From NCBI GenBank assembly GCA_030425745.1, contig JAUHZW010000001.1:1-49912 (forward strand): a stretch of DNA of 49,912 nucleotides. Reading direction: 5' to 3'. The position numbers and the translations under genes are program-made. The number at the start of each line of letters is the position of its first letter. Positions within the stretch are counted from its first letter, which is position 1. This DNA is from Actinomycetes bacterium. GTDB taxonomy: Bacteria; Actinomycetota; Actinomycetes; S36-B12. A model generated the notes under the pieces. It saw only the letters and a list, made by a program, of their open reading frames with translations. It searched no databases and was not told the origin of the DNA. Positions 1 to 49,912 of this stretch are shown piece by piece.

Positions 1-288
1 CGTGGCCACCGCAGCCAGCCCACTCGAGCACTGCTGATCCACGGACAGTGCCCATGTCTGCTCGGGCATCCCGCCGGCGAGGGACGCGACACGGGCGACG
101 TTGCCGCCCGGCCCCATGCAGTTGCCGAGCACAGCGCCTGCCGGCTCGACTCCTGAGGATCGGTCGAGGAGTTCGGCGATGACCGGGGCGGCCAGCTGCT
201 CGACCGTCGCGCAGCCGAGCGACCCACCCGAGGTGCCGATGGGGCTGCGGACCGCGGCGACGACAACCGGCCGCGGATCAGTGCTCAC
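1..288 (-). CDS. Thiolase (acetyl-CoA C-acyltransferase), N-terminal fragment that runs off the window edge
   Basis: My own minus-strand translation from the GTG at 288 gives VSTDPRPVVVAAVRSPIGTSGGSLG...LSVDQQCSSGLAAVAT. This is a thiolase N-terminus including the active-site Cys loop (CxSGL). It is absent from the ORF track because there is no stop inside the window. Confidence 0.8.
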   Translation of the reverse strand, partial: MSTDPRPVVVAAVRSPIGTSGGSLGCATVEQLAAPVIAELLDRSSGVEPAGAVLGNCMGPGGNVARVASLAGGMPEQTWALSVDQQCSSGLAAVAT

Positions 289-292
289 GCGG

Positions 293-1318
293 TCATCGTG
301 CCACTCGCACCGGATCGGCGGCCCGGAGCATGGCGGCGAGCGCGGAGCGGTCCACCTTGCCCGCGGCCGTCGGGGGCAGGGAGTCGACGACGAACCACTG
401 TGCCGGGCGCTGCGCAGGCGCCAGCACCTGGCGGGCCGCACCGCGCAGCCGTTCGACATCGGTGGGGTCGGTCACGGCGGCGACGACCACCGCGCCGAGG
501 CGCTCATCGGGCAGACCGACCACGCAGATCTCACCCCGGGCCTCGGCGCTCAGCGCGGCCTCCACATCGGCGACCAGAACCGTCACACCCGCCGTGGTCA
601 CCGCATCCGTCCCGCGGCCCGCCACCGTGAGCACGCCGTCGCTCATCCGGCCGAGGTCGCCGACCGTCATGAAGCCCTGTGCGTCGCGCTGCAGGGGTCC
701 GTCGCCGTCCGGGCCTTGGCCACCCGGTTCGTCGTACCGCGCACAGACATAGGGAGACCGCACCCAGATCACGCCGTCGATGATCGCGACCTCGACCCCG
801 GGAAATGCCCTGAGCCCATCGCCGCGGTCCCAGGCCACGAAGGACAGCTCGCTCGCGCCGTAGTAGTGGTGCACGACGAGGCCCGCCGCTGCCGCACGGT
901 CACGCAGGGCCGTCGGCAGCGCATCGCCCGCGACGATCACCGTGGTGCCCGGGCGCAGGAGGTCGTCGTCCACGGTGCGTCGCAGGGACAGCGGCGTGAG
1001 GTGCGCATGGGTCGCGGCGCCGGGTGCGGTCGCCAGCGCGGCCGCCGCATGCTCGGCATGGATCCGTGCGAAGAGGTTCATCGTCGCGGTGAGGGGCCCG
1101 GGGATCCACACATGAGAGTCGCCATCGATGCCGGAGAGGTCTGTGACCGCTTCGAAGGACAGCGCCCACGACTCCGGGGTGCGCAGGATGCGCCGCGGCC
1201 GGCTGGTCGTGCCCGATGTCGGCAGCGAGATCAGCCGACCCTCATCTCGGGCATGACGGAACCCCTCGACGGGATCCGCCCAGGCCGTGAGGTCGATGGA
1301 CTCAGCCGACGGGGGCAT
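293..1318 (-). CDS. Short AMP-dependent synthetase/ligase (ANL superfamily, MenE-like size)
   Basis: 341 aa. Motifs seen: TSGTTSRPRRI (AMP/P-loop motif), YYGASE, TVGDLG, and a C-terminal AAGKVDR catalytic Lys motif. The N-terminal subdomain is much shorter than in typical ANL enzymes of about 500 aa. Confidence 0.7.
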   Translation of the reverse strand: MPPSAESIDLTAWADPVEGFRHARDEGRLISLPTSGTTSRPRRILRTPESWALSFEAVTDLSGIDGDSHVWIPGPLTATMNLFARIHAEHAAAALATAPGAATHAHLTPLSLRRTVDDDLLRPGTTVIVAGDALPTALRDRAAAAGLVVHHYYGASELSFVAWDRGDGLRAFPGVEVAIIDGVIWVRSPYVCARYDEPGGQGPDGDGPLQRDAQGFMTVGDLGRMSDGVLTVAGRGTDAVTTAGVTVLVADVEAALSAEARGEICVVGLPDERLGAVVVAAVTDPTDVERLRGAARQVLAPAQRPAQWFVVDSLPPTAAGKVDRSALAAMLRAADPVRVAR

Positions 1319-1922
1319 CCGCGGACGCCTCGCGCCGGGCTCGCTGCGGCAGCAGCCCCGGGTAGGCCGAGTGGACCGGCTTGGCGATGAGCGCCGCCAG
1401 CACGGCCTTGACGATGTCGCCCGGGATGAAGACAGCCGTCGCGGCGAGCGCTGCCGGGAGGGTCAGGCCGCCGACGATCATGATGCCGCCGAGGCCGAAG
1501 ACGTACATGACGATGATGCCGCCGATGATGTTGGCGAGGACACCCCACCAGAGTCGATACGGTGCGCCTGCGCGCTGCACCAGCCAGCCGATCACCAGGG
1601 CCGCGATCGGCCAGCCGATGAGGAAGCCGACGCTGGGCGTGGTGAACACTCCCAGCCCACCCCGGCCGCCGGCGAGCAGCGGCAGGCCGATGGCCACGAG
1701 CAGCAGGAACAGCAGGACGGCTCCCGCGCCCTTGCGCGCCCCCAGGATCGACCCGGCGAGCATCACGCCCAGGGTCTGCAGGGTGATCGGCACCGGCATA
1801 CCGGGCACGGGGAAGGCGGGCACAAGACCCATCACCGAGATGATGGCGGCGAAGATGGCCATCTGGGCGAGGCCTCGAGTACTGCTGGACGCGCCCCCGC
1901 TCGCCTTGGCACGTGATGTCAT
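1302..1922 (-). CDS. bioY: Biotin transporter BioY (ECF S-component)
   Basis: Polytopic membrane protein of about 200 aa with the BioY-type PITLQTLGVMLAG motif. The start may instead be the internal Met 20 codons downstream. Confidence 0.75.
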   Translation of the reverse strand: MTSRAKASGGASSSTRGLAQMAIFAAIISVMGLVPAFPVPGMPVPITLQTLGVMLAGSILGARKGAGAVLLFLLLVAIGLPLLAGGRGGLGVFTTPSVGFLIGWPIAALVIGWLVQRAGAPYRLWWGVLANIIGGIIVMYVFGLGGIMIVGGLTLPAALAATAVFIPGDIVKAVLAALIAKPVHSAYPGLLPQRARREASADAPVG

Positions 1923-1948
1923 CGGCGCAGCGTACCGAGGCGGTCAGG

Positions 1949-3415
1949 TCACTCGGCCATGAGCCGGGCGACGCGACGGGCCAGGAAGACGTAGGCGATG
2001 CCCACCACGACGGCCACCGCGCCGAGGCCGGCGAAGAACGGGCCGAACCCGTACCCGGAGAAGAAGCGGATGACCTGACCGCCGATCGAGTCACCGACCG
2101 AGACGGCGAGGAACCACAGCGCCAGGACCTGACTGCCCAGCCCGACCGGCGCGAGCGTCGTCGAGGCGGCGAGCCCCGTCGGCGAGAGCAGCAGCTCCGC
2201 CCACGTCTGCAGCAGGTAAGCACCGATGAGCCACCACACCGCACTGTTCTGCCCGTTGTCGGCAGCGATGCCGGGCAGCACCAGCAGCCAGAAGGACAGG
2301 CCGATGCCGATGATCGCGATGGCGAACTTCATCGGTGTGCTCGGCGCCCGGTTGGCGAGCTTGGTCCACAGCCACGCGAAGATCGGCGCGAACACGATGA
2401 TGAAGATCGGGTTGACCGACTGCAGCCACGCGGCGGGCATGACCCATGTGCCGATCGATCGGTCCGTCCAGTCGCTCGCGAGGATCGTCAGCGTCGATCC
2501 GGCCTGATCGAAGATCATCCAGAACAGGGCTGCTCCGATGAACAGGGCGACGAAGGCCTTGAGCTTCGGCCGATCCGAGGGACCCACCAGTGGGGAGCGG
2601 AACAGCACGACGAAGTAGCCGATGGCGATGAGGACGATCGTCCACGTCAGGAGCATGGCGACGTCATCGACCGAGTAGCCGGTCCAGATGCCCTGGATCG
2701 CGAAGACGGCGCCGAAGGTCACGAAGCCCAGCAGCGTCAGCAAACTCACCTTGCGGATGGTGCGTGCATCGGCGCGGTGCGGCACATCGGCGCCCGCGCC
2801 GCGCAGGCTGGGCCAGCCCAGCACGTAGACCACGACGGCGATCGTCATGCCGATGCCGGCCGCGAGGAAGCCCCACTCCCAGCCGTACTCGATGGCCAGC
2901 CACCCGGTGACCAGCGGGGCGAGGAAGGCCCCGAGGTTGATGCCCATGTAGAAGATTGAGAAGGCCGAGTCCTTGCGGGCCTCGGGCTGGCCGACGTAGA
3001 GGTCACCGACCATCGCGGAGACGTTCGGCTTCAGCAGGCCGGTGCCGGCTGCGATGAGCAGCAGCCCCAGCCAGAAGAAGGACTCCCACGGCGCCGCCAT
3101 GGCGTAGTGCCCGAGGGCGATGACGATGCCGCCGAGCAGCACCGAGCGACGGGCCCCGATGATGCGGTCGGCGATCCAGCCGCCAGCGAGCGGGGTGAGG
3201 TAGACGAGGGCGTTGTACGAGCCGTAGATCGCCCCGGCCGTGGCGAGGGTGAAGCCCAGACCGGCCTGCGCGGGGTCCGCCTCATCGACAGCGGCGACCA
3301 GGTAGAGCACGAGGATGGCCCGCATCCCGTAGAACGAGAAGCGCTCCCACAACTCTGTGGTGGCGAGGGTCGCCAGCCCCCACGGATGACCGAAGAAGGT
3401 CGTGGTTCTGCTCAC
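1949..3415 (-). CDS. Proton-dependent oligopeptide transporter (POT/PTR2, DtpT-like)
   Basis: 488 aa and polytopic. The N-terminus FGHPWGLATLATTELWERFSFYGMRAIL carries the PTR2 signature. Confidence 0.85.
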   Translation of the reverse strand: MSRTTTFFGHPWGLATLATTELWERFSFYGMRAILVLYLVAAVDEADPAQAGLGFTLATAGAIYGSYNALVYLTPLAGGWIADRIIGARRSVLLGGIVIALGHYAMAAPWESFFWLGLLLIAAGTGLLKPNVSAMVGDLYVGQPEARKDSAFSIFYMGINLGAFLAPLVTGWLAIEYGWEWGFLAAGIGMTIAVVVYVLGWPSLRGAGADVPHRADARTIRKVSLLTLLGFVTFGAVFAIQGIWTGYSVDDVAMLLTWTIVLIAIGYFVVLFRSPLVGPSDRPKLKAFVALFIGAALFWMIFDQAGSTLTILASDWTDRSIGTWVMPAAWLQSVNPIFIIVFAPIFAWLWTKLANRAPSTPMKFAIAIIGIGLSFWLLVLPGIAADNGQNSAVWWLIGAYLLQTWAELLLSPTGLAASTTLAPVGLGSQVLALWFLAVSVGDSIGGQVIRFFSGYGFGPFFAGLGAVAVVVGIAYVFLARRVARLMAE

Positions 3416-4455
3416 CCATCACCCCGCGGTGCCGGGCCGGTCGATCCACGGACCACGAGCTCGGGGCGGAAGATGAACTCATCGCGCGGTGCGGGAGTGC
3501 CGTTGATCTCGTCGAGCAGGGCCTGCACGGCGGCCGTGCCCATCTCTCCGACCGCCTGACGCACCGTGGTCAGCGGCGGGTCCGTGTAGGCGATGAGTCG
3601 GGAGTCGTCATACCCGACGACGGAGACATCCTCGGGAACCCGCAGACCGCGCTGGCGGACCGTCCGGATGGCACCCAGGGCCATGAGGTCCGATCCGCAC
3701 ACGATGGCGGTCACGCCGAGGCCGAGCAGGTGATGGGCCGCGGCTTGCCCGCCCTCGACGGTGAAGAGCGAATGGCTGACCAGGCCGGCGGCCTCCTCCT
3801 CGCTCATCCCGGTCAGTCTGCCCATCGCGGCGATGAAGCCGGCTCGCTTGCGCACGACGGGAACGAAGCGCTGCGGCCCGACCGCCAGACCGATGCGGCG
3901 ATGACCCATCGAGGTCAGGTGCGACACGGCGAGGTCCATGGCCGTGACGTCGTCATCGGAGATGAAGGGTGCGTCCACGCCCTCCGCATATCCGTTGACA
4001 AGGACGAGCGGGAGCCCACGCTCCACGAGCGCCCGGTAGGCCGCGTGGTCGGCCGTCGCATCGGCATGCAGCCCGGACACGACGATGATGCCGGCCACGC
4101 CACGGTCGAGGAGGAGTTCGACGTACTCGTCCTCGGTCACGCCGCCGGGGGTCTGGGTGCACAGCACCGGCGTATAGCCGTACTGGGCGAGCAGCGTCTC
4201 CATCACCTGCGCGAACGCCGGGAAGATCGGGTTCTCCAGTTCCGGCACGATCAGGCCGACGAGGCCCGACTGGCCGCGCAGGCGGATGGGGCGCTCGTAG
4301 CCGAGGACATCGAGGGCCGTGAGCACGGCCTGCCGCGTGGTGGTCGAGACGCCGGGTCGATCGTTCAGCACGCGCGACACCGTCGCCTCGCTGACACCCG
4401 CCTGCTCGGCGATGTCGGCCAGCCGCGCGCGGGGGTTCTCTGCCACGGGCTTCAC
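3412..4455 (-). CDS. LacI-family transcriptional regulator
   Basis: N-terminal HTH LADIAEQAGVSEATVSRVLN followed by a periplasmic-binding-protein-like sugar-binding fold. GTG start, with a 4-nt overlap onto the downstream POT gene. Confidence 0.85.
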   Translation of the reverse strand: MKPVAENPRARLADIAEQAGVSEATVSRVLNDRPGVSTTTRQAVLTALDVLGYERPIRLRGQSGLVGLIVPELENPIFPAFAQVMETLLAQYGYTPVLCTQTPGGVTEDEYVELLLDRGVAGIIVVSGLHADATADHAAYRALVERGLPLVLVNGYAEGVDAPFISDDDVTAMDLAVSHLTSMGHRRIGLAVGPQRFVPVVRKRAGFIAAMGRLTGMSEEEAAGLVSHSLFTVEGGQAAAHHLLGLGVTAIVCGSDLMALGAIRTVRQRGLRVPEDVSVVGYDDSRLIAYTDPPLTTVRQAVGEMGTAAVQALLDEINGTPAPRDEFIFRPELVVRGSTGPAPRGDG

Positions 4456-4499
4456 CCTAGGGGTCGTCCCCGAGGCTCCGGCGTGGAAGGCTCATCACC

Positions 4500-5780
4500 A
4501 TGCGCATGACCGGCCGACTGGGGGAGCCGCTGCTGGCCACGCTGCCGTGGAGCACGCCACTGGAGGAGTGGCCCGAGGATCTCGTCGTCGCCCTCCCCCG
4601 CGGCATCTCGCGCCACATCGTGCGCTTCGTACGGATCGAGGGAGTCGTCTACGCGATCAAGGAGATCGAAGAGTCCTTCGCCACGCGCGAGTACTCGCTG
4701 CTGTTCGATCTTGAACGACGCGACGTGCCCTGCGTCGAGCCCGTCGGTGTGGTGCTCGACCGAACCGACGAGAGCGGCGAGCCGCTTCCAGGGGCCCTCA
4801 TCACCCGGCAGCTCGAGTTCTCCCTGCCCTACCGCGCCCTGTTCTCCACCAGCCTGCGCAAGGAGACGGCCGAGCGACTGATCGATGCGCTCGCCCTGCT
4901 GCTCGTCCAGCTTCATCTCGTCGGCTTCTCGTGGAACGACTGCTCGCTGTCGAACACGCTCTTCCGTCGCGACGCCGGCGTCTTCGCGGCATACCTCGTG
5001 GACGCAGAGACCGGCGAGCTTCACCCGCACCTGTCCGACGGGCAGCGGGAGTACGACCTCGAGACGGCGGCCACCAATGTCGCGGGCGAGTTGATGGACC
5101 TGCAGGCCGGCGGGCGCCTCCAGGAGGGCATCGACCCGATCGTCACCGGCGTCTCACTCCGCAATCGGTACGACGCCCTGTGGCAGGAGATCACCCAGCC
5201 GCTCGTCGTCTCCCGGGAGGACCGCTACCGCATGGAGTCACGGATGCGACGCCTGAATGACCTCGGGTTCGACGTGGCCGAGCTCCAGGTCGACACCCAG
5301 CCCGACGGCGAGCACATCACGGTGGCGGCCAAGGTCGTCGATGTCGGCCACCACACCCGCCGACTCATGCAACTGACCGGGCTCGACGTCGAGGAGAACC
5401 AGGCGCGGCGCCTGCTGAACGACCTGGACTCCTATCGGATGAAGCTCGGTCTGGAGACCGACGATGAGCAGATCGCCGCGCACCGCTGGGTCACCGACCG
5501 CTTCGAGTGCGTGATGGCCGAGGTCGGCCCGGAGCTACGCGGCAAGCTCGAGCCGGCGGAGATCTTCCACGAGGTGCTGGAGCACCGATGGTTCATGTCC
5601 GAGCGCGCGGGCGCGAGCGTGCCGTTCGGCGATGCGGTGTCGGATTACGTCGAGACCGTCCTGCGCGCCAAGCCCGACGAGAAGTCGGTTCTCGGAGCAA
5701 GGGAGGGGTCTGCGAGTGACGACACCGCTACCCTCAGGATCGTCCTGCCGCCAGAGTCGTCCCAGCAAGGGGAGCCCTGA
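4500..5780 (+). CDS. DUF4032 protein with an N-terminal Kdo/RIO-like kinase-fold region
   Basis: 426 aa. The N-terminal half resembles lipopolysaccharide-kinase-like proteins (YAIKEI...SWNDCSLSNTLF...LVDAETGE). The C-terminal half (HRWFMSERAG) resembles DUF4032 as I remember it. Confidence 0.6.
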   Translation: MRMTGRLGEPLLATLPWSTPLEEWPEDLVVALPRGISRHIVRFVRIEGVVYAIKEIEESFATREYSLLFDLERRDVPCVEPVGVVLDRTDESGEPLPGALITRQLEFSLPYRALFSTSLRKETAERLIDALALLLVQLHLVGFSWNDCSLSNTLFRRDAGVFAAYLVDAETGELHPHLSDGQREYDLETAATNVAGELMDLQAGGRLQEGIDPIVTGVSLRNRYDALWQEITQPLVVSREDRYRMESRMRRLNDLGFDVAELQVDTQPDGEHITVAAKVVDVGHHTRRLMQLTGLDVEENQARRLLNDLDSYRMKLGLETDDEQIAAHRWVTDRFECVMAEVGPELRGKLEPAEIFHEVLEHRWFMSERAGASVPFGDAVSDYVETVLRAKPDEKSVLGAREGSASDDTATLRIVLPPESSQQGEP

Positions 5781-6988
5781 TGCACTCGGAACTGCAGTCC
5801 CTCGTGGTCATCGCCGCGATCGCGGCGTTCGTGCCGATCATCGTGGGCGTCCTGCGGATCAAGATCGCCGAGGTGGTGCTGCTCCTCGGATTCGGCATCC
5901 TGCTGGGCCCGGAGATGGCGGGGTGGATCGAGGTCGATGACACCATCGGCCTGCTGTCCGAGCTCGGCCTGGGCCTGCTGTTCTTCCTCGCCGGACTGGA
6001 ACTCGAGCAGCGGGCGATCCGGGGCCAGAGCGGCAAGCTGGCGGCCATCGGCTGGGCAATCTCGCTGGGGCTCGCGCTGATCGTCGCCTTCATCTTCGTG
6101 GCCACCGAGAAGGCCCACGGCGTTGTCGGCATCGCGATCGCCCTCACGTCCACCGCCCTGGGCACCCTGCTGCCGATGATCCGTGACCGCGGAGAACTGA
6201 ACTCGAAGTTCGGCACCTTCTTCATGGGCGCGGGCGCATGGGGCGAGTTCGGTCCGATCGTCGCGATCTCGGTGCTGCTGAGCACGAAGTCATCGTTCGC
6301 GGCGATCATCAGCCTGTTCGCTTTCGCTGTGGTCGCCTTCGTGCTGGCCGTGGTCCCCTCTCGGTTCGCTGGGGATCGCATCCGCGAGGTCATGGAACGC
6401 GGGCACGGGACCAGTTCGCAGACGGCGCTCCGGCTGACGCTGCTGCTGGTCATCCTCATGCTCGCCCTCGCGGGCTCCTTCGGGCTGGACGTGGTGCTCG
6501 GGGCGTTCATCGCCGGCATCATCGTGCGGCGGTTCTCTCCGCCGGTCGCCGAGTCGCGCCTGCAGGTGCGCATCGAGGCGATCGGGTTCGGCTTCCTCAT
6601 CCCGCTGTTCTTCGTCGTCTCCGGTGCCACGATGGATGTCCGGTCGATCGCCGAGAACCCCCGGCCGATGCTCGTCTTCTTCGTCGCCCTGCTGATCGTG
6701 CGCGGCCTTCCACAGTGGTTCCTCTACCGCAACGCGATACCTGACACACGTCAGCGCGCCCGCTTCACGCTCTATGCCGCGACCGGCCTGCCGATCATCG
6801 TCGCGGTCACCACGATCCAGGTCGAGAATGGCGTCATGACCGCTGCCGGCGCCGCCTCCGCGGTGGGCGCCGGAGCACTGAGCGTGCTCGTGTTCCCGCT
6901 GATCGGCAACGCGCTCACCGCCGGAAGGAAGTCAGCCGACTCCACCCCCGGCGAGGGTGATCATGAGCGGGCGGAGAACACCGCCTGA
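5780..6988 (+). CDS. Cation:proton antiporter (CPA2/Kef-type membrane domain, no RCK domain)
   Basis: 402 aa with about 11-12 hydrophobic segments. Na_H_Exchanger-like N-terminus LLLGFGILLGPE...LLFFLAGLELE. Its ATG overlaps the stop of the DUF4032 gene (TGATG). Confidence 0.75.
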   Translation: MHSELQSLVVIAAIAAFVPIIVGVLRIKIAEVVLLLGFGILLGPEMAGWIEVDDTIGLLSELGLGLLFFLAGLELEQRAIRGQSGKLAAIGWAISLGLALIVAFIFVATEKAHGVVGIAIALTSTALGTLLPMIRDRGELNSKFGTFFMGAGAWGEFGPIVAISVLLSTKSSFAAIISLFAFAVVAFVLAVVPSRFAGDRIREVMERGHGTSSQTALRLTLLLVILMLALAGSFGLDVVLGAFIAGIIVRRFSPPVAESRLQVRIEAIGFGFLIPLFFVVSGATMDVRSIAENPRPMLVFFVALLIVRGLPQWFLYRNAIPDTRQRARFTLYAATGLPIIVAVTTIQVENGVMTAAGAASAVGAGALSVLVFPLIGNALTAGRKSADSTPGEGDHERAENTA

Positions 6989-7905
6989 AGGACGATGGCC
7001 GCGGCCACTGACGCGTTGAGCGACTCGTTGCCCGACGCCATCGGGATGCTGACGCGCCAGTCGCACGTCTCACCCACGAGGCGCGACAGGCCAGCGCCCT
7101 CGGCGCCGACCACGATCGCCACCTGATCGGTGAGGACTGATCGGTCCAGACCCTCGAGGGTGACGTCGGCATCGGCAGCGAGCCCGACGACGGAGAAGCC
7201 GGCCTGCTGCAGGTCCTTCAGAGCACGCGTCGTGTTGGTGACCTGCGCGACGGGAATCCGTGACAGCGCACCAGCCGAGGTCTTCCACGCAGACGCGGTG
7301 ACACCCACGGAGCGGCGGGTCGGGATCACGATGCCGTCGGCCCCGAAAGCTGCCGCGGACCGGGCGATCGCCCCGAGATTGCGGGGATCGGTCACCCCGT
7401 CGAGGACGACGACAAGGTTGCCCGACGTGATCCGGGACAGGTCGGCGTACTGGTACTCGCCGACAGTGAGCACCAGGCCCTGATGCACGCCGCCGTCAGT
7501 CATGCGATCGAGCTCGGTGCGGGCGACCTCCATGATCGGGATGCCTCGCGCCACGGCGATCTTCATCGCCTCGCGCCACCGGTCGTCGGCGTCAGCCTTG
7601 GCCTGCACATACAGCCCCGTCGCCGGGATGTCGGCGCGGAGCGCCTCGACCACGGGGTTGCGGCCCATCAGGTGGCTCCCCTGCGAGCGACGCGTGCCCG
7701 TCGACTTCGCCGGGGAGCGCTTAGCGGCACGCTTCTGTGCGGCCCGCTCGCGGCGAGCCGCCGGGTGGTGCGGACGGTCCTTCGCCTTGGGGGTCGGGCC
7801 CTTGCCCTCGAGCTTGGCGCGACGCTGGCCGCCCGAGCCGACGGTGGCACCCTTCTTGGTGCCTTCCTTGCGCATCGCGCCGCGGCGCTGTGAGTTGCCT
7901 GCCAT
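6961..7905 (-). CDS. rlmB: 23S rRNA (guanosine-2'-O)-methyltransferase RlmB / TrmH family
   Basis: SpoU/TrmH motifs NLGAIARSAAAFGADG and ESLNASVAAAIVL. It has a basic Lys/Arg-rich N-terminal extension and sits downstream of cysS, as in mycobacteria. Confidence 0.85.
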   Translation of the reverse strand: MAGNSQRRGAMRKEGTKKGATVGSGGQRRAKLEGKGPTPKAKDRPHHPAARRERAAQKRAAKRSPAKSTGTRRSQGSHLMGRNPVVEALRADIPATGLYVQAKADADDRWREAMKIAVARGIPIMEVARTELDRMTDGGVHQGLVLTVGEYQYADLSRITSGNLVVVLDGVTDPRNLGAIARSAAAFGADGIVIPTRRSVGVTASAWKTSAGALSRIPVAQVTNTTRALKDLQQAGFSVVGLAADADVTLEGLDRSVLTDQVAIVVGAEGAGLSRLVGETCDWRVSIPMASGNESLNASVAAAIVLQAVFSARS

Positions 7906-7916
7906 CGGAGCTCTCC

Positions 7917-9317
<1,401 letters not shown>

Positions 9318-9363
9318 CCCCGAACAGTACCGACCTTCGAGCCGGCTCCTGAGGGCGCGCAGG

Positions 9364-9762
9364 TCAGCGAGAGAGCAGGACGACCTTGTCCGGGCGGATC
9401 CGCACCACGACGCGGACGTTGTCAGTGCCGTCGTCCATCGTGTAGCGATCGGCGCCGGTGTAGCGCTGGCAGAGGCGATCGATGAACTCGCGGCCGCCCT
9501 CCTCGGTGATCTCGACGGTGCCGCGCACCTCGACGTAGGAGTACGGGTTGTCCTTCGGATAGACGAGGACGGACACCTTGGGGTCGCGCTCCATGTTGAG
9601 GTGCTTGCGCCGGCCCTTCACGGTGGAGAACAGCAGGTCGTCGCCGTCGCGCTCGATCCACACGACGGTCTGCTGGGGGTAGCCGTTCGGCAGCATCGTC
9701 GCGACCGTCGCGAACGCGTTGTCGTCGATCCAGGTCTGGGCGATCTCGGGAATCGTCGTCAT
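9364..9762 (-). CDS. PPOX-class (pyridoxamine 5'-phosphate oxidase-like, probably F420-dependent) protein
   Basis: 132 aa split-barrel type sequence: [18 protein letters not shown]...[25 protein letters not shown]. Confidence 0.7.
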
Positions 9763-9797
9763 GGTGCGAGTCCGTTCGGTTCGGAAGACGTGGGGAG

Positions 9798-10289
9798 TCA
9801 GGAAGATCTGATGAGGGAGGCTACCGCGATCGCGGCCACCCCCTCATCTCGACCGGTGAGGCCCAGGCCGTCGGTGGTGGTGCCGGAGACCCGCACGGGC
9901 GCGCCGATGGCTGCACTCAGAACGTCCTGCGCCTCGTCTCTGCGTGGACCGATCTTCGGGCGGTTCCCGATGACCTGGACGCTGGCATTGCCGATGGTGA
10001 AGCCAGCGTCGCGGACGAGGGCGGCGGTGTGGCTCAGGAGCGAGACACCCGAGGCCTGCGCCCACTGCGGATCGCTGGTGCCGAACACCGACCCGAGGTC
10101 GCCGAGGCCAGCCGCGGACAGCAGGGCGTCGCACAGGGCATGAGCGGCGACGTCGGCGTCGGAGTGCCCGGCCAGCCCTACCTCGCCGGGCCAGTGCAGA
10201 CCGGCCAGCCACATGGGTCGACCCTCGTCGCCGAACGCATGGACGTCGGTGCCGATCCCGACGAGCGGGATCAGCGGATCAGACGGCAC
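9798..10289 (-). CDS. ispF: 2-C-methyl-D-erythritol 2,4-cyclodiphosphate synthase
   Basis: GIGTDVHAF and GHSDADV metal/substrate motifs. 163 aa, overlapping the end of ispD. Confidence 0.95.
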
Positions 10290-11016
10290 CGGCGGCCCTG
10301 CGTCGGGCGAGGATCGCCTCGGCGATCACCACGTCGAAGGGGCGCGTCACCTTGAGGGCCTCCTCGTGGCCGGGGACGACGAACACTGGGATGCCGATCG
10401 CCTCGACGAGCCCGGCATCGTCGGTGACGGAGAGATCGGATTCGGCGTGCGCCCGCTGGAGCACGGCCCGTTCGAAGGCCTGCGGGGTCTGGATGGCCCG
10501 CAGAGGCGTGCGGTCGACCGTGCGCACGACCTCGTCGGCGTCGTCGATCTCCTTGATGGTGTCGACGACGGGCAGGGCCGGCACCACGGCCTGATGGCCG
10601 TCGGCGATCGCGGAGACCACGCGGGTGACGACCTGCTCGGGCACGAGCGGCCGGGCGGCGTCGTGCACGAGAACGGTCTGGATGTCGTCGGGGAGGGTCA
10701 GCAGGGCGCGGGCGACGGAGTCCTGGCGGGTGTCGCCGCCGGCGACCACGGTCACGTCAGCCGGGAAGTCATGCTCGCCGAGAAGGGAGGAGAAGGTGTC
10801 GAGGGCATCCGGCGGCGCGGCGACCACCACGAGGTGGACGAGGCGGCTGGAGGCAAGGGCACGCACCGCGTGCACGAGCATGGGAACGCCGGCGAGGGGG
10901 CGGAGCGCCTTGGGGCCACCGGGACCGAGCCGCTCACCCCGGCCGGCGGCCGGGACGATCACAGCGGTGCGGCCACCCGGGTGCGACAGATCACCTGCCG
11001 CGTCGGCGGACGCCAA
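10279..11016 (-). CDS. ispD: 2-C-methyl-D-erythritol 4-phosphate cytidylyltransferase
   Basis: [14 protein letters not shown]-loop-like motif and VLVHDAARP. Located upstream of ispF. Confidence 0.9.
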
Positions 11017-11028
11017 AGGAATGGGTCC

Positions 11029-11511
11029 CTACGAGGCGAGGACTTCGTCGAGGATGGCCTCGGCCTTGTCCTCGTTGGTCTTCTCGGCGAGGGCGAGCTC
11101 GCTGACGAGGATCTGCCGGGCCTTGGCCAGCATGCGCTTCTCGCCGGCGGACAGACCGCGCTCGCGCTCACGACGCCACAGGTCACGGACAACCTCGGCC
11201 ACCTTGATGACGTCGCCGGAGGCGAGCTTCTCGAGGTTGGCCTTGTAGCGGCGGGACCAGTTGGTGGGCTCCTCGGTGTACGGCTGACGCAGCACGTTGA
11301 ACACCTTGTCGAGGCCCTCTTGGTTCACGACGTCGCGGACACCCACGAGGTCGACGTTGTCAGCAGGGACCCGGACGGTCAGATCGCCTTGGGCGACGCG
11401 CAGGACCAGGTACTCACGATCCTCACCCTTGATCTTCCGGATCTCCACGGATTCGATGACTGCTGCACCGTGATGGGGGTAGACAACCGTGTCGCCGACA
11501 TTGAACGTCAT
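11029..11511 (-). CDS. carD: RNA polymerase-binding transcription factor CarD
   Basis: 160 aa starting from the ATG at 11511 ([20 protein letters not shown]...). The 240-aa track ORF is an upstream over-extension. Confidence 0.9.
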
Positions 11512-11656
11512 AAGTGAGGAACCCCTTTCAAAGGACCTCAAGATTACCACGCGGGATTTGACCGCCGGCGGCCGCCGACTCAGGGCCGAGGAAGGCTGAC
11601 CACCCCGATGGCCGCCCCACGGCCACCCGCCAGGGGCCTTCGCTAGTCTTTGCGCC

Positions 11657-12169
11657 GTGAAGCGCACCCACCTCGCCGCCGCCCTCCTGCTGCCCGCCGC
11701 CGTGCTGCCCCTGACCGGCTGCTTCAACGGCCCGGATGCCACCACCACCACTCAGGCCGCCATGAACTCCGGCAATGGGGTGCAGGCCAAGCAGGGCGAC
11801 ATCCGCATCGAGAACGCCACCGTGGTGCTCACCGACGAGCCCGGCACCGCCACCCTGGTCGTGCGCCTCATCAATGTCGGCCTCGAGCCTGACCGCCTCA
11901 CCTACGCCACGATCAACGGCCAGCAGGCCGACTTCCTCGTCGCCGACGACTCCATGGACGTCGCCTCGGGCGTCGAGGTGACCCCGGGGCAGTCGGTCGG
12001 CTTCGGCTACGACAGCGACCTCTACATCAGCGTCCTCGAGGGCTTCGACGCCGAGGTCTCGACGTACGTGCCGCTCGAGCTCGGCTTCGCCACCGCCGGC
12101 TTGGCCAGCATGAGCGTCCTGACCGTGCCGGCCACCGGCTACTACGAGGGCATCACCGCCCGTCCGTAA
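11657..12169 (+). CDS. Lipoprotein, LpqE-like (PCuAC/DUF461-like beta-sandwich)
   Basis: Signal peptide with lipobox LPLTG|C. It is divergent from carD, the same position as lpqE in M. tuberculosis. GTG start. Confidence 0.6.
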
Positions 12170-12178
12170 CAGGGTCGA

Positions 12179-12700
12179 TCAGTCGGCCGTGCCGACTCCG
12201 CGCGCGAACATGCTCGTGGTGAAGACATACGGCTGACCTTCGGCTCGGTCAGCGTCCAACCGGATGTCCACGCTGAGCGGCGCCACCCCCGCTATCGGGG
12301 CGAACCGCACACGCCGGAACGTGATCGGCGCGGTGTCGTAGGCCGTCGACGCACTGATGGTGAAGTGGGCCCGCTTGCCGCGCTTCAGGATGATCCGCTC
12401 ACGCGGCGGGTCGGGCGCCAGTGGTGTCGCCCCCTTGGCCTGGGCGAACACCTTGGTCCCTGACTTCGCGACCATGCGTGCCAGGAACGGGTAGCCAGAG
12501 ACGTAGCACCGTTTGCGGCCCGTCTTCCGCACCGTGATGTAGACGACCTGCTCGCTCATCCCGGCATCCGTGTCGGTCACCCTGGCCACGAGGTCGTCGC
12601 CGGTGCAGGGGGCGACGGCGGCGTGAGCGGTAGGGGCCGCGAGCAGGGAGCCGGCCGCGACGCCGATCGCCGACAGGGCACCGAGGAGGGCGGAACGCAT
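12179..12700 (-). CDS. Secreted DUF4232-family protein
   Basis: Start trimmed to the ATG at 12700 (MRSALLGALSAIGVAAGSLLAAPTAHA|AV signal peptide). Cys spacing is DUF4232-like (APCTGDDL...KRCYVSGYP). Confidence 0.6.
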   Translation of the reverse strand: MRSALLGALSAIGVAAGSLLAAPTAHAAVAPCTGDDLVARVTDTDAGMSEQVVYITVRKTGRKRCYVSGYPFLARMVAKSGTKVFAQAKGATPLAPDPPRERIILKRGKRAHFTISASTAYDTAPITFRRVRFAPIAGVAPLSVDIRLDADRAEGQPYVFTTSMFARGVGTAD

Positions 12701-12734
12701 GGCCGAAAAACCTACCGAGGATTCACGAGTCCAG

Positions 12735-12761
12735 CACCCCGAAGTGCCAGGCATCGGGGTG
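12735..12761 (-). terminator. Candidate stem-loop terminator downstream of regX3
   Basis: CACCCCGA-N11-TCGGGGTG, an 8-bp GC-rich stem located 56 nt after the regX3 stop. A U-run lies only about 24 nt further downstream, so this is not a canonical intrinsic terminator. Confidence 0.3.
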
Positions 12762-12817
12762 TCTACGGCTCGCATCCATGCGCCGCTGCTCTGGGGCTCG
12801 CTGGCGCTCACTCCTCG

Positions 12818-13498
12818 CTACGGCTCGAACTTGTACCCGAGTCCACGCACCGTCACCAGATGAACGGGCTTGCCCGGGTCCTCCTCGACCTTCGCGCGCA
12901 GGCGCTTCACGTGCACATCGAGGGTCTTGGTGTCGCCGACGTAGTCGGCGCCCCACACCCGGTCGATGAGCTGCGAACGGGTGAGCACCCGGCCGGAGTT
13001 GCGGACGAGCAGCTCGAGCAGATCGAACTCCTTCAGCGGCATGGACACGGTCTCACCACGCACCGTCACCACATGGCGGTCGATGTCCATCCGCACCGGG
13101 CCGGCCTCGACGGTGGCCGGAAGCAGTTCTTCCACCTCGCCGTGTCGGCGCAGCACCGACCGCACGCGGGCCAGCAGTTCGCGCGACGAGAACGGCTTGG
13201 TGACGTAGTCGTCCGCGCCCATCTCCAGCCCGACGACCTTGTCGATCTCACCGTCCTTGGCGGTGAGCATGATGATCGGCACCTGCGACTTGGTGCGGAT
13301 CGTCCGGCAGACCTCCAGCCCGGACATCCCGGGCAGCATCAGGTCGAGCAGGATGAGGTCGGCGCCGCGCTGGTCGAAGACGTCCAGTGCCTTGTTGCCT
13401 TCGTCGGCGACCTCGACCTCGTATCCCTCACGCTTGAGCATGAAGGACAGGGCCTCGGAGAAGGACTCCTCGTCCTCGACGACCATAATGCGGGTCAC
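12818..13498 (-). CDS. regX3: OmpR/PhoB-family response regulator RegX3 (PhoP-like)
   Basis: Receiver domain (ILLDLMLPGMSG, VVGLEMGADDYVTKPF) plus winged helix (RVWGADYVGDTKTLDVHVKRLRAKVE...VRGLGYKF). Closely resembles M. tuberculosis RegX3 as recalled. Confidence 0.9.
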   Translation of the reverse strand: MTRIMVVEDEESFSEALSFMLKREGYEVEVADEGNKALDVFDQRGADLILLDLMLPGMSGLEVCRTIRTKSQVPIIMLTAKDGEIDKVVGLEMGADDYVTKPFSSRELLARVRSVLRRHGEVEELLPATVEAGPVRMDIDRHVVTVRGETVSMPLKEFDLLELLVRNSGRVLTRSQLIDRVWGADYVGDTKTLDVHVKRLRAKVEEDPGKPVHLVTVRGLGYKFEP

Positions 13499-14715
13499 GA
13501 CTGCACCTCTTCTGCCGGTGTGCTGATGATGTCAAGGTCGAGCTCGTCGTCAGGACCGGGGGACGACGGAACGTAGCGAGGCAGGCGCAGCGTGAAGGTC
13601 GAGCCGACCCCGACCTCGGACCAGACCGTGCACTCGCCACCGTGGTTCTGCGTCACGTGCTTCACGATGGCCAGTCCGAGCCCCGTGCCGCCGGTGATGC
13701 GGGAGCGGGCCGGATCGACCCGGTAGAAGCGCTCGAAGACGCGGTCGAGGTCATTGCCGGCGATGCCGATGCCCTGATCCTTCACCGCGATCTCGACGAC
13801 CGAGTCATCCACCCGCATGCCGACGGCCACCCGGGTGTGATCCGGAGAGTAGGCGATGGCGTTCGCCAGCAGGTTCCGCAGCGCGGCCAGCAACTGCCGC
13901 TCATCCCCGTAGACCAGGCTGTCGGTGGGATCGCTGAGCTCGAGCTCGATCTCCTGGCGTGCCGCCAGCGTGCGAACCTCGTCCACCGCCCGATTGACGA
14001 GCTCATCCACGCTGACGACCTCGGCACGGGTCATCGGGTCGTCACCCTGCAGACGCGACAGGTCTATGACGTCCTGCACGAGCGTGCTCAACCGGCTGGC
14101 CTCGACCTGCATGCGCTCGGCGAAGTGCCGCACCTGCTCCTCGTCGTCAGCCGCCGCAAGGACGGCCTCGGCGAGCAGCGAGATGGCACCGACCGGGGTC
14201 TTGAGCTCATGGCTGACGTTGGCGACGAAGTCCCGGCGGACGACGTCGACGCGACGCTCCTCCGCGAGGTCATCGATCAGGACGAGGATGGCGCCCGTGC
14301 CGAGTGCGGCGACCCGCACGCGCAGCTCGAGCAGCTCACGCCCGAGCGGTGGGCGCCGCACGCGCATCTCGACCTCACGGGCATGGCCGTCGCCCGCAGC
14401 ACGGTCGATCAGATGGCGGATGTCCGGGACGGTGACAGCGTCACGGTTCACCAGGCCCAAGCCCGTCGCCCGCGCATTGGCTCGAAGGACGGTGCCATCG
14501 GGGGCGACGACGAGCGAGGCCGACGGCAGCACATTGAGGACGCGGATGACCTCTGAGGACACATCGGGGACATCGCCGCGGACGGAGACCGGGCTCAGGG
14601 CGTCGCCGGCAGCATTCTCAGGTGGCACACCGCAAGGATAGGAGCGAAACACGCCACGCCCCGCCTGACAGGGCTCCACAGACACAGGATTCACGAAGGG
14701 TTCGGCCCACGACAC
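13495..14715 (-). CDS. senX3: Sensor histidine kinase SenX3/PhoR-like, apparently lacking transmembrane segments
   Basis: H-box FVANVSHELKTPV, N-box LLANAIAYSP, and G-boxes DQGIGI and GGTGLGLAIVKH. A PAS-like N-terminal region is present. The start is uncertain: in-frame GTGs occur at 14715, 14694, 14685, 14679, 14652 and 14628. Confidence 0.85.
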   Translation of the reverse strand: MSWAEPFVNPVSVEPCQAGRGVFRSYPCGVPPENAAGDALSPVSVRGDVPDVSSEVIRVLNVLPSASLVVAPDGTVLRANARATGLGLVNRDAVTVPDIRHLIDRAAGDGHAREVEMRVRRPPLGRELLELRVRVAALGTGAILVLIDDLAEERRVDVVRRDFVANVSHELKTPVGAISLLAEAVLAAADDEEQVRHFAERMQVEASRLSTLVQDVIDLSRLQGDDPMTRAEVVSVDELVNRAVDEVRTLAARQEIELELSDPTDSLVYGDERQLLAALRNLLANAIAYSPDHTRVAVGMRVDDSVVEIAVKDQGIGIAGNDLDRVFERFYRVDPARSRITGGTGLGLAIVKHVTQNHGGECTVWSEVGVGSTFTLRLPRYVPSSPGPDDELDLDIISTPAEEVQS

Positions 14716-14749
14716 CCCCTATTCATCAGAACGCCGCGTGGCGTTCACT
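14689..14749. promoter_or_regulatory. Candidate PHO-box-like phased direct repeats in the senX3/phoU divergent region
   Basis: (A/G)TTCA-type hexamers at 14689 (ATTCAC), 14700 (GTTCGG), 14711 (GACACC), 14721 (ATTCAT) and 14743 (GTTCAC). Spacing is roughly 11 nt, like the 11-nt direct repeat units bound by PhoP/RegX3-type regulators. The array overlaps the longest possible senX3 reading frame. Confidence 0.25.
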
Positions 14750-14811
14750 CCGTGCCGACGTGTTGTTGTCCGGTGCGCGTACCCTTGCAGGAACATCAGG
14801 ACAGGGGATCG

Positions 14812-15468
14812 ATGAACGCCGAACTGACCCAGCACCTCGAGGACGTCCAGGACGACCTCGTGCGGATGACTCAACTGGTCGGCTCCGCCATGAACCGGGC
14901 CACCCAGGCCCTGCTCGACGCCGATCTTGCGATGGCGGAGTCCGTCATCGCCGCTGACGCCCAGGTCGACCTGCTCTTCAGCGATCTCGAGGACCAGTGC
15001 CTCGATGCGATCGCCCTGAACTCCCCCAGCCGCGGTGAGCTTCCCGAGCTGATCGGTGCTCTGCGCATCGCCGCGTCGCTCGAGCGCATGGGTGACCTCG
15101 CCGAGCACGTGGCCAAGCAGGCCCGCCTGCGCTACCCACGGCTCTCGATTCCGCAGGAACTGCGCGGCACCTTCGCCGAGATGGGCGGCCTCGCCGAGGC
15201 CATCGTCTCCAAGACCGGCTCGGTCATCTCGTCCAAGAACGTCGCGCTGGCGGCCGACATCGGCCGGCATGACGGTGAGGTCGACCGGCTGCACCGTGAG
15301 CTGTTCACCATCGTGCTCTCCCCGGCGTGGCCCCACGGAGTCGAGGCGGCCATCGACGTGACCCTGCTCTCGCGCTACTACGAGCGCTATGCCGACCACG
15401 CGGTGTCCGTGACCCGGCGGGTCATCACGATCGTCACCGGAGAGCCCTACGTGGGCGTGTCCCTGTGA
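14812..15468 (+). CDS. phoU: Phosphate signalling regulator PhoU (PhoY-like)
   Basis: Trimmed to the ATG at 14812 with an upstream AGGGGA. Two PhoU repeats are present (ERMGDLAEHVA and ERYADHAVSV). Divergent from the senX3-regX3 operon. Confidence 0.9.
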   Translation: MNAELTQHLEDVQDDLVRMTQLVGSAMNRATQALLDADLAMAESVIAADAQVDLLFSDLEDQCLDAIALNSPSRGELPELIGALRIAASLERMGDLAEHVAKQARLRYPRLSIPQELRGTFAEMGGLAEAIVSKTGSVISSKNVALAADIGRHDGEVDRLHRELFTIVLSPAWPHGVEAAIDVTLLSRYYERYADHAVSVTRRVITIVTGEPYVGVSL

Positions 15469-15507
15469 ACATGAACGGCAGGTGAACAGCCTCGTCCGTG
15501 TGATCGG

Positions 15508-16851
15508 GTGGCCCCGAACCGCGGACTGCGGAAGACTGCCCCGGTGACCTCCCCGTCCCTGCTGTCGGCTCGACGCACCCGTCGACCCCATCGCGTGGCG
15601 GTCCTGTCGATCCACACCTCTCCTCTCGACCAGCCCGGCACCGGCGATGCCGGTGGCATGAACGTCTACGTCGTCGAGACGGCCAAGCGACTGGCCGAGG
15701 CCGGCACCGAGGTCGAGATCTTCACCCGAGCCACGTCCTCGGACCTGCCTCCCCTCGTCGAGATGGCTCCCGGTGTGCAGGTGCGGCACGTCACCGCTGG
15801 ACCCTTCGAAGGCCTGAACAAGCAGGATCTGCCCGGGCAGCTCTGCGCCGTGACGGCCGGCCTGCTCCGCGCGGAGGCGGCGCGCCCCGAGGGCTGGTTC
15901 AACCTCATCCACTCCCACTACTGGCTGTCCGGTCAGGTGGGCTGGCTGGCGGCCGAGCGATGGAACGTCCCCCTGGTGCACTCCATGCACACCATGGCCA
16001 AGGTCAAGAACCGCGATCTCTCCCCGGGAGACTCCCCCGAGCCGGCTCTTCGCGTGATCGGTGAGGAGCAGGTCGTGCTCGCCGCCGATCGACTCATCGC
16101 CAACACCGACGACGAGGCACATGAGCTCATCGACCTGTACGGGGCCGAACCCGATCACGTTGATGTGGTGCATCCGGGAGTCGACCTCGAGCGCTTCACT
16201 CCCGGCAGCCGCGCAGCAGCCCGTCAGCGCCACGACGTCGCCGATGACGCGATCGTCCTGCTCTTCGTCGGACGCATCCAGCCGCTCAAGGCCCCCGACA
16301 TCCTGGTGAAAGCGGCTGCGGAGCTGATCTCCGCCGAACCGAGCGTGCGCGATCGGCTCCAGGTCGTGATCTGCGGCGGCCCGTCGGGATCCGGACTGGA
16401 GCGGCCGACCGCGCTCATGGATCTCGCGCGGCAGCTCGGCATCGACGATCTGGTCCGGTTCGAGCCCCCATCTGACCGGGCATCGCTGGTCGACTGGTAT
16501 CGAGCAGCCGACGTGACCGTCGTGCCGTCTCACTCGGAGTCCTTCGGCCTCGTGGCCGTGGAGTCCCAGGCCTGCGGAACGCCGGTCGTGGCCGCTGCCG
16601 TGGGCGGCCTGCGCACCGCAGTCGCCGATCAGGTCAGCGGCCTGCTGGTCGATACCCACAGCCCTCGCGACTTCGCCCATGCCATCTCCACGATCGTGCA
16701 TCAGCCGCGGCTACGCGACGAGTTCGCGCACGGAGCGCACATGCACGCGGCAGCCTTCGGCTGGGCAGCGACCACCGCCGGCCTGCTGAACAGTTACTCG
16801 GCCGCCATGGCCAACGCCGCGCCGCTGTCTCTCACCGCCCAGCGGTCATGA
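15508..16851 (+). CDS. mshA: D-inositol-3-phosphate glycosyltransferase (mycothiol biosynthesis)
   Basis: [32 protein letters not shown] and [23 protein letters not shown]4 fold with strong resemblance to MshA. Confidence 0.9.
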
Positions 16852-17360
16852 GCCGAGAGGCGGCCGTCACGGCCGTTCAGGAGTTCCTCGCCGCCTCGGG
16901 TCTGGAGTGGGAGGCACCCGACGCCAGCACGTTCGTCGTGACGCTGCCCGGTGAGCGCAAGCTCATGACGACCACGTCGATCACGCTCGGAGAGCACGCC
17001 GCGACCATCAATGCGTTCGTCGCCCGCAATCCTGACGAGAACCACGAGGCCGTCTACCGGTGGCTGCTGGAGCGCAATCGCCGGACCTACGGCGTCTCGT
17101 TCGCGATCGACCACCTGGGCGACATCTACCTCGTCGGTCGACTTCCCCTCGCCGCGATCACGGTGGAGGAGCTCGACCAGCTGATGGGCGCCGTGCTGGA
17201 GTACTCGGACGGCTCGTTCAACACCCTCCTGGAGTTGGGGTTCGCGTCCAGCATTCGCCGGGAATGGCAGTGGCGTACGGAGCGGGGGCTGCCCACCGGA
17301 AACCTCGCCGCCTTCACCCACCTCTTCGAGTCGAACGTGCCCGGACCGGCGGCGGACTGA
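16848..17360 (+). CDS. YbjN-domain protein (Rv0487-like)
   Basis: 170 aa. ATGA overlap with the mshA stop, and the same position as Rv0487 downstream of mshA. Confidence 0.6.
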
Positions 17361-17367
17361 GCGATCG

Positions 17368-18522
17368 ATGCGCTACCGGATCCCCAAGGTCGGCTGGCTG
17401 GAGCTGCTGCAGGATCTCGTGATCGTCGTCCTGGCGATGTCCCTCTTCTCCGGCCTGCAGTTCAGCTGGGAGTCGACCTGGGTCATCTGGTACCTCGTGG
17501 CCATCGTCTACGTGTTCGGAGCGTGGGCGGCCTGGGTCCTCGCCAGCAACCGATTCCCCGACGACGGCATCGTCGTCCAACTCCTGACGATGGTCTGGAT
17601 CGTCGGTGCCATGGTCGCGGCCACGGGCACCCTGTGGCACGGCTGGAGCACGGAGGAGACCCTCAACGGCGGCATGGCGCTGGCCTTCCTCGCCCTCGCG
17701 CTCCGTTACGCGTACGCGGGGATGCAGTCGGCCGACTCCCGACGCGCCACCACCCTGGGCGCCGCCCTCAGCCTGCTCGCGTCGGGGATCCTGGCCGCCG
17801 GAACCTTCACCCTGCCGTACGTCGCCATGGCGGTCGGGCCGGCCATCGGGCTGGTGGGCATCCTGGTGGTGTTCCCCCGACTGCTCCCCCCTGATGCCAC
17901 CATCAGCGCCCACCATCTGCGCGAGCGTCTCGGCCAGTTCGTCCTCATCCTGCTGGGCGACACCTTCCTTGAGATCGTCATCGGCAAGGAGCGCGGCGGC
18001 ACCTTCTCGTTCGCGGGCATCGCGCTCGCCGCCGCGGCGGTGTTCCTGCTCTGGCGCGCATACTTCATCCACGTGCTGCCCACCGGCCCGCCGGCACGGG
18101 TGCGACGGATGCAGGGGTGGCTGCTGCTGCACCTGCCCCTGATCATCGGTGTGGGACTGACGTCCGTGACGCTCGCCGCGAACGCCGTCCCGCTGCCTGC
18201 GGCTGTCGTCGAGGAACTCGAGGCCTACACCGAAGACGTCGGCTTCCTGACCTCTCTCGGCATCGCCTACCTCGGCCTTGCCGCGGTGACCGCGGCGTCG
18301 GCGGGATGGCGCAACCGCTCCACGGTGGTGCATGCAGGACTCGGCATCGTCTTCCTCGTCCTGCACTTCCTCCCGCTGGACGATGACTTCTCCGTCAGCG
18401 AGGCGGCGATCGCCGCACTCGCGCTCATGATCGTCGCGGAGGTGTCCCTGAGCCGCTCGCGCCCGACGACGGACACCACCATGAGCGACGAGGGGGCCGA
18501 CTCCGGCAGGATGGCCCCATGA
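17368..18522 (+). CDS. Polytopic membrane protein, low-temperature-requirement A (LtrA)-like
   Basis: 384 aa with about 10-11 hydrophobic helices. The N-terminus [14 protein letters not shown] resembles the LtrA ELFFDLVFV motif. Assignment is tentative. Confidence 0.45.
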
Positions 18523-19280
18523 GCGATGCGCCCTACACCCTGATCCTGCTCCGCCACGGCGAGAGCGAGTGGAACGCCAAGAACCTCTTCACCGGGTGGG
18601 TCGACGTCGACCTCAATGAGAAGGGGCGCGGCGAGGCGCAGCGCGGGGGCGAACTGCTGGCCGAGGCCGGCCTGCTCCCGGACGTCGTCCACACCTCGCT
18701 GCTCAAGCGGGCGATCAAGACCTCGCAGATCGCCCTCGAGGCCGCCGATCGCATGTGGATCCCGGTGCGCCGCAACTGGCGGCTGAATGAGCGGCACTAC
18801 GGCGCGCTGCAGGGCAAGAACAAGAAGGAGACCCTCGACGAGTTCGGCGAGGACCAGTTCATGCTGTGGCGTCGCTCATACGACACCCCGCCCCCGCCGA
18901 TCGATCCTGAGGACCCGTGGGCGCAGACGCATGACGCCCGATACGCCGCGCTGCCGCCCGAGGCGCGGCCGGCGACGGAGTGCCTCGCGGACGTCGTGAA
19001 GCGACTCATCCCCTATTGGGAGGACGTCATCGTCGGCGAGGACCTCCGCGCCGGCAAGACCGTTCTCGTTGCGGCGCACGGCAATTCGCTGCGCGCTCTG
19101 GTGAAGCATCTCGACGGCATCTCCGACGAGGACATCGCTGGGCTGAACATCCCGACGGGCATCCCCCTCGTCTACCGACTGGATGAGAACCTCAAGCCGA
19201 TCGTCCCGGGCGGGGAGTACCTCGATCCCGATGCCGCCGCCGAGGCTGCCGCGGCCGTCGCTGCGCAGGGCAAGAAGTAG
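18519..19280 (+). CDS. gpmA: 2,3-bisphosphoglycerate-dependent phosphoglycerate mutase
   Basis: [25 protein letters not shown] (RHG histidine phosphatase motif) and [14 protein letters not shown] overlap with the preceding gene. Confidence 0.95.
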
Positions 19281-19282
19281 CC

Positions 19283-20011
19283 ATGGGCAGCGCCCGCACA
19301 CATCGCCTGGACCTGGCCGACGCGACGCTGCGGGAGTGGGACGCCACCGTCCTGCACAGCGATCCCGACGAGGGAATCGTGCTCGACCGCTCGGCCTTCT
19401 ATCCCGGTGGCGGTGGCCAGCCGCCGGATCATGGCGTGCTGCTGTGGGGTGGTGTGCAGACCCGGATCGTCGACGTCCGTCGTGGCGATGACCTCTACTT
19501 GGTGCCTCTGGACGGCGACCCGCTTCCGCCGGTGGGCACGAGTGTCACCGGTGCCATCGAGGATGACCGCCGCACCGCGCTGATGCGCACGCATTCGGGG
19601 CTGCACCTGCTCTCGGGCGTCGTCTTCCGTGATTTCGGAGCGCTCGTGACGGGATCGAACATGGACCCGCTCACCGGCCGGTTGGACTTCAACCTTGAGC
19701 AGGTGCCCGAGGGCTTCAAGGAATCCGTTGAGGCGGCCTGCAACGTCGAAGTCGAGACCGACCGCGCGATCGAGGCCTATGAGCTCGACCGCGAGGAGGC
19801 CTTCGCGATCCCGGACATCATCCGCACGGCGACGAACCTGCTGCCGGCCGACATCGAGATCGTGCGCATCGTCGACATCAAGGGCCTGGACGTGCAGGCC
19901 GACGGCGGCACGCATGTGGCCTCGACCCGGCAGATCGGTCGGATGAAGGTCGTCAAGGTCGAGAACAAGGGCAAGGGGTTCCGGCGCATCCGCGTCGCCC
20001 TGGAGGACTAG
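19283..20011 (+). CDS. AlaX-like alanyl-tRNA editing protein (tRNA_SAD domain)
   Basis: FYPGGGGQP, HSGLHLL (HxxxH) and DGGTHV motifs. 242 aa. Confidence 0.75.
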   Translation: MGSARTHRLDLADATLREWDATVLHSDPDEGIVLDRSAFYPGGGGQPPDHGVLLWGGVQTRIVDVRRGDDLYLVPLDGDPLPPVGTSVTGAIEDDRRTALMRTHSGLHLLSGVVFRDFGALVTGSNMDPLTGRLDFNLEQVPEGFKESVEAACNVEVETDRAIEAYELDREEAFAIPDIIRTATNLLPADIEIVRIVDIKGLDVQADGGTHVASTRQIGRMKVVKVENKGKGFRRIRVALED

Positions 20012-20541
20012 CCGTTCTCGACGGCAGCAGCGAAGGCGCGCTGCGCGTCGTCGTTGAACACCACGAATCTCACACGCTCCACGTGAGTCGACGGATGGAG
20101 TTCGCACCAGCGGCGGACTGCATCCACGGCGATCGGGGCAGCATCTGCCGCCGCCCATCCGTAGACACCACAGGAGATCGCCGGGAAGGCCACCGTGCGG
20201 GCACCCGCGTCAGCCGCCGCACCGAGGCTTGCGGTGTGGCACTGCGCCAACAGGTCTACGCCGCCATCCGGATGTTCCCAGTGCTTCGGGCCGACCGTGT
20301 GGATGACCATCCCGGCCGGCAGGCGCCCCGCCGTCGTGGCGACCGCATGCCCGGTGGGCAGGCCATCGGGCAGCACGGTGGCCCGCAGTGCGCGGCACTC
20401 GTCGAGGATCGCGGGACCCCCCGCGGCATGGATCGCGCCGTCGACCCCGCCCCCGCCCAGGAGCGAGGAGTTGGCGGCGTTGACGATCGCATCGCTGTCG
20501 TCGACGGTGATGTCGCCCTGGAGGACCTCGATGAGCGCCAT
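20008..20541 (-). CDS. Macro-domain protein (O-acetyl-ADP-ribose deacetylase, YmdB-like)
   Basis: Trimmed to the ATG at 20541: MALIEVLQGDITVDDSDAIVNAANSSLLGGGGVDGAIHAAGG. This is the canonical macro domain N-terminus. Confidence 0.85.
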   Translation of the reverse strand: MALIEVLQGDITVDDSDAIVNAANSSLLGGGGVDGAIHAAGGPAILDECRALRATVLPDGLPTGHAVATTAGRLPAGMVIHTVGPKHWEHPDGGVDLLAQCHTASLGAAADAGARTVAFPAISCGVYGWAAADAAPIAVDAVRRWCELHPSTHVERVRFVVFNDDAQRAFAAAVENG

Positions 20542-20546
20542 GGCGA

Positions 20547-20831
20547 CTAGCGGCCGCCGGTGATCCCGACGATCTTGGGCCGGATGTCGAACAGATAGAT
20601 CAGGGCGACGACGATGCCGGCCAGGCCGATGAGACCGAGGGTCGAGCCCATGAGCAGGCCGGTGCCGGCCGCGAGTCCGGTCAGGATCAGCCACAGGACC
20701 TTGCTCTGGCGACCCACCGCGGGGAAGGCCTGCGATGGCCGTCGGATGCAGTCGATGAAGGCGAATGCCTTCACGGCGAGCATGACAGCCCAGAGGACGA
20801 GGATCAGCAGGCCCTGCACGGTGTCGAACAC
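20547..20831 (-). CDS. DUF2516-family small membrane protein (Rv0476 position)
   Basis: About 94 aa from the GTG at 20831, with three hydrophobic helices and a C-terminal YLFDIRPKI motif. The longer track ORF would read into the 19-bp repeat array. Confidence 0.55.
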   Translation of the reverse strand: MFDTVQGLLILVLWAVMLAVKAFAFIDCIRRPSQAFPAVGRQSKVLWLILTGLAAGTGLLMGSTLGLIGLAGIVVALIYLFDIRPKIVGITGGR

Positions 20832-20909
20832 CCCGCCACGGTAACCCACGCAGACCGAGGGCCGCGAGCGGAGGATCACTCCGATCGCGGCCCCGGAATC
20901 CTGCGGGCT

Positions 20910-20958
20910 GTGACCACTCGAACGGCTAGTGACCACTCGAACGGCCAGTGACCACTCG
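20910..20958. repeat. 19-bp tandem repeat array C (about 2.6 copies of GTGACCACTCGAACGGC[T/C]A)
   Basis: Direct reading gives copies at 20910-20928 and 20929-20947, plus a partial copy at 20948-20958. It is intergenic, between the DUF2516 gene and the repeat-protein gene. Confidence 0.9.
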
Positions 20959-20990
20959 CGGGGGGGGTGTTGAGAGGTCGGGCCCCCGCG
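20957..20990 (-). terminator. Candidate GC-rich stem-loop downstream of the 21002-21541 gene
   Basis: CGCGGGGG (20957-20964) pairs with CCCCCGCG (20983-20990) across an 18-nt loop. There is no U-tract. Confidence 0.25.
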
Positions 20991-21001
20991 CTTCTCACGG
21001 G

Positions 21002-21541
21002 TCAGACGCCGACGGCCTCGCGCAGCAGCGTCACGGCGTGGGTCACGTTGCCCTTGACGCTCGACGCGGTGTGCGACGCCCGCTCACGGGCCTCGCCGGC
21101 CAGCGCCGACACGTCCGGCAGTTCGACCTTGGGCACGTCCAGCTTGGGCAGCTCGAACTTCGGCACGTCGACCTTGGGCAGCTCGAACTTCGGCACATCC
21201 AGCTTCGCGAAGTCCACCTTGCGCAGGTCCAGCTTGCTCAGATCGACCTTGCTGAAGTCCACCTTGCGGGGATCGATCCGGCTGAAGTCCGGGGTCGGCA
21301 CATCGAAGCCGGCCACGTGCACGGTCGAGGCCTTGGCGGCAGTCGCGGCCTTCTTGGCCGACGAGGAGGCCTTCTTGGTCGAGGCCTTCGCCGTCGTGGT
21401 CGCCTTGGCAGTGGCGTCCTTCGCGGTCTCCGTGGCCTTGGTCGCGGCCTTCTTCGTGGTCGTCGAGGCCTTGGTCGCGGCCTTCTTGGTCGTCTTCTTC
21501 ACGCGCGCGGTGGCGTGGGCCGACGTGTTCTCAGCGGTCAT
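21002..21541 (-). CDS. Lys/Ala/Thr-rich basic protein with pentapeptide-like repeats (occupies the HbhA/Rv0475 position)
   Basis: 179 aa from the ATG at 21541, with GAGGA 9 nt upstream. Residues 14-72 form a KKAATKA-type basic low-complexity region, and residues 83-142 hold about 10-12 tandem 5-residue units. It lies downstream of the XRE regulator and upstream of DUF2516. Confidence 0.7.
   Translation of the reverse strand: MTAENTSAHATARVKKTTKKAATKASTTTKKAATKATETAKDATAKATTTAKASTKKASSSAKKAATAAKASTVHVAGFDVPTPDFSRIDPRKVDFSKVDLSKLDLRKVDFAKLDVPKFELPKVDVPKFELPKLDVPKVELPDVSALAGEARERASHTASSVKGNVTHAVTLLREAVGV
21116..21295 (-). repeat. Coding 15-bp periodic repeat (pentapeptide units K-[VLF]-[DE]-[LFV]-x)
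   Basis: The translation reads PDFSR IDPRK VDFSK VDLSK LDLRK VDFAK LDVPK FELPK VDVPK FELPK LDVPK VELPD. The DNA shows near-identical 30-bp blocks (ggcacgtc.a.cttgggcagctcgaacttc). Confidence 0.85.
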
Positions 21542-21968
21542 GATGATCGTCCTCACTTGTGGTGTTGGTGGTGCTCTCTGGCTGGGTGTCGCCAGGGGCT
21601 TCGGTGCCTGTCCGGGCGGCGTTCTCGGACTGGAACGCTGCGTAGATCTGCAGCAGGGTGGCCCGCTGCCGCTCGGTCAGGGTGGCGTCGGCCGCGATGG
21701 CCGTCGTGACGGTGGCATCTCCCGCACGATCGTCGAGAATGCCGGCCTGGACGTAGAGGGTCTCGGCCGAGATGCGCAGACCCTGCGCGATCCGACCGAG
21801 GATCTCCGCGCTGGGATTGCGCAGCCCCCGCTCGACCTGGCTCAGGTAGGGGTTGGAGACCCCGGCAGCCTGGGCCAGCTGACGCAGGGACATCTGCGCC
21901 TGATCCCGCTGCTCGCGGATGAATCCGCCGAGGTCTCCGATGCCTGCCATGTCACCAGTATTACCCAT
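21531..21968 (-). CDS. XRE-family HTH transcriptional regulator (Rv0474-like)
   Basis: HTH_3 motif: IREQRDQAQMSLRQLAQAAGVSNPYLSQVERGLRNPSAEIL. The start could be the ATG at 21968 or the one at 21950. Confidence 0.8.
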   Translation of the reverse strand: MGNTGDMAGIGDLGGFIREQRDQAQMSLRQLAQAAGVSNPYLSQVERGLRNPSAEILGRIAQGLRISAETLYVQAGILDDRAGDATVTTAIAADATLTERQRATLLQIYAAFQSENAARTGTEAPGDTQPESTTNTTSEDDHHDR

Positions 21969-21972
21969 GTGC

Positions 21973-21984
21973 TTGCATTTGCAA
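21973..21984. promoter_or_regulatory. Candidate operator palindrome TTGCA-TT-TGCAA just upstream of the XRE gene
   Basis: Perfect 5-bp inverted arms sit in a locally A/T-richer patch, 5 nt from the annotated ATG. A second inverted repeat, TGTGA-N4-TCACA, lies at 22003-22016. Confidence 0.3.
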
Positions 21985-22040
21985 ACACGAGCGCTAGCAG
22001 ATGTGAGCAGTCACACCCTTTGAACGAGACGCCGGAGTCC

Positions 22041-23006
22041 TCACGGGTGCAGCGGAGAGGTCACCGTGCCCACCGGATGACCGCCGCCCAGCACCGGGAT
22101 CTCGGCCAGGGCGGCCACGGCCTCCGAGTCTGCTCCCGGGACGTCGAGCAGCTGCAGGATCTGTGCCAACGCCACCTGCCGACCGCGCGCAGCCCCGTCG
22201 TCCACCTTGATCGCGATCGCGGTGCCGTCGTCCAGCGCCGCCGCGTAGACGCCCTCGGCACCGTCCTTCGCGACCATGCCCGGGACCGCCCGCATGAAGG
22301 CCGTCACGTCGCGATGACGTCCGCCGACCATCTCGGGGTGCGCGCGCATGGCATCGACGACCCGGTGGCGCGGCGAACCTGCCTCGGCCTGCACCGCCCG
22401 GCCGAAGGACCGGGCCAGACCGCTGAGCGTCATCACGTGCACGGGCGCACCGCACCCATCGACGCCCACCTCGGGGATCTCGTCATCCGTCATGCGGCGC
22501 ACCTCATCGAGGATGGCCTGCTGCAGCGGATGCTGCGGATCGAGATACGTGGCGGTGTCCCAGCCGCGCTGCACGCAGGTGGCGAGCATCGCGGCGTGCT
22601 TGCCCGAGCAGTTCATGCCGAGGGACGACGCCCGTCGGCCCGACTGGATCCACGCGTCCCTCGCCCGCGGCTCGAGCGGATAGTCGTCCGGTGTCTGCAG
22701 GGCCTCCACGGTGAGCCCCGCACCGGCGAGGATGCTCCGCGCGCCGGCCAGATGCATCGACTCCCCGCTGTGTGACGACGCCGCGAGAGCGAGCAGCTCC
22801 TCGGGCAGGTCGAGGCCGGAGCGCACCATCGCGGCGGCCTGCATGGGCTTGGCCGACGAGCGCGCCATCATCAGGTGGTCGGGATCCCCCCAGGCCATCC
22901 GGACCTCACCCGACGGGTCGAGGACCACCGCATGCCCACGATGCTCGCCCTCGACGAAGCCGCTGCGGCCGTATGTGGCAAGGACAGCCGGATCGGGTCG
23001 GGGCAC
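22041..23006 (-). CDS. L-asparaginase II family protein (Rhizobium-type asparaginase)
   Basis: 321 aa. SGFVEGEHRGHAVV, ARSSAKPMQAAA and LAASSHSGE are motifs typical of the Asparaginase_II family. Confidence 0.75.
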   Translation of the reverse strand: MPRPDPAVLATYGRSGFVEGEHRGHAVVLDPSGEVRMAWGDPDHLMMARSSAKPMQAAAMVRSGLDLPEELLALAASSHSGESMHLAGARSILAGAGLTVEALQTPDDYPLEPRARDAWIQSGRRASSLGMNCSGKHAAMLATCVQRGWDTATYLDPQHPLQQAILDEVRRMTDDEIPEVGVDGCGAPVHVMTLSGLARSFGRAVQAEAGSPRHRVVDAMRAHPEMVGGRHRDVTAFMRAVPGMVAKDGAEGVYAAALDDGTAIAIKVDDGAARGRQVALAQILQLLDVPGADSEAVAALAEIPVLGGGHPVGTVTSPLHP

Positions 23007-23049
23007 CGGGGAATGATGGCACGCCGCGACCCATGGCAGGGTGGCCTTC

Positions 23050-23514
23050 GTGAGAGCCGTCGTTCAACGGGCCAGAGACGCCAGCGTGACCGTCGAGGGA
23101 GACATCGTCGGGTCGTTCCATGGATTCGGGATCGTCGCCCTGGTCGGTGTGACCCACGATGACGACGCCGCACTCGCGGCCAAGCTCGCCGACAAGATGT
23201 ATGACCTGCGCATCTTCGGGCCCGAGCACGCGCCGGAGGATCAGCGGGACGGTCTCGCACGCGAGGTGTCGGCCTCCGACCTCAGCCTGCCCGTGCTCGT
23301 CATCAGCCAGTTCACGCTCTACGGCGACACCCGCAAGGGTCGACGCCCCACCTGGGATGCAGCAGCCCCGGGCCCCGTTGCCGAACCGCTCGTGGACGCC
23401 GTGGTTGCCAGACTCCGCGAGCGCGGCGCCCAGGTGAGCACCGGGGTCTTCGGTGCCGACATGAAAGTCGGGCTGGTCAACGACGGACCGATCACGATCC
23501 TGCTCGAGGTCTGA
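23050..23514 (+). CDS. dtd: D-aminoacyl-tRNA deacylase
   Basis: (V)RAVVQRA...[17 protein letters not shown]...[12 protein letters not shown]. The start is placed at the GTG at 23050 to match the usual MRAVVQR N-terminus. An alternative GTG lies at 23041. Confidence 0.9.
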
Positions 23515-23532
23515 GCCCCGGGACTGGCGCCG

Positions 23533-24564
23533 TCAGCCCGCCACGACCGGCACGCAGGATGCAGCCACCTCGCCGGCGCTCGTGGTCACGGTCATCACGG
23601 CGTCGTCGGACGTCGACCGCTTGACCACCGCCGTCGCGATCGGCCCCTCCTCGTAGTGCCAGGCAGGCGTCGCGACCCAACCCACGGTCTTGCCTTGCAC
23701 CACAACCGGATCACCATGGGCGGGAAGGTCCTCCTCGCTGCCATCGAGGTGCAGCAGCACCAGACGGCGAGGCGGGTGGCCCAGATTGTGCACGCGGGCG
23801 ATCGCCTCCTGGCCGCGGTAGCAGCCCTTGGACAGGTGCACGGCCGGGCCGATCCAGCCGACCTCGTGCGGCAGCGTGCGGTGGTCGGTCTCGAGCCCGA
23901 GGCGCGGAACCGCGGCCGCAGCTCGCAGAGCCTCCAGGGCCCACGTGCCCGCACGGTGCGGCCACAGCGCGAGCCGCTCCTCGAGGCCGGCACGGGGGAC
24001 GATCACCTCACGGCCGATGAGTGCGCCGGGACGTTCAGGTACGTAGCGCGCCGCATCGCCGCCGCGATCCGAGCCAGCATCCACGTAGCCGGTGCCGGCG
24101 TAGTCGTCGGGGACCAGCCAGGTGATGGCGTCCGGATCCACCTCGCGCACCGGCTCCCACACCACGGCGAACTCCTCGGAACGATCGGCCACCTCGACCC
24201 GCAGCATGAACTGCATCGATCGCAGGTACTCCACGAGTGCGCCAGCGGTGCCCGGCTGCGTGATGACCCAGGTCGTCGTGCCGTCATCCACCAGATGCAG
24301 CTCGTGCTCGACGTGCCCGTTCGGGGTGAGGATGAGCGCGAGCGAGCTCGATCCCGGCGCCAGCGCATCCAGATGCTGGGTGGTCAGGCTGTGCAGCCAG
24401 GAGAGTCGGTCCGGGCCGGTCACCGTGACGACACCGCGGTCGGAGAGGTCCACCGCGGCCTCGCCCTGCGCCAGTGCCCGCTGCTCGCGCAGAGGGTCGC
24501 CGTAGTGCCACGGAACACCGGGATCCGGGGAACCGTCAGGGGGAGGGACGGGGCTGCCGGTCAC
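23533..24564 (-). CDS. ygfZ: Folate-binding Fe-S cluster repair/tRNA-modification protein YgfZ (GcvT-like)
   Basis: KGCYRGQEAIARVHNLGHPPRRLV signature. The GTG at 24564 forms a GTGA overlap with the fur-family stop. Confidence 0.8.
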   Translation of the reverse strand: MTGSPVPPPDGSPDPGVPWHYGDPLREQRALAQGEAAVDLSDRGVVTVTGPDRLSWLHSLTTQHLDALAPGSSSLALILTPNGHVEHELHLVDDGTTTWVITQPGTAGALVEYLRSMQFMLRVEVADRSEEFAVVWEPVREVDPDAITWLVPDDYAGTGYVDAGSDRGGDAARYVPERPGALIGREVIVPRAGLEERLALWPHRAGTWALEALRAAAAVPRLGLETDHRTLPHEVGWIGPAVHLSKGCYRGQEAIARVHNLGHPPRRLVLLHLDGSEEDLPAHGDPVVVQGKTVGWVATPAWHYEEGPIATAVVKRSTSDDAVMTVTTSAGEVAASCVPVVAG

Positions 24565-25007
24565 AGCGGATCGTCCGCCTCCAGGATCGGATCGAGCGCC
24601 TTGCAGCCATCGCACCGGCCGTGGACGGAGACATGTGAGATGTCGGTCTGGAATCCGTACTCCGACTGCAGCGTGTGGACGAAGTCATTGGCCACCGACG
24701 CCGGGATGCTCAGGACCTTCTTGCACCGATCACAGACCAGATGGATGTGCACGTGGTCATCGACCGCGTGATAGGTCGGCGGCCCGTGTCCGATGTGCGC
24801 GTGGGTCACGAGACCGACGTCCTCGAGGACCTCGAGGGTCCGGTAGATCGTCGAGAGGTTGACCCCGCTGGCGGTGTGCTGCACCTCGACGAGGATCTCC
24901 TCCGGGGTGCCGTGACGCAGGGTCTCGACCGCCTCGAGCACCAGTTGCCGCTGCGGCGTGATCCGGAAGCCGTGCTCGCGGAGCCGAGCCTCCCAGTCCT
25001 CGATCAT
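24561..25007 (-). CDS. Fur-family transcriptional regulator
   Basis: 148 aa from the ATG at 25007. Winged-helix N-terminus (RITPQRQLVLEAV), HAHIGH metal site, and two CxxC pairs (CDRC, CDGC). Confidence 0.85.
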   Translation of the reverse strand: MIEDWEARLREHGFRITPQRQLVLEAVETLRHGTPEEILVEVQHTASGVNLSTIYRTLEVLEDVGLVTHAHIGHGPPTYHAVDDHVHIHLVCDRCKKVLSIPASVANDFVHTLQSEYGFQTDISHVSVHGRCDGCKALDPILEADDPL

Positions 25008-25008
25008 G

Positions 25009-25572
25009 TCAGGAAGCGTCCTCGGTCGCGGCCGCCTCGACGACCTCGGGCAGGAGCGTCGCGGCGAGGTGGTTCTGCATGGGCTGACCCATGGCCTCCA
25101 TGTCATACGTCCAGAGCAGGCGACCCTCGACGAGGCCGTAGAGGCGCTCACCGGCCGAGTACTCCTTGGCGCTCTCGCTGCGGGTGACGACGTCGGTGCG
25201 CAGATTGGCGCGGGCCCCGGTGATCACGGCGTTCTCGATGCCGGTGACCTCGAGGCTGCCGACCCACTGCTCGGCATAGCCGGTGGGATGGGCGAGGGTC
25301 AGCTCGATGCCGTTGTTCGGACGAGGGCGCCAGAAGCCGGCCTCCGTGGCGAGGGGGCGCACACGCTCACCCTCGTCATCCAGCAGCCAGCTGCGCGACA
25401 GATACGTCAGGAACGGGCGGCCATCGGTGGAGAAGACCACCTCCTGACCGAAGCGGAAGTCCTCGATCGTCGGGTACTGACCGGTGCCGACCCCCACCCA
25501 TCGTCCGATCAGCCACGACAGGGGGCGCAGCTCCTCGGGGACCTCGACCCCCGAGCCGTCGGGGGCGAGCAC
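25009..25572 (-). CDS. Nitrobindin / FABP-like heme-binding beta-barrel protein (DUF1794, Rv2717c-like)
   Basis: LSWLIGRWVGVGTGQYPTIEDFRFGQEVVF...FWRP...LAHPTG pattern typical of the THAP4/nitrobindin family. 187 aa. Confidence 0.7.
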   Translation of the reverse strand: MLAPDGSGVEVPEELRPLSWLIGRWVGVGTGQYPTIEDFRFGQEVVFSTDGRPFLTYLSRSWLLDDEGERVRPLATEAGFWRPRPNNGIELTLAHPTGYAEQWVGSLEVTGIENAVITGARANLRTDVVTRSESAKEYSAGERLYGLVEGRLLWTYDMEAMGQPMQNHLAATLLPEVVEAAATEDAS

Positions 25573-25674
25573 CTAGCCCTGCCCCTTGTAGAGCTTGTAG
25601 ACCACGTAGAACGCGAACCAGCCGGCGGCAGCCATGGCCGCGACCAGGAGCCCGGTGTAGAAGACCTCAACCAT
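25573..25674 (-). CDS. Possible 33-aa single-helix membrane peptide
   Basis: My own translation gives MVEVFYTGLLVAAMAAAGWFAFYVVYKLYKGQG*. Its stop abuts the GTG start of the nitrobindin gene. It is below the ORF-track size cutoff. Confidence 0.35.
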   Translation of the reverse strand: MVEVFYTGLLVAAMAAAGWFAFYVVYKLYKGQG

Positions 25675-25721
25675 GCCTGCACCCTACCGATCGCCGTCGC
25701 GAACCGCCGTGCGGCGGCACC

Positions 25722-26180
25722 TCAGGAGCGGCGGAGCCGCGCTCCGATGACGTACATCTCGCAGCCGAGGCAGAAGTTGAAGGCAGCATTGAGGAACGCG
25801 GCAGCCAAGGCCAGAGCCACGGCGATGAGGGCAACGATGGCCACGCCGGCCAGGGACGCGATCAGCGCCACCGCCATGAACACCAGCCCCACCGCCTGGG
25901 CGAAGCGCGGGGCTGCCGGATCCTCGAGTTCAGCGGGCGGCGCGAGCCGCGGGCGCACGACCCGGCGGAAGAGGACGCCGTAGGGCTGGGCCTGCAGGCC
26001 GACGAGCGCACCGAGTGCGAAGACGAGGGTCTGCCACGCGATGAGCACTGTCCCGAGCGTCGTCTCCACGAACACGAGCGCGACGACGAGGACGACGGTC
26101 GTGATGGCCGCGCCGAACCGCGGGCCACGGGGATCGACGGGGCGACGGGACGCCGGCAGAGCGGACTGGTCATTCGACAT
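25722..26180 (-). CDS. DUF4395 membrane protein
   Basis: Four hydrophobic helices and the C-terminal NFCLGCEMY motif typical of DUF4395. Confidence 0.7.
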   Translation of the reverse strand: MSNDQSALPASRRPVDPRGPRFGAAITTVVLVVALVFVETTLGTVLIAWQTLVFALGALVGLQAQPYGVLFRRVVRPRLAPPAELEDPAAPRFAQAVGLVFMAVALIASLAGVAIVALIAVALALAAAFLNAAFNFCLGCEMYVIGARLRRS

Positions 26181-26269
26181 GGCGGGAAAACTAGGGCCAC
26201 GACTCGGGGCGCCTACCTGGGGGTCCTGCAGCAGCCAACCCGGCGTACCTGCGAACTCCTCGCAGCCCG

Positions 26270-26770
26270 TCAGATCGAGAAGTCCGGGCCCTCCTCGGGC
26301 AGAAGCTCACCTAGCGCGGCCACGACATCGGCCTTGCGCGGCTGACCGCTCGCCTGCTTGCGCACCACTCCACGACGGTCGAGGAACAGGACCGTCGGCG
26401 TGCGCCGGATATCGAGGACCCGCACCAGCTCGAGGTTCTCCTCCGCGTCGATCTCCACATGGGACACACCCGGCACGAGGACGGACACCTCCTCCAGGAT
26501 CCGGCGCGTGGCACGACACGGCTGGCAGAACGCACTGGAGAACTGCACCATCGTGGCCCGCTCCCCCAGCCGACCCTCAAGCACCGGAGCCAACGCCTCA
26601 GCCTCGGCCGACAGCGGCTCCGGCTCGATGTCCGCCGGCGGATCGTCGTCGGCCGACATCGGGACAGCGGAGGAGGGGGCGTCCTTCACCCGGCCATTGT
26701 TGCGTTGGAACCACAGACCGAACGCGGTGGCCGCAGCCAGCACGAACAGCACGATCCACACTCCGGTCAC
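26270..26770 (-). CDS. Membrane-anchored thioredoxin-family protein (TlpA-like)
   Basis: N-terminal transmembrane helix and the CxxC active site FCQPC in a thioredoxin-fold context. GTGA overlap with the upstream hydrolase. Confidence 0.75.
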   Translation of the reverse strand: MTGVWIVLFVLAAATAFGLWFQRNNGRVKDAPSSAVPMSADDDPPADIEPEPLSAEAEALAPVLEGRLGERATMVQFSSAFCQPCRATRRILEEVSVLVPGVSHVEIDAEENLELVRVLDIRRTPTVLFLDRRGVVRKQASGQPRKADVVAALGELLPEEGPDFSI

Positions 26771-27573
26771 GAGCCTTCATCCTCCGTCAGCCGCCGATCG
26801 ACAGGTTCCAGCCCGAGAGTCTGGCGCACCCACACCCCGATCGCATCGATGACCCTCTCCGGCATCGCGGCCTCCGCATGCCCGATCCCGGGCTCGATCC
26901 ACAGCTCCGTCAACACCCCGGCCGATCTGGCCCCGGCGTGGATGGCCTGCGGGTGCTCGACGGGGAAGTAGTGGTCAGCGTCGCCGTGGACGACGAGCAG
27001 CGGCACCTGCAGCGCCGCCGCCGCCTCATGCGGCGGAACGGGCAGCACCTCCGGCCAACCAGCACCGCTGACCCGGGTGCGGCGCGCGCGCAGCAGCAGC
27101 CGCCCCGCCGGGGACTCGACCAGGTGGTGGACGAGCCGCATGATGCGCGTGCCCTTGTAGTACCAGAACGCCGGGGCGCTGACGCTCACCGCTGCATCGA
27201 CCTCCCCCGGGCCGTCGTGCATGAGAGCGGCCTCGCGCAGGACGACGGCGCCGCCGAGCGAGAAGCCCACCGTCGCGACCCGCTCGTAGCCCAGCTCGCG
27301 GGCCCAGCGCACACCCGCGGCGACGTCGTGGACCTCAGTGTCGCCCACAGTCGTCGCACCGCCGGACGCCCCGTGCCCGCGCATGTCGAGGGCGACCACT
27401 CCACCGAAGGACGAGAGGCGCGAGACGATCCGCTGGACCCGCTCCTGCCTCCAGTTGCCGGTGAATCCGTGGACGACGACGAAGCCCAGCTCCCGCTCGG
27501 CGCGCGGGCGATGCACGGCGCTGATGGACACTCCATCGACCGTCGTCAGCACGCGCTCCTCGTCGCCCATCAC
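26767..27573 (-). CDS. Alpha/beta hydrolase
   Basis: HGFTG oxyanion-region motif, nucleophile elbow GFSLGG, and C-terminal HGDAD...GHAE. Confidence 0.75.
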   Translation of the reverse strand: MMGDEERVLTTVDGVSISAVHRPRAERELGFVVVHGFTGNWRQERVQRIVSRLSSFGGVVALDMRGHGASGGATTVGDTEVHDVAAGVRWARELGYERVATVGFSLGGAVVLREAALMHDGPGEVDAAVSVSAPAFWYYKGTRIMRLVHHLVESPAGRLLLRARRTRVSGAGWPEVLPVPPHEAAAALQVPLLVVHGDADHYFPVEHPQAIHAGARSAGVLTELWIEPGIGHAEAAMPERVIDAIGVWVRQTLGLEPVDRRLTEDEGS

Positions 27574-27647
27574 GCAGCGATTGTCCCGCGTTCCGGCCGG
27601 TGCCGTAGCCTTGGGACCGACGACGGGGCCCGAAGGGAGGCGATCCG

Positions 27648-28373
27648 ATGCGCCTGATCCTGCTGACGCGCGCCATGGAGCCCTCCTCCGAGGTGCTTCC
27701 GGCCCTCGGACTCCTCGCCCATCACATCCACACCATGCCGGCAGAGGCGACCGCTCTGCTCAACGCCCCGGCCTGCGACGCGCTCCTCGTGGACGGCCGC
27801 CGCGACCTCCCCGCGACCCGTGGCCTGACCCGGCTGCTGCGCCAGACCGGCGTCGACGTCCCCCTCCTGCTGGTCACCACCGAGGGCAGCCTGACGGCCA
27901 TCCAATGGGACTGGGGCATGGACGACGTCCTCCTCGACACCGCCTCCCCCGCCGAGGTCGAGGCCCGCCTCCGCCTCGCTGCGTCCCGCGTCAACGACGG
28001 TGTCGCTCCGGCCGACGAGACGCCCGAGGAGATCCGCACCGGCGACCTCCACATCGACGAGGCCACCTACACCGCCAAGATCCGCAGCCGCACCCTGGAC
28101 CTCACGTTCAAGGAGTTCGAGCTGCTCAAGTTCCTCGCGCAGCATCCCGGCCGCGTCTTCACGCGCGCCGTCCTCCTGCAGGAAGTCTGGGGCTACGACT
28201 ACTTCGGAGGCACCCGCACAGTCGACGTCCACGTCCGGCGTCTTCGCGCGAAGCTCGGTGCCGAGTACGAGGGACTCATCGGCACGGTCCGCAACGTCGG
28301 CTACCGGTTCGTCCCGGAGGGCGTGGACGCCCGCGCCGTCGACGTGGAGCAGGACGCCGAGCTCAGCTCCTGA
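27648..28373 (+). CDS. Orphan OmpR-type winged-helix regulator with an atypical receiver domain (GlnR/Rv0818-like)
   Basis: C-terminal w[55 protein letters not shown]. The receiver-like N-terminus is degenerate. It lies directly upstream of mshD, as Rv0818 does. GGGAGG RBS. Confidence 0.75.
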
Positions 28374-28381
28374 CGAGCACG

Positions 28382-29308
28382 ATGGACCCCGACCTCCAGC
28401 TGGAGACCCTTCAGCGACTCGACCATGAACGCGTCCACGAGCTGACCGCGCTGCTCGATCGCGTCACCGAGAACGACGGCCTGCGGCCCCTCTCCGAGCA
28501 TGTGTGGCTGCACGTCAAGGAGGGCGGCGATCCCCACGGACGGCATCTGCTGGCCCGCGCGGACGACGGCGCCCTGATCGGCTACGCACATGTGGACGCG
28601 ACCGACGAGGTCGAAGGGCCGAGCGCCGAGCTCGCCGTCGACCCCTCGCATCGGCGTCGGGGCATCGGGCGCCGGCTCATCGAGCACATCCTCGGGATGT
28701 CCGACGACGGCCGCCTGCGCCTGTGGGCCCACGGAGAGCAGCTCGCCGCCGCTGAACTCGCGGAGCGCATGGGATTCGACCGCTCCCGGGTGCTGTGGCA
28801 GATGCGCCGGTCGCTCTACGCCCCCCTCCCGCGGACGCAGCTGCCCGACGGGGTGGTGCTGCGGCCGTTCGTCGTCGGACAGGACGAGCAGGCGTGGCTC
28901 GACCTCAACGCGCGCGCCTTCCCCCACCTGCCCGATCAGGGCTCATGGGAGCGGCTCGACCTCGACCGCCGGATCCGAGAGCCCTGGTTCTCCCCCGAGG
29001 GGTTCCTCATGGCCTGGCGAGATGACCGGTTGGTCGGCTTCCACTGGACCAAGGTGCACGGCGACGGCCACCACCACGGCGAGCATCAGCACGCGCCGAT
29101 CGGGGAGGTCTACGTGGTGGCGGTCGACCCCGACGAACGGGGGTCGGGCCTCGGCCGGGCCCTGACCCTGGCCGGCCTGCACCACCTGCGGTCCCTGGAT
29201 CTGGATCAGGCGATGCTGTACGTCGACGCCAGCAACACGACCGCGATCACGCTGTACGAGGGCCTCGGCTTCGCCCGCTGGGACATGGACGTGCTGTACC
29301 AGCGCTGA
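28382..29308 (+). CDS. mshD: Mycothiol synthase (tandem GNAT acetyltransferase)
   Basis: 308 aa from the ATG at 28382. Two GNAT modules are present ([13 protein letters not shown] and [15 protein letters not shown]). The 656-aa track ORF is an over-extension. Confidence 0.85.
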
Positions 29309-29367
29309 CACCGGCCGGTCATCCATGGGCAGGCGACCGTTCACCTGATTGTGGGACGATCTGCCGT

Positions 29368-31521
29368 GTGACGGACACCACGAACACCGACTACAGCGGC
29401 ATCGATGACATGACCATGGAGATGGCAGCCGTCTCGGATCCCGTCGCACTCGAGGAGCCCCTGCCCGACGACCGCTTCCTGGACCGCGAGCTCTCGTGGC
29501 TCGCCTTCAACCAGCGGGTGCTGGAGCTGTCCGAGGACGAGGATCTCCCGGTCCTCGACCGGGCCAAGTTCCTCGCGATCTTCGCCAGCAACCTCGACGA
29601 GTTCTTCATGGTCCGCGTGGCCGGCCTCAAGCGCCGCATCGCGACCGGGATCGCCGTCCGGGCGGCCAGCGGCTACACCCCGCGCGAGGTGCTCGAGAAC
29701 ATCTGGGACAAGGCCTACGAGCTGCAGCGGCAGCAGGCCCGGCTCTTCCACGACTCCGTGCTGCCCGATCTCGAGGCCGAGGGGATCCAGCTGCTGCGCT
29801 GGGATGAGCTGACCCCGGCGGAGAAGGCCGAGATCCAGCTCTTCTTCGACTCCAAGGTCTTCCCCGTCCTGACCCCCCTAGCCGTCGACCCGTCCCATCC
29901 GTTCCCCTACATCAGCGGCCTGTCCCTGAACCTGGCCGTCGTGGTGCGGAACCCGACAACCGGCAACGAGCTCTTCGCCCGCGTGAAGGTGCCCCCGCTG
30001 CTGCCGCGCTTCGTCGAGGTCGGCCCGGCCCGGTTCGTTCCTCTCGAGGACGTCATCGCCGCGCACCTGGACGCCCTGTTCCCGGGCATGGAGATCCAGC
30101 AGACCCACACCTTCCGCGTCACCCGCAACGAGGACGTCGAGGTCGAGGAGGACGACGCCGAGAACCTCCTGCTGGCCCTCGAGCGAGAGCTCATGCGGCG
30201 CCGATTCGGACCGCCGGTGCGGCTTGAGGTCGAGGAGTCGATCGATCCGCATGTGCTCGAACTGCTGATCGACGAGCTGGGCGTGTCTGATCCCGAGGTC
30301 TTCCGGCTCCCCGGGCCGCTGGACCTCACCGGCCTGTGGACCATCGTCGGCCTGGACCGCGACGACCTCAAGCAGCGCAAGTTCGTGCCCAAGACCTCCC
30401 GGCAGCTCAGCGAGGTGGAAAGCGCGAACGAACCGGACATCATGAGCGTGGTGCGCGAGCGCGATGTTCTCGTCCATCACCCCTACGACTCCTTCTCGAC
30501 CAGCGTCCAGCTCTTCCTCGAGCAGGCAGCCCGCGATCCGCACGTGCTGGCCATCAAGCAGACGCTCTACCGCACGTCCGGTGACTCCCCCATCGTCGAT
30601 GCGCTCATCAAGGCCGCGCAGGCGGGCAAGCAGGTGCTCGCCCTGGTCGAGATCAAGGCCCGGTTCGACGAGCAGAACAACATCGAGTGGGCGCGCAAAC
30701 TGGAGGAGGCCGGCGTCCACGTGGTCTACGGCCTCGTCGGGCTCAAGACCCACGCCAAGCTCTCCATGGTCGTGCGCAACGACGGCGACCAACTCCGCCG
30801 CTACTGCCATGTGGGCACCGGCAACTACCACCCCAAGACCGCGCGACTGTACGAGGATCTCGGGCTGCTGACCTGCGACCCCGTCGTCGGCGAGGACGTC
30901 TCCAACATGTTCAACGTCCTCTCGGGCTACTCCATGAACACCGACTACCGGCGCTTCCTGGTGGCTCCCCACTCCGTGCGCACCGGACTCGTCGAGCGCA
31001 TCGACCGCGAGATCACCAACCATCTGGCCGGACTGCCCTCGGGTATCCGGTTCAAGTGCAACTCGATCGTCGATGAGGGCACGATCGACGCCCTCTACCG
31101 GGCGAGTCAGGCAGGTGTCCCGATCGACATCTGGGTCCGCGGCATCTGCGCGGTGCGGCCGGGCGTGCCGGGCCTGAGCGAGAACATCCGCGTGGTCAGC
31201 ATCCTCGGCCGCTTCCTCGAGCACTCACGGGTGTTCACCTTCGAGAACGGCGGCAATCGAGAGGCCTGGATCGGCTCTGCGGACCTGATGCACCGCAACC
31301 TCGACCGCCGCGTCGAGACGCTGGTCAGCCTCGTCGACCCCGAACAGATCGCCGATCTGGAGGCGCTGTTCGACATGGCCTTCGATCCCGAGACCTCAGC
31401 ATGGGACCTCCAGCCGGACGGCACGTGGATCCGCCGCCTGTACGACGCCGACGGCAACCACCTGCGCGATTACCAGGAGACGTTGATCGACATCAAGCGC
31501 AAGCGGGGCTTCGCCCCGTGA
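29368..31521 (+). CDS. ppk: Polyphosphate kinase 1
   Basis: 717 aa. [15 protein letters not shown] at the N-terminus, an autophosphorylation-region His ([10 protein letters not shown]), and two PLD-like C-terminal domains. Confidence 0.95.
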
Positions 31522-33050
31522 CCGGTGCCACCACCCACCGCGAGGTGGAGCGCAAGTTCCGGGTGCACGGGCTCTTCGAGATGCCCGACCTCGCCGGCGT
31601 CGCGCCGCGCGTTGAGACCTCGCCTCCCTTCGAGATGGCCGCCGTCTATCACGACACCGCAGAGCTCTCCCTGTTCCGCTGGGGCATCACGCTGCGGCGA
31701 CGCGAGGGGGGTGGTGATCAGGGCTGGCACATGAAGCTGCCCGTGGCCGGTGCCGATGGCACCACCCGCGATGAGATGCACGTCCCCCTGGAGGCCGGGG
31801 AGATCGGCTCGGTGCCCGGCGCCCTTGTCCAGGTCGTCGCACCCCTCATCCACGAGCTGCCACTCGAGCCCGTCATCGTCCTGCGGACCGAGCGCACGCC
31901 CACGGTGCTCTCCGGTGAAGACGGCACACCACTCGTCGAGGTCGTCGATGACCTCGTGACGGTGTCGCACGAGGGCCGCATCGTCAGCGTCTTCCGCGAG
32001 GTGGAGGTAGAGACCCTCGTGCCCGATGACGCGAGCGCGCAGGAGATCACCGCGCACGTCTCGGACCTGCTGCTGTCCCACGGTGCAGAGCCCAGTTCGG
32101 TCAGCAAGGCCGCCAGTGCCCTCGGTCCCCGCACCGCCGAGCCCCCGGACGTTCCGGAGGTGCCCTTCCCCGATCCGACCGGTCTGGCCGTCGACGCGAT
32201 TCGGGCGTCCTTCTCCCAGCACGTCCGTGCCCTGATCATGGCCGACATCGGTGTGCGCCGGGACCTGCCTGACTCGGTGCACCAGATGCGCGTCTCGGCC
32301 CGCCGGCTGCGCAGTTCCCTGTCGACCTTCGCCCCCCTGCTCGAGGTGCAGGAGGCCAACCACCTGAAGGACGAGCTGCGGTGGATCGCGAACGAACTCG
32401 GGGCCATCCGCGACACCGAGGTGATGGTCGAGCGGCTCGACGAGCACGCCGGACACCTTGCCCATCCCGACGACACTGCCCGCTGCCGTGCGGTGATCGA
32501 CCCCTTCCTCGAGGCCCGCATCACCGCGGCCCGCTCGAGCGCCCTCGCGGCTCTGCGCAGTGACCGGCATCAGCAGCTGATCGACGATCTGATGATCGCT
32601 GCGGTGCGTCCCCCCGTCACGGATGCCGCCTATGCGTCCTGCGAGGAGGCTCTCCTCCCGCTCGTCGCGAAGTCATGGCGTCGACTCGAGCGCGCCGTCG
32701 CCGCGCTGTCGATGCAGGGGGCCAGCGAGCCCTGGCACGAGGCACGCATCAGGGCGAAGCGCGCCCGTTACGCCGCGGAGTCGGTGTCCGAGGTCTTCGG
32801 CAAGAAGATGCGGCAGCTCGCCAAGAGCCTCGCCGAGGTCACCGAGATGCTCGGCGACCATCAGGACGCCTACGTGGCGCAGGAGGTCATCCGCGAGGTG
32901 GCGGCCACACCGGCGGCGGATGGTCTGGCCGGGCTCTCCCTCGGCCTGCTGCACGAGTATGAGACCGCGGTGGAGATGCGCGACCGTCGACGCTTCCGCA
33001 AGCTGTGGGACGGAGCGCGGGAGCGGGCTCGGGCTGCAGGGGTGGCCTGA
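31518..33050 (+). CDS. CYTH and CHAD domain protein (polyphosphate-associated)
   Basis: The GTG at 31518 overlaps the ppk stop (GTGA). CYTH ExExK signature (HREVERKF). The helical CHAD half carries conserved His/Arg ([24 protein letters not shown]). Confidence 0.85.
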
Positions 33051-33066
33051 GGTGGCGTCGTCGAGC

Positions 33067-33981
33067 ATGATCCGCGCCGCCGGTGTGGTGCTGCTGCGCG
33101 ACACGGACGAGGGGCAGGAGTTCGTCCTCGTGCATCGGCCCGGGCGACAGGACTGGTCGCTGCCCAAGGGCAAACTGGATGCGGGCGAGCACGTGCTGTC
33201 TGCGGCACTGCGTGAGTGCGACGAGGAGACCGGCTACTGGCCGTTGCTGCAGGCACCGCTGCCCCTGCAGTCGTACAGCGTGGACGGGCGCCCGAAGGTC
33301 GTGCACTACTGGAAGGCGAGGGTCCGCGAGGAGAACGGTTTCGCCCCGGATGATGAAGTCGACGAGGTGCTGTGGCTGCCCGTGACCGAGGCTCCGCATC
33401 GGCTGACGTATCCGTCGGAGGTGGACCTCGTCGCACGGGCCGCCCTGCTGCCCGACACCTCGCCGTTGATCCTGCTGAGACACACCAAGGCGCTCAAGCG
33501 CTCTGACTTCGACGGCAAGGTCGATGCGGAACGTCCGCTGAGCGGGCAGGGGCGATCGCAGTCGAAGGCCCTGGTGCCGATCCTGGACGCCTTCGGGGTG
33601 ACGGAGGTGCGGTCGAGCCCGTCCCGACGGTGCCACGACACCGTCGCCCGATTCGCGAAGAGCATCGACGCGACGGTGGCGACCGAGACCGTGCTGACCG
33701 AGGAGGCGCACCGCGAGGACCCGGCGGCGGCGGATGCCCGGATCGCGGAACTGACCCAGCAGGCGGCTGCGACCGTGGTGTGCTCGCACCGACCGGTGCT
33801 GGCGACGGTCATCGGGGCGGCTGCGCGTGCCCTCGGGGTCGACCCGGCGGAGGAGCGGTGGCGCGACGTGCTCGACCCGCGCCTGTCTCCCGGTGGGTTC
33901 ATCGTGTTCCATCGCGACGTGGCGCCGGATGGGAGCCTGCGGGCCGTCGAGATCGAACGCCACGTCATCCCCAAACCCTGA
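33067..33981 (+). CDS. mutT1: Nudix hydrolase fused to a histidine-phosphatase (SixA-like) domain, MutT1-like
   Basis: Nudix box GKLDAGEHVLSAALRECDEETG followed by LLRHTKA (RH phosphatase motif). An alternative GTG start lies at 33052. Same position as mutT1 next to ppk1 in mycobacteria. Confidence 0.8.
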   Translation: MIRAAGVVLLRDTDEGQEFVLVHRPGRQDWSLPKGKLDAGEHVLSAALRECDEETGYWPLLQAPLPLQSYSVDGRPKVVHYWKARVREENGFAPDDEVDEVLWLPVTEAPHRLTYPSEVDLVARAALLPDTSPLILLRHTKALKRSDFDGKVDAERPLSGQGRSQSKALVPILDAFGVTEVRSSPSRRCHDTVARFAKSIDATVATETVLTEEAHREDPAAADARIAELTQQAAATVVCSHRPVLATVIGAAARALGVDPAEERWRDVLDPRLSPGGFIVFHRDVAPDGSLRAVEIERHVIPKP

Positions 33982-33984
33982 CCG

Positions 33985-34087
33985 CGAACGGCTACGCGGC
34001 GCACGAACGGCTACGCGGCGCACGAACGGCTACGCGGCGCACGAACGGCTACGCGGCGCACGAACGGCTACGCGGCGCACGAACGGC
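33985..34087. repeat. 19-bp tandem repeat array A (5.4 copies of CGAACGGCTACGCGGCGCA)
   Basis: Five perfect copies lie at 33985-34079, with a partial sixth copy. The array begins 3 nt after the mutT1-like stop codon. Confidence 0.95.
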
Positions 34088-34114
34088 CTGTGGACAGCGA
34101 TGCGCCGTCCACAG
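34088..34114 (+). terminator. Candidate stem-loop following array A
   Basis: CTGTGGAC-N11-GTCCACAG, a perfect 8-bp stem with no U-tract. It could terminate the ppk-CHAD-mutT1 operon. Confidence 0.3.
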
Positions 34115-34164
34115 GCCAGCGATTGCCTCTGGTCAAGGCGCACTCTCGGCCCTGTTATGACGGG

Positions 34165-35025
34165 ATGGAAATTCTTCATTCACATCGCGATGGAACAGCC
34201 GTCGGCCGCATCCCCGTGGGCGCAGAGGGCTGGACTACACCTGCTCGCGGGATTCGAGTGTCCGGCGAACGTGCGCTCACTCACGCGCTGACCACGCGCG
34301 CGCTGATAGAAGCGGCGGGGCGCCCCGCTTTCGCGTGCGATCTGACCGCAGCGCATCTCTGGTCCATGGTGGTGCCCAGTGGCTTCGGCCTGGAGGTCGA
34401 TGCTCAGGCGTGCGCAGTTGCCACCGTCCGCAATGGCAACCGACTGCAGTCTCGGGGCACGCGCGGACGCCGACTGGAACTCCCTGACGATCACGTCACC
34501 CTCCTAGATGGAATCCCCATCACCACGCCGGCCCGCACGTGGGTCGATTGTGCAGCTCTCGTCAGATGGGCCGACGTTGTCGCCATGGGTGATGCCCTCT
34601 GCCGTGCGGGACTCGCCAGTGCCCAGGATCTGGCAGCGATGACGGTCTGGGCCAAGGGCCGACGGGGCGTGCGGCTTGCCCGCAAAGCCCTTGAGATCCT
34701 TGACTCACGTGCTGAGTCCCCGGCGGAATCGTGGGTCCGCGCCTTCCTGCACATAGCTGGCATCGCGATGCCCGAGTGCAATCCCACTGTCACGATCGGA
34801 GGGAATCGGTTCCGCTTGGACATGGCCTGGCTCCGCGAGCGTGTGGCGCTCGAGTACGACGGAGTCGACTTCCACGGACCCGACCGCCACGCCTACGACC
34901 AGTGGCGGCGCAGGCTCCTGCGCGATGCTGGCTGGGTCATCATCGTGGTCACGAAGGAAGACTTATCGGACTTTGGAAGGGTCGTAGAAAAGCTCGATTG
35001 GCTGTTGCGCGAGCGTGCGGCATAG
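34165..35025 (+). CDS. DUF559 / Vsr-like PD-(D/E)xK endonuclease-fold protein with an AbiEi-like N-terminal region
   Basis: About 286 aa from the ATG at 34165. The central motif GIPITTPARTWVDCA and the C-terminus ESPAESWVRAFL...RFRLDMAWLRERVALEYDGVDFHG...RRRLLRDAGWVIIVVTKEDL match the common actinobacterial DUF559 pattern. It has visibly more A/T-ending codons than its neighbours. Confidence 0.7.
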   Translation: MEILHSHRDGTAVGRIPVGAEGWTTPARGIRVSGERALTHALTTRALIEAAGRPAFACDLTAAHLWSMVVPSGFGLEVDAQACAVATVRNGNRLQSRGTRGRRLELPDDHVTLLDGIPITTPARTWVDCAALVRWADVVAMGDALCRAGLASAQDLAAMTVWAKGRRGVRLARKALEILDSRAESPAESWVRAFLHIAGIAMPECNPTVTIGGNRFRLDMAWLRERVALEYDGVDFHGPDRHAYDQWRRRLLRDAGWVIIVVTKEDLSDFGRVVEKLDWLLRERAA

Positions 35026-35119
35026 CGCGCCCCGCAGCCACTCGCGCGCCCCGCAGCCACTCGCGCGCCCCGCAGCCACTCGCGCGCCCCGCAGCCACTC
35101 GCGCGCCCCGCAGCCACTC
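35025..35119. repeat. 19-bp tandem repeat array B (5 copies of GCGCGCCCCGCAGCCACTC)
   Basis: Five perfect copies begin inside the TAG stop of the DUF559 gene and end 25 nt before the glgC stop. The reverse complement (GAGTGGCTGCGGGGCGCGC) matches the array A unit at 14/19 positions. Confidence 0.95.
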
Positions 35120-35126
35120 GGCGAGA

Positions 35127-35155
35127 GGGTGAGGGGACGGGGGGTCAGGGTTGGG
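35127..35155 (+). other. G-quadruplex-type motif (five G-runs of 3 or more)
   Basis: GGGTGAGGGGACGGGGGGTCAGGGTTGGG on the plus strand, spanning the glgC stop codon. Confidence 0.4.
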
Positions 35156-36377
35156 CGGTGACGCCCTTGCCCAGGCAGACCACGCCGCCGTCGCTCACCG
35201 TGTACAGCTCCCGGTCGCGATCCAGATCCACGCCGATCTGCGCACCGTCCGGGACCTCCACGTTCTTGTCCAGGATCGCGTGCCGCACCACCGCATTGCG
35301 GCCGATCTTCACGCCCGGCATGATCACGCTGCCCTCGACGTACGCGCCCGCATCGACGAACACGTTGCTCGCCAGCACCGATGTGCGCACGTGCGCCCCC
35401 GACACGATCGTGCCGGCGCCCACCATCGACTCGTGGGCGTTGCCGCCCTCGACGAACTTCGCCGGCGGGAGCGGCGGCAGGTTCGACAGGATCGGCCAGC
35501 GCCGGTTGTAGAGATTGAAGATCGGGTGCACTGACACCAGGTCCATGTGCGCATCGTGGTAGCTGTCGAGGGTACCGACGTCACGCCAGTAGCCGGCGTC
35601 GCGCTCGGTCGCACCGGGGACGACGTTCGCCGCGAAGTCGTACACCTCGGCGACGCCCTGCTCGGTCAGCATCGGGATGATGTTGCCGCCCATGTCATGC
35701 ACCGACGCGGGGTCGGCCGCATCCGCCATGAGTGCCTCGAGCAGCACGTCCGTGCTGAACACGTAGTTGCCCATGGACACATAGCAGTGCTCGTCGTCAC
35801 CGGGAATGGTCGGCGGATCCGCCGGCTTCTCCAGGAACTGGGAGATCTTCCGGCCATCCGGCGCGGCCTGGATCACGCCGAACTGATGCGAGATCGACTT
35901 CGGCATCCGGATGCCCGCCACCGTGACTCCGGCACCGCTGTCGATGTGCGCCTGGATCATCTGCATCGGATCCATGCGGTACACGTGGTCGGCGCCGAAG
36001 ACGACGACGTAGTCCGGCTGCTCGTCGTACACGAGGTTCAGGCTCTGGAAGATCGCATCGGCACTGCCCGTGTACCAGCGCGGCCCGAGGCGCTGCTGAG
36101 CCGGAACCGGGGTCACGTAGTCACCGAGCAGGGTCGGCATCCGCCACGTCTGCGTGATGTGACGGTCCAGACTGTGCGACTTGTACTGGGTCAGCACACA
36201 GACGCGCCGCAGGCCCGCGTTGATGAGGTTCGACAGGACGAAGTCGACAAGGCGGTAGGAGCCGCCGAAGGGGACGGCAGGCTTGGCCCGATCCGCCGTC
36301 AGCGGCATGAGCCGCTTGCCTTCACCCCCGGCAAGGACCATCGACAGCACGTGCGGATCGCTGCTCACACTGCGCAC
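35145..36377 (-). CDS. glgC: Glucose-1-phosphate adenylyltransferase
   Basis: [26 protein letters not shown]-terminal motif and a C-terminal left-handed beta-helix region. 410 aa. Confidence 0.95.
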
Positions 36378-36433
36378 CCTAGCCGCCCCACCGTGCGCAC
36401 GTAGGGCCTTGAGGTGAACGCTAGGCTCCGTTT

Positions 36434-37591
36434 GTGCGCGTGGGGATGCTGACCAAGGAATGGCCGCCGGACATCTACGGCGGTGCGGGCGTTCATGTCG
36501 AGCACCTCGTCGCTGAACTCCGCCGGAAGATCGAGGTGGACGTCCACTGCTTCGGCGCCCCCCGCACCGACGCTGACGCCCACCCGGTGCCCCCGTCCCT
36601 CACCGACGCCAACCCCGCGATCCAGACCCTCGGCGTCGACCTCGAGATGGTCGCCGCCACCAGCGGAGTCGACCTCCTGCACTCCCACACCTGGTACGCG
36701 AACCTCGCCGGGCACATCGGCGCCCTCCTCCACGGCGTTCCCCACGTCCTGACCGCGCACTCCCTGGAGCCCCTGCGCCCATGGAAGGAGGAGCAGCTCG
36801 GCGGCGGCTACCGCGTCTCCTCGTGGGTCGAGCGAACCGCCTACGAGGGTGCCGCCCGCATCATCGCCGTGAGCCACGGCATGCGCGCTGATGTGCTCTC
36901 CGCCTACCCGGACGTCGACCCGGACAAGGTCGACGTCGTGCACAACGGCATCGACACCACGGTCTACCGACCCGACCCGGACACCTCGGCCATCGAGGAG
37001 TTCGGCATCCGCCGCCCGTACGCCCTCTTCGTCGGCCGCATCACCCGGCAGAAGGGCATCGTGCATCTCATCAACGCCGCCCGCCGCTTCGACGACGACG
37101 TCCAGCTGGTCCTGTGCGCCTCATCACCGGACACCCCGGAGATCGGCGAGGAGACGGCCGCAGCGGTCGCCCGCCTGCGCGAGGAGCGGGGCGACGACAG
37201 CGTGGTGTGGATCGAGGAGCAGGTGGACCGCACCCGGCTCATCCAGCTCTTCACCCACGCTCTCGTGTTCGCCTGCCCATCGATCTACGAGCCGCTCGGC
37301 ATCGTCAACCTCGAGGCCATGGCATGCGAGACGGCCGTGGTGGCCTCCGCTGTCGGCGGCATCCCCGAGGTCGTGGTCGACGGTGAGACCGGCGTGCTCG
37401 TGCCGTATGACGCCGACGAGCCGCGGGCTTTCGAGCATGCCTTCGCCGACGCCGTGAACTCCGTCGCGGCCGATCCCGAGCGGGCCCGGCTCATGGGTGC
37501 CGCCGGCCGCCTGCGCGCGGTCAGCGAGTTCGGATGGGATGCCATCGCGAACCAGACGATCGCGGTGTACGACGCCGCGCTCCGTACGTGA
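36434..37591 (+). CDS. glgA: GT4 glycogen synthase, Corynebacterium/actinobacterial family (GlgA/GlgM, ADP-glucose dependent)
   Basis: [25 protein letters not shown] and [29 protein letters not shown]. Divergent from glgC, as in mycobacteria. Confidence 0.85.
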
Positions 37592-38550
37592 GCGATCTCG
37601 CTGAGCCGATCCCCGGAGTAGCGCCCGGACGCACCACCCGCCCTCTGCTCGGCTACTCGCTCTACCTGCTGGCGGCGACCCTCTTCGCGATCAACGGCAC
37701 GGTCTCCAAGGCCATCCTGCTCACCGGCATCGACTCCACGTACCTGTCTCAACTGCGCGTCACCCTCGCCTTCGGAATCCTCTTCGTCTTCGTCGCCGTG
37801 ACGCGACCGCGCGCGCTGCGGATCCGCAAGGACGAGGTCTGGATCCTCCTCGCCTACGGCGTCCTCGGCGTGGCCATGACGCAGTACCTGTACTTCCTGG
37901 CCCTGGAGACTCTCCCTGTCGGCATCGCCCTGCTGATCGAGTTCACCGCGCCGATCATGGTGGCCCTGTGGTTCCACTTCGGCCTGCGCCATCAGACACC
38001 ACGCATCGTGTGGCTGGGCCTGGTCATCGCATTGGTCGGTCTGGCGATGGTGGCCGAGATCTGGAAGGGCTTCACGCTCGATCCGCTCGGCGTCGCTGCC
38101 GCCTTCGGCGCAGCGGCCGCCCTCGCGATCTACTTCCTCACCGGCGACGCGCAGGTGCAGCGACCCGAACCACGCGATGCCGTGTCCATGACGATGTGGG
38201 GCTTCGGCGCCGCCACGCTGTTCTGGGTCATCGTCAAACCGTGGTGGACGTTCCCCTGGGACGAGCTGACCGGCAGCGGCCAGCCCCTCGGGGTGGACGG
38301 CCCGGATGTCCCGATCTGGTGGCTCGTCGCCTCCATGGTCATCCTCGGAACCGTCGCGCCGTTCTGGCTGATCGTGATGTCACTGCACCACATCCGTGCG
38401 TCGCAGGCCTCGGTCTTCGGCATGACCGAGCCGCTCATCGCGGCCCTCATCGCATGGCTGGCCCTCGGTGAGGTTCTCTCACCCGTTCAGGTGGTCGGTG
38501 CGTTGGTCGTCCTCACCGGCGTCTACCTCGCCGAGCGCTACCGCACCTGA
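37588..38550 (+). CDS. EamA/DMT-family transporter
   Basis: The GTG at 37588 forms a GTGA overlap with the glgA stop. Ten hydrophobic helices in two EamA repeats. Confidence 0.7.
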   Translation: MSDLAEPIPGVAPGRTTRPLLGYSLYLLAATLFAINGTVSKAILLTGIDSTYLSQLRVTLAFGILFVFVAVTRPRALRIRKDEVWILLAYGVLGVAMTQYLYFLALETLPVGIALLIEFTAPIMVALWFHFGLRHQTPRIVWLGLVIALVGLAMVAEIWKGFTLDPLGVAAAFGAAAALAIYFLTGDAQVQRPEPRDAVSMTMWGFGAATLFWVIVKPWWTFPWDELTGSGQPLGVDGPDVPIWWLVASMVILGTVAPFWLIVMSLHHIRASQASVFGMTEPLIAALIAWLALGEVLSPVQVVGALVVLTGVYLAERYRT

Positions 38551-39690
38551 GCGCATCACGGCCGCCACCACCTCCGGGTCGTGCTCACCCAGCGCAGGCA
38601 CGGCCCCATCACCTGCGACACGGCCGTCCACCTGCAACGCCGACGCCAGGACCTCGACCGGACCTGTCGGCGTCTGGCTCTGGATGAACCGGCCCCGCGC
38701 GCGCAGTTGCTCGTGGTTCCACACTCCGTCGAGGTCGTTCACCGATGCATGCGCGATGCGATGGACGACGAGCCGCTGACGCACGTCATCCGCATCCAAC
38801 TGGGCGAGATCCGCGACGATCGCGGCCTCGAGTTCGACCACATGCTCCGTGCGCTGGGGATTGCTGGTGAACCGCGCATCTGCGACGAGCTCGGGATCAC
38901 CCAGAACGTCACGCGCCAGCACGACCCAGTCGGCATCGGTCTGCACGGCGATGAGCACCGAGGATCCGTCTGACAGGGGGAAGGTGCCGTACGGCGCGAT
39001 CAGATGGTGTCGACGTCCGGTGCGCGGAGCCTGACCTCCGCCGTACACGGCGCCGTACAGCGGGGCGGACATCCATTCCGTGAGGCTGTCGAGCATCGAC
39101 ACCTCGACCACACCACCGATGCCCATCCGCTCACGTCGCACCAACGCCGCGAGGATCCCCGACAGGGCGTACATGCCCGCGGCGATGTCGGCCGCGGAGA
39201 AGCCCACCTTGCTCATCTCCTCGTTGCCCGTGACCGAGAAGGCACCCGCCTCGGCCTGCACAGCGAGGTCGTAGGCCTTGTCATCGGAGCGCGGGCCATC
39301 GGGCCCGTACCCCGAGATGGCGCACGCGACGAGAGACGGGTGCCGCTCGACGAGGGCCTCGGGCTCCAGACCGGCACGCCGCGCCGCATCCGGGGCGAGG
39401 TTGTGCAGGAAGACATCGGCCCCGGCGATCAGCGCATCGAGCCGGCCGCGCTCGGTCTTGAGATCCAGCACCACGGACTGCTTGCCGCGATTGGTCCACA
39501 CGAAGTTCACCGACTGCCCGGACATCGCAGCGTCGTAGTGTCGAGCGAGGTCGCCGCGCGGCGGCTCCACCTTGATGACGACGGCCCCGAGATCCGCCAA
39601 CTGCCGTGCTGCGAACGGCGCGGCGACGGCCTGCTCGACCGACACGACGACGATCCCCTCGAGCGGCAGTTCGCGGGTCGTCGATGTCAC
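38479..39690 (-). CDS. Family III CoA-transferase (CaiB/BaiF/Frc-like)
   Basis: PLEGIVVVSVEQAVAAPFAARQLADLGAVVIKVEPP N-terminus and PALGEHD near the C-terminus. 403 aa. Confidence 0.85.
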   Translation of the reverse strand: MTSTTRELPLEGIVVVSVEQAVAAPFAARQLADLGAVVIKVEPPRGDLARHYDAAMSGQSVNFVWTNRGKQSVVLDLKTERGRLDALIAGADVFLHNLAPDAARRAGLEPEALVERHPSLVACAISGYGPDGPRSDDKAYDLAVQAEAGAFSVTGNEEMSKVGFSAADIAAGMYALSGILAALVRRERMGIGGVVEVSMLDSLTEWMSAPLYGAVYGGGQAPRTGRRHHLIAPYGTFPLSDGSSVLIAVQTDADWVVLARDVLGDPELVADARFTSNPQRTEHVVELEAAIVADLAQLDADDVRQRLVVHRIAHASVNDLDGVWNHEQLRARGRFIQSQTPTGPVEVLASALQVDGRVAGDGAVPALGEHDPEVVAAVMRSGAVALGEVDAGEDDQRTDHLNG

Positions 39691-39738
39691 ATCACCAGTG
39701 TGTCAGGGACGCCGCCGGGTGATTGCTAATCTCCGTCC

Positions 39739-41286
39739 ATGGCGGACCCGGTCGGCACTTCAGTGGAGGGCGTCGCCTTCCCCGAGGGCGGCGACGGACG
39801 ACGCAGTACGAGCGCGACCGGCCGCGCGGTCTTCGCCGACTGCGTCCGCAACGTCGACCCCGCCATCGCCGCCCACATCGAGCACACCTCCGACTGGCGC
39901 GACGGCTACATCGGCCCACTGCGCGAGATCTCGCTGGCATCGGCGCTCGACGGCGATGCCGCGCTGGCGGTGTCTCGCGACGGCCTTGCGTCCGCGCATC
40001 GTCGCTTCGTCTTCGCCCGTGACGGCGAGCAGCTGCCCCTGTCGGAGGCGATGCGCCGCTGGACCGCGCCCCGGTTCGGCAGCGTCACCGTTCAGGGTGT
40101 CGCCCAGCGCGAGCAGGAGCTCACCCTGCCCTACAAGGGGCGCCGCCTGTTCGGTGATGACCTCCGCCGTCAGGTGGAGACGTGGATCGCCAAGGGCATC
40201 GCGGAGCCCGGCTTCGGCGAGGCCATCGACCTGCTGATCGCGAACCCGGACTGGATGGACCTGCGCGACGTCGACATCGCCGTGCTGGGCGCGGGCGCGG
40301 AGCTCGCACCGACGCGATCGCTCCTGCGCTGGGGGGCCAAGGTCCATGGGGTCGATCTCCCTCGGCCGGAGATCTGGCAGCGACTCATCGCCACGACCCG
40401 CAACACCGCCGGATCCCTGCGCATCCCCGTCGGACTCGATGCCGAGGGGCAGCCGCCGTTCGTCGTCGGTGGTCAGGTCCATCCCGAGGATGACCTCACC
40501 GTGGCCGACGGAGCCGGAGCAGACCTCCTGCGCCAGACGCCCGAGATCCTCACCTGGCTGCGCGAGATCGACCAGCCGTTTGTCCTCGGCACCTACGCAT
40601 ACGCCGACGGCGCCGCACACGTGCTGCTGTCGATGGCCTCCGAGGCCCTCGTCACCGAGCTCACCTCGTCACGCGATGACATCACCCTCGCCTACCTGGC
40701 CACCCCGACCGACGTGTTCATGGTGCCGCTCGCCGCGGTGGAGGAGTCCCGGCGACGATGGGAGTCCCGCGGCATCGGGGGCCTGTTCCAGACGCCACTG
40801 CGCCTGCTGAAGCAGTTCGAGCCGAACTACCCCCGTACCTACACGGCGGACGATGGTGTGGTGTTCGGACTGAACGACTCGCTCGTGCCGCAGCAGGGTC
40901 CCAACTACGCCCTCGCCAAGCGGCTTCAGCGCTGGCGCGCGCTTGTCGCCCGAGCCGATGGCATTCCGGTGTCGCTCAACCTCGCACCCGCGACCCGGAC
41001 GGCATCGGTCGTCAAGAACCGGGCCCTGTCCGCGGCCTATGCCGGCGCCGGAAGGTTCGGCGTCGAGGTGTTCGAGCCGGCCACCTCGACCACACTCATG
41101 GCCGCGCTGCTGGTGCACGACCTCCGCAACCCGGCGGCCGCCGCCAACCCGGCCACCGAGCTGGCCAATCCGATGGACCTGTTCGCCCAGGCGGCCAACC
41201 ACGGGGGCCTGTGGCGCGCGGCCTACGAACCGCGCAGCGTGCTCGGCATCGCCGCCCTCCTCGGGATGTTCGAGGCGCGGGCCTGA
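39739..41286 (+). CDS. Hypothetical 515-aa protein with no family recognised; possible Rossmann-like segment
   Basis: Coding-like composition and an ATG start, with its stop overlapping the start of the ThDP enzyme (TGATG). The segment DVDIAVLGAGAELAPTRSLLRWGAKVHGVDL resembles a dinucleotide-binding beta-alpha-beta unit. No other motif was recognised. Confidence 0.6.
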   Translation: MADPVGTSVEGVAFPEGGDGRRSTSATGRAVFADCVRNVDPAIAAHIEHTSDWRDGYIGPLREISLASALDGDAALAVSRDGLASAHRRFVFARDGEQLPLSEAMRRWTAPRFGSVTVQGVAQREQELTLPYKGRRLFGDDLRRQVETWIAKGIAEPGFGEAIDLLIANPDWMDLRDVDIAVLGAGAELAPTRSLLRWGAKVHGVDLPRPEIWQRLIATTRNTAGSLRIPVGLDAEGQPPFVVGGQVHPEDDLTVADGAGADLLRQTPEILTWLREIDQPFVLGTYAYADGAAHVLLSMASEALVTELTSSRDDITLAYLATPTDVFMVPLAAVEESRRRWESRGIGGLFQTPLRLLKQFEPNYPRTYTADDGVVFGLNDSLVPQQGPNYALAKRLQRWRALVARADGIPVSLNLAPATRTASVVKNRALSAAYAGAGRFGVEVFEPATSTTLMAALLVHDLRNPAAAANPATELANPMDLFAQAANHGGLWRAAYEPRSVLGIAALLGMFEARA

Positions 41287-42929
41287 TGCCCTCCGGCCCC
41301 ACGGTCGCCTCGGCCATCCTCGAGCTCCTGGGCCGGCACGGCGTCCGCCGCACGTTCGGCATCCCGGGCGTCCACAACCTGCCGTTCTGGGACGCGGACG
41401 GTGACGATCTCCCCCGCATCATCGGCGTGCGCCATGAGCAGGCCGCGGCCTACGCCTCCGACGGCCTCTACCGCGCCACCGGCGAACTCTCCGCCGCACT
41501 GCTGACCAGTGGGCCCGGCGCCGCGAATGCGGTCGCAGCATTCGGTGAGGCGTACGTGAGCGGATCTCCCGTGCTGGCCTTCGCGAGTGAGGTCAACTAC
41601 GGGCTCCGGTCGACCGGCGGCCCGCGCGGGATCCTGCACGAGATGGCCGATCAGGGCGCGATGTTCGAGGCTTTCGGCGCCCCGGCCCGACGAGCACGGA
41701 CCCGACAGGACGCCATGGCCTCGGCAGTCCTCGCCCTCCGCGACGCCTGGGGTCCGCCGGCCACCGGCAGTTACATCGGCATCCCGACCGACGTGCTCGG
41801 TGAGCCGTGGACAGCTCCCATTCCGCACATCCCCCGGCTCCCGGCGCCCACTCCCGACCCGCACGAGGTGTCGGTGCTCGCCGAGCTCATCTCCACCTCG
41901 CCGCGCGTGATCATCTGGGCCGGCGGCGGTGTCGTCGCCGCTGATGCGGATGACGCCCTGTCATCACTCGCCCACCGCCTCGGCGCTCCCGTGGTGACGA
42001 GCTATGCCGGACGAGGCCTCATGGCCGGTGATCCGCTGCTGGTGGATGTGCCGGTCCACGAGCCTGAGGTGGGTGCCCTGCTCGGGGATGCCGACCTGCT
42101 GCTCGTCCTCGGATCGTCCTTCGACGGCATGAACACCAAGAACTGGCGCATGGCTATGCCCGAGCGACGAGCCGCGGTGACGCTCGGCAGCATGATCACC
42201 GAGACCGTCGACTGGGACTGCCTGATCAGCGCCGATGTCGCCAGCACGCTCACCGATCTCGAGCAGGCCCTCGATGACACCGGTGTCAGCCCACGCGAGC
42301 CATGGGTCGACGTCTCCGGCACCCGCGCCACGGTGATGGCGAGACTGGCCGCTGACCCGCGGACCGCATCGGCCGTCGCCTTCGTCGAGCAGATCGAGGC
42401 CGGCTGGCCGGCCGAGGGCGCCACGATCTGCGATATGGCGGTCGGCGCCTACTGGTACGGCGGCTACAGCTCTCAGCCGCGACCGCGTCGCCTGCAGTAC
42501 CCGGTCGGCTGGGGCACCCTCGGCTACGCCCTGCCCGCCGCGATCGGGCCCGCGTCAGCAGGGATCCCGACCCTGGCCATCTGCGGCGACGGCGGCCCGA
42601 TGTTCGCGCTCGGCGAGCTCGCCACCTACGCCCAGGAGTCCCTGCCGATCACGCTGCTCATCGTCGACGACGGCGGCTACGGGATGCTGCGGTTCGACCA
42701 GCAGGTCTACGGCCATCCCGAGCGCGGTGTCGACCTCGTGACCCCGGAGTGGACCAGCCTCGGTGCCGCGTTCGGCATCACGGTGGAGGAGGTGCCCGAC
42801 GTCAGCGGCATCAGCGCCGCGCTCGGCCGGGCCCTGGACGCGAATCACCGCGGTGAGCCGCGCATGGTCATCTGGCGCGAACGCCTGTTCCCTGCACGCA
42901 CGGGCTCACCGCGGTGGTTCGAGGACTAG
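41286..42929 (+). CDS. Thiamine diphosphate-dependent enzyme (acetolactate synthase / oxalyl-CoA decarboxylase superfamily)
   Basis: 547 aa from the ATG at 41286. Pyr domain with catalytic Glu (GVRHEQAAAYASDG, TSGPGAANA). PP domain GDGGPMFALGELATYAQESLPITLLIVDDGGYG. Confidence 0.85.
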   Translation: MPSGPTVASAILELLGRHGVRRTFGIPGVHNLPFWDADGDDLPRIIGVRHEQAAAYASDGLYRATGELSAALLTSGPGAANAVAAFGEAYVSGSPVLAFASEVNYGLRSTGGPRGILHEMADQGAMFEAFGAPARRARTRQDAMASAVLALRDAWGPPATGSYIGIPTDVLGEPWTAPIPHIPRLPAPTPDPHEVSVLAELISTSPRVIIWAGGGVVAADADDALSSLAHRLGAPVVTSYAGRGLMAGDPLLVDVPVHEPEVGALLGDADLLLVLGSSFDGMNTKNWRMAMPERRAAVTLGSMITETVDWDCLISADVASTLTDLEQALDDTGVSPREPWVDVSGTRATVMARLAADPRTASAVAFVEQIEAGWPAEGATICDMAVGAYWYGGYSSQPRPRRLQYPVGWGTLGYALPAAIGPASAGIPTLAICGDGGPMFALGELATYAQESLPITLLIVDDGGYGMLRFDQQVYGHPERGVDLVTPEWTSLGAAFGITVEEVPDVSGISAALGRALDANHRGEPRMVIWRERLFPARTGSPRWFED

Positions 42930-42933
42930 CCGA

Positions 42934-44496
42934 CTACCCCACTGCGCGCCACAGCGACGGTGCGTGGATCCAGTTCGGATCACCGTTGCCGGTGTGCGAC
43001 TGCACGGCCTCGTAGGTCACACCATCGAAGGTCACGCGGTCACCGGTCGCGTAACTGCCGGTGGCGGACCACTCAGACGCTCCCGCACCGGGCTCCGGAG
43101 TGACGGGCTCCGGCGTCGGCTCAGGCGTCACCGGCGCATCCGCGACCGGCTGCCACAGCGACAGTGCGTGGATCCAGTTCGGATCGCCCACACCCGTGTG
43201 CGACTGCACGGCCACGTAGGTCACCCCCTGGTAGGTCACCTGATCACCGGCGGCGTAGGTGCCACGGGAGTCCCAGGTGCCGTCCACCGGCGCGGGCTCA
43301 GGCTCGGGTGCCGGATCGGGTTCGGGCGCCGCATCCATCGTCACCGACAGCACGTTGCTCAGCGCCGACTCGTTGCCCTCAGCATCGACAGCGGCGACCG
43401 TGTACGCGTACGTGGTTCCGGCTGCCAGGCCCGCGTCCGTCAGCATCGTCATTCCTGTCGAGCCGATGAGGCCGCCATCGCGGTACACGCGGTACTCGAC
43501 GACCCCGACATCGTCCGTCGCGGCGTTCCACATGAGCTGCACCGAATCCGCGGTCTGCCCCATGGAGTGCAGGTACTGCGGGGCGCTCGGCGCGGTGACG
43601 TCGTCCACCGGAGCCGCAGCAGTGCGGGCGACCAGACCTGAGCTGGGAGCCGAGGCATTGCCGGCCCGATCGATGGCCACGACCTGGTAGAGGTACGCGC
43701 TGTCGGGGGTCAGGCCCTCGTCGATGAAGGACGTGGCCGCGGTGTCGGCGATCCGCTCCCCATCGCGGTAGACCGCGTAGGTGACGTCGCCGGGCTGATC
43801 GTCGGCCGCTGCGGCCCACATCAGCTCGACCGAGCTGCTGGTGGCGCCGTGGACCATCAGGCCGGACGGCACGGCCGGTGCCGTCGTGTCGACATCGCCG
43901 GAGCCGATCACGTTCACGTCGATGACGTTGTAGAACGCGTTGACGGTGTCGGCGACATCCCAGACCGCGAGGATCACGTGATAGCCCGAGCGGTCCGCCG
44001 GGATATCGATGATGTGGTCCGGGTTGGTGCTGGCCTTGCTGCCGTCGTGCTGGACCTCGCCGATGAGCTCGAGGTCGGCCCGGTCGAGGGGGCTGTTGGG
44101 ATCCCAGCCCTCCTTGGTCATGTAGTAGTGCCACTTCGACGTGCTGTGGGGCGCCGTGTAGGTCCAGTCGAACAGCATCGGGCCGGTGACGATGTCGGTC
44201 TTGGCCCATCGGTCAGCCGTCTGCTCATCGAGCTTCCCGCCGAACTGTCCGCCCGCCGACGCGATCTGCCCGTCGGCCGGACCGGCCTCCGGGAAGCCCT
44301 TCAGGTACTCCAGGCTCTGCGGCTCGTACTGCACGCCGCCGCAGTCGGTGTTCACCCCGACCTTGCACAGGTAGGACCTGCTCTCGGGGCCATTCACGTA
44401 GCCGTGCGCGCTCGACGGTGCTGCCGTGAGGACACCCGCGGCCATCAGGGTCACCGTGCCGCCCAGCGCTGCGATTCCTGTCGTCATGCGCTTCAT
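42934..44496 (-). CDS. Secreted AA10 lytic polysaccharide monooxygenase with 2 FN3 and 2 CBM5/12 modules
   Basis: The ATG at 44496 is preceded by AAGGAGGAAG. Signal peptide ...APSSA|HGYV exposes the N-terminal His of the copper histidine brace. Two FN3-like modules are followed by two near-identical W..G.Y..GD.V.Y.G..Y.A.Q.H....DPNW...SLW modules. Confidence 0.85.
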   Translation of the reverse strand: MKRMTTGIAALGGTVTLMAAGVLTAAPSSAHGYVNGPESRSYLCKVGVNTDCGGVQYEPQSLEYLKGFPEAGPADGQIASAGGQFGGKLDEQTADRWAKTDIVTGPMLFDWTYTAPHSTSKWHYYMTKEGWDPNSPLDRADLELIGEVQHDGSKASTNPDHIIDIPADRSGYHVILAVWDVADTVNAFYNVIDVNVIGSGDVDTTAPAVPSGLMVHGATSSSVELMWAAAADDQPGDVTYAVYRDGERIADTAATSFIDEGLTPDSAYLYQVVAIDRAGNASAPSSGLVARTAAAPVDDVTAPSAPQYLHSMGQTADSVQLMWNAATDDVGVVEYRVYRDGGLIGSTGMTMLTDAGLAAGTTYAYTVAAVDAEGNESALSNVLSVTMDAAPEPDPAPEPEPAPVDGTWDSRGTYAAGDQVTYQGVTYVAVQSHTGVGDPNWIHALSLWQPVADAPVTPEPTPEPVTPEPGAGASEWSATGSYATGDRVTFDGVTYEAVQSHTGNGDPNWIHAPSLWRAVG

Positions 44497-44522
44497 GTCT
44501 TCCTCCTTGTCTCGTCCCCCAT

Positions 44523-44568
44523 CCGCCGAGGTCTTCGGCGGTACGACGTCCGCCGAGGTGTCCGGCGG
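44523..44568. promoter_or_regulatory. Two tandem near-identical palindromes/hairpins in the LPMO upstream region
   Basis: CCGCCGA-GGTCT-TCGGCGG (44523-44541) and CCGCCG-AGGTGTC-CGGCGG (44550-44568), 27 bp apart. They lie 27-72 nt upstream of the LPMO start codon. Confidence 0.35.
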
Positions 44569-44659
44569 ATCAACATGGGGATACCCGAACATCGGCACCG
44601 CCAAACCTGCCCTTACCCGCTTCGAACACAGCCCCACCGCCGGGTGGTTGACTCTCCCC

Positions 44660-45739
44660 ATGAGTGAGCGCATCTCCGTCCTGCTCGTCGGGTACGGCCT
44701 CGCCGGCCGGGTCTTCCACGCACCGCTGATCGAGGTCACATCCGGCCTGTCCCTCGACGGCATCGTGACCTCCAACGCCGAGCGCACGATCCAGGCACGC
44801 GAGCAGCACCCCGAGGCACAGGTCTACGCGTCGCTCGACGAGGCCCTCGCGCACGGATTCGATCTCGTCGTCGTCGCGACACCTAACGTCACCCATGTGC
44901 CCTACACCCGCCAGGCCCTCACCGCTGGCGCCCACGTGGTCCTCGACAAGCCCGTCGCCGCGAGTGCGCAGGAGGCCGCCGACCTCGCCGCGCTGGCCGA
45001 GGAGAAGGAGCGCCTGCTCATCCCGTTCCAGAACCGCCGCTGGGACAGCGACTTCCTCACCGCGTCCAAGGCCGCTCACAGCGGTGTGCTGGGCATGATC
45101 CACCGATTCGACTCCCACATCGACCGGATGCGCGTCGTCCCGAAGGTCGGCTGGCGCGAGTCCGCCGACCCGGCCGACCTCGGCGGCATGCTCTACGACC
45201 TCGGCGCCCATGCCATCGACCAGGCCCTCGCCCTGATGGGCCCGGTCACCCGGGTGTCAGCATCCGTGCGCTCGGTCCGTCCGCTGGATCCGACGGACGA
45301 CGACGTCGTGCTGCTGCTGACCCACGACTCCGGCGCGATCAGCGTGGTGACCGTCAGCCAGGTGGCGGCGTTCGGTGATCCGCGCATGACTCTGCTCGGC
45401 ACCCACGGCGGCTTCCGCGTCCATGCGACCGACACCCAGGAGGCGGTGCTGCGCACCGGCACGCTGCCGGGGCCGGAGTGGGGCGTCGAGCCCGCCGGCA
45501 CCGACGCCACGCTTCGGGTGTTCGACGACGACAGCGTCGTCACCGAGACCCGGGTGCCCATGGAGCCGGGGGCATGGCCGGAGTTCTACCGCGCAGTGGC
45601 CGCCGCAGTCCGCGGGGAGCAGGCACCGCCGGTCCTGATCTCCGACGTCATCGAGTCGATGCGCGTCATGGATGCTGCGCGCACCGCAGGGGCGACGGGC
45701 ACGACGGTCACCCTCGACCCTCCCGCAGGTCACGCATAG
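44660..45739 (+). CDS. Gfo/Idh/MocA-family NAD(P)-dependent oxidoreductase
   Basis: ISVLLVGYGLAGRVFHAPL Rossmann N-terminus and VVLDKPVA. Trimmed to the ATG at 44660. Confidence 0.8.
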   Translation: MSERISVLLVGYGLAGRVFHAPLIEVTSGLSLDGIVTSNAERTIQAREQHPEAQVYASLDEALAHGFDLVVVATPNVTHVPYTRQALTAGAHVVLDKPVAASAQEAADLAALAEEKERLLIPFQNRRWDSDFLTASKAAHSGVLGMIHRFDSHIDRMRVVPKVGWRESADPADLGGMLYDLGAHAIDQALALMGPVTRVSASVRSVRPLDPTDDDVVLLLTHDSGAISVVTVSQVAAFGDPRMTLLGTHGGFRVHATDTQEAVLRTGTLPGPEWGVEPAGTDATLRVFDDDSVVTETRVPMEPGAWPEFYRAVAAAVRGEQAPPVLISDVIESMRVMDAARTAGATGTTVTLDPPAGHA

Positions 45740-46532
45740 TCCATGTCGTGCGCCACGACCGGGGAAGGTCGGCGGCAAGACGGTCGACGGTGTGCCAGGG
45801 GCGGTCGGCCAGCCCATCGGGAGGACCCGACTGCGGCTCGAGGCAGATGGCCTCCGGACGCTCGTCGTAGACCACGAACCAGGATCCGTCCGTGGCCACG
45901 TCAATGGCCAGCCACCGTGGCCATCGGATGGTCGCTCGACCGGAGGGCACCCAGAAGGCGTCGTCGAACGGCCCAGCGCCGGCATCGTCCGCCAACTCGA
46001 CCGGAAGGGCGTCATCGCCCCGGCGGAGGAGGCGCGGCTCGTCGAGCCACCACTGCCCCACGTGACCTTCGATCTCGCGACGGAACCACGGGTGCCAGCC
46101 GACCACGCAGGGGGCGCCGTCCTCGGAGCTCTCGACCTCGATCTCCGTCGTGAGCCGCCCGACCTCGAGCGTCCACGAGACCCGCACGGTCAACGGCCAC
46201 GGCCACTCCGGGTGATGAGACGTCGCCAGCACGACCTGCTGCCTCTGGGACTCATCCACTCGACTCACCACATCGAGTGGCCGGCTGAGGAGCGTGCCAT
46301 GGAGTGCCCATCCACCGTAGGTCTCCGGCAGCGGGTGTGGGCCGCCGAGGCCGGTGACCTCGTTGCCTCGCACTCGTCCGGCCCACGGAGCCATCGGATA
46401 CATCCCGTACTCGACCGGGTCGTCGCCCTGACGGTGCAGCAGCTCGTGGCCCCCGATGCGCCAGGAGACAGCGCGTGCCCCGTGCTCAGGGTCGATGGTG
46501 AGACCGACGTCATGCACCGCGATGTCGATCAC
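45708..46532 (-). CDS. Aldose 1-epimerase-family protein
   Basis: 274 aa. The pattern GMYPMAPWAGRV...GGWALHGT...HPWF is typical of galactose mutarotase-like proteins. Confidence 0.65.
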   Translation of the reverse strand: MIDIAVHDVGLTIDPEHGARAVSWRIGGHELLHRQGDDPVEYGMYPMAPWAGRVRGNEVTGLGGPHPLPETYGGWALHGTLLSRPLDVVSRVDESQRQQVVLATSHHPEWPWPLTVRVSWTLEVGRLTTEIEVESSEDGAPCVVGWHPWFRREIEGHVGQWWLDEPRLLRRGDDALPVELADDAGAGPFDDAFWVPSGRATIRWPRWLAIDVATDGSWFVVYDERPEAICLEPQSGPPDGLADRPWHTVDRLAADLPRSWRTTWTMRDLREGRG

Positions 46533-46548
46533 GTCGGCACCCTTCGGG

Positions 46549-47763
46549 TCAGGAAGCGGTCGCCTCGTACGGCTCCGCGACGACGGTCAGAGGGTCGGCC
46601 AGCAGCCGCTCGAAGGCCATCTCCGCCGCGCCGATCAGCGTGCTGTCGTCATCCAGCGCCGGGATCTCCAGTCGCACCTGGTCACGCGCGGCGGGGAGTG
46701 CATGGCTCACCCGTTCGCGGACCTGCTCCTTGACCATCGGCAGGAGCAGGCGCAGGTGGCCTCCGAGGACGATCACCTCGGGATTGAACAGGTTGACGAG
46801 GTTCGCGAGGCCCAGCCCGAGCCAGTCGCCGGCTTCGTCGACCGCGGCCCGGGCTCGGGGCTGTCCGGCGACCGCTGCTGCGATGACGTCCTCGATGGTC
46901 TCCGCACCACCGGCGTGGTCGACGGCCCGAACGAGTGCATCACTGCCGATCTCGGTCTCCCAGCAACCGACCGCTCCACACCGACAGGGGCTTCCGCCGG
47001 GATGCACCACCATGTGCCCGACCTCGCCACCGAACCCACCGGCACCGAGCATGGGGCGATTGTCGATGATCACGCCGCCACCGATGCCCACCTCGCCGGA
47101 CAGGTAGATGAGGTTGCTGTGGTCGGCGCCGACACCACGCACATGCTCCGCTACCGCTCCGAGATCCGCATCGTTGCCGATCGAGATGAACGGGGCATCA
47201 CCGAACTCCTCGAGGAGCGCCGCGCGTACCAGCGTCCCGAAGGGAACATCGGACCAACCGAGGTTGGGAGCCAGCCTTACGAGTCCATCGCTGTGATCGA
47301 TCACACCGGGCACACCGATGCCGACGCCCACCCAGACGGCATCGTCGGGAGCATGCTCCAGCGCCTGTCGGGTGAGTGACACGACGTTCTTGACCGCGGA
47401 GGCCGGGGTGTACTTCGCGCGCTTGTGCCGCTGCTCCCGTCGCCACAGCTCCTGACCGCCGAGGCCGACCAGCGCGACGATCGTGCAGTCGACGCGCAGA
47501 TCGAAGGCGACGACCACGGCCGAGGTCTCCAGGGGGGCAACCACCAGCGATGGACGCCCCACCTGACCGGGGGCTCCCGCGGCCTCAGCCACGAGGCCCG
47601 CCTCAGAGAGCTCGGACACCACGACGCCCACGGTGCTCCGGTTGAGGCCACTCACCGCGACCAGGTCGGATCGCCGGGCGGCGCCTCGCTCGTGCAGATG
47701 ACGCAGCAGGCGAGCCCGGTTGAGTCTTCTCAGGTCGTCCTGCGTCGACGCTGTGCGCGTCAC
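46549..47763 (-). CDS. ROK-family transcriptional repressor
   Basis: N-terminal wHTH (NRARLLRHLHERGAARRSDLVAVSGLNRSTV), ROK glucokinase-like body, and a Zn motif GHMVVHPGGSPCRCGAVGCWE. Confidence 0.85.
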   Translation of the reverse strand: MTRTASTQDDLRRLNRARLLRHLHERGAARRSDLVAVSGLNRSTVGVVVSELSEAGLVAEAAGAPGQVGRPSLVVAPLETSAVVVAFDLRVDCTIVALVGLGGQELWRREQRHKRAKYTPASAVKNVVSLTRQALEHAPDDAVWVGVGIGVPGVIDHSDGLVRLAPNLGWSDVPFGTLVRAALLEEFGDAPFISIGNDADLGAVAEHVRGVGADHSNLIYLSGEVGIGGGVIIDNRPMLGAGGFGGEVGHMVVHPGGSPCRCGAVGCWETEIGSDALVRAVDHAGGAETIEDVIAAAVAGQPRARAAVDEAGDWLGLGLANLVNLFNPEVIVLGGHLRLLLPMVKEQVRERVSHALPAARDQVRLEIPALDDDSTLIGAAEMAFERLLADPLTVVAEPYEATAS

Positions 47764-47786
47764 GGTCGGTCCTCTCTCGTTCGTCG

Positions 47787-49085
47787 CTATCCCGCTGCCG
47801 CCCGCATGCGGGAAATGGCATCCACACTAGCGGCGATGAGGAGCACGAAACCGGTGACCACGAACTGGATCCCGGACTGCTGCGTGATCAGCGGCAGGCC
47901 ATTGGCGATCACCGCGATGACCAGACCACCGATGACGGCATCCATCACGCGGCCCTTGCCGCCGAAGAGGCTGGTGCCACCGATGACGGCAGCGCCCACG
48001 GCGAACAGCAGCGTCTGAGCACCACCGGTGGTGGGCGACACCGAGTTGTCACGGGACGCGAGAAGCACGCCAGCGACCGCGGCGAGGGTCGAGCCGATCA
48101 TGAAGCAGTACACCTTGATCATCTTCACGTTGATGCCGGCGCGACGGGACGCCTCGGCGTTGCCACCGACCGCGTAGACGTGCCGACCGAACGGGGTGCG
48201 CCCGAGCACAAAGGTGAGACCGACGACCAGCACGAGGATCACCAGCACGACCCACGGAACGCCCTGGATCACCGGGATGCATCCGAGCGGCGCCTCACCG
48301 TCGACCGGGCACGCCTCCTTGCCCGGACGCATGATCTGACGCTCCTGATTGAGCAGGAAGACGACCACACCGAAGATGACTGCGAGCACGACGGTCTTCG
48401 CTGCCCAGACAGAGGTCGCCGTCGCCTTGAGTCCGGCCTTGCGGCGGCCGCTGATGGCGCGCCAGGCCGTCCAGGCGTAGCCCACGACGATCAGCGCCCA
48501 CAGGACCCAACCCGCCCACAGCGGCATGTTCTGGTTCATGATCGCGACGAGGAAGTCGCTGCGCAGCCGGATCGTGCCGCCCTCTCCGATGATGAGCAGC
48601 ATGACGCCCTGGAGCGCGAGGAACATGGCCAGCGTGACGACGAACGACGGAATGCCCAGTCGTGCGACGAGGGTGCCGATGAACAGGCCGATCACGGTGC
48701 CGGTGAGCAGGCCCGCGAGCAGTGCCAGCGGCCACGGGAATCCCCAGGAGGCCAGAGCGACGGCCAGAACGGCGGCCGACGTGCCAGCGGTGAACCCCGC
48801 AGAGAGGTCGATCTCGCCGAGGAGCAGCACGAACACCAGGCCCATCGCCAGCACGATGATCGCCGCGGACTGGTTGAGCAGGTTGGCGAAGTTGAAGATG
48901 GAGAAGAAGGTCTCCGGCCGCATGATGCTGAAGATCGCGAAGAGGACGACCAGGCCGAGCACGGCCGGCAGGGAGCCTACGTCGCCTCCCTTGACTCGGG
49001 TGAAGTAGTCGCCGACCGCCTCTCCGATGCCGGCGCGATCGCCGGCCTCGGGGATGTCCACGTCCGTGGTCTGGTGGGAGCTCAT
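47787..49085 (-). CDS. Sugar ABC transporter permease (XylH-like, about 430 aa type)
   Basis: About 10-12 hydrophobic helices in the BPD_transp_2 style, with a long N-terminal cytoplasmic extension. It overlaps the ATPase gene stop. Confidence 0.8.
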   Translation of the reverse strand: MSSHQTTDVDIPEAGDRAGIGEAVGDYFTRVKGGDVGSLPAVLGLVVLFAIFSIMRPETFFSIFNFANLLNQSAAIIVLAMGLVFVLLLGEIDLSAGFTAGTSAAVLAVALASWGFPWPLALLAGLLTGTVIGLFIGTLVARLGIPSFVVTLAMFLALQGVMLLIIGEGGTIRLRSDFLVAIMNQNMPLWAGWVLWALIVVGYAWTAWRAISGRRKAGLKATATSVWAAKTVVLAVIFGVVVFLLNQERQIMRPGKEACPVDGEAPLGCIPVIQGVPWVVLVILVLVVGLTFVLGRTPFGRHVYAVGGNAEASRRAGINVKMIKVYCFMIGSTLAAVAGVLLASRDNSVSPTTGGAQTLLFAVGAAVIGGTSLFGGKGRVMDAVIGGLVIAVIANGLPLITQQSGIQFVVTGFVLLIAASVDAISRMRAAAG

Positions 49086-49885
49086 GCCGCACCTCCGGTG
49101 GCCTCGTCGCTGAGTTGGATGCCGATGTCACCAGAGCGGCCGGTCGTGATGAGTTCGACGACGTTGCTGTGGTTGACGTCGCTGACCGGGATCTGCGCTG
49201 CCATCTGGCCGAGGTACAGGCAGGCGATGTTGTCCGCGACCTGCATGACGTCGTTCATGTTGTGGGAGATGAGGATCACGCCGAGCCCGCTGTCTGCGAG
49301 CCGGCGGACGAGGTTGAGGACCTGCTCGGTCTGGGCGACGCCCAGCGCAGCGGTCGGCTCGTCGAGGATGACGAGCTTGGAGTTCCACAGGACCGCACGC
49401 GCGATGGCCACCGTCTGGCGCTGGCCGCCGGAGAGGCTGGATACCTGTTGGCGCACGGACTTCAGGGTTCGGACGGAGAGCCCGGCGAGGGTGTCTGTCG
49501 CGCGCTTCTCCATCTCGATCTCGTCGAGAGTCACCCCCTTGGTCTCCTCGCGCCCCAGGAACATGTTGTGGACGACGTCGAGGTTGTCGCAGAGAGCGAG
49601 GTCCTGATAGACGACCTCGATGCCGAGGGCGTTGGCGTCCTTGGGGTCGTGGACCTGCGCCGGCTTGCCCTCGAACAGGTACTCGCCGTTGTCGAAGGCG
49701 TAGATGCCGGCGATGCCCTTGATCAGCGTGCTCTTGCCCGCGCCGTTGTCGCCGACGAGGGCGGTCACCTGACCGGACCAGACGGACAGGTCGACGCCGT
49801 GGAGGACGTGGACGGCACCGAAGCTCTTGTTGATGCCTCGGAGTTGAAGGAGGGGGGCGTCTGAGGTCATCGCATCTGAGGTCAT
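49082..49885 (-). CDS. Sugar ABC transporter ATP-binding protein (single NBD)
   Basis: Walker A GDNGAGKST, signature LSGGQRQ, Walker B LVILDEPT, and H-loop ISHN. Confidence 0.9.
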   Translation of the reverse strand: MTSDAMTSDAPLLQLRGINKSFGAVHVLHGVDLSVWSGQVTALVGDNGAGKSTLIKGIAGIYAFDNGEYLFEGKPAQVHDPKDANALGIEVVYQDLALCDNLDVVHNMFLGREETKGVTLDEIEMEKRATDTLAGLSVRTLKSVRQQVSSLSGGQRQTVAIARAVLWNSKLVILDEPTAALGVAQTEQVLNLVRRLADSGLGVILISHNMNDVMQVADNIACLYLGQMAAQIPVSDVNHSNVVELITTGRSGDIGIQLSDEATGGAA

Positions 49886-49912
49886 GGGGTCACCTTGGCG
49901 TAGCCGACGGAC
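49882..49912 (-). CDS. Last 9 codons of an upstream ORF (probably the solute-binding component), truncated by the window edge
   Basis: My own translation gives ...SVGYAKVTP*, with its TGA overlapping the ATPase ATG (ATGA). The function is inferred only from operon logic. Confidence 0.2.
   Translation of the reverse strand, partial: SVGYAKVTP

What the first reader, a model, noticed from the sequence alone, without database searches (positions are those of the whole stretch)
33985..35119. DUF559 endonuclease-fold gene bracketed by inverted 19-bp tandem arrays between two convergent core genes
What the sequence shows:
- Five perfect copies of CGAACGGCTACGCGGCGCA start 3 nt after the mutT1-like stop.
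- Five perfect copies of GCGCGCCCCGCAGCCACTC start within the stop codon of the DUF559 gene and end 25 nt before the convergent glgC stop.
- The reverse complement of unit B matches unit A at 14/19 positions, with the same period and the same copy number. The arrays therefore act as composite inverted terminal repeats.
- The enclosed gene uses visibly more A/T-ending codons than its neighbours (gaa att ctt cat tca cat; tta tcg gac ttt gga agg gtc gta gaa aag).

Inference: DUF559/Vsr-fold genes are multicopy in actinobacteria and their spread is unexplained. This layout looks like a discrete insertion cassette that may encode its own nuclease but has no transposase or integrase. I do not know of a described element with tandem-array termini like this.
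Basis: partly seen in the sequence, partly recalled or inferred. Interest (0 to 1): 0.75.

Follow-up and report, generated by a model that had tools for sequence, protein, structure and literature searches.

The report
Nuclease gene flanked by its binding-site arrays
A small gene for a DNA-binding nuclease sits between two mirror-image arrays of 19-base repeats that are probably its own binding sites, and the same layout recurs across a very large uncharacterised actinobacterial gene family, which gives that family a directly testable function.

Summary
Two perfect 19-nt tandem arrays (33985-34087, 35025-35120) in inverted orientation bracket a gene (34165-35025) with atypical codon usage (GC3 0.71 against 0.84-0.91 in its neighbours).

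It is not a local oddity. In about 60 related loci the homologous gene is flanked by units of 17-22 nt that share a GAGTGG-type core. Each upstream unit is the reverse complement of its downstream unit.

The protein is a full AbiEi-like DNA-binding module fused to a Vsr/EDxHD-type nuclease. AbiEi proteins are known to bind about 23-bp repeats next to their own gene.

A DnaA-box-like word (TCCACA) lies between the upstream array and the start codon in 52 of 71 loci.

The elements fill convergent-gene junctions, show copy-number variation between samples, and are present or absent between close relatives. Gene-less versions of the arrays also exist.

Paralogues are old, and the orthologue diverges at the pace of its neighbours. 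This is therefore a long-lived repeat-plus-nuclease system, closest in logic to REPIN-RAYT, and not an actively hopping cassette.

I found no published description. DNA binding, cleavage and the mode of spread are inferred.

The parts
33985..34087 (+). Upstream array A: 5.4 perfect copies of CGAACGGCTACGCGGCGCA. The core is CGAACGG, a variant of the family core CGAGTGG.
   Evidence: TRF. Exact search. Family core.
34085..34117 (.). Hairpin whose two arms are DnaA-box-like 9-mers: CTGTCCACA on the - strand (34089-34097) and CCGTCCACA on the + strand (34105-34113). Both fit [TC][TC][GA]TCCAC[AC].
   Evidence: Inverted repeat I5. Motif present in 58/77 loci and 52/71 non-redundant loci against 5.5 expected. 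Consensus from PMC4285127 and PMC3583192.
34165..34722 (+). Gene, N-terminal 186 residues: AbiEi-like two-domain DNA-binding module.
   Evidence: Model pLDDT 86.6. The only Foldseek hit of note is 6y8q, S. agalactiae AbiEi: probability 0.99, TM 0.47-0.49 over 174 columns, Foldseek E 0.008. PADLOC AbiEi E=7.9e-8. Pfam AbiEi_1 weak.
34723..35025 (+). Gene, C-terminal ~100 residues plus stop: Vsr/EDxHD-type PD-(D/E)XK nuclease. D219, E230, Y231, D232, G233, D245, R248 and R249 are invariant.
   Evidence: Alignment. Pfam MTES_1575. PDB profile hits 3hrl and 3r3p. Foldseek 3r3p (I-Bth0305I catalytic domain): TM 0.68, probability 1.0, Foldseek E 0.013.
35025..35120 (-). Downstream array B: 5.1 perfect copies of GCGCGCCCCGCAGCCACTC, which is the inverted orientation of the unit (rc = CGAGTGGCTGCGGGGCGCG). 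It overlaps the stop codon by 1 nt.
   Evidence: TRF. Exact search. 14/19 match to array A in inverted orientation.
20906..20958 (.). Solo array of a related unit (GTGACCACTCGAACGGCTA x2.8). It carries both the CCACTCG and CGAACGG cores and has no nuclease gene nearby.
   Evidence: TRF. Search. No paralogue in the window by tblastn. Context.

Best explanation
**What it is.** The gene encodes a sequence-specific DNA-binding nuclease, made of an AbiEi-like module fused to a Vsr/EDxHD-type nuclease domain. The 19-nt units on both sides are its cognate binding sites, one protein per unit, as AbiEi proteins do with their 23-bp repeats.

**How it persists.** Gene plus inverted site arrays form a self-contained, long-lived genetic element. 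It lives in the space between convergent genes and is mostly inherited vertically. It is occasionally lost, leaving gene-less arrays, and occasionally gained. In logic it is an actinobacterial counterpart of the REPIN-RAYT partnership, with a different enzyme.

**Array dynamics.** The arrays grow and shrink by replication slippage. That explains the perfect copies and the copy-number differences between samples.

**Proposed action (inferred).**
- The upstream array acts as an operator for autoregulation.
- The DnaA-box pair ties expression to replication status.
- The nuclease nicks or cuts at or next to cognate arrays. Recombinational repair from a gene-bearing copy then places or restores the gene between inverted arrays, which is homing-like gene conversion.

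**Shown.** The architecture, its family-wide conservation, co-variation of the two arms, the conserved core, the DnaA-box-like word, the insertion context, VNTR behaviour, presence/absence polymorphism, the domain folds and the conserved catalytic residues.

**Inferred.** DNA binding to the units, cleavage, DnaA involvement, and homing-like propagation.
For: **Family-wide layout.** 27 loci have tandem arrays on both sides, and in 26 of them the upstream unit equals rc(downstream unit) at 14-22 of 17-22 nt. L088, at 11/20, is the exception. Shuffled units average about 10 and the direct orientation is at chance. Most middle-clade loci have significant flanking inverted repeats, often a two-unit hairpin on each side.

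**Units.** They share a G-A-G-T-G-G core, at 38-56 of 59 loci per position, while the rest of the unit is lineage-specific. This holds among proteins only 30-40% identical.

**Protein.** The N-terminal 186 aa match AbiEi. AbiEi and Rv2827c bind 23-bp repeats set as inverted and tandem pairs upstream of their own gene (PMC7319586). The nuclease domain is closest to a characterised homing endonuclease and to DUF559, with invariant acidic residues.

**DnaA-box-like word.** TCCACA occurs on the coding strand in 52/71 loci against 5.5 expected. It is the most widely shared enriched 6-mer outside the unit cores.

**Context.** 20 of 27 elements lie between convergent genes, and the arrays typically end 0-10 nt from both stop codons.

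**VNTR.** Copy number moves in 19-nt steps among ten population samples.

**Presence/absence.** L011 against L095/96. Window against L093, where CHAD is 84%, NUDIX 90%, glgC 95% and glgA 94% identical but the nuclease is absent and A-like and B-like units remain.

**Gene-less forms.** Back-to-back inverted arrays L098, L104 and L154. Solo arrays with the same unit near elements.

**Old and vertical.** The nuclease is 65-66% identical where CHAD is 66-69%. Paralogues are mostly 53-62% identical. There are no phage hits, and plasmid hits are only about 30% identical on chromosome-sized records.
Against: - There is no experimental evidence for binding or cleavage.
- The array-first metagenome scan found no nuclease gene beside any of about 35 arrays of period 17/19/20.
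- A split-palindrome homing model does not explain middle-clade loci, where each flank is itself a complete hairpin.
- It also does not explain L014, where the arrays bracket a second gene.
- No pair of near-identical elements at different sites was found, so there is no direct trace of a recent copying event.
- In the window the two arms match at only 14/19, at the low end of the family range.
- The DnaA-box reading rests on sequence resemblance alone.
Confidence: 0.5

Rival explanations
1. Stationary toxin-antitoxin-like or defence gene. The AbiEi-like module autoregulates through the upstream operator array and keeps a toxic nuclease tethered to flanking 'sponge' sites. The nuclease is released on phage attack or stress. 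The element never moves by itself, and presence/absence reflects ordinary deletion and horizontal transfer.
For: - AbiEi fold and profile matches.
- AbiEi-family autoregulation via repeats upstream of the gene.
- Old paralogues and vertical inheritance.
- Low GC3, typical of accessory genes.
- Correlated copy number on the two sides could reflect dosage matching.
Against: - No AbiEii/DUF1814 partner gene is nearby.
- There is no PADLOC hit to a defence nuclease, only to AbiEi.
- A regulator does not need a second, inverted array beyond its stop codon.
- Gene-less inverted arrays and solo arrays elsewhere are not expected for a simple operator.
- Indel edges coincide exactly with array edges.
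Confidence: 0.25
2. Replication-linked element. The iteron-like arrays plus DnaA boxes plus a gene for a winged-helix site-binding protein copy the logic of iteron plasmid origins. Alternatively, the oppositely oriented protein-bound arrays act as a polar replication-fork barrier around the gene.
For: - Direct repeats of 17-22 nt in arrays on both sides of the gene for a DNA-binding protein.
- DnaA-box-like words adjacent to the upstream array in most loci.
- From my own knowledge, the P1 and F replicons have 19-bp iterons on both sides of rep with DnaA boxes.
Against: - No similarity to Rep proteins. The N-terminus matches AbiEi only.
- No AT-rich unwinding region was seen.
- The family is chromosomal, with no plasmid or phage copies.
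- A nuclease domain is not part of iteron initiators.
Confidence: 0.08
3. Conventional cut-and-paste or copy-paste transposon. The tandem arrays are multi-site terminal inverted repeats, as at Tn7 ends, and the PD-(D/E)XK nuclease is the transposase.
For: - A single-gene unit of about 1.1 kb with inverted ends.
- A clean 1.03-kb indel.
- Several copies per genome.
- TnsA of Tn7 has a restriction-endonuclease fold and appears among weak structural matches.
Against: - No target-site duplication.
- No near-identical copies within a genome, mostly 53-62%.
- The orthologue stays at the same site across lineages.
- No strand-transfer enzyme is present.
- Arrays sometimes bracket extra genes or stand alone.
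Confidence: 0.07
4. Invertible segment. Recombination between the inverted arrays flips the gene as a phase-variation switch.
For: - Inverted arrays of up to about 100 bp flank the gene.
- 'DUF559 domain-containing protein' is enriched (odds ratio 14) among predicted programmed-inversion targets in a survey (PMC9881135).
Against: - The unit polarity relative to the gene, and the DnaA-box-like word on the coding strand upstream, are the same in essentially all loci.
- The presumed promoter region lies inside the inverted segment, so flipping would change nothing obvious.
- All ten population contigs have one orientation.
Confidence: 0.05
5. Two unrelated local VNTRs that happen to flank an ordinary gene.
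For: Intergenic tandem repeats do occur in actinobacteria, and copy number varies between samples.
Against: - The same arrangement occurs in dozens of loci, with arm-to-arm reverse complementarity far above shuffles.
- The core is conserved across the family.
- The two units are confined to this locus in the window.
Confidence: 0.02

Closest known systems
REPIN-RAYT systems (REP sequences and REP-associated tyrosine transposases; PMC3116915, PMC3337134)
   Same: - A single gene flanked by inverted copies of a short repeat.
- The repeat also occurs without the gene, including as two-unit hairpins.
- Extragenic location at gene ends.
- Mostly vertical inheritance over long times.
- Several co-resident lineages, each with its own repeat variant.
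   Different: - The enzyme here is an AbiEi-like module plus a Vsr-type PD-(D/E)XK nuclease, not an HUH Y1 transposase.
- The repeats form head-to-tail tandem arrays.
- Gene-less copies look far less numerous than REPINs, about one per 100 kb in the flanks sampled.
- The host is Actinomycetota.
AbiEi antitoxins of type IV AbiE toxin-antitoxin systems (S. agalactiae AbiEi, M. tuberculosis Rv2827c; PMC7319586)
   Same: - The N-terminal 186 residues have the AbiEi two-domain fold.
- AbiEi proteins bind repeats of about 23 bp, arranged as inverted and tandem sets next to their own gene, one protein per repeat.
   Different: - No AbiEii/DUF1814 toxin gene is present.
- A nuclease is fused instead.
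- Repeats lie on both sides of the gene, in up to 5-7 contiguous copies, and also away from the gene.
EDxHD (Vsr-like) homing endonucleases such as I-Bth0305I (PMC3239194)
   Same: - The nuclease domain is the best structural match (TM 0.68).
- The architecture is an N-terminal DNA-binding region plus a C-terminal Vsr-like catalytic domain.
- According to that paper, I-Bth0305I acts as a dimer on a pseudo-palindromic site.
- The gene shows presence/absence polymorphism between relatives.
   Different: - It is not in an intron or intein and not in a phage.
- It is flanked by repeat arrays.
- The DNA-binding part is AbiEi-like, not NUMOD/HTH.
- No evidence of recent spread.
Iteron-type plasmid replicons (e.g. 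P1 repA with incC/incA, F repE; my own knowledge, not tested here)
   Same: - Arrays of 17-22-bp direct repeats on both sides of the gene for the protein that binds them.
- DnaA boxes beside the upstream array.
   Different: - Chromosomal location.
- No Rep homology.
- No AT-rich unwinding element.
- Contiguous units.
- A nuclease domain is present.
Insertion sequences / MITEs, and Tn7 ends with multiple 22-bp TnsB sites plus the TnsA nuclease
   Same: - A compact single-gene unit with inverted ends made of repeated protein-binding sites.
- Gene-less derivatives exist.
- A restriction-endonuclease-fold protein takes part in Tn7 transposition.
   Different: - No DDE, HUH, serine or tyrosine transposase.
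- No target-site duplication.
- No identical copies.
- Stable orthologous position.

Membership tests
DUF559 / REase_MTES_1575 (Vsr-like PD-(D/E)XK nucleases, Pfam) | Score above the Pfam gathering threshold for PF04480 or PF18741 | tested here: not met
   PF18741 scores 26.4 bits against a cutoff of 38.2. There is no PF04480 hit at E<0.01 for the window protein. Many homologues carry precomputed PF18741 and some carry PF04480.
DUF559 / REase_MTES_1575 (Vsr-like PD-(D/E)XK nucleases, Pfam) | Vsr-like nuclease fold with conserved acidic catalytic residues | tested here: met
   Foldseek: 3r3p TM 0.68, probability 1.0; 3hrl probability 0.99. Profile hits to 3hrl and 3r3p. D219, E230, D232 and D245 are invariant.
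AbiEi antitoxin (type IV TA) | Two-domain AbiEi fold (N-terminal winged helix plus C-terminal domain) | tested here: met
   6y8q: probability 0.99, TM 0.47-0.49 over 174 columns, Foldseek E 0.008. PADLOC AbiEi E=7.9e-8.
AbiEi antitoxin (type IV TA) | Adjacent AbiEii (DUF1814 nucleotidyltransferase) toxin gene in an operon | tested here: not met
   The neighbours are a NUDIX/His_Phos gene and glgC. The same holds in L001-L013.
AbiEi antitoxin (type IV TA) | Binds repeats upstream of its own gene | not testable with these tools
   Repeats of the right size are present. Binding itself needs EMSA or footprinting.
Homing endonuclease gene (EDxHD family) | Catalytic domain homologous to the I-Bth0305I/Vsr core | tested here: met
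Homing endonuclease gene (EDxHD family) | Cleaves the gene-less allele, followed by copying of the gene into it | not testable with these tools
   Gene-less alleles exist (L093; L098, L104 and L154). No activity data.
Homing endonuclease gene (EDxHD family) | Residence in an intron or intein, or free-standing in a phage or mobile genome | tested here: not met
   Intergenic and chromosomal, with no phage match.
Insertion sequence / transposon | Transposase of a known class | tested here: not met
   Pfam, NCBIfam and PHROGs show none.
Insertion sequence / transposon | Terminal inverted repeats | tested here: met
Insertion sequence / transposon | Target-site duplication | tested here: not met
   The junctions in the window and in L011 against L095 show none.
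Insertion sequence / transposon | Multiple near-identical copies in a genome | tested here: not met
   Paralogues are mostly 53-62% identical. One pair is 76% and one pair 91%.
REPIN-RAYT | IS200/IS605-type Y1 (HUH) transposase | tested here: not met
   The protein is AbiEi-like plus a Vsr-like nuclease.
REPIN-RAYT | Gene flanked by inverted copies of a repeat that is also dispersed without the gene | tested here: inconclusive
   Flanking is met. Dispersed copies were seen only sparsely in 868 kb of flanks and in metagenome hits. No whole genome could be scanned.
Iteron plasmid replicon | Arrays of 17-22-bp direct repeats plus DnaA boxes | tested here: met
   (sequence level only).
Iteron plasmid replicon | Rep-family initiator, AT-rich unwinding element, extrachromosomal location | tested here: not met
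MIRU-type VNTR of Actinobacteria | Intergenic tandem repeat with copy-number polymorphism | tested here: met
   19-nt steps among L001-L010. From my own knowledge, MIRU units are 40-100 bp, so the unit length does not fit.

The most novel reading that the evidence does not exclude
This would be a previously unrecognised class of persistent bacterial genetic element. A PD-(D/E)XK (Vsr-type) nuclease fused to an AbiEi DNA-binding module creates, maintains and occasionally re-invades inverted arrays of its own binding sites at convergent-gene junctions. It is wired to the replication initiator through DnaA boxes. That makes it a REPIN-RAYT-like partnership built on a different enzyme and a recombination-dependent (homing-like) mode of spread. 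It would account for the multicopy 'DUF559/endonuclease domain' genes of Actinomycetota.
Probability: 0.3. Interest if true: 0.85.

Novelty: new variant of a known kind. Interest (0 to 1): 0.72.

Why it matters
The protein family is very large: 41,978 clusters at 50% identity with E<=0.001, and 2,256 at E<=1e-30. It is annotated only as 'DUF559', 'endonuclease domain-containing' or 'hypothetical'.

Three regular features turn a function-unknown family into one with explicit, cheap experiments:
- Members sit between inverted arrays of a unit with a conserved core.
- A DnaA-box-like word lies upstream of the gene.
- The elements occupy convergent-gene junctions.

The experiments are EMSA on the units, cleavage assays, and DnaA binding.

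The finding also offers a possible second example, outside the HUH transposases, of a long-lived repeat-plus-enzyme partnership in bacterial genomes.

It explains a class of perfect intergenic VNTRs that break short-read assemblies; many homologues sit on contigs of about 1 kb.

It may also explain why 'DUF559' genes were flagged among predicted inversion targets (PMC9881135).

Tried and rejected
- **Paralogues in the window.** tblastn with 22 family members found none outside 34165-35025.
- **Known RNA families.** Rfam gave only sub-threshold noise.
- **Arrays as hairpin terminators or structured RNA.** The array A region gives z = -1.9, due to the DnaA-box hairpin alone. Array B folds worse than its shuffles, z = +3.0. 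The consensus scan found no sigma-70 promoter or intrinsic terminator.
- **The 21-nt inverted repeat over both neighbours' stop codons (I2) as the true element end.** Rejected, because it is also present in gene-less L093.
- **Target-site duplications.** None.
- **The L011 252-aa ORF in the NUDIX-glgC gap as a decayed nuclease.** Unrelated, hhalign probability 0.07.
- **Plasmid or phage carriage.** No phage hits, and only distant hits on chromosome-sized 'plasmids'.
- **Array-first metagenome scan (CGAGTGG x3).** Mostly unrelated repeats of period 9/18 or low GC, with no gene-adjacent case among the 80 loci shown. It did reveal the gene-less back-to-back arrays.
- **Context of gene-less arrays.** Contigs were too short and the gene caller too crude, so the result is inconclusive.
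- **Exact-protein look-up of the window gene.** Not on record, so the source organism stays unidentified. Its relatives are Nanopelagicales-type and other Actinomycetes MAGs.
Full report
**1. The observation**

Tandem Repeats Finder reports two arrays of period 19 with 100% matching copies. One is 33985-34087 (5.4 copies of CGAACGGCTACGCGGCGCA). The other is 35025-35120 (5.1 copies of GCGCGCCCCGCAGCCACTC). Each unit occurs five times perfectly. Neither occurs elsewhere in the 49.9-kb window at up to three mismatches, apart from one probably fortuitous hit at 437-455.

Array A begins 3 nt after the stop codon of a NUDIX + histidine-phosphatase gene. Array B begins on the last base of the enclosed gene's TAG and ends 24 nt before the stop of a convergent glgC.

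In a rotated phase, rc(B) matches A at 14 of 19 positions. Shuffled units average 9.8 with a maximum of 12, and the direct orientation gives 9.

The enclosed gene has GC3 of 0.71. Its neighbours have 0.84-0.91, and 36 likely genes of the window average 0.86 +/- 0.03.

Corrections:
- The gene starts at ATG 34165, because the ME-ILxSH N-terminus is conserved.
- Pfam gives REase_MTES_1575 below its threshold and not DUF559.
- There is no target-site duplication.
- Equal copy number on the two sides is incidental at this locus.

**2. It is a family trait, not a local accident**

The closest homologues are only 58-68% identical, and many lie on contigs of about 1 kb. That fits assemblies breaking at flanking repeats.

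Ten estuarine metagenome contigs (L001-L010) carry the 65%-identical gene in the same NUDIX-glgC gap. It is flanked by CGAGTGGTGAATCTGTGCA upstream and by that unit's reverse complement downstream. Copy numbers differ between samples in 19-nt steps.

A scan of species-representative genomes returned 80 loci out of 267 confirmed relatives. TRF and a comparison script gave these results:
- 27 loci have arrays on both sides.
- The upstream unit equals the reverse complement of the downstream unit at 14-22 of 17-22 positions in 26 of them. L088, at 11/20, is the exception.
- Shuffles average about 10, and the direct orientation is at chance.
- Close relatives have periods of 17-20.
- A distant Nocardioidaceae/Propionibacteriales clade (33-40% identity) has periods of 21-22.

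The middle clade (41-47% identity) shows no tandem arrays. Most of its loci nevertheless have strongly significant flanking inverted repeats, scoring 17-50 against null maxima of 10-15. In about a dozen of them each flank is a hairpin made of two inverted units.

Aligned on their best-conserved part, units from 59 loci share a G-A-G-T-G-G core, present at 38-56 of 59 loci per position. The window's array A uses GAACGG. The remaining 11-15 nt are lineage-specific and are shared by the two arms of each locus.

**3. A third conserved piece: a DnaA-box-like word**

Between the upstream repeats and the start codon, TCCACA lies on the coding strand in 58 of 77 loci, often twice at 28-30 nt spacing.

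In an unbiased 6-mer enrichment it is present in 52 of 71 non-redundant loci against 5.5 expected. It is the most widely shared enriched word apart from the unit cores.

Its 5' context favours T/C-T/C-G/A. The high-affinity DnaA box of M. tuberculosis and S. coelicolor is TTGTCCACA (PMC4285127), and a degenerate Streptomyces form is [T/C][T/C][G/A]TCCAC[A/C] (PMC3583192).

In the window, the hairpin 34085-34117 consists of two such boxes in opposite orientation: CTGTCCACA on the minus strand and CCGTCCACA on the plus strand. DnaA binding was not tested.

**4. The protein**

AlphaFold2 gives a confident model (pLDDT 89, pTM 0.85).

The C-terminal ~100 residues match the catalytic domain of the homing endonuclease I-Bth0305I best (3r3p, TM 0.68 on the target, probability 1.0). 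A DUF559 structure (3hrl) and PvuRts1I follow. These Foldseek matches are weak by E-value (0.013 to 0.07). A sequence profile finds the same two structures. D219, E230, Y231, D232, G233, D245, R248 and R249 are invariant in 22 diverse members. I-Bth0305I is a Vsr-fold enzyme with an N-terminal DNA-binding region, and it acts as a dimer on a pseudo-palindromic target (PMC3239194).

The N-terminal 186 residues, modelled alone (pLDDT 86.6), match only one solved structure. It is the complete two-domain AbiEi antitoxin of S. agalactiae (6y8q, probability 0.99, 174 aligned columns, TM about 0.48, Foldseek E 0.008). PADLOC AbiEi profiles agree (E = 7.9e-8).

AbiEi and M. tuberculosis Rv2827c bind 23-bp repeats arranged as inverted and tandem sets upstream of their own genes, one binding event per repeat (PMC7319586). 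Units of 17-22 nt with a conserved core are therefore what an AbiEi-like module would be expected to recognise.

There is no AbiEii toxin gene nearby. No NCBIfam, PHROG or Rfam family covers the locus.

**5. Where it sits and how it changes**

In 20 of 27 loci with arrays on both sides the element lies between convergent genes. The arrays typically end 0-10 nt from both stop codons, so the element fills the whole intergenic space.

Two presence/absence comparisons are informative.
- L011 has arrays plus gene (about 1.03 kb) between the EamA and Aldedh stop codons. In L095/L096 those stops are 3 nt apart, and in L097 they are 11 nt apart.
- L093 is the window's closest relative (CHAD 84%, NUDIX 90%, glgC 95%, glgA 94% identical). 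Its NUDIX-glgC gap is 74 nt. It holds one A-like unit, a hairpin whose arms are the CGAACGG core in both orientations, and a B-like segment in the loop, but no gene.

Other relatives hold an FAD/BBE oxidase gene in the same gap. In L014 the arrays bracket the nuclease and that oxidase together.

Gene-less arrays exist in several forms:
- A solo array in the window (20906-20958) shares the CCACTCG and CGAACGG cores.
- Same-unit solo arrays lie 1-4 kb from the elements in L063, L080 and L082.
- Metagenome contigs L098, L104 and L154 carry two inverted arrays back to back with nothing between them.

**6. Not an actively hopping cassette**

Where the gene is present at the NUDIX-glgC site in other lineages, its divergence (65-66%) tracks that of the neighbouring CHAD gene (66-69%).

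Paralogues within one genome are mostly 53-62% identical, with one pair at 76% and one at 91%. This is unlike IS copies.

There are no phage copies. Plasmid hits are only about 30% identical and lie on chromosome-sized records.

The array-first metagenome scan found no nuclease gene next to arrays of period 17, 19 or 20. That sample was truncated, rich in unrelated repeats, and often at contig ends.

**7. Interpretation**

The best-supported reading is that the units are the cognate binding sites of the encoded AbiEi-nuclease fusion. Gene plus inverted site arrays then form a long-lived element of convergent intergenic regions. Array length drifts by slippage.

The logic is closest to REPIN-RAYT systems: a gene flanked by inverted repeats, gene-less repeat copies that include two-unit hairpins, vertical persistence, and several co-resident lineages (PMC3116915, PMC3337134). 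The enzyme is different, and tandem arrays are new.

I propose, as inference, three things. The upstream array autoregulates the gene. The DnaA boxes couple it to replication status. The nuclease acts at cognate arrays, so that recombinational repair can place or restore the gene between inverted arrays.

Weak points:
- There is no biochemical evidence.
- The middle-clade arrangement and L014 do not fit a simple split-palindrome picture.
- No recent copying event was caught.

The main rival is a stationary, self-regulated toxin or defence gene whose arrays are operator and sponge sites. Replication-related, transposon and invertible-segment readings are less likely. Chance VNTRs are excluded.

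**8. Novelty**

Full-text searches for DUF559 or MTES_1575 together with tandem or inverted repeats found no description of this architecture.

The nearest trace is a table in a survey of programmed inversions. It lists 'DUF559 domain-containing protein' as enriched among predicted inversion targets (odds ratio 14) without discussion (PMC9881135). Flanking inverted repeats of the kind shown here could explain that enrichment.

The family is very large: 41,978 clusters at 50% identity with E<=0.001.

I rate this a new variant of a known kind, namely a repeat-associated enzyme system built on an AbiEi-type site-binding module. It has a real chance of being a new class if nuclease-driven propagation is shown.

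Noticed in passing
window 20906-20958: Solo period-19 array (GTGACCACTCGAACGGCTA x2.8) in the gap upstream of a DUF2516 gene. It shares the CCACTCG and CGAACGG cores with arrays B and A and is followed by a run of G. No nuclease gene is nearby.
   Followed up: partly
window 21116-21290: Imperfect period 15/30/45 repeats inside ORF 21002-21556 (- strand), which has no Pfam hit. This is probably a repeat-containing protein.
   Followed up: no
window 33963-33983 and 35143-35163: A 21-nt inverted repeat (18/21) covers the last codons and stop codons of both the NUDIX gene and glgC. It is also present in the gene-less relative L093, so it is independent of the element. It may be coincidence or an old bidirectional terminator.
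   Followed up: partly
window 437-455 (- strand): A single 19-mer with 3 mismatches to unit A (CGAACGGCTGCGCGGTGCG), in what looks like coding sequence. The chance expectation is 0.12 per window.
   Followed up: no
window 35121-35144; window 20959-20967; many middle-clade loci: A G-rich run lies just outside the right-hand repeats and a C-rich run outside the left-hand repeats (e.g. CCCCCTTTCGTTGAGTGG in L036 and L047). This extends the inverted symmetry beyond the units.
   Followed up: no
L014:5883-7769 and L095-L097: An FAD_binding_4/BBE oxidase gene occupies the NUDIX-glgC gap in some relatives. In L014 it lies inside the pair of arrays together with the nuclease gene.
   Followed up: partly
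L063:3508-3584: A third array of the same 22-nt unit lies between cysS and an rlmB-like gene, one gene upstream of the element. The arrays therefore spread into neighbouring intergenic gaps.
   Followed up: partly
L011:1701-2459: A 252-aa ORF with no Pfam hit fills the NUDIX-glgC gap in this relative. It is unrelated to the nuclease family (hhalign probability 0.07).
   Followed up: yes
L049, L052, L054 ('Rubrivirga' MAG bins): Family members with period 21-22 arrays occur in bins labelled Rubrivirga. L052 is 76-80% identical to copies in actinobacterial MAGs (L055, L056). This is either mis-binning or horizontal transfer.
   Followed up: no
L001-L010 (estuarine metagenomes): The two arrays vary in copy number independently between samples of one population (upstream 1.6 or 2.6; downstream 1.8, 2.8 or 3.8). 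Across 26 loci of the family the two sides are correlated (r = 0.75). Assembly method and phylogeny are uncontrolled.
   Followed up: partly
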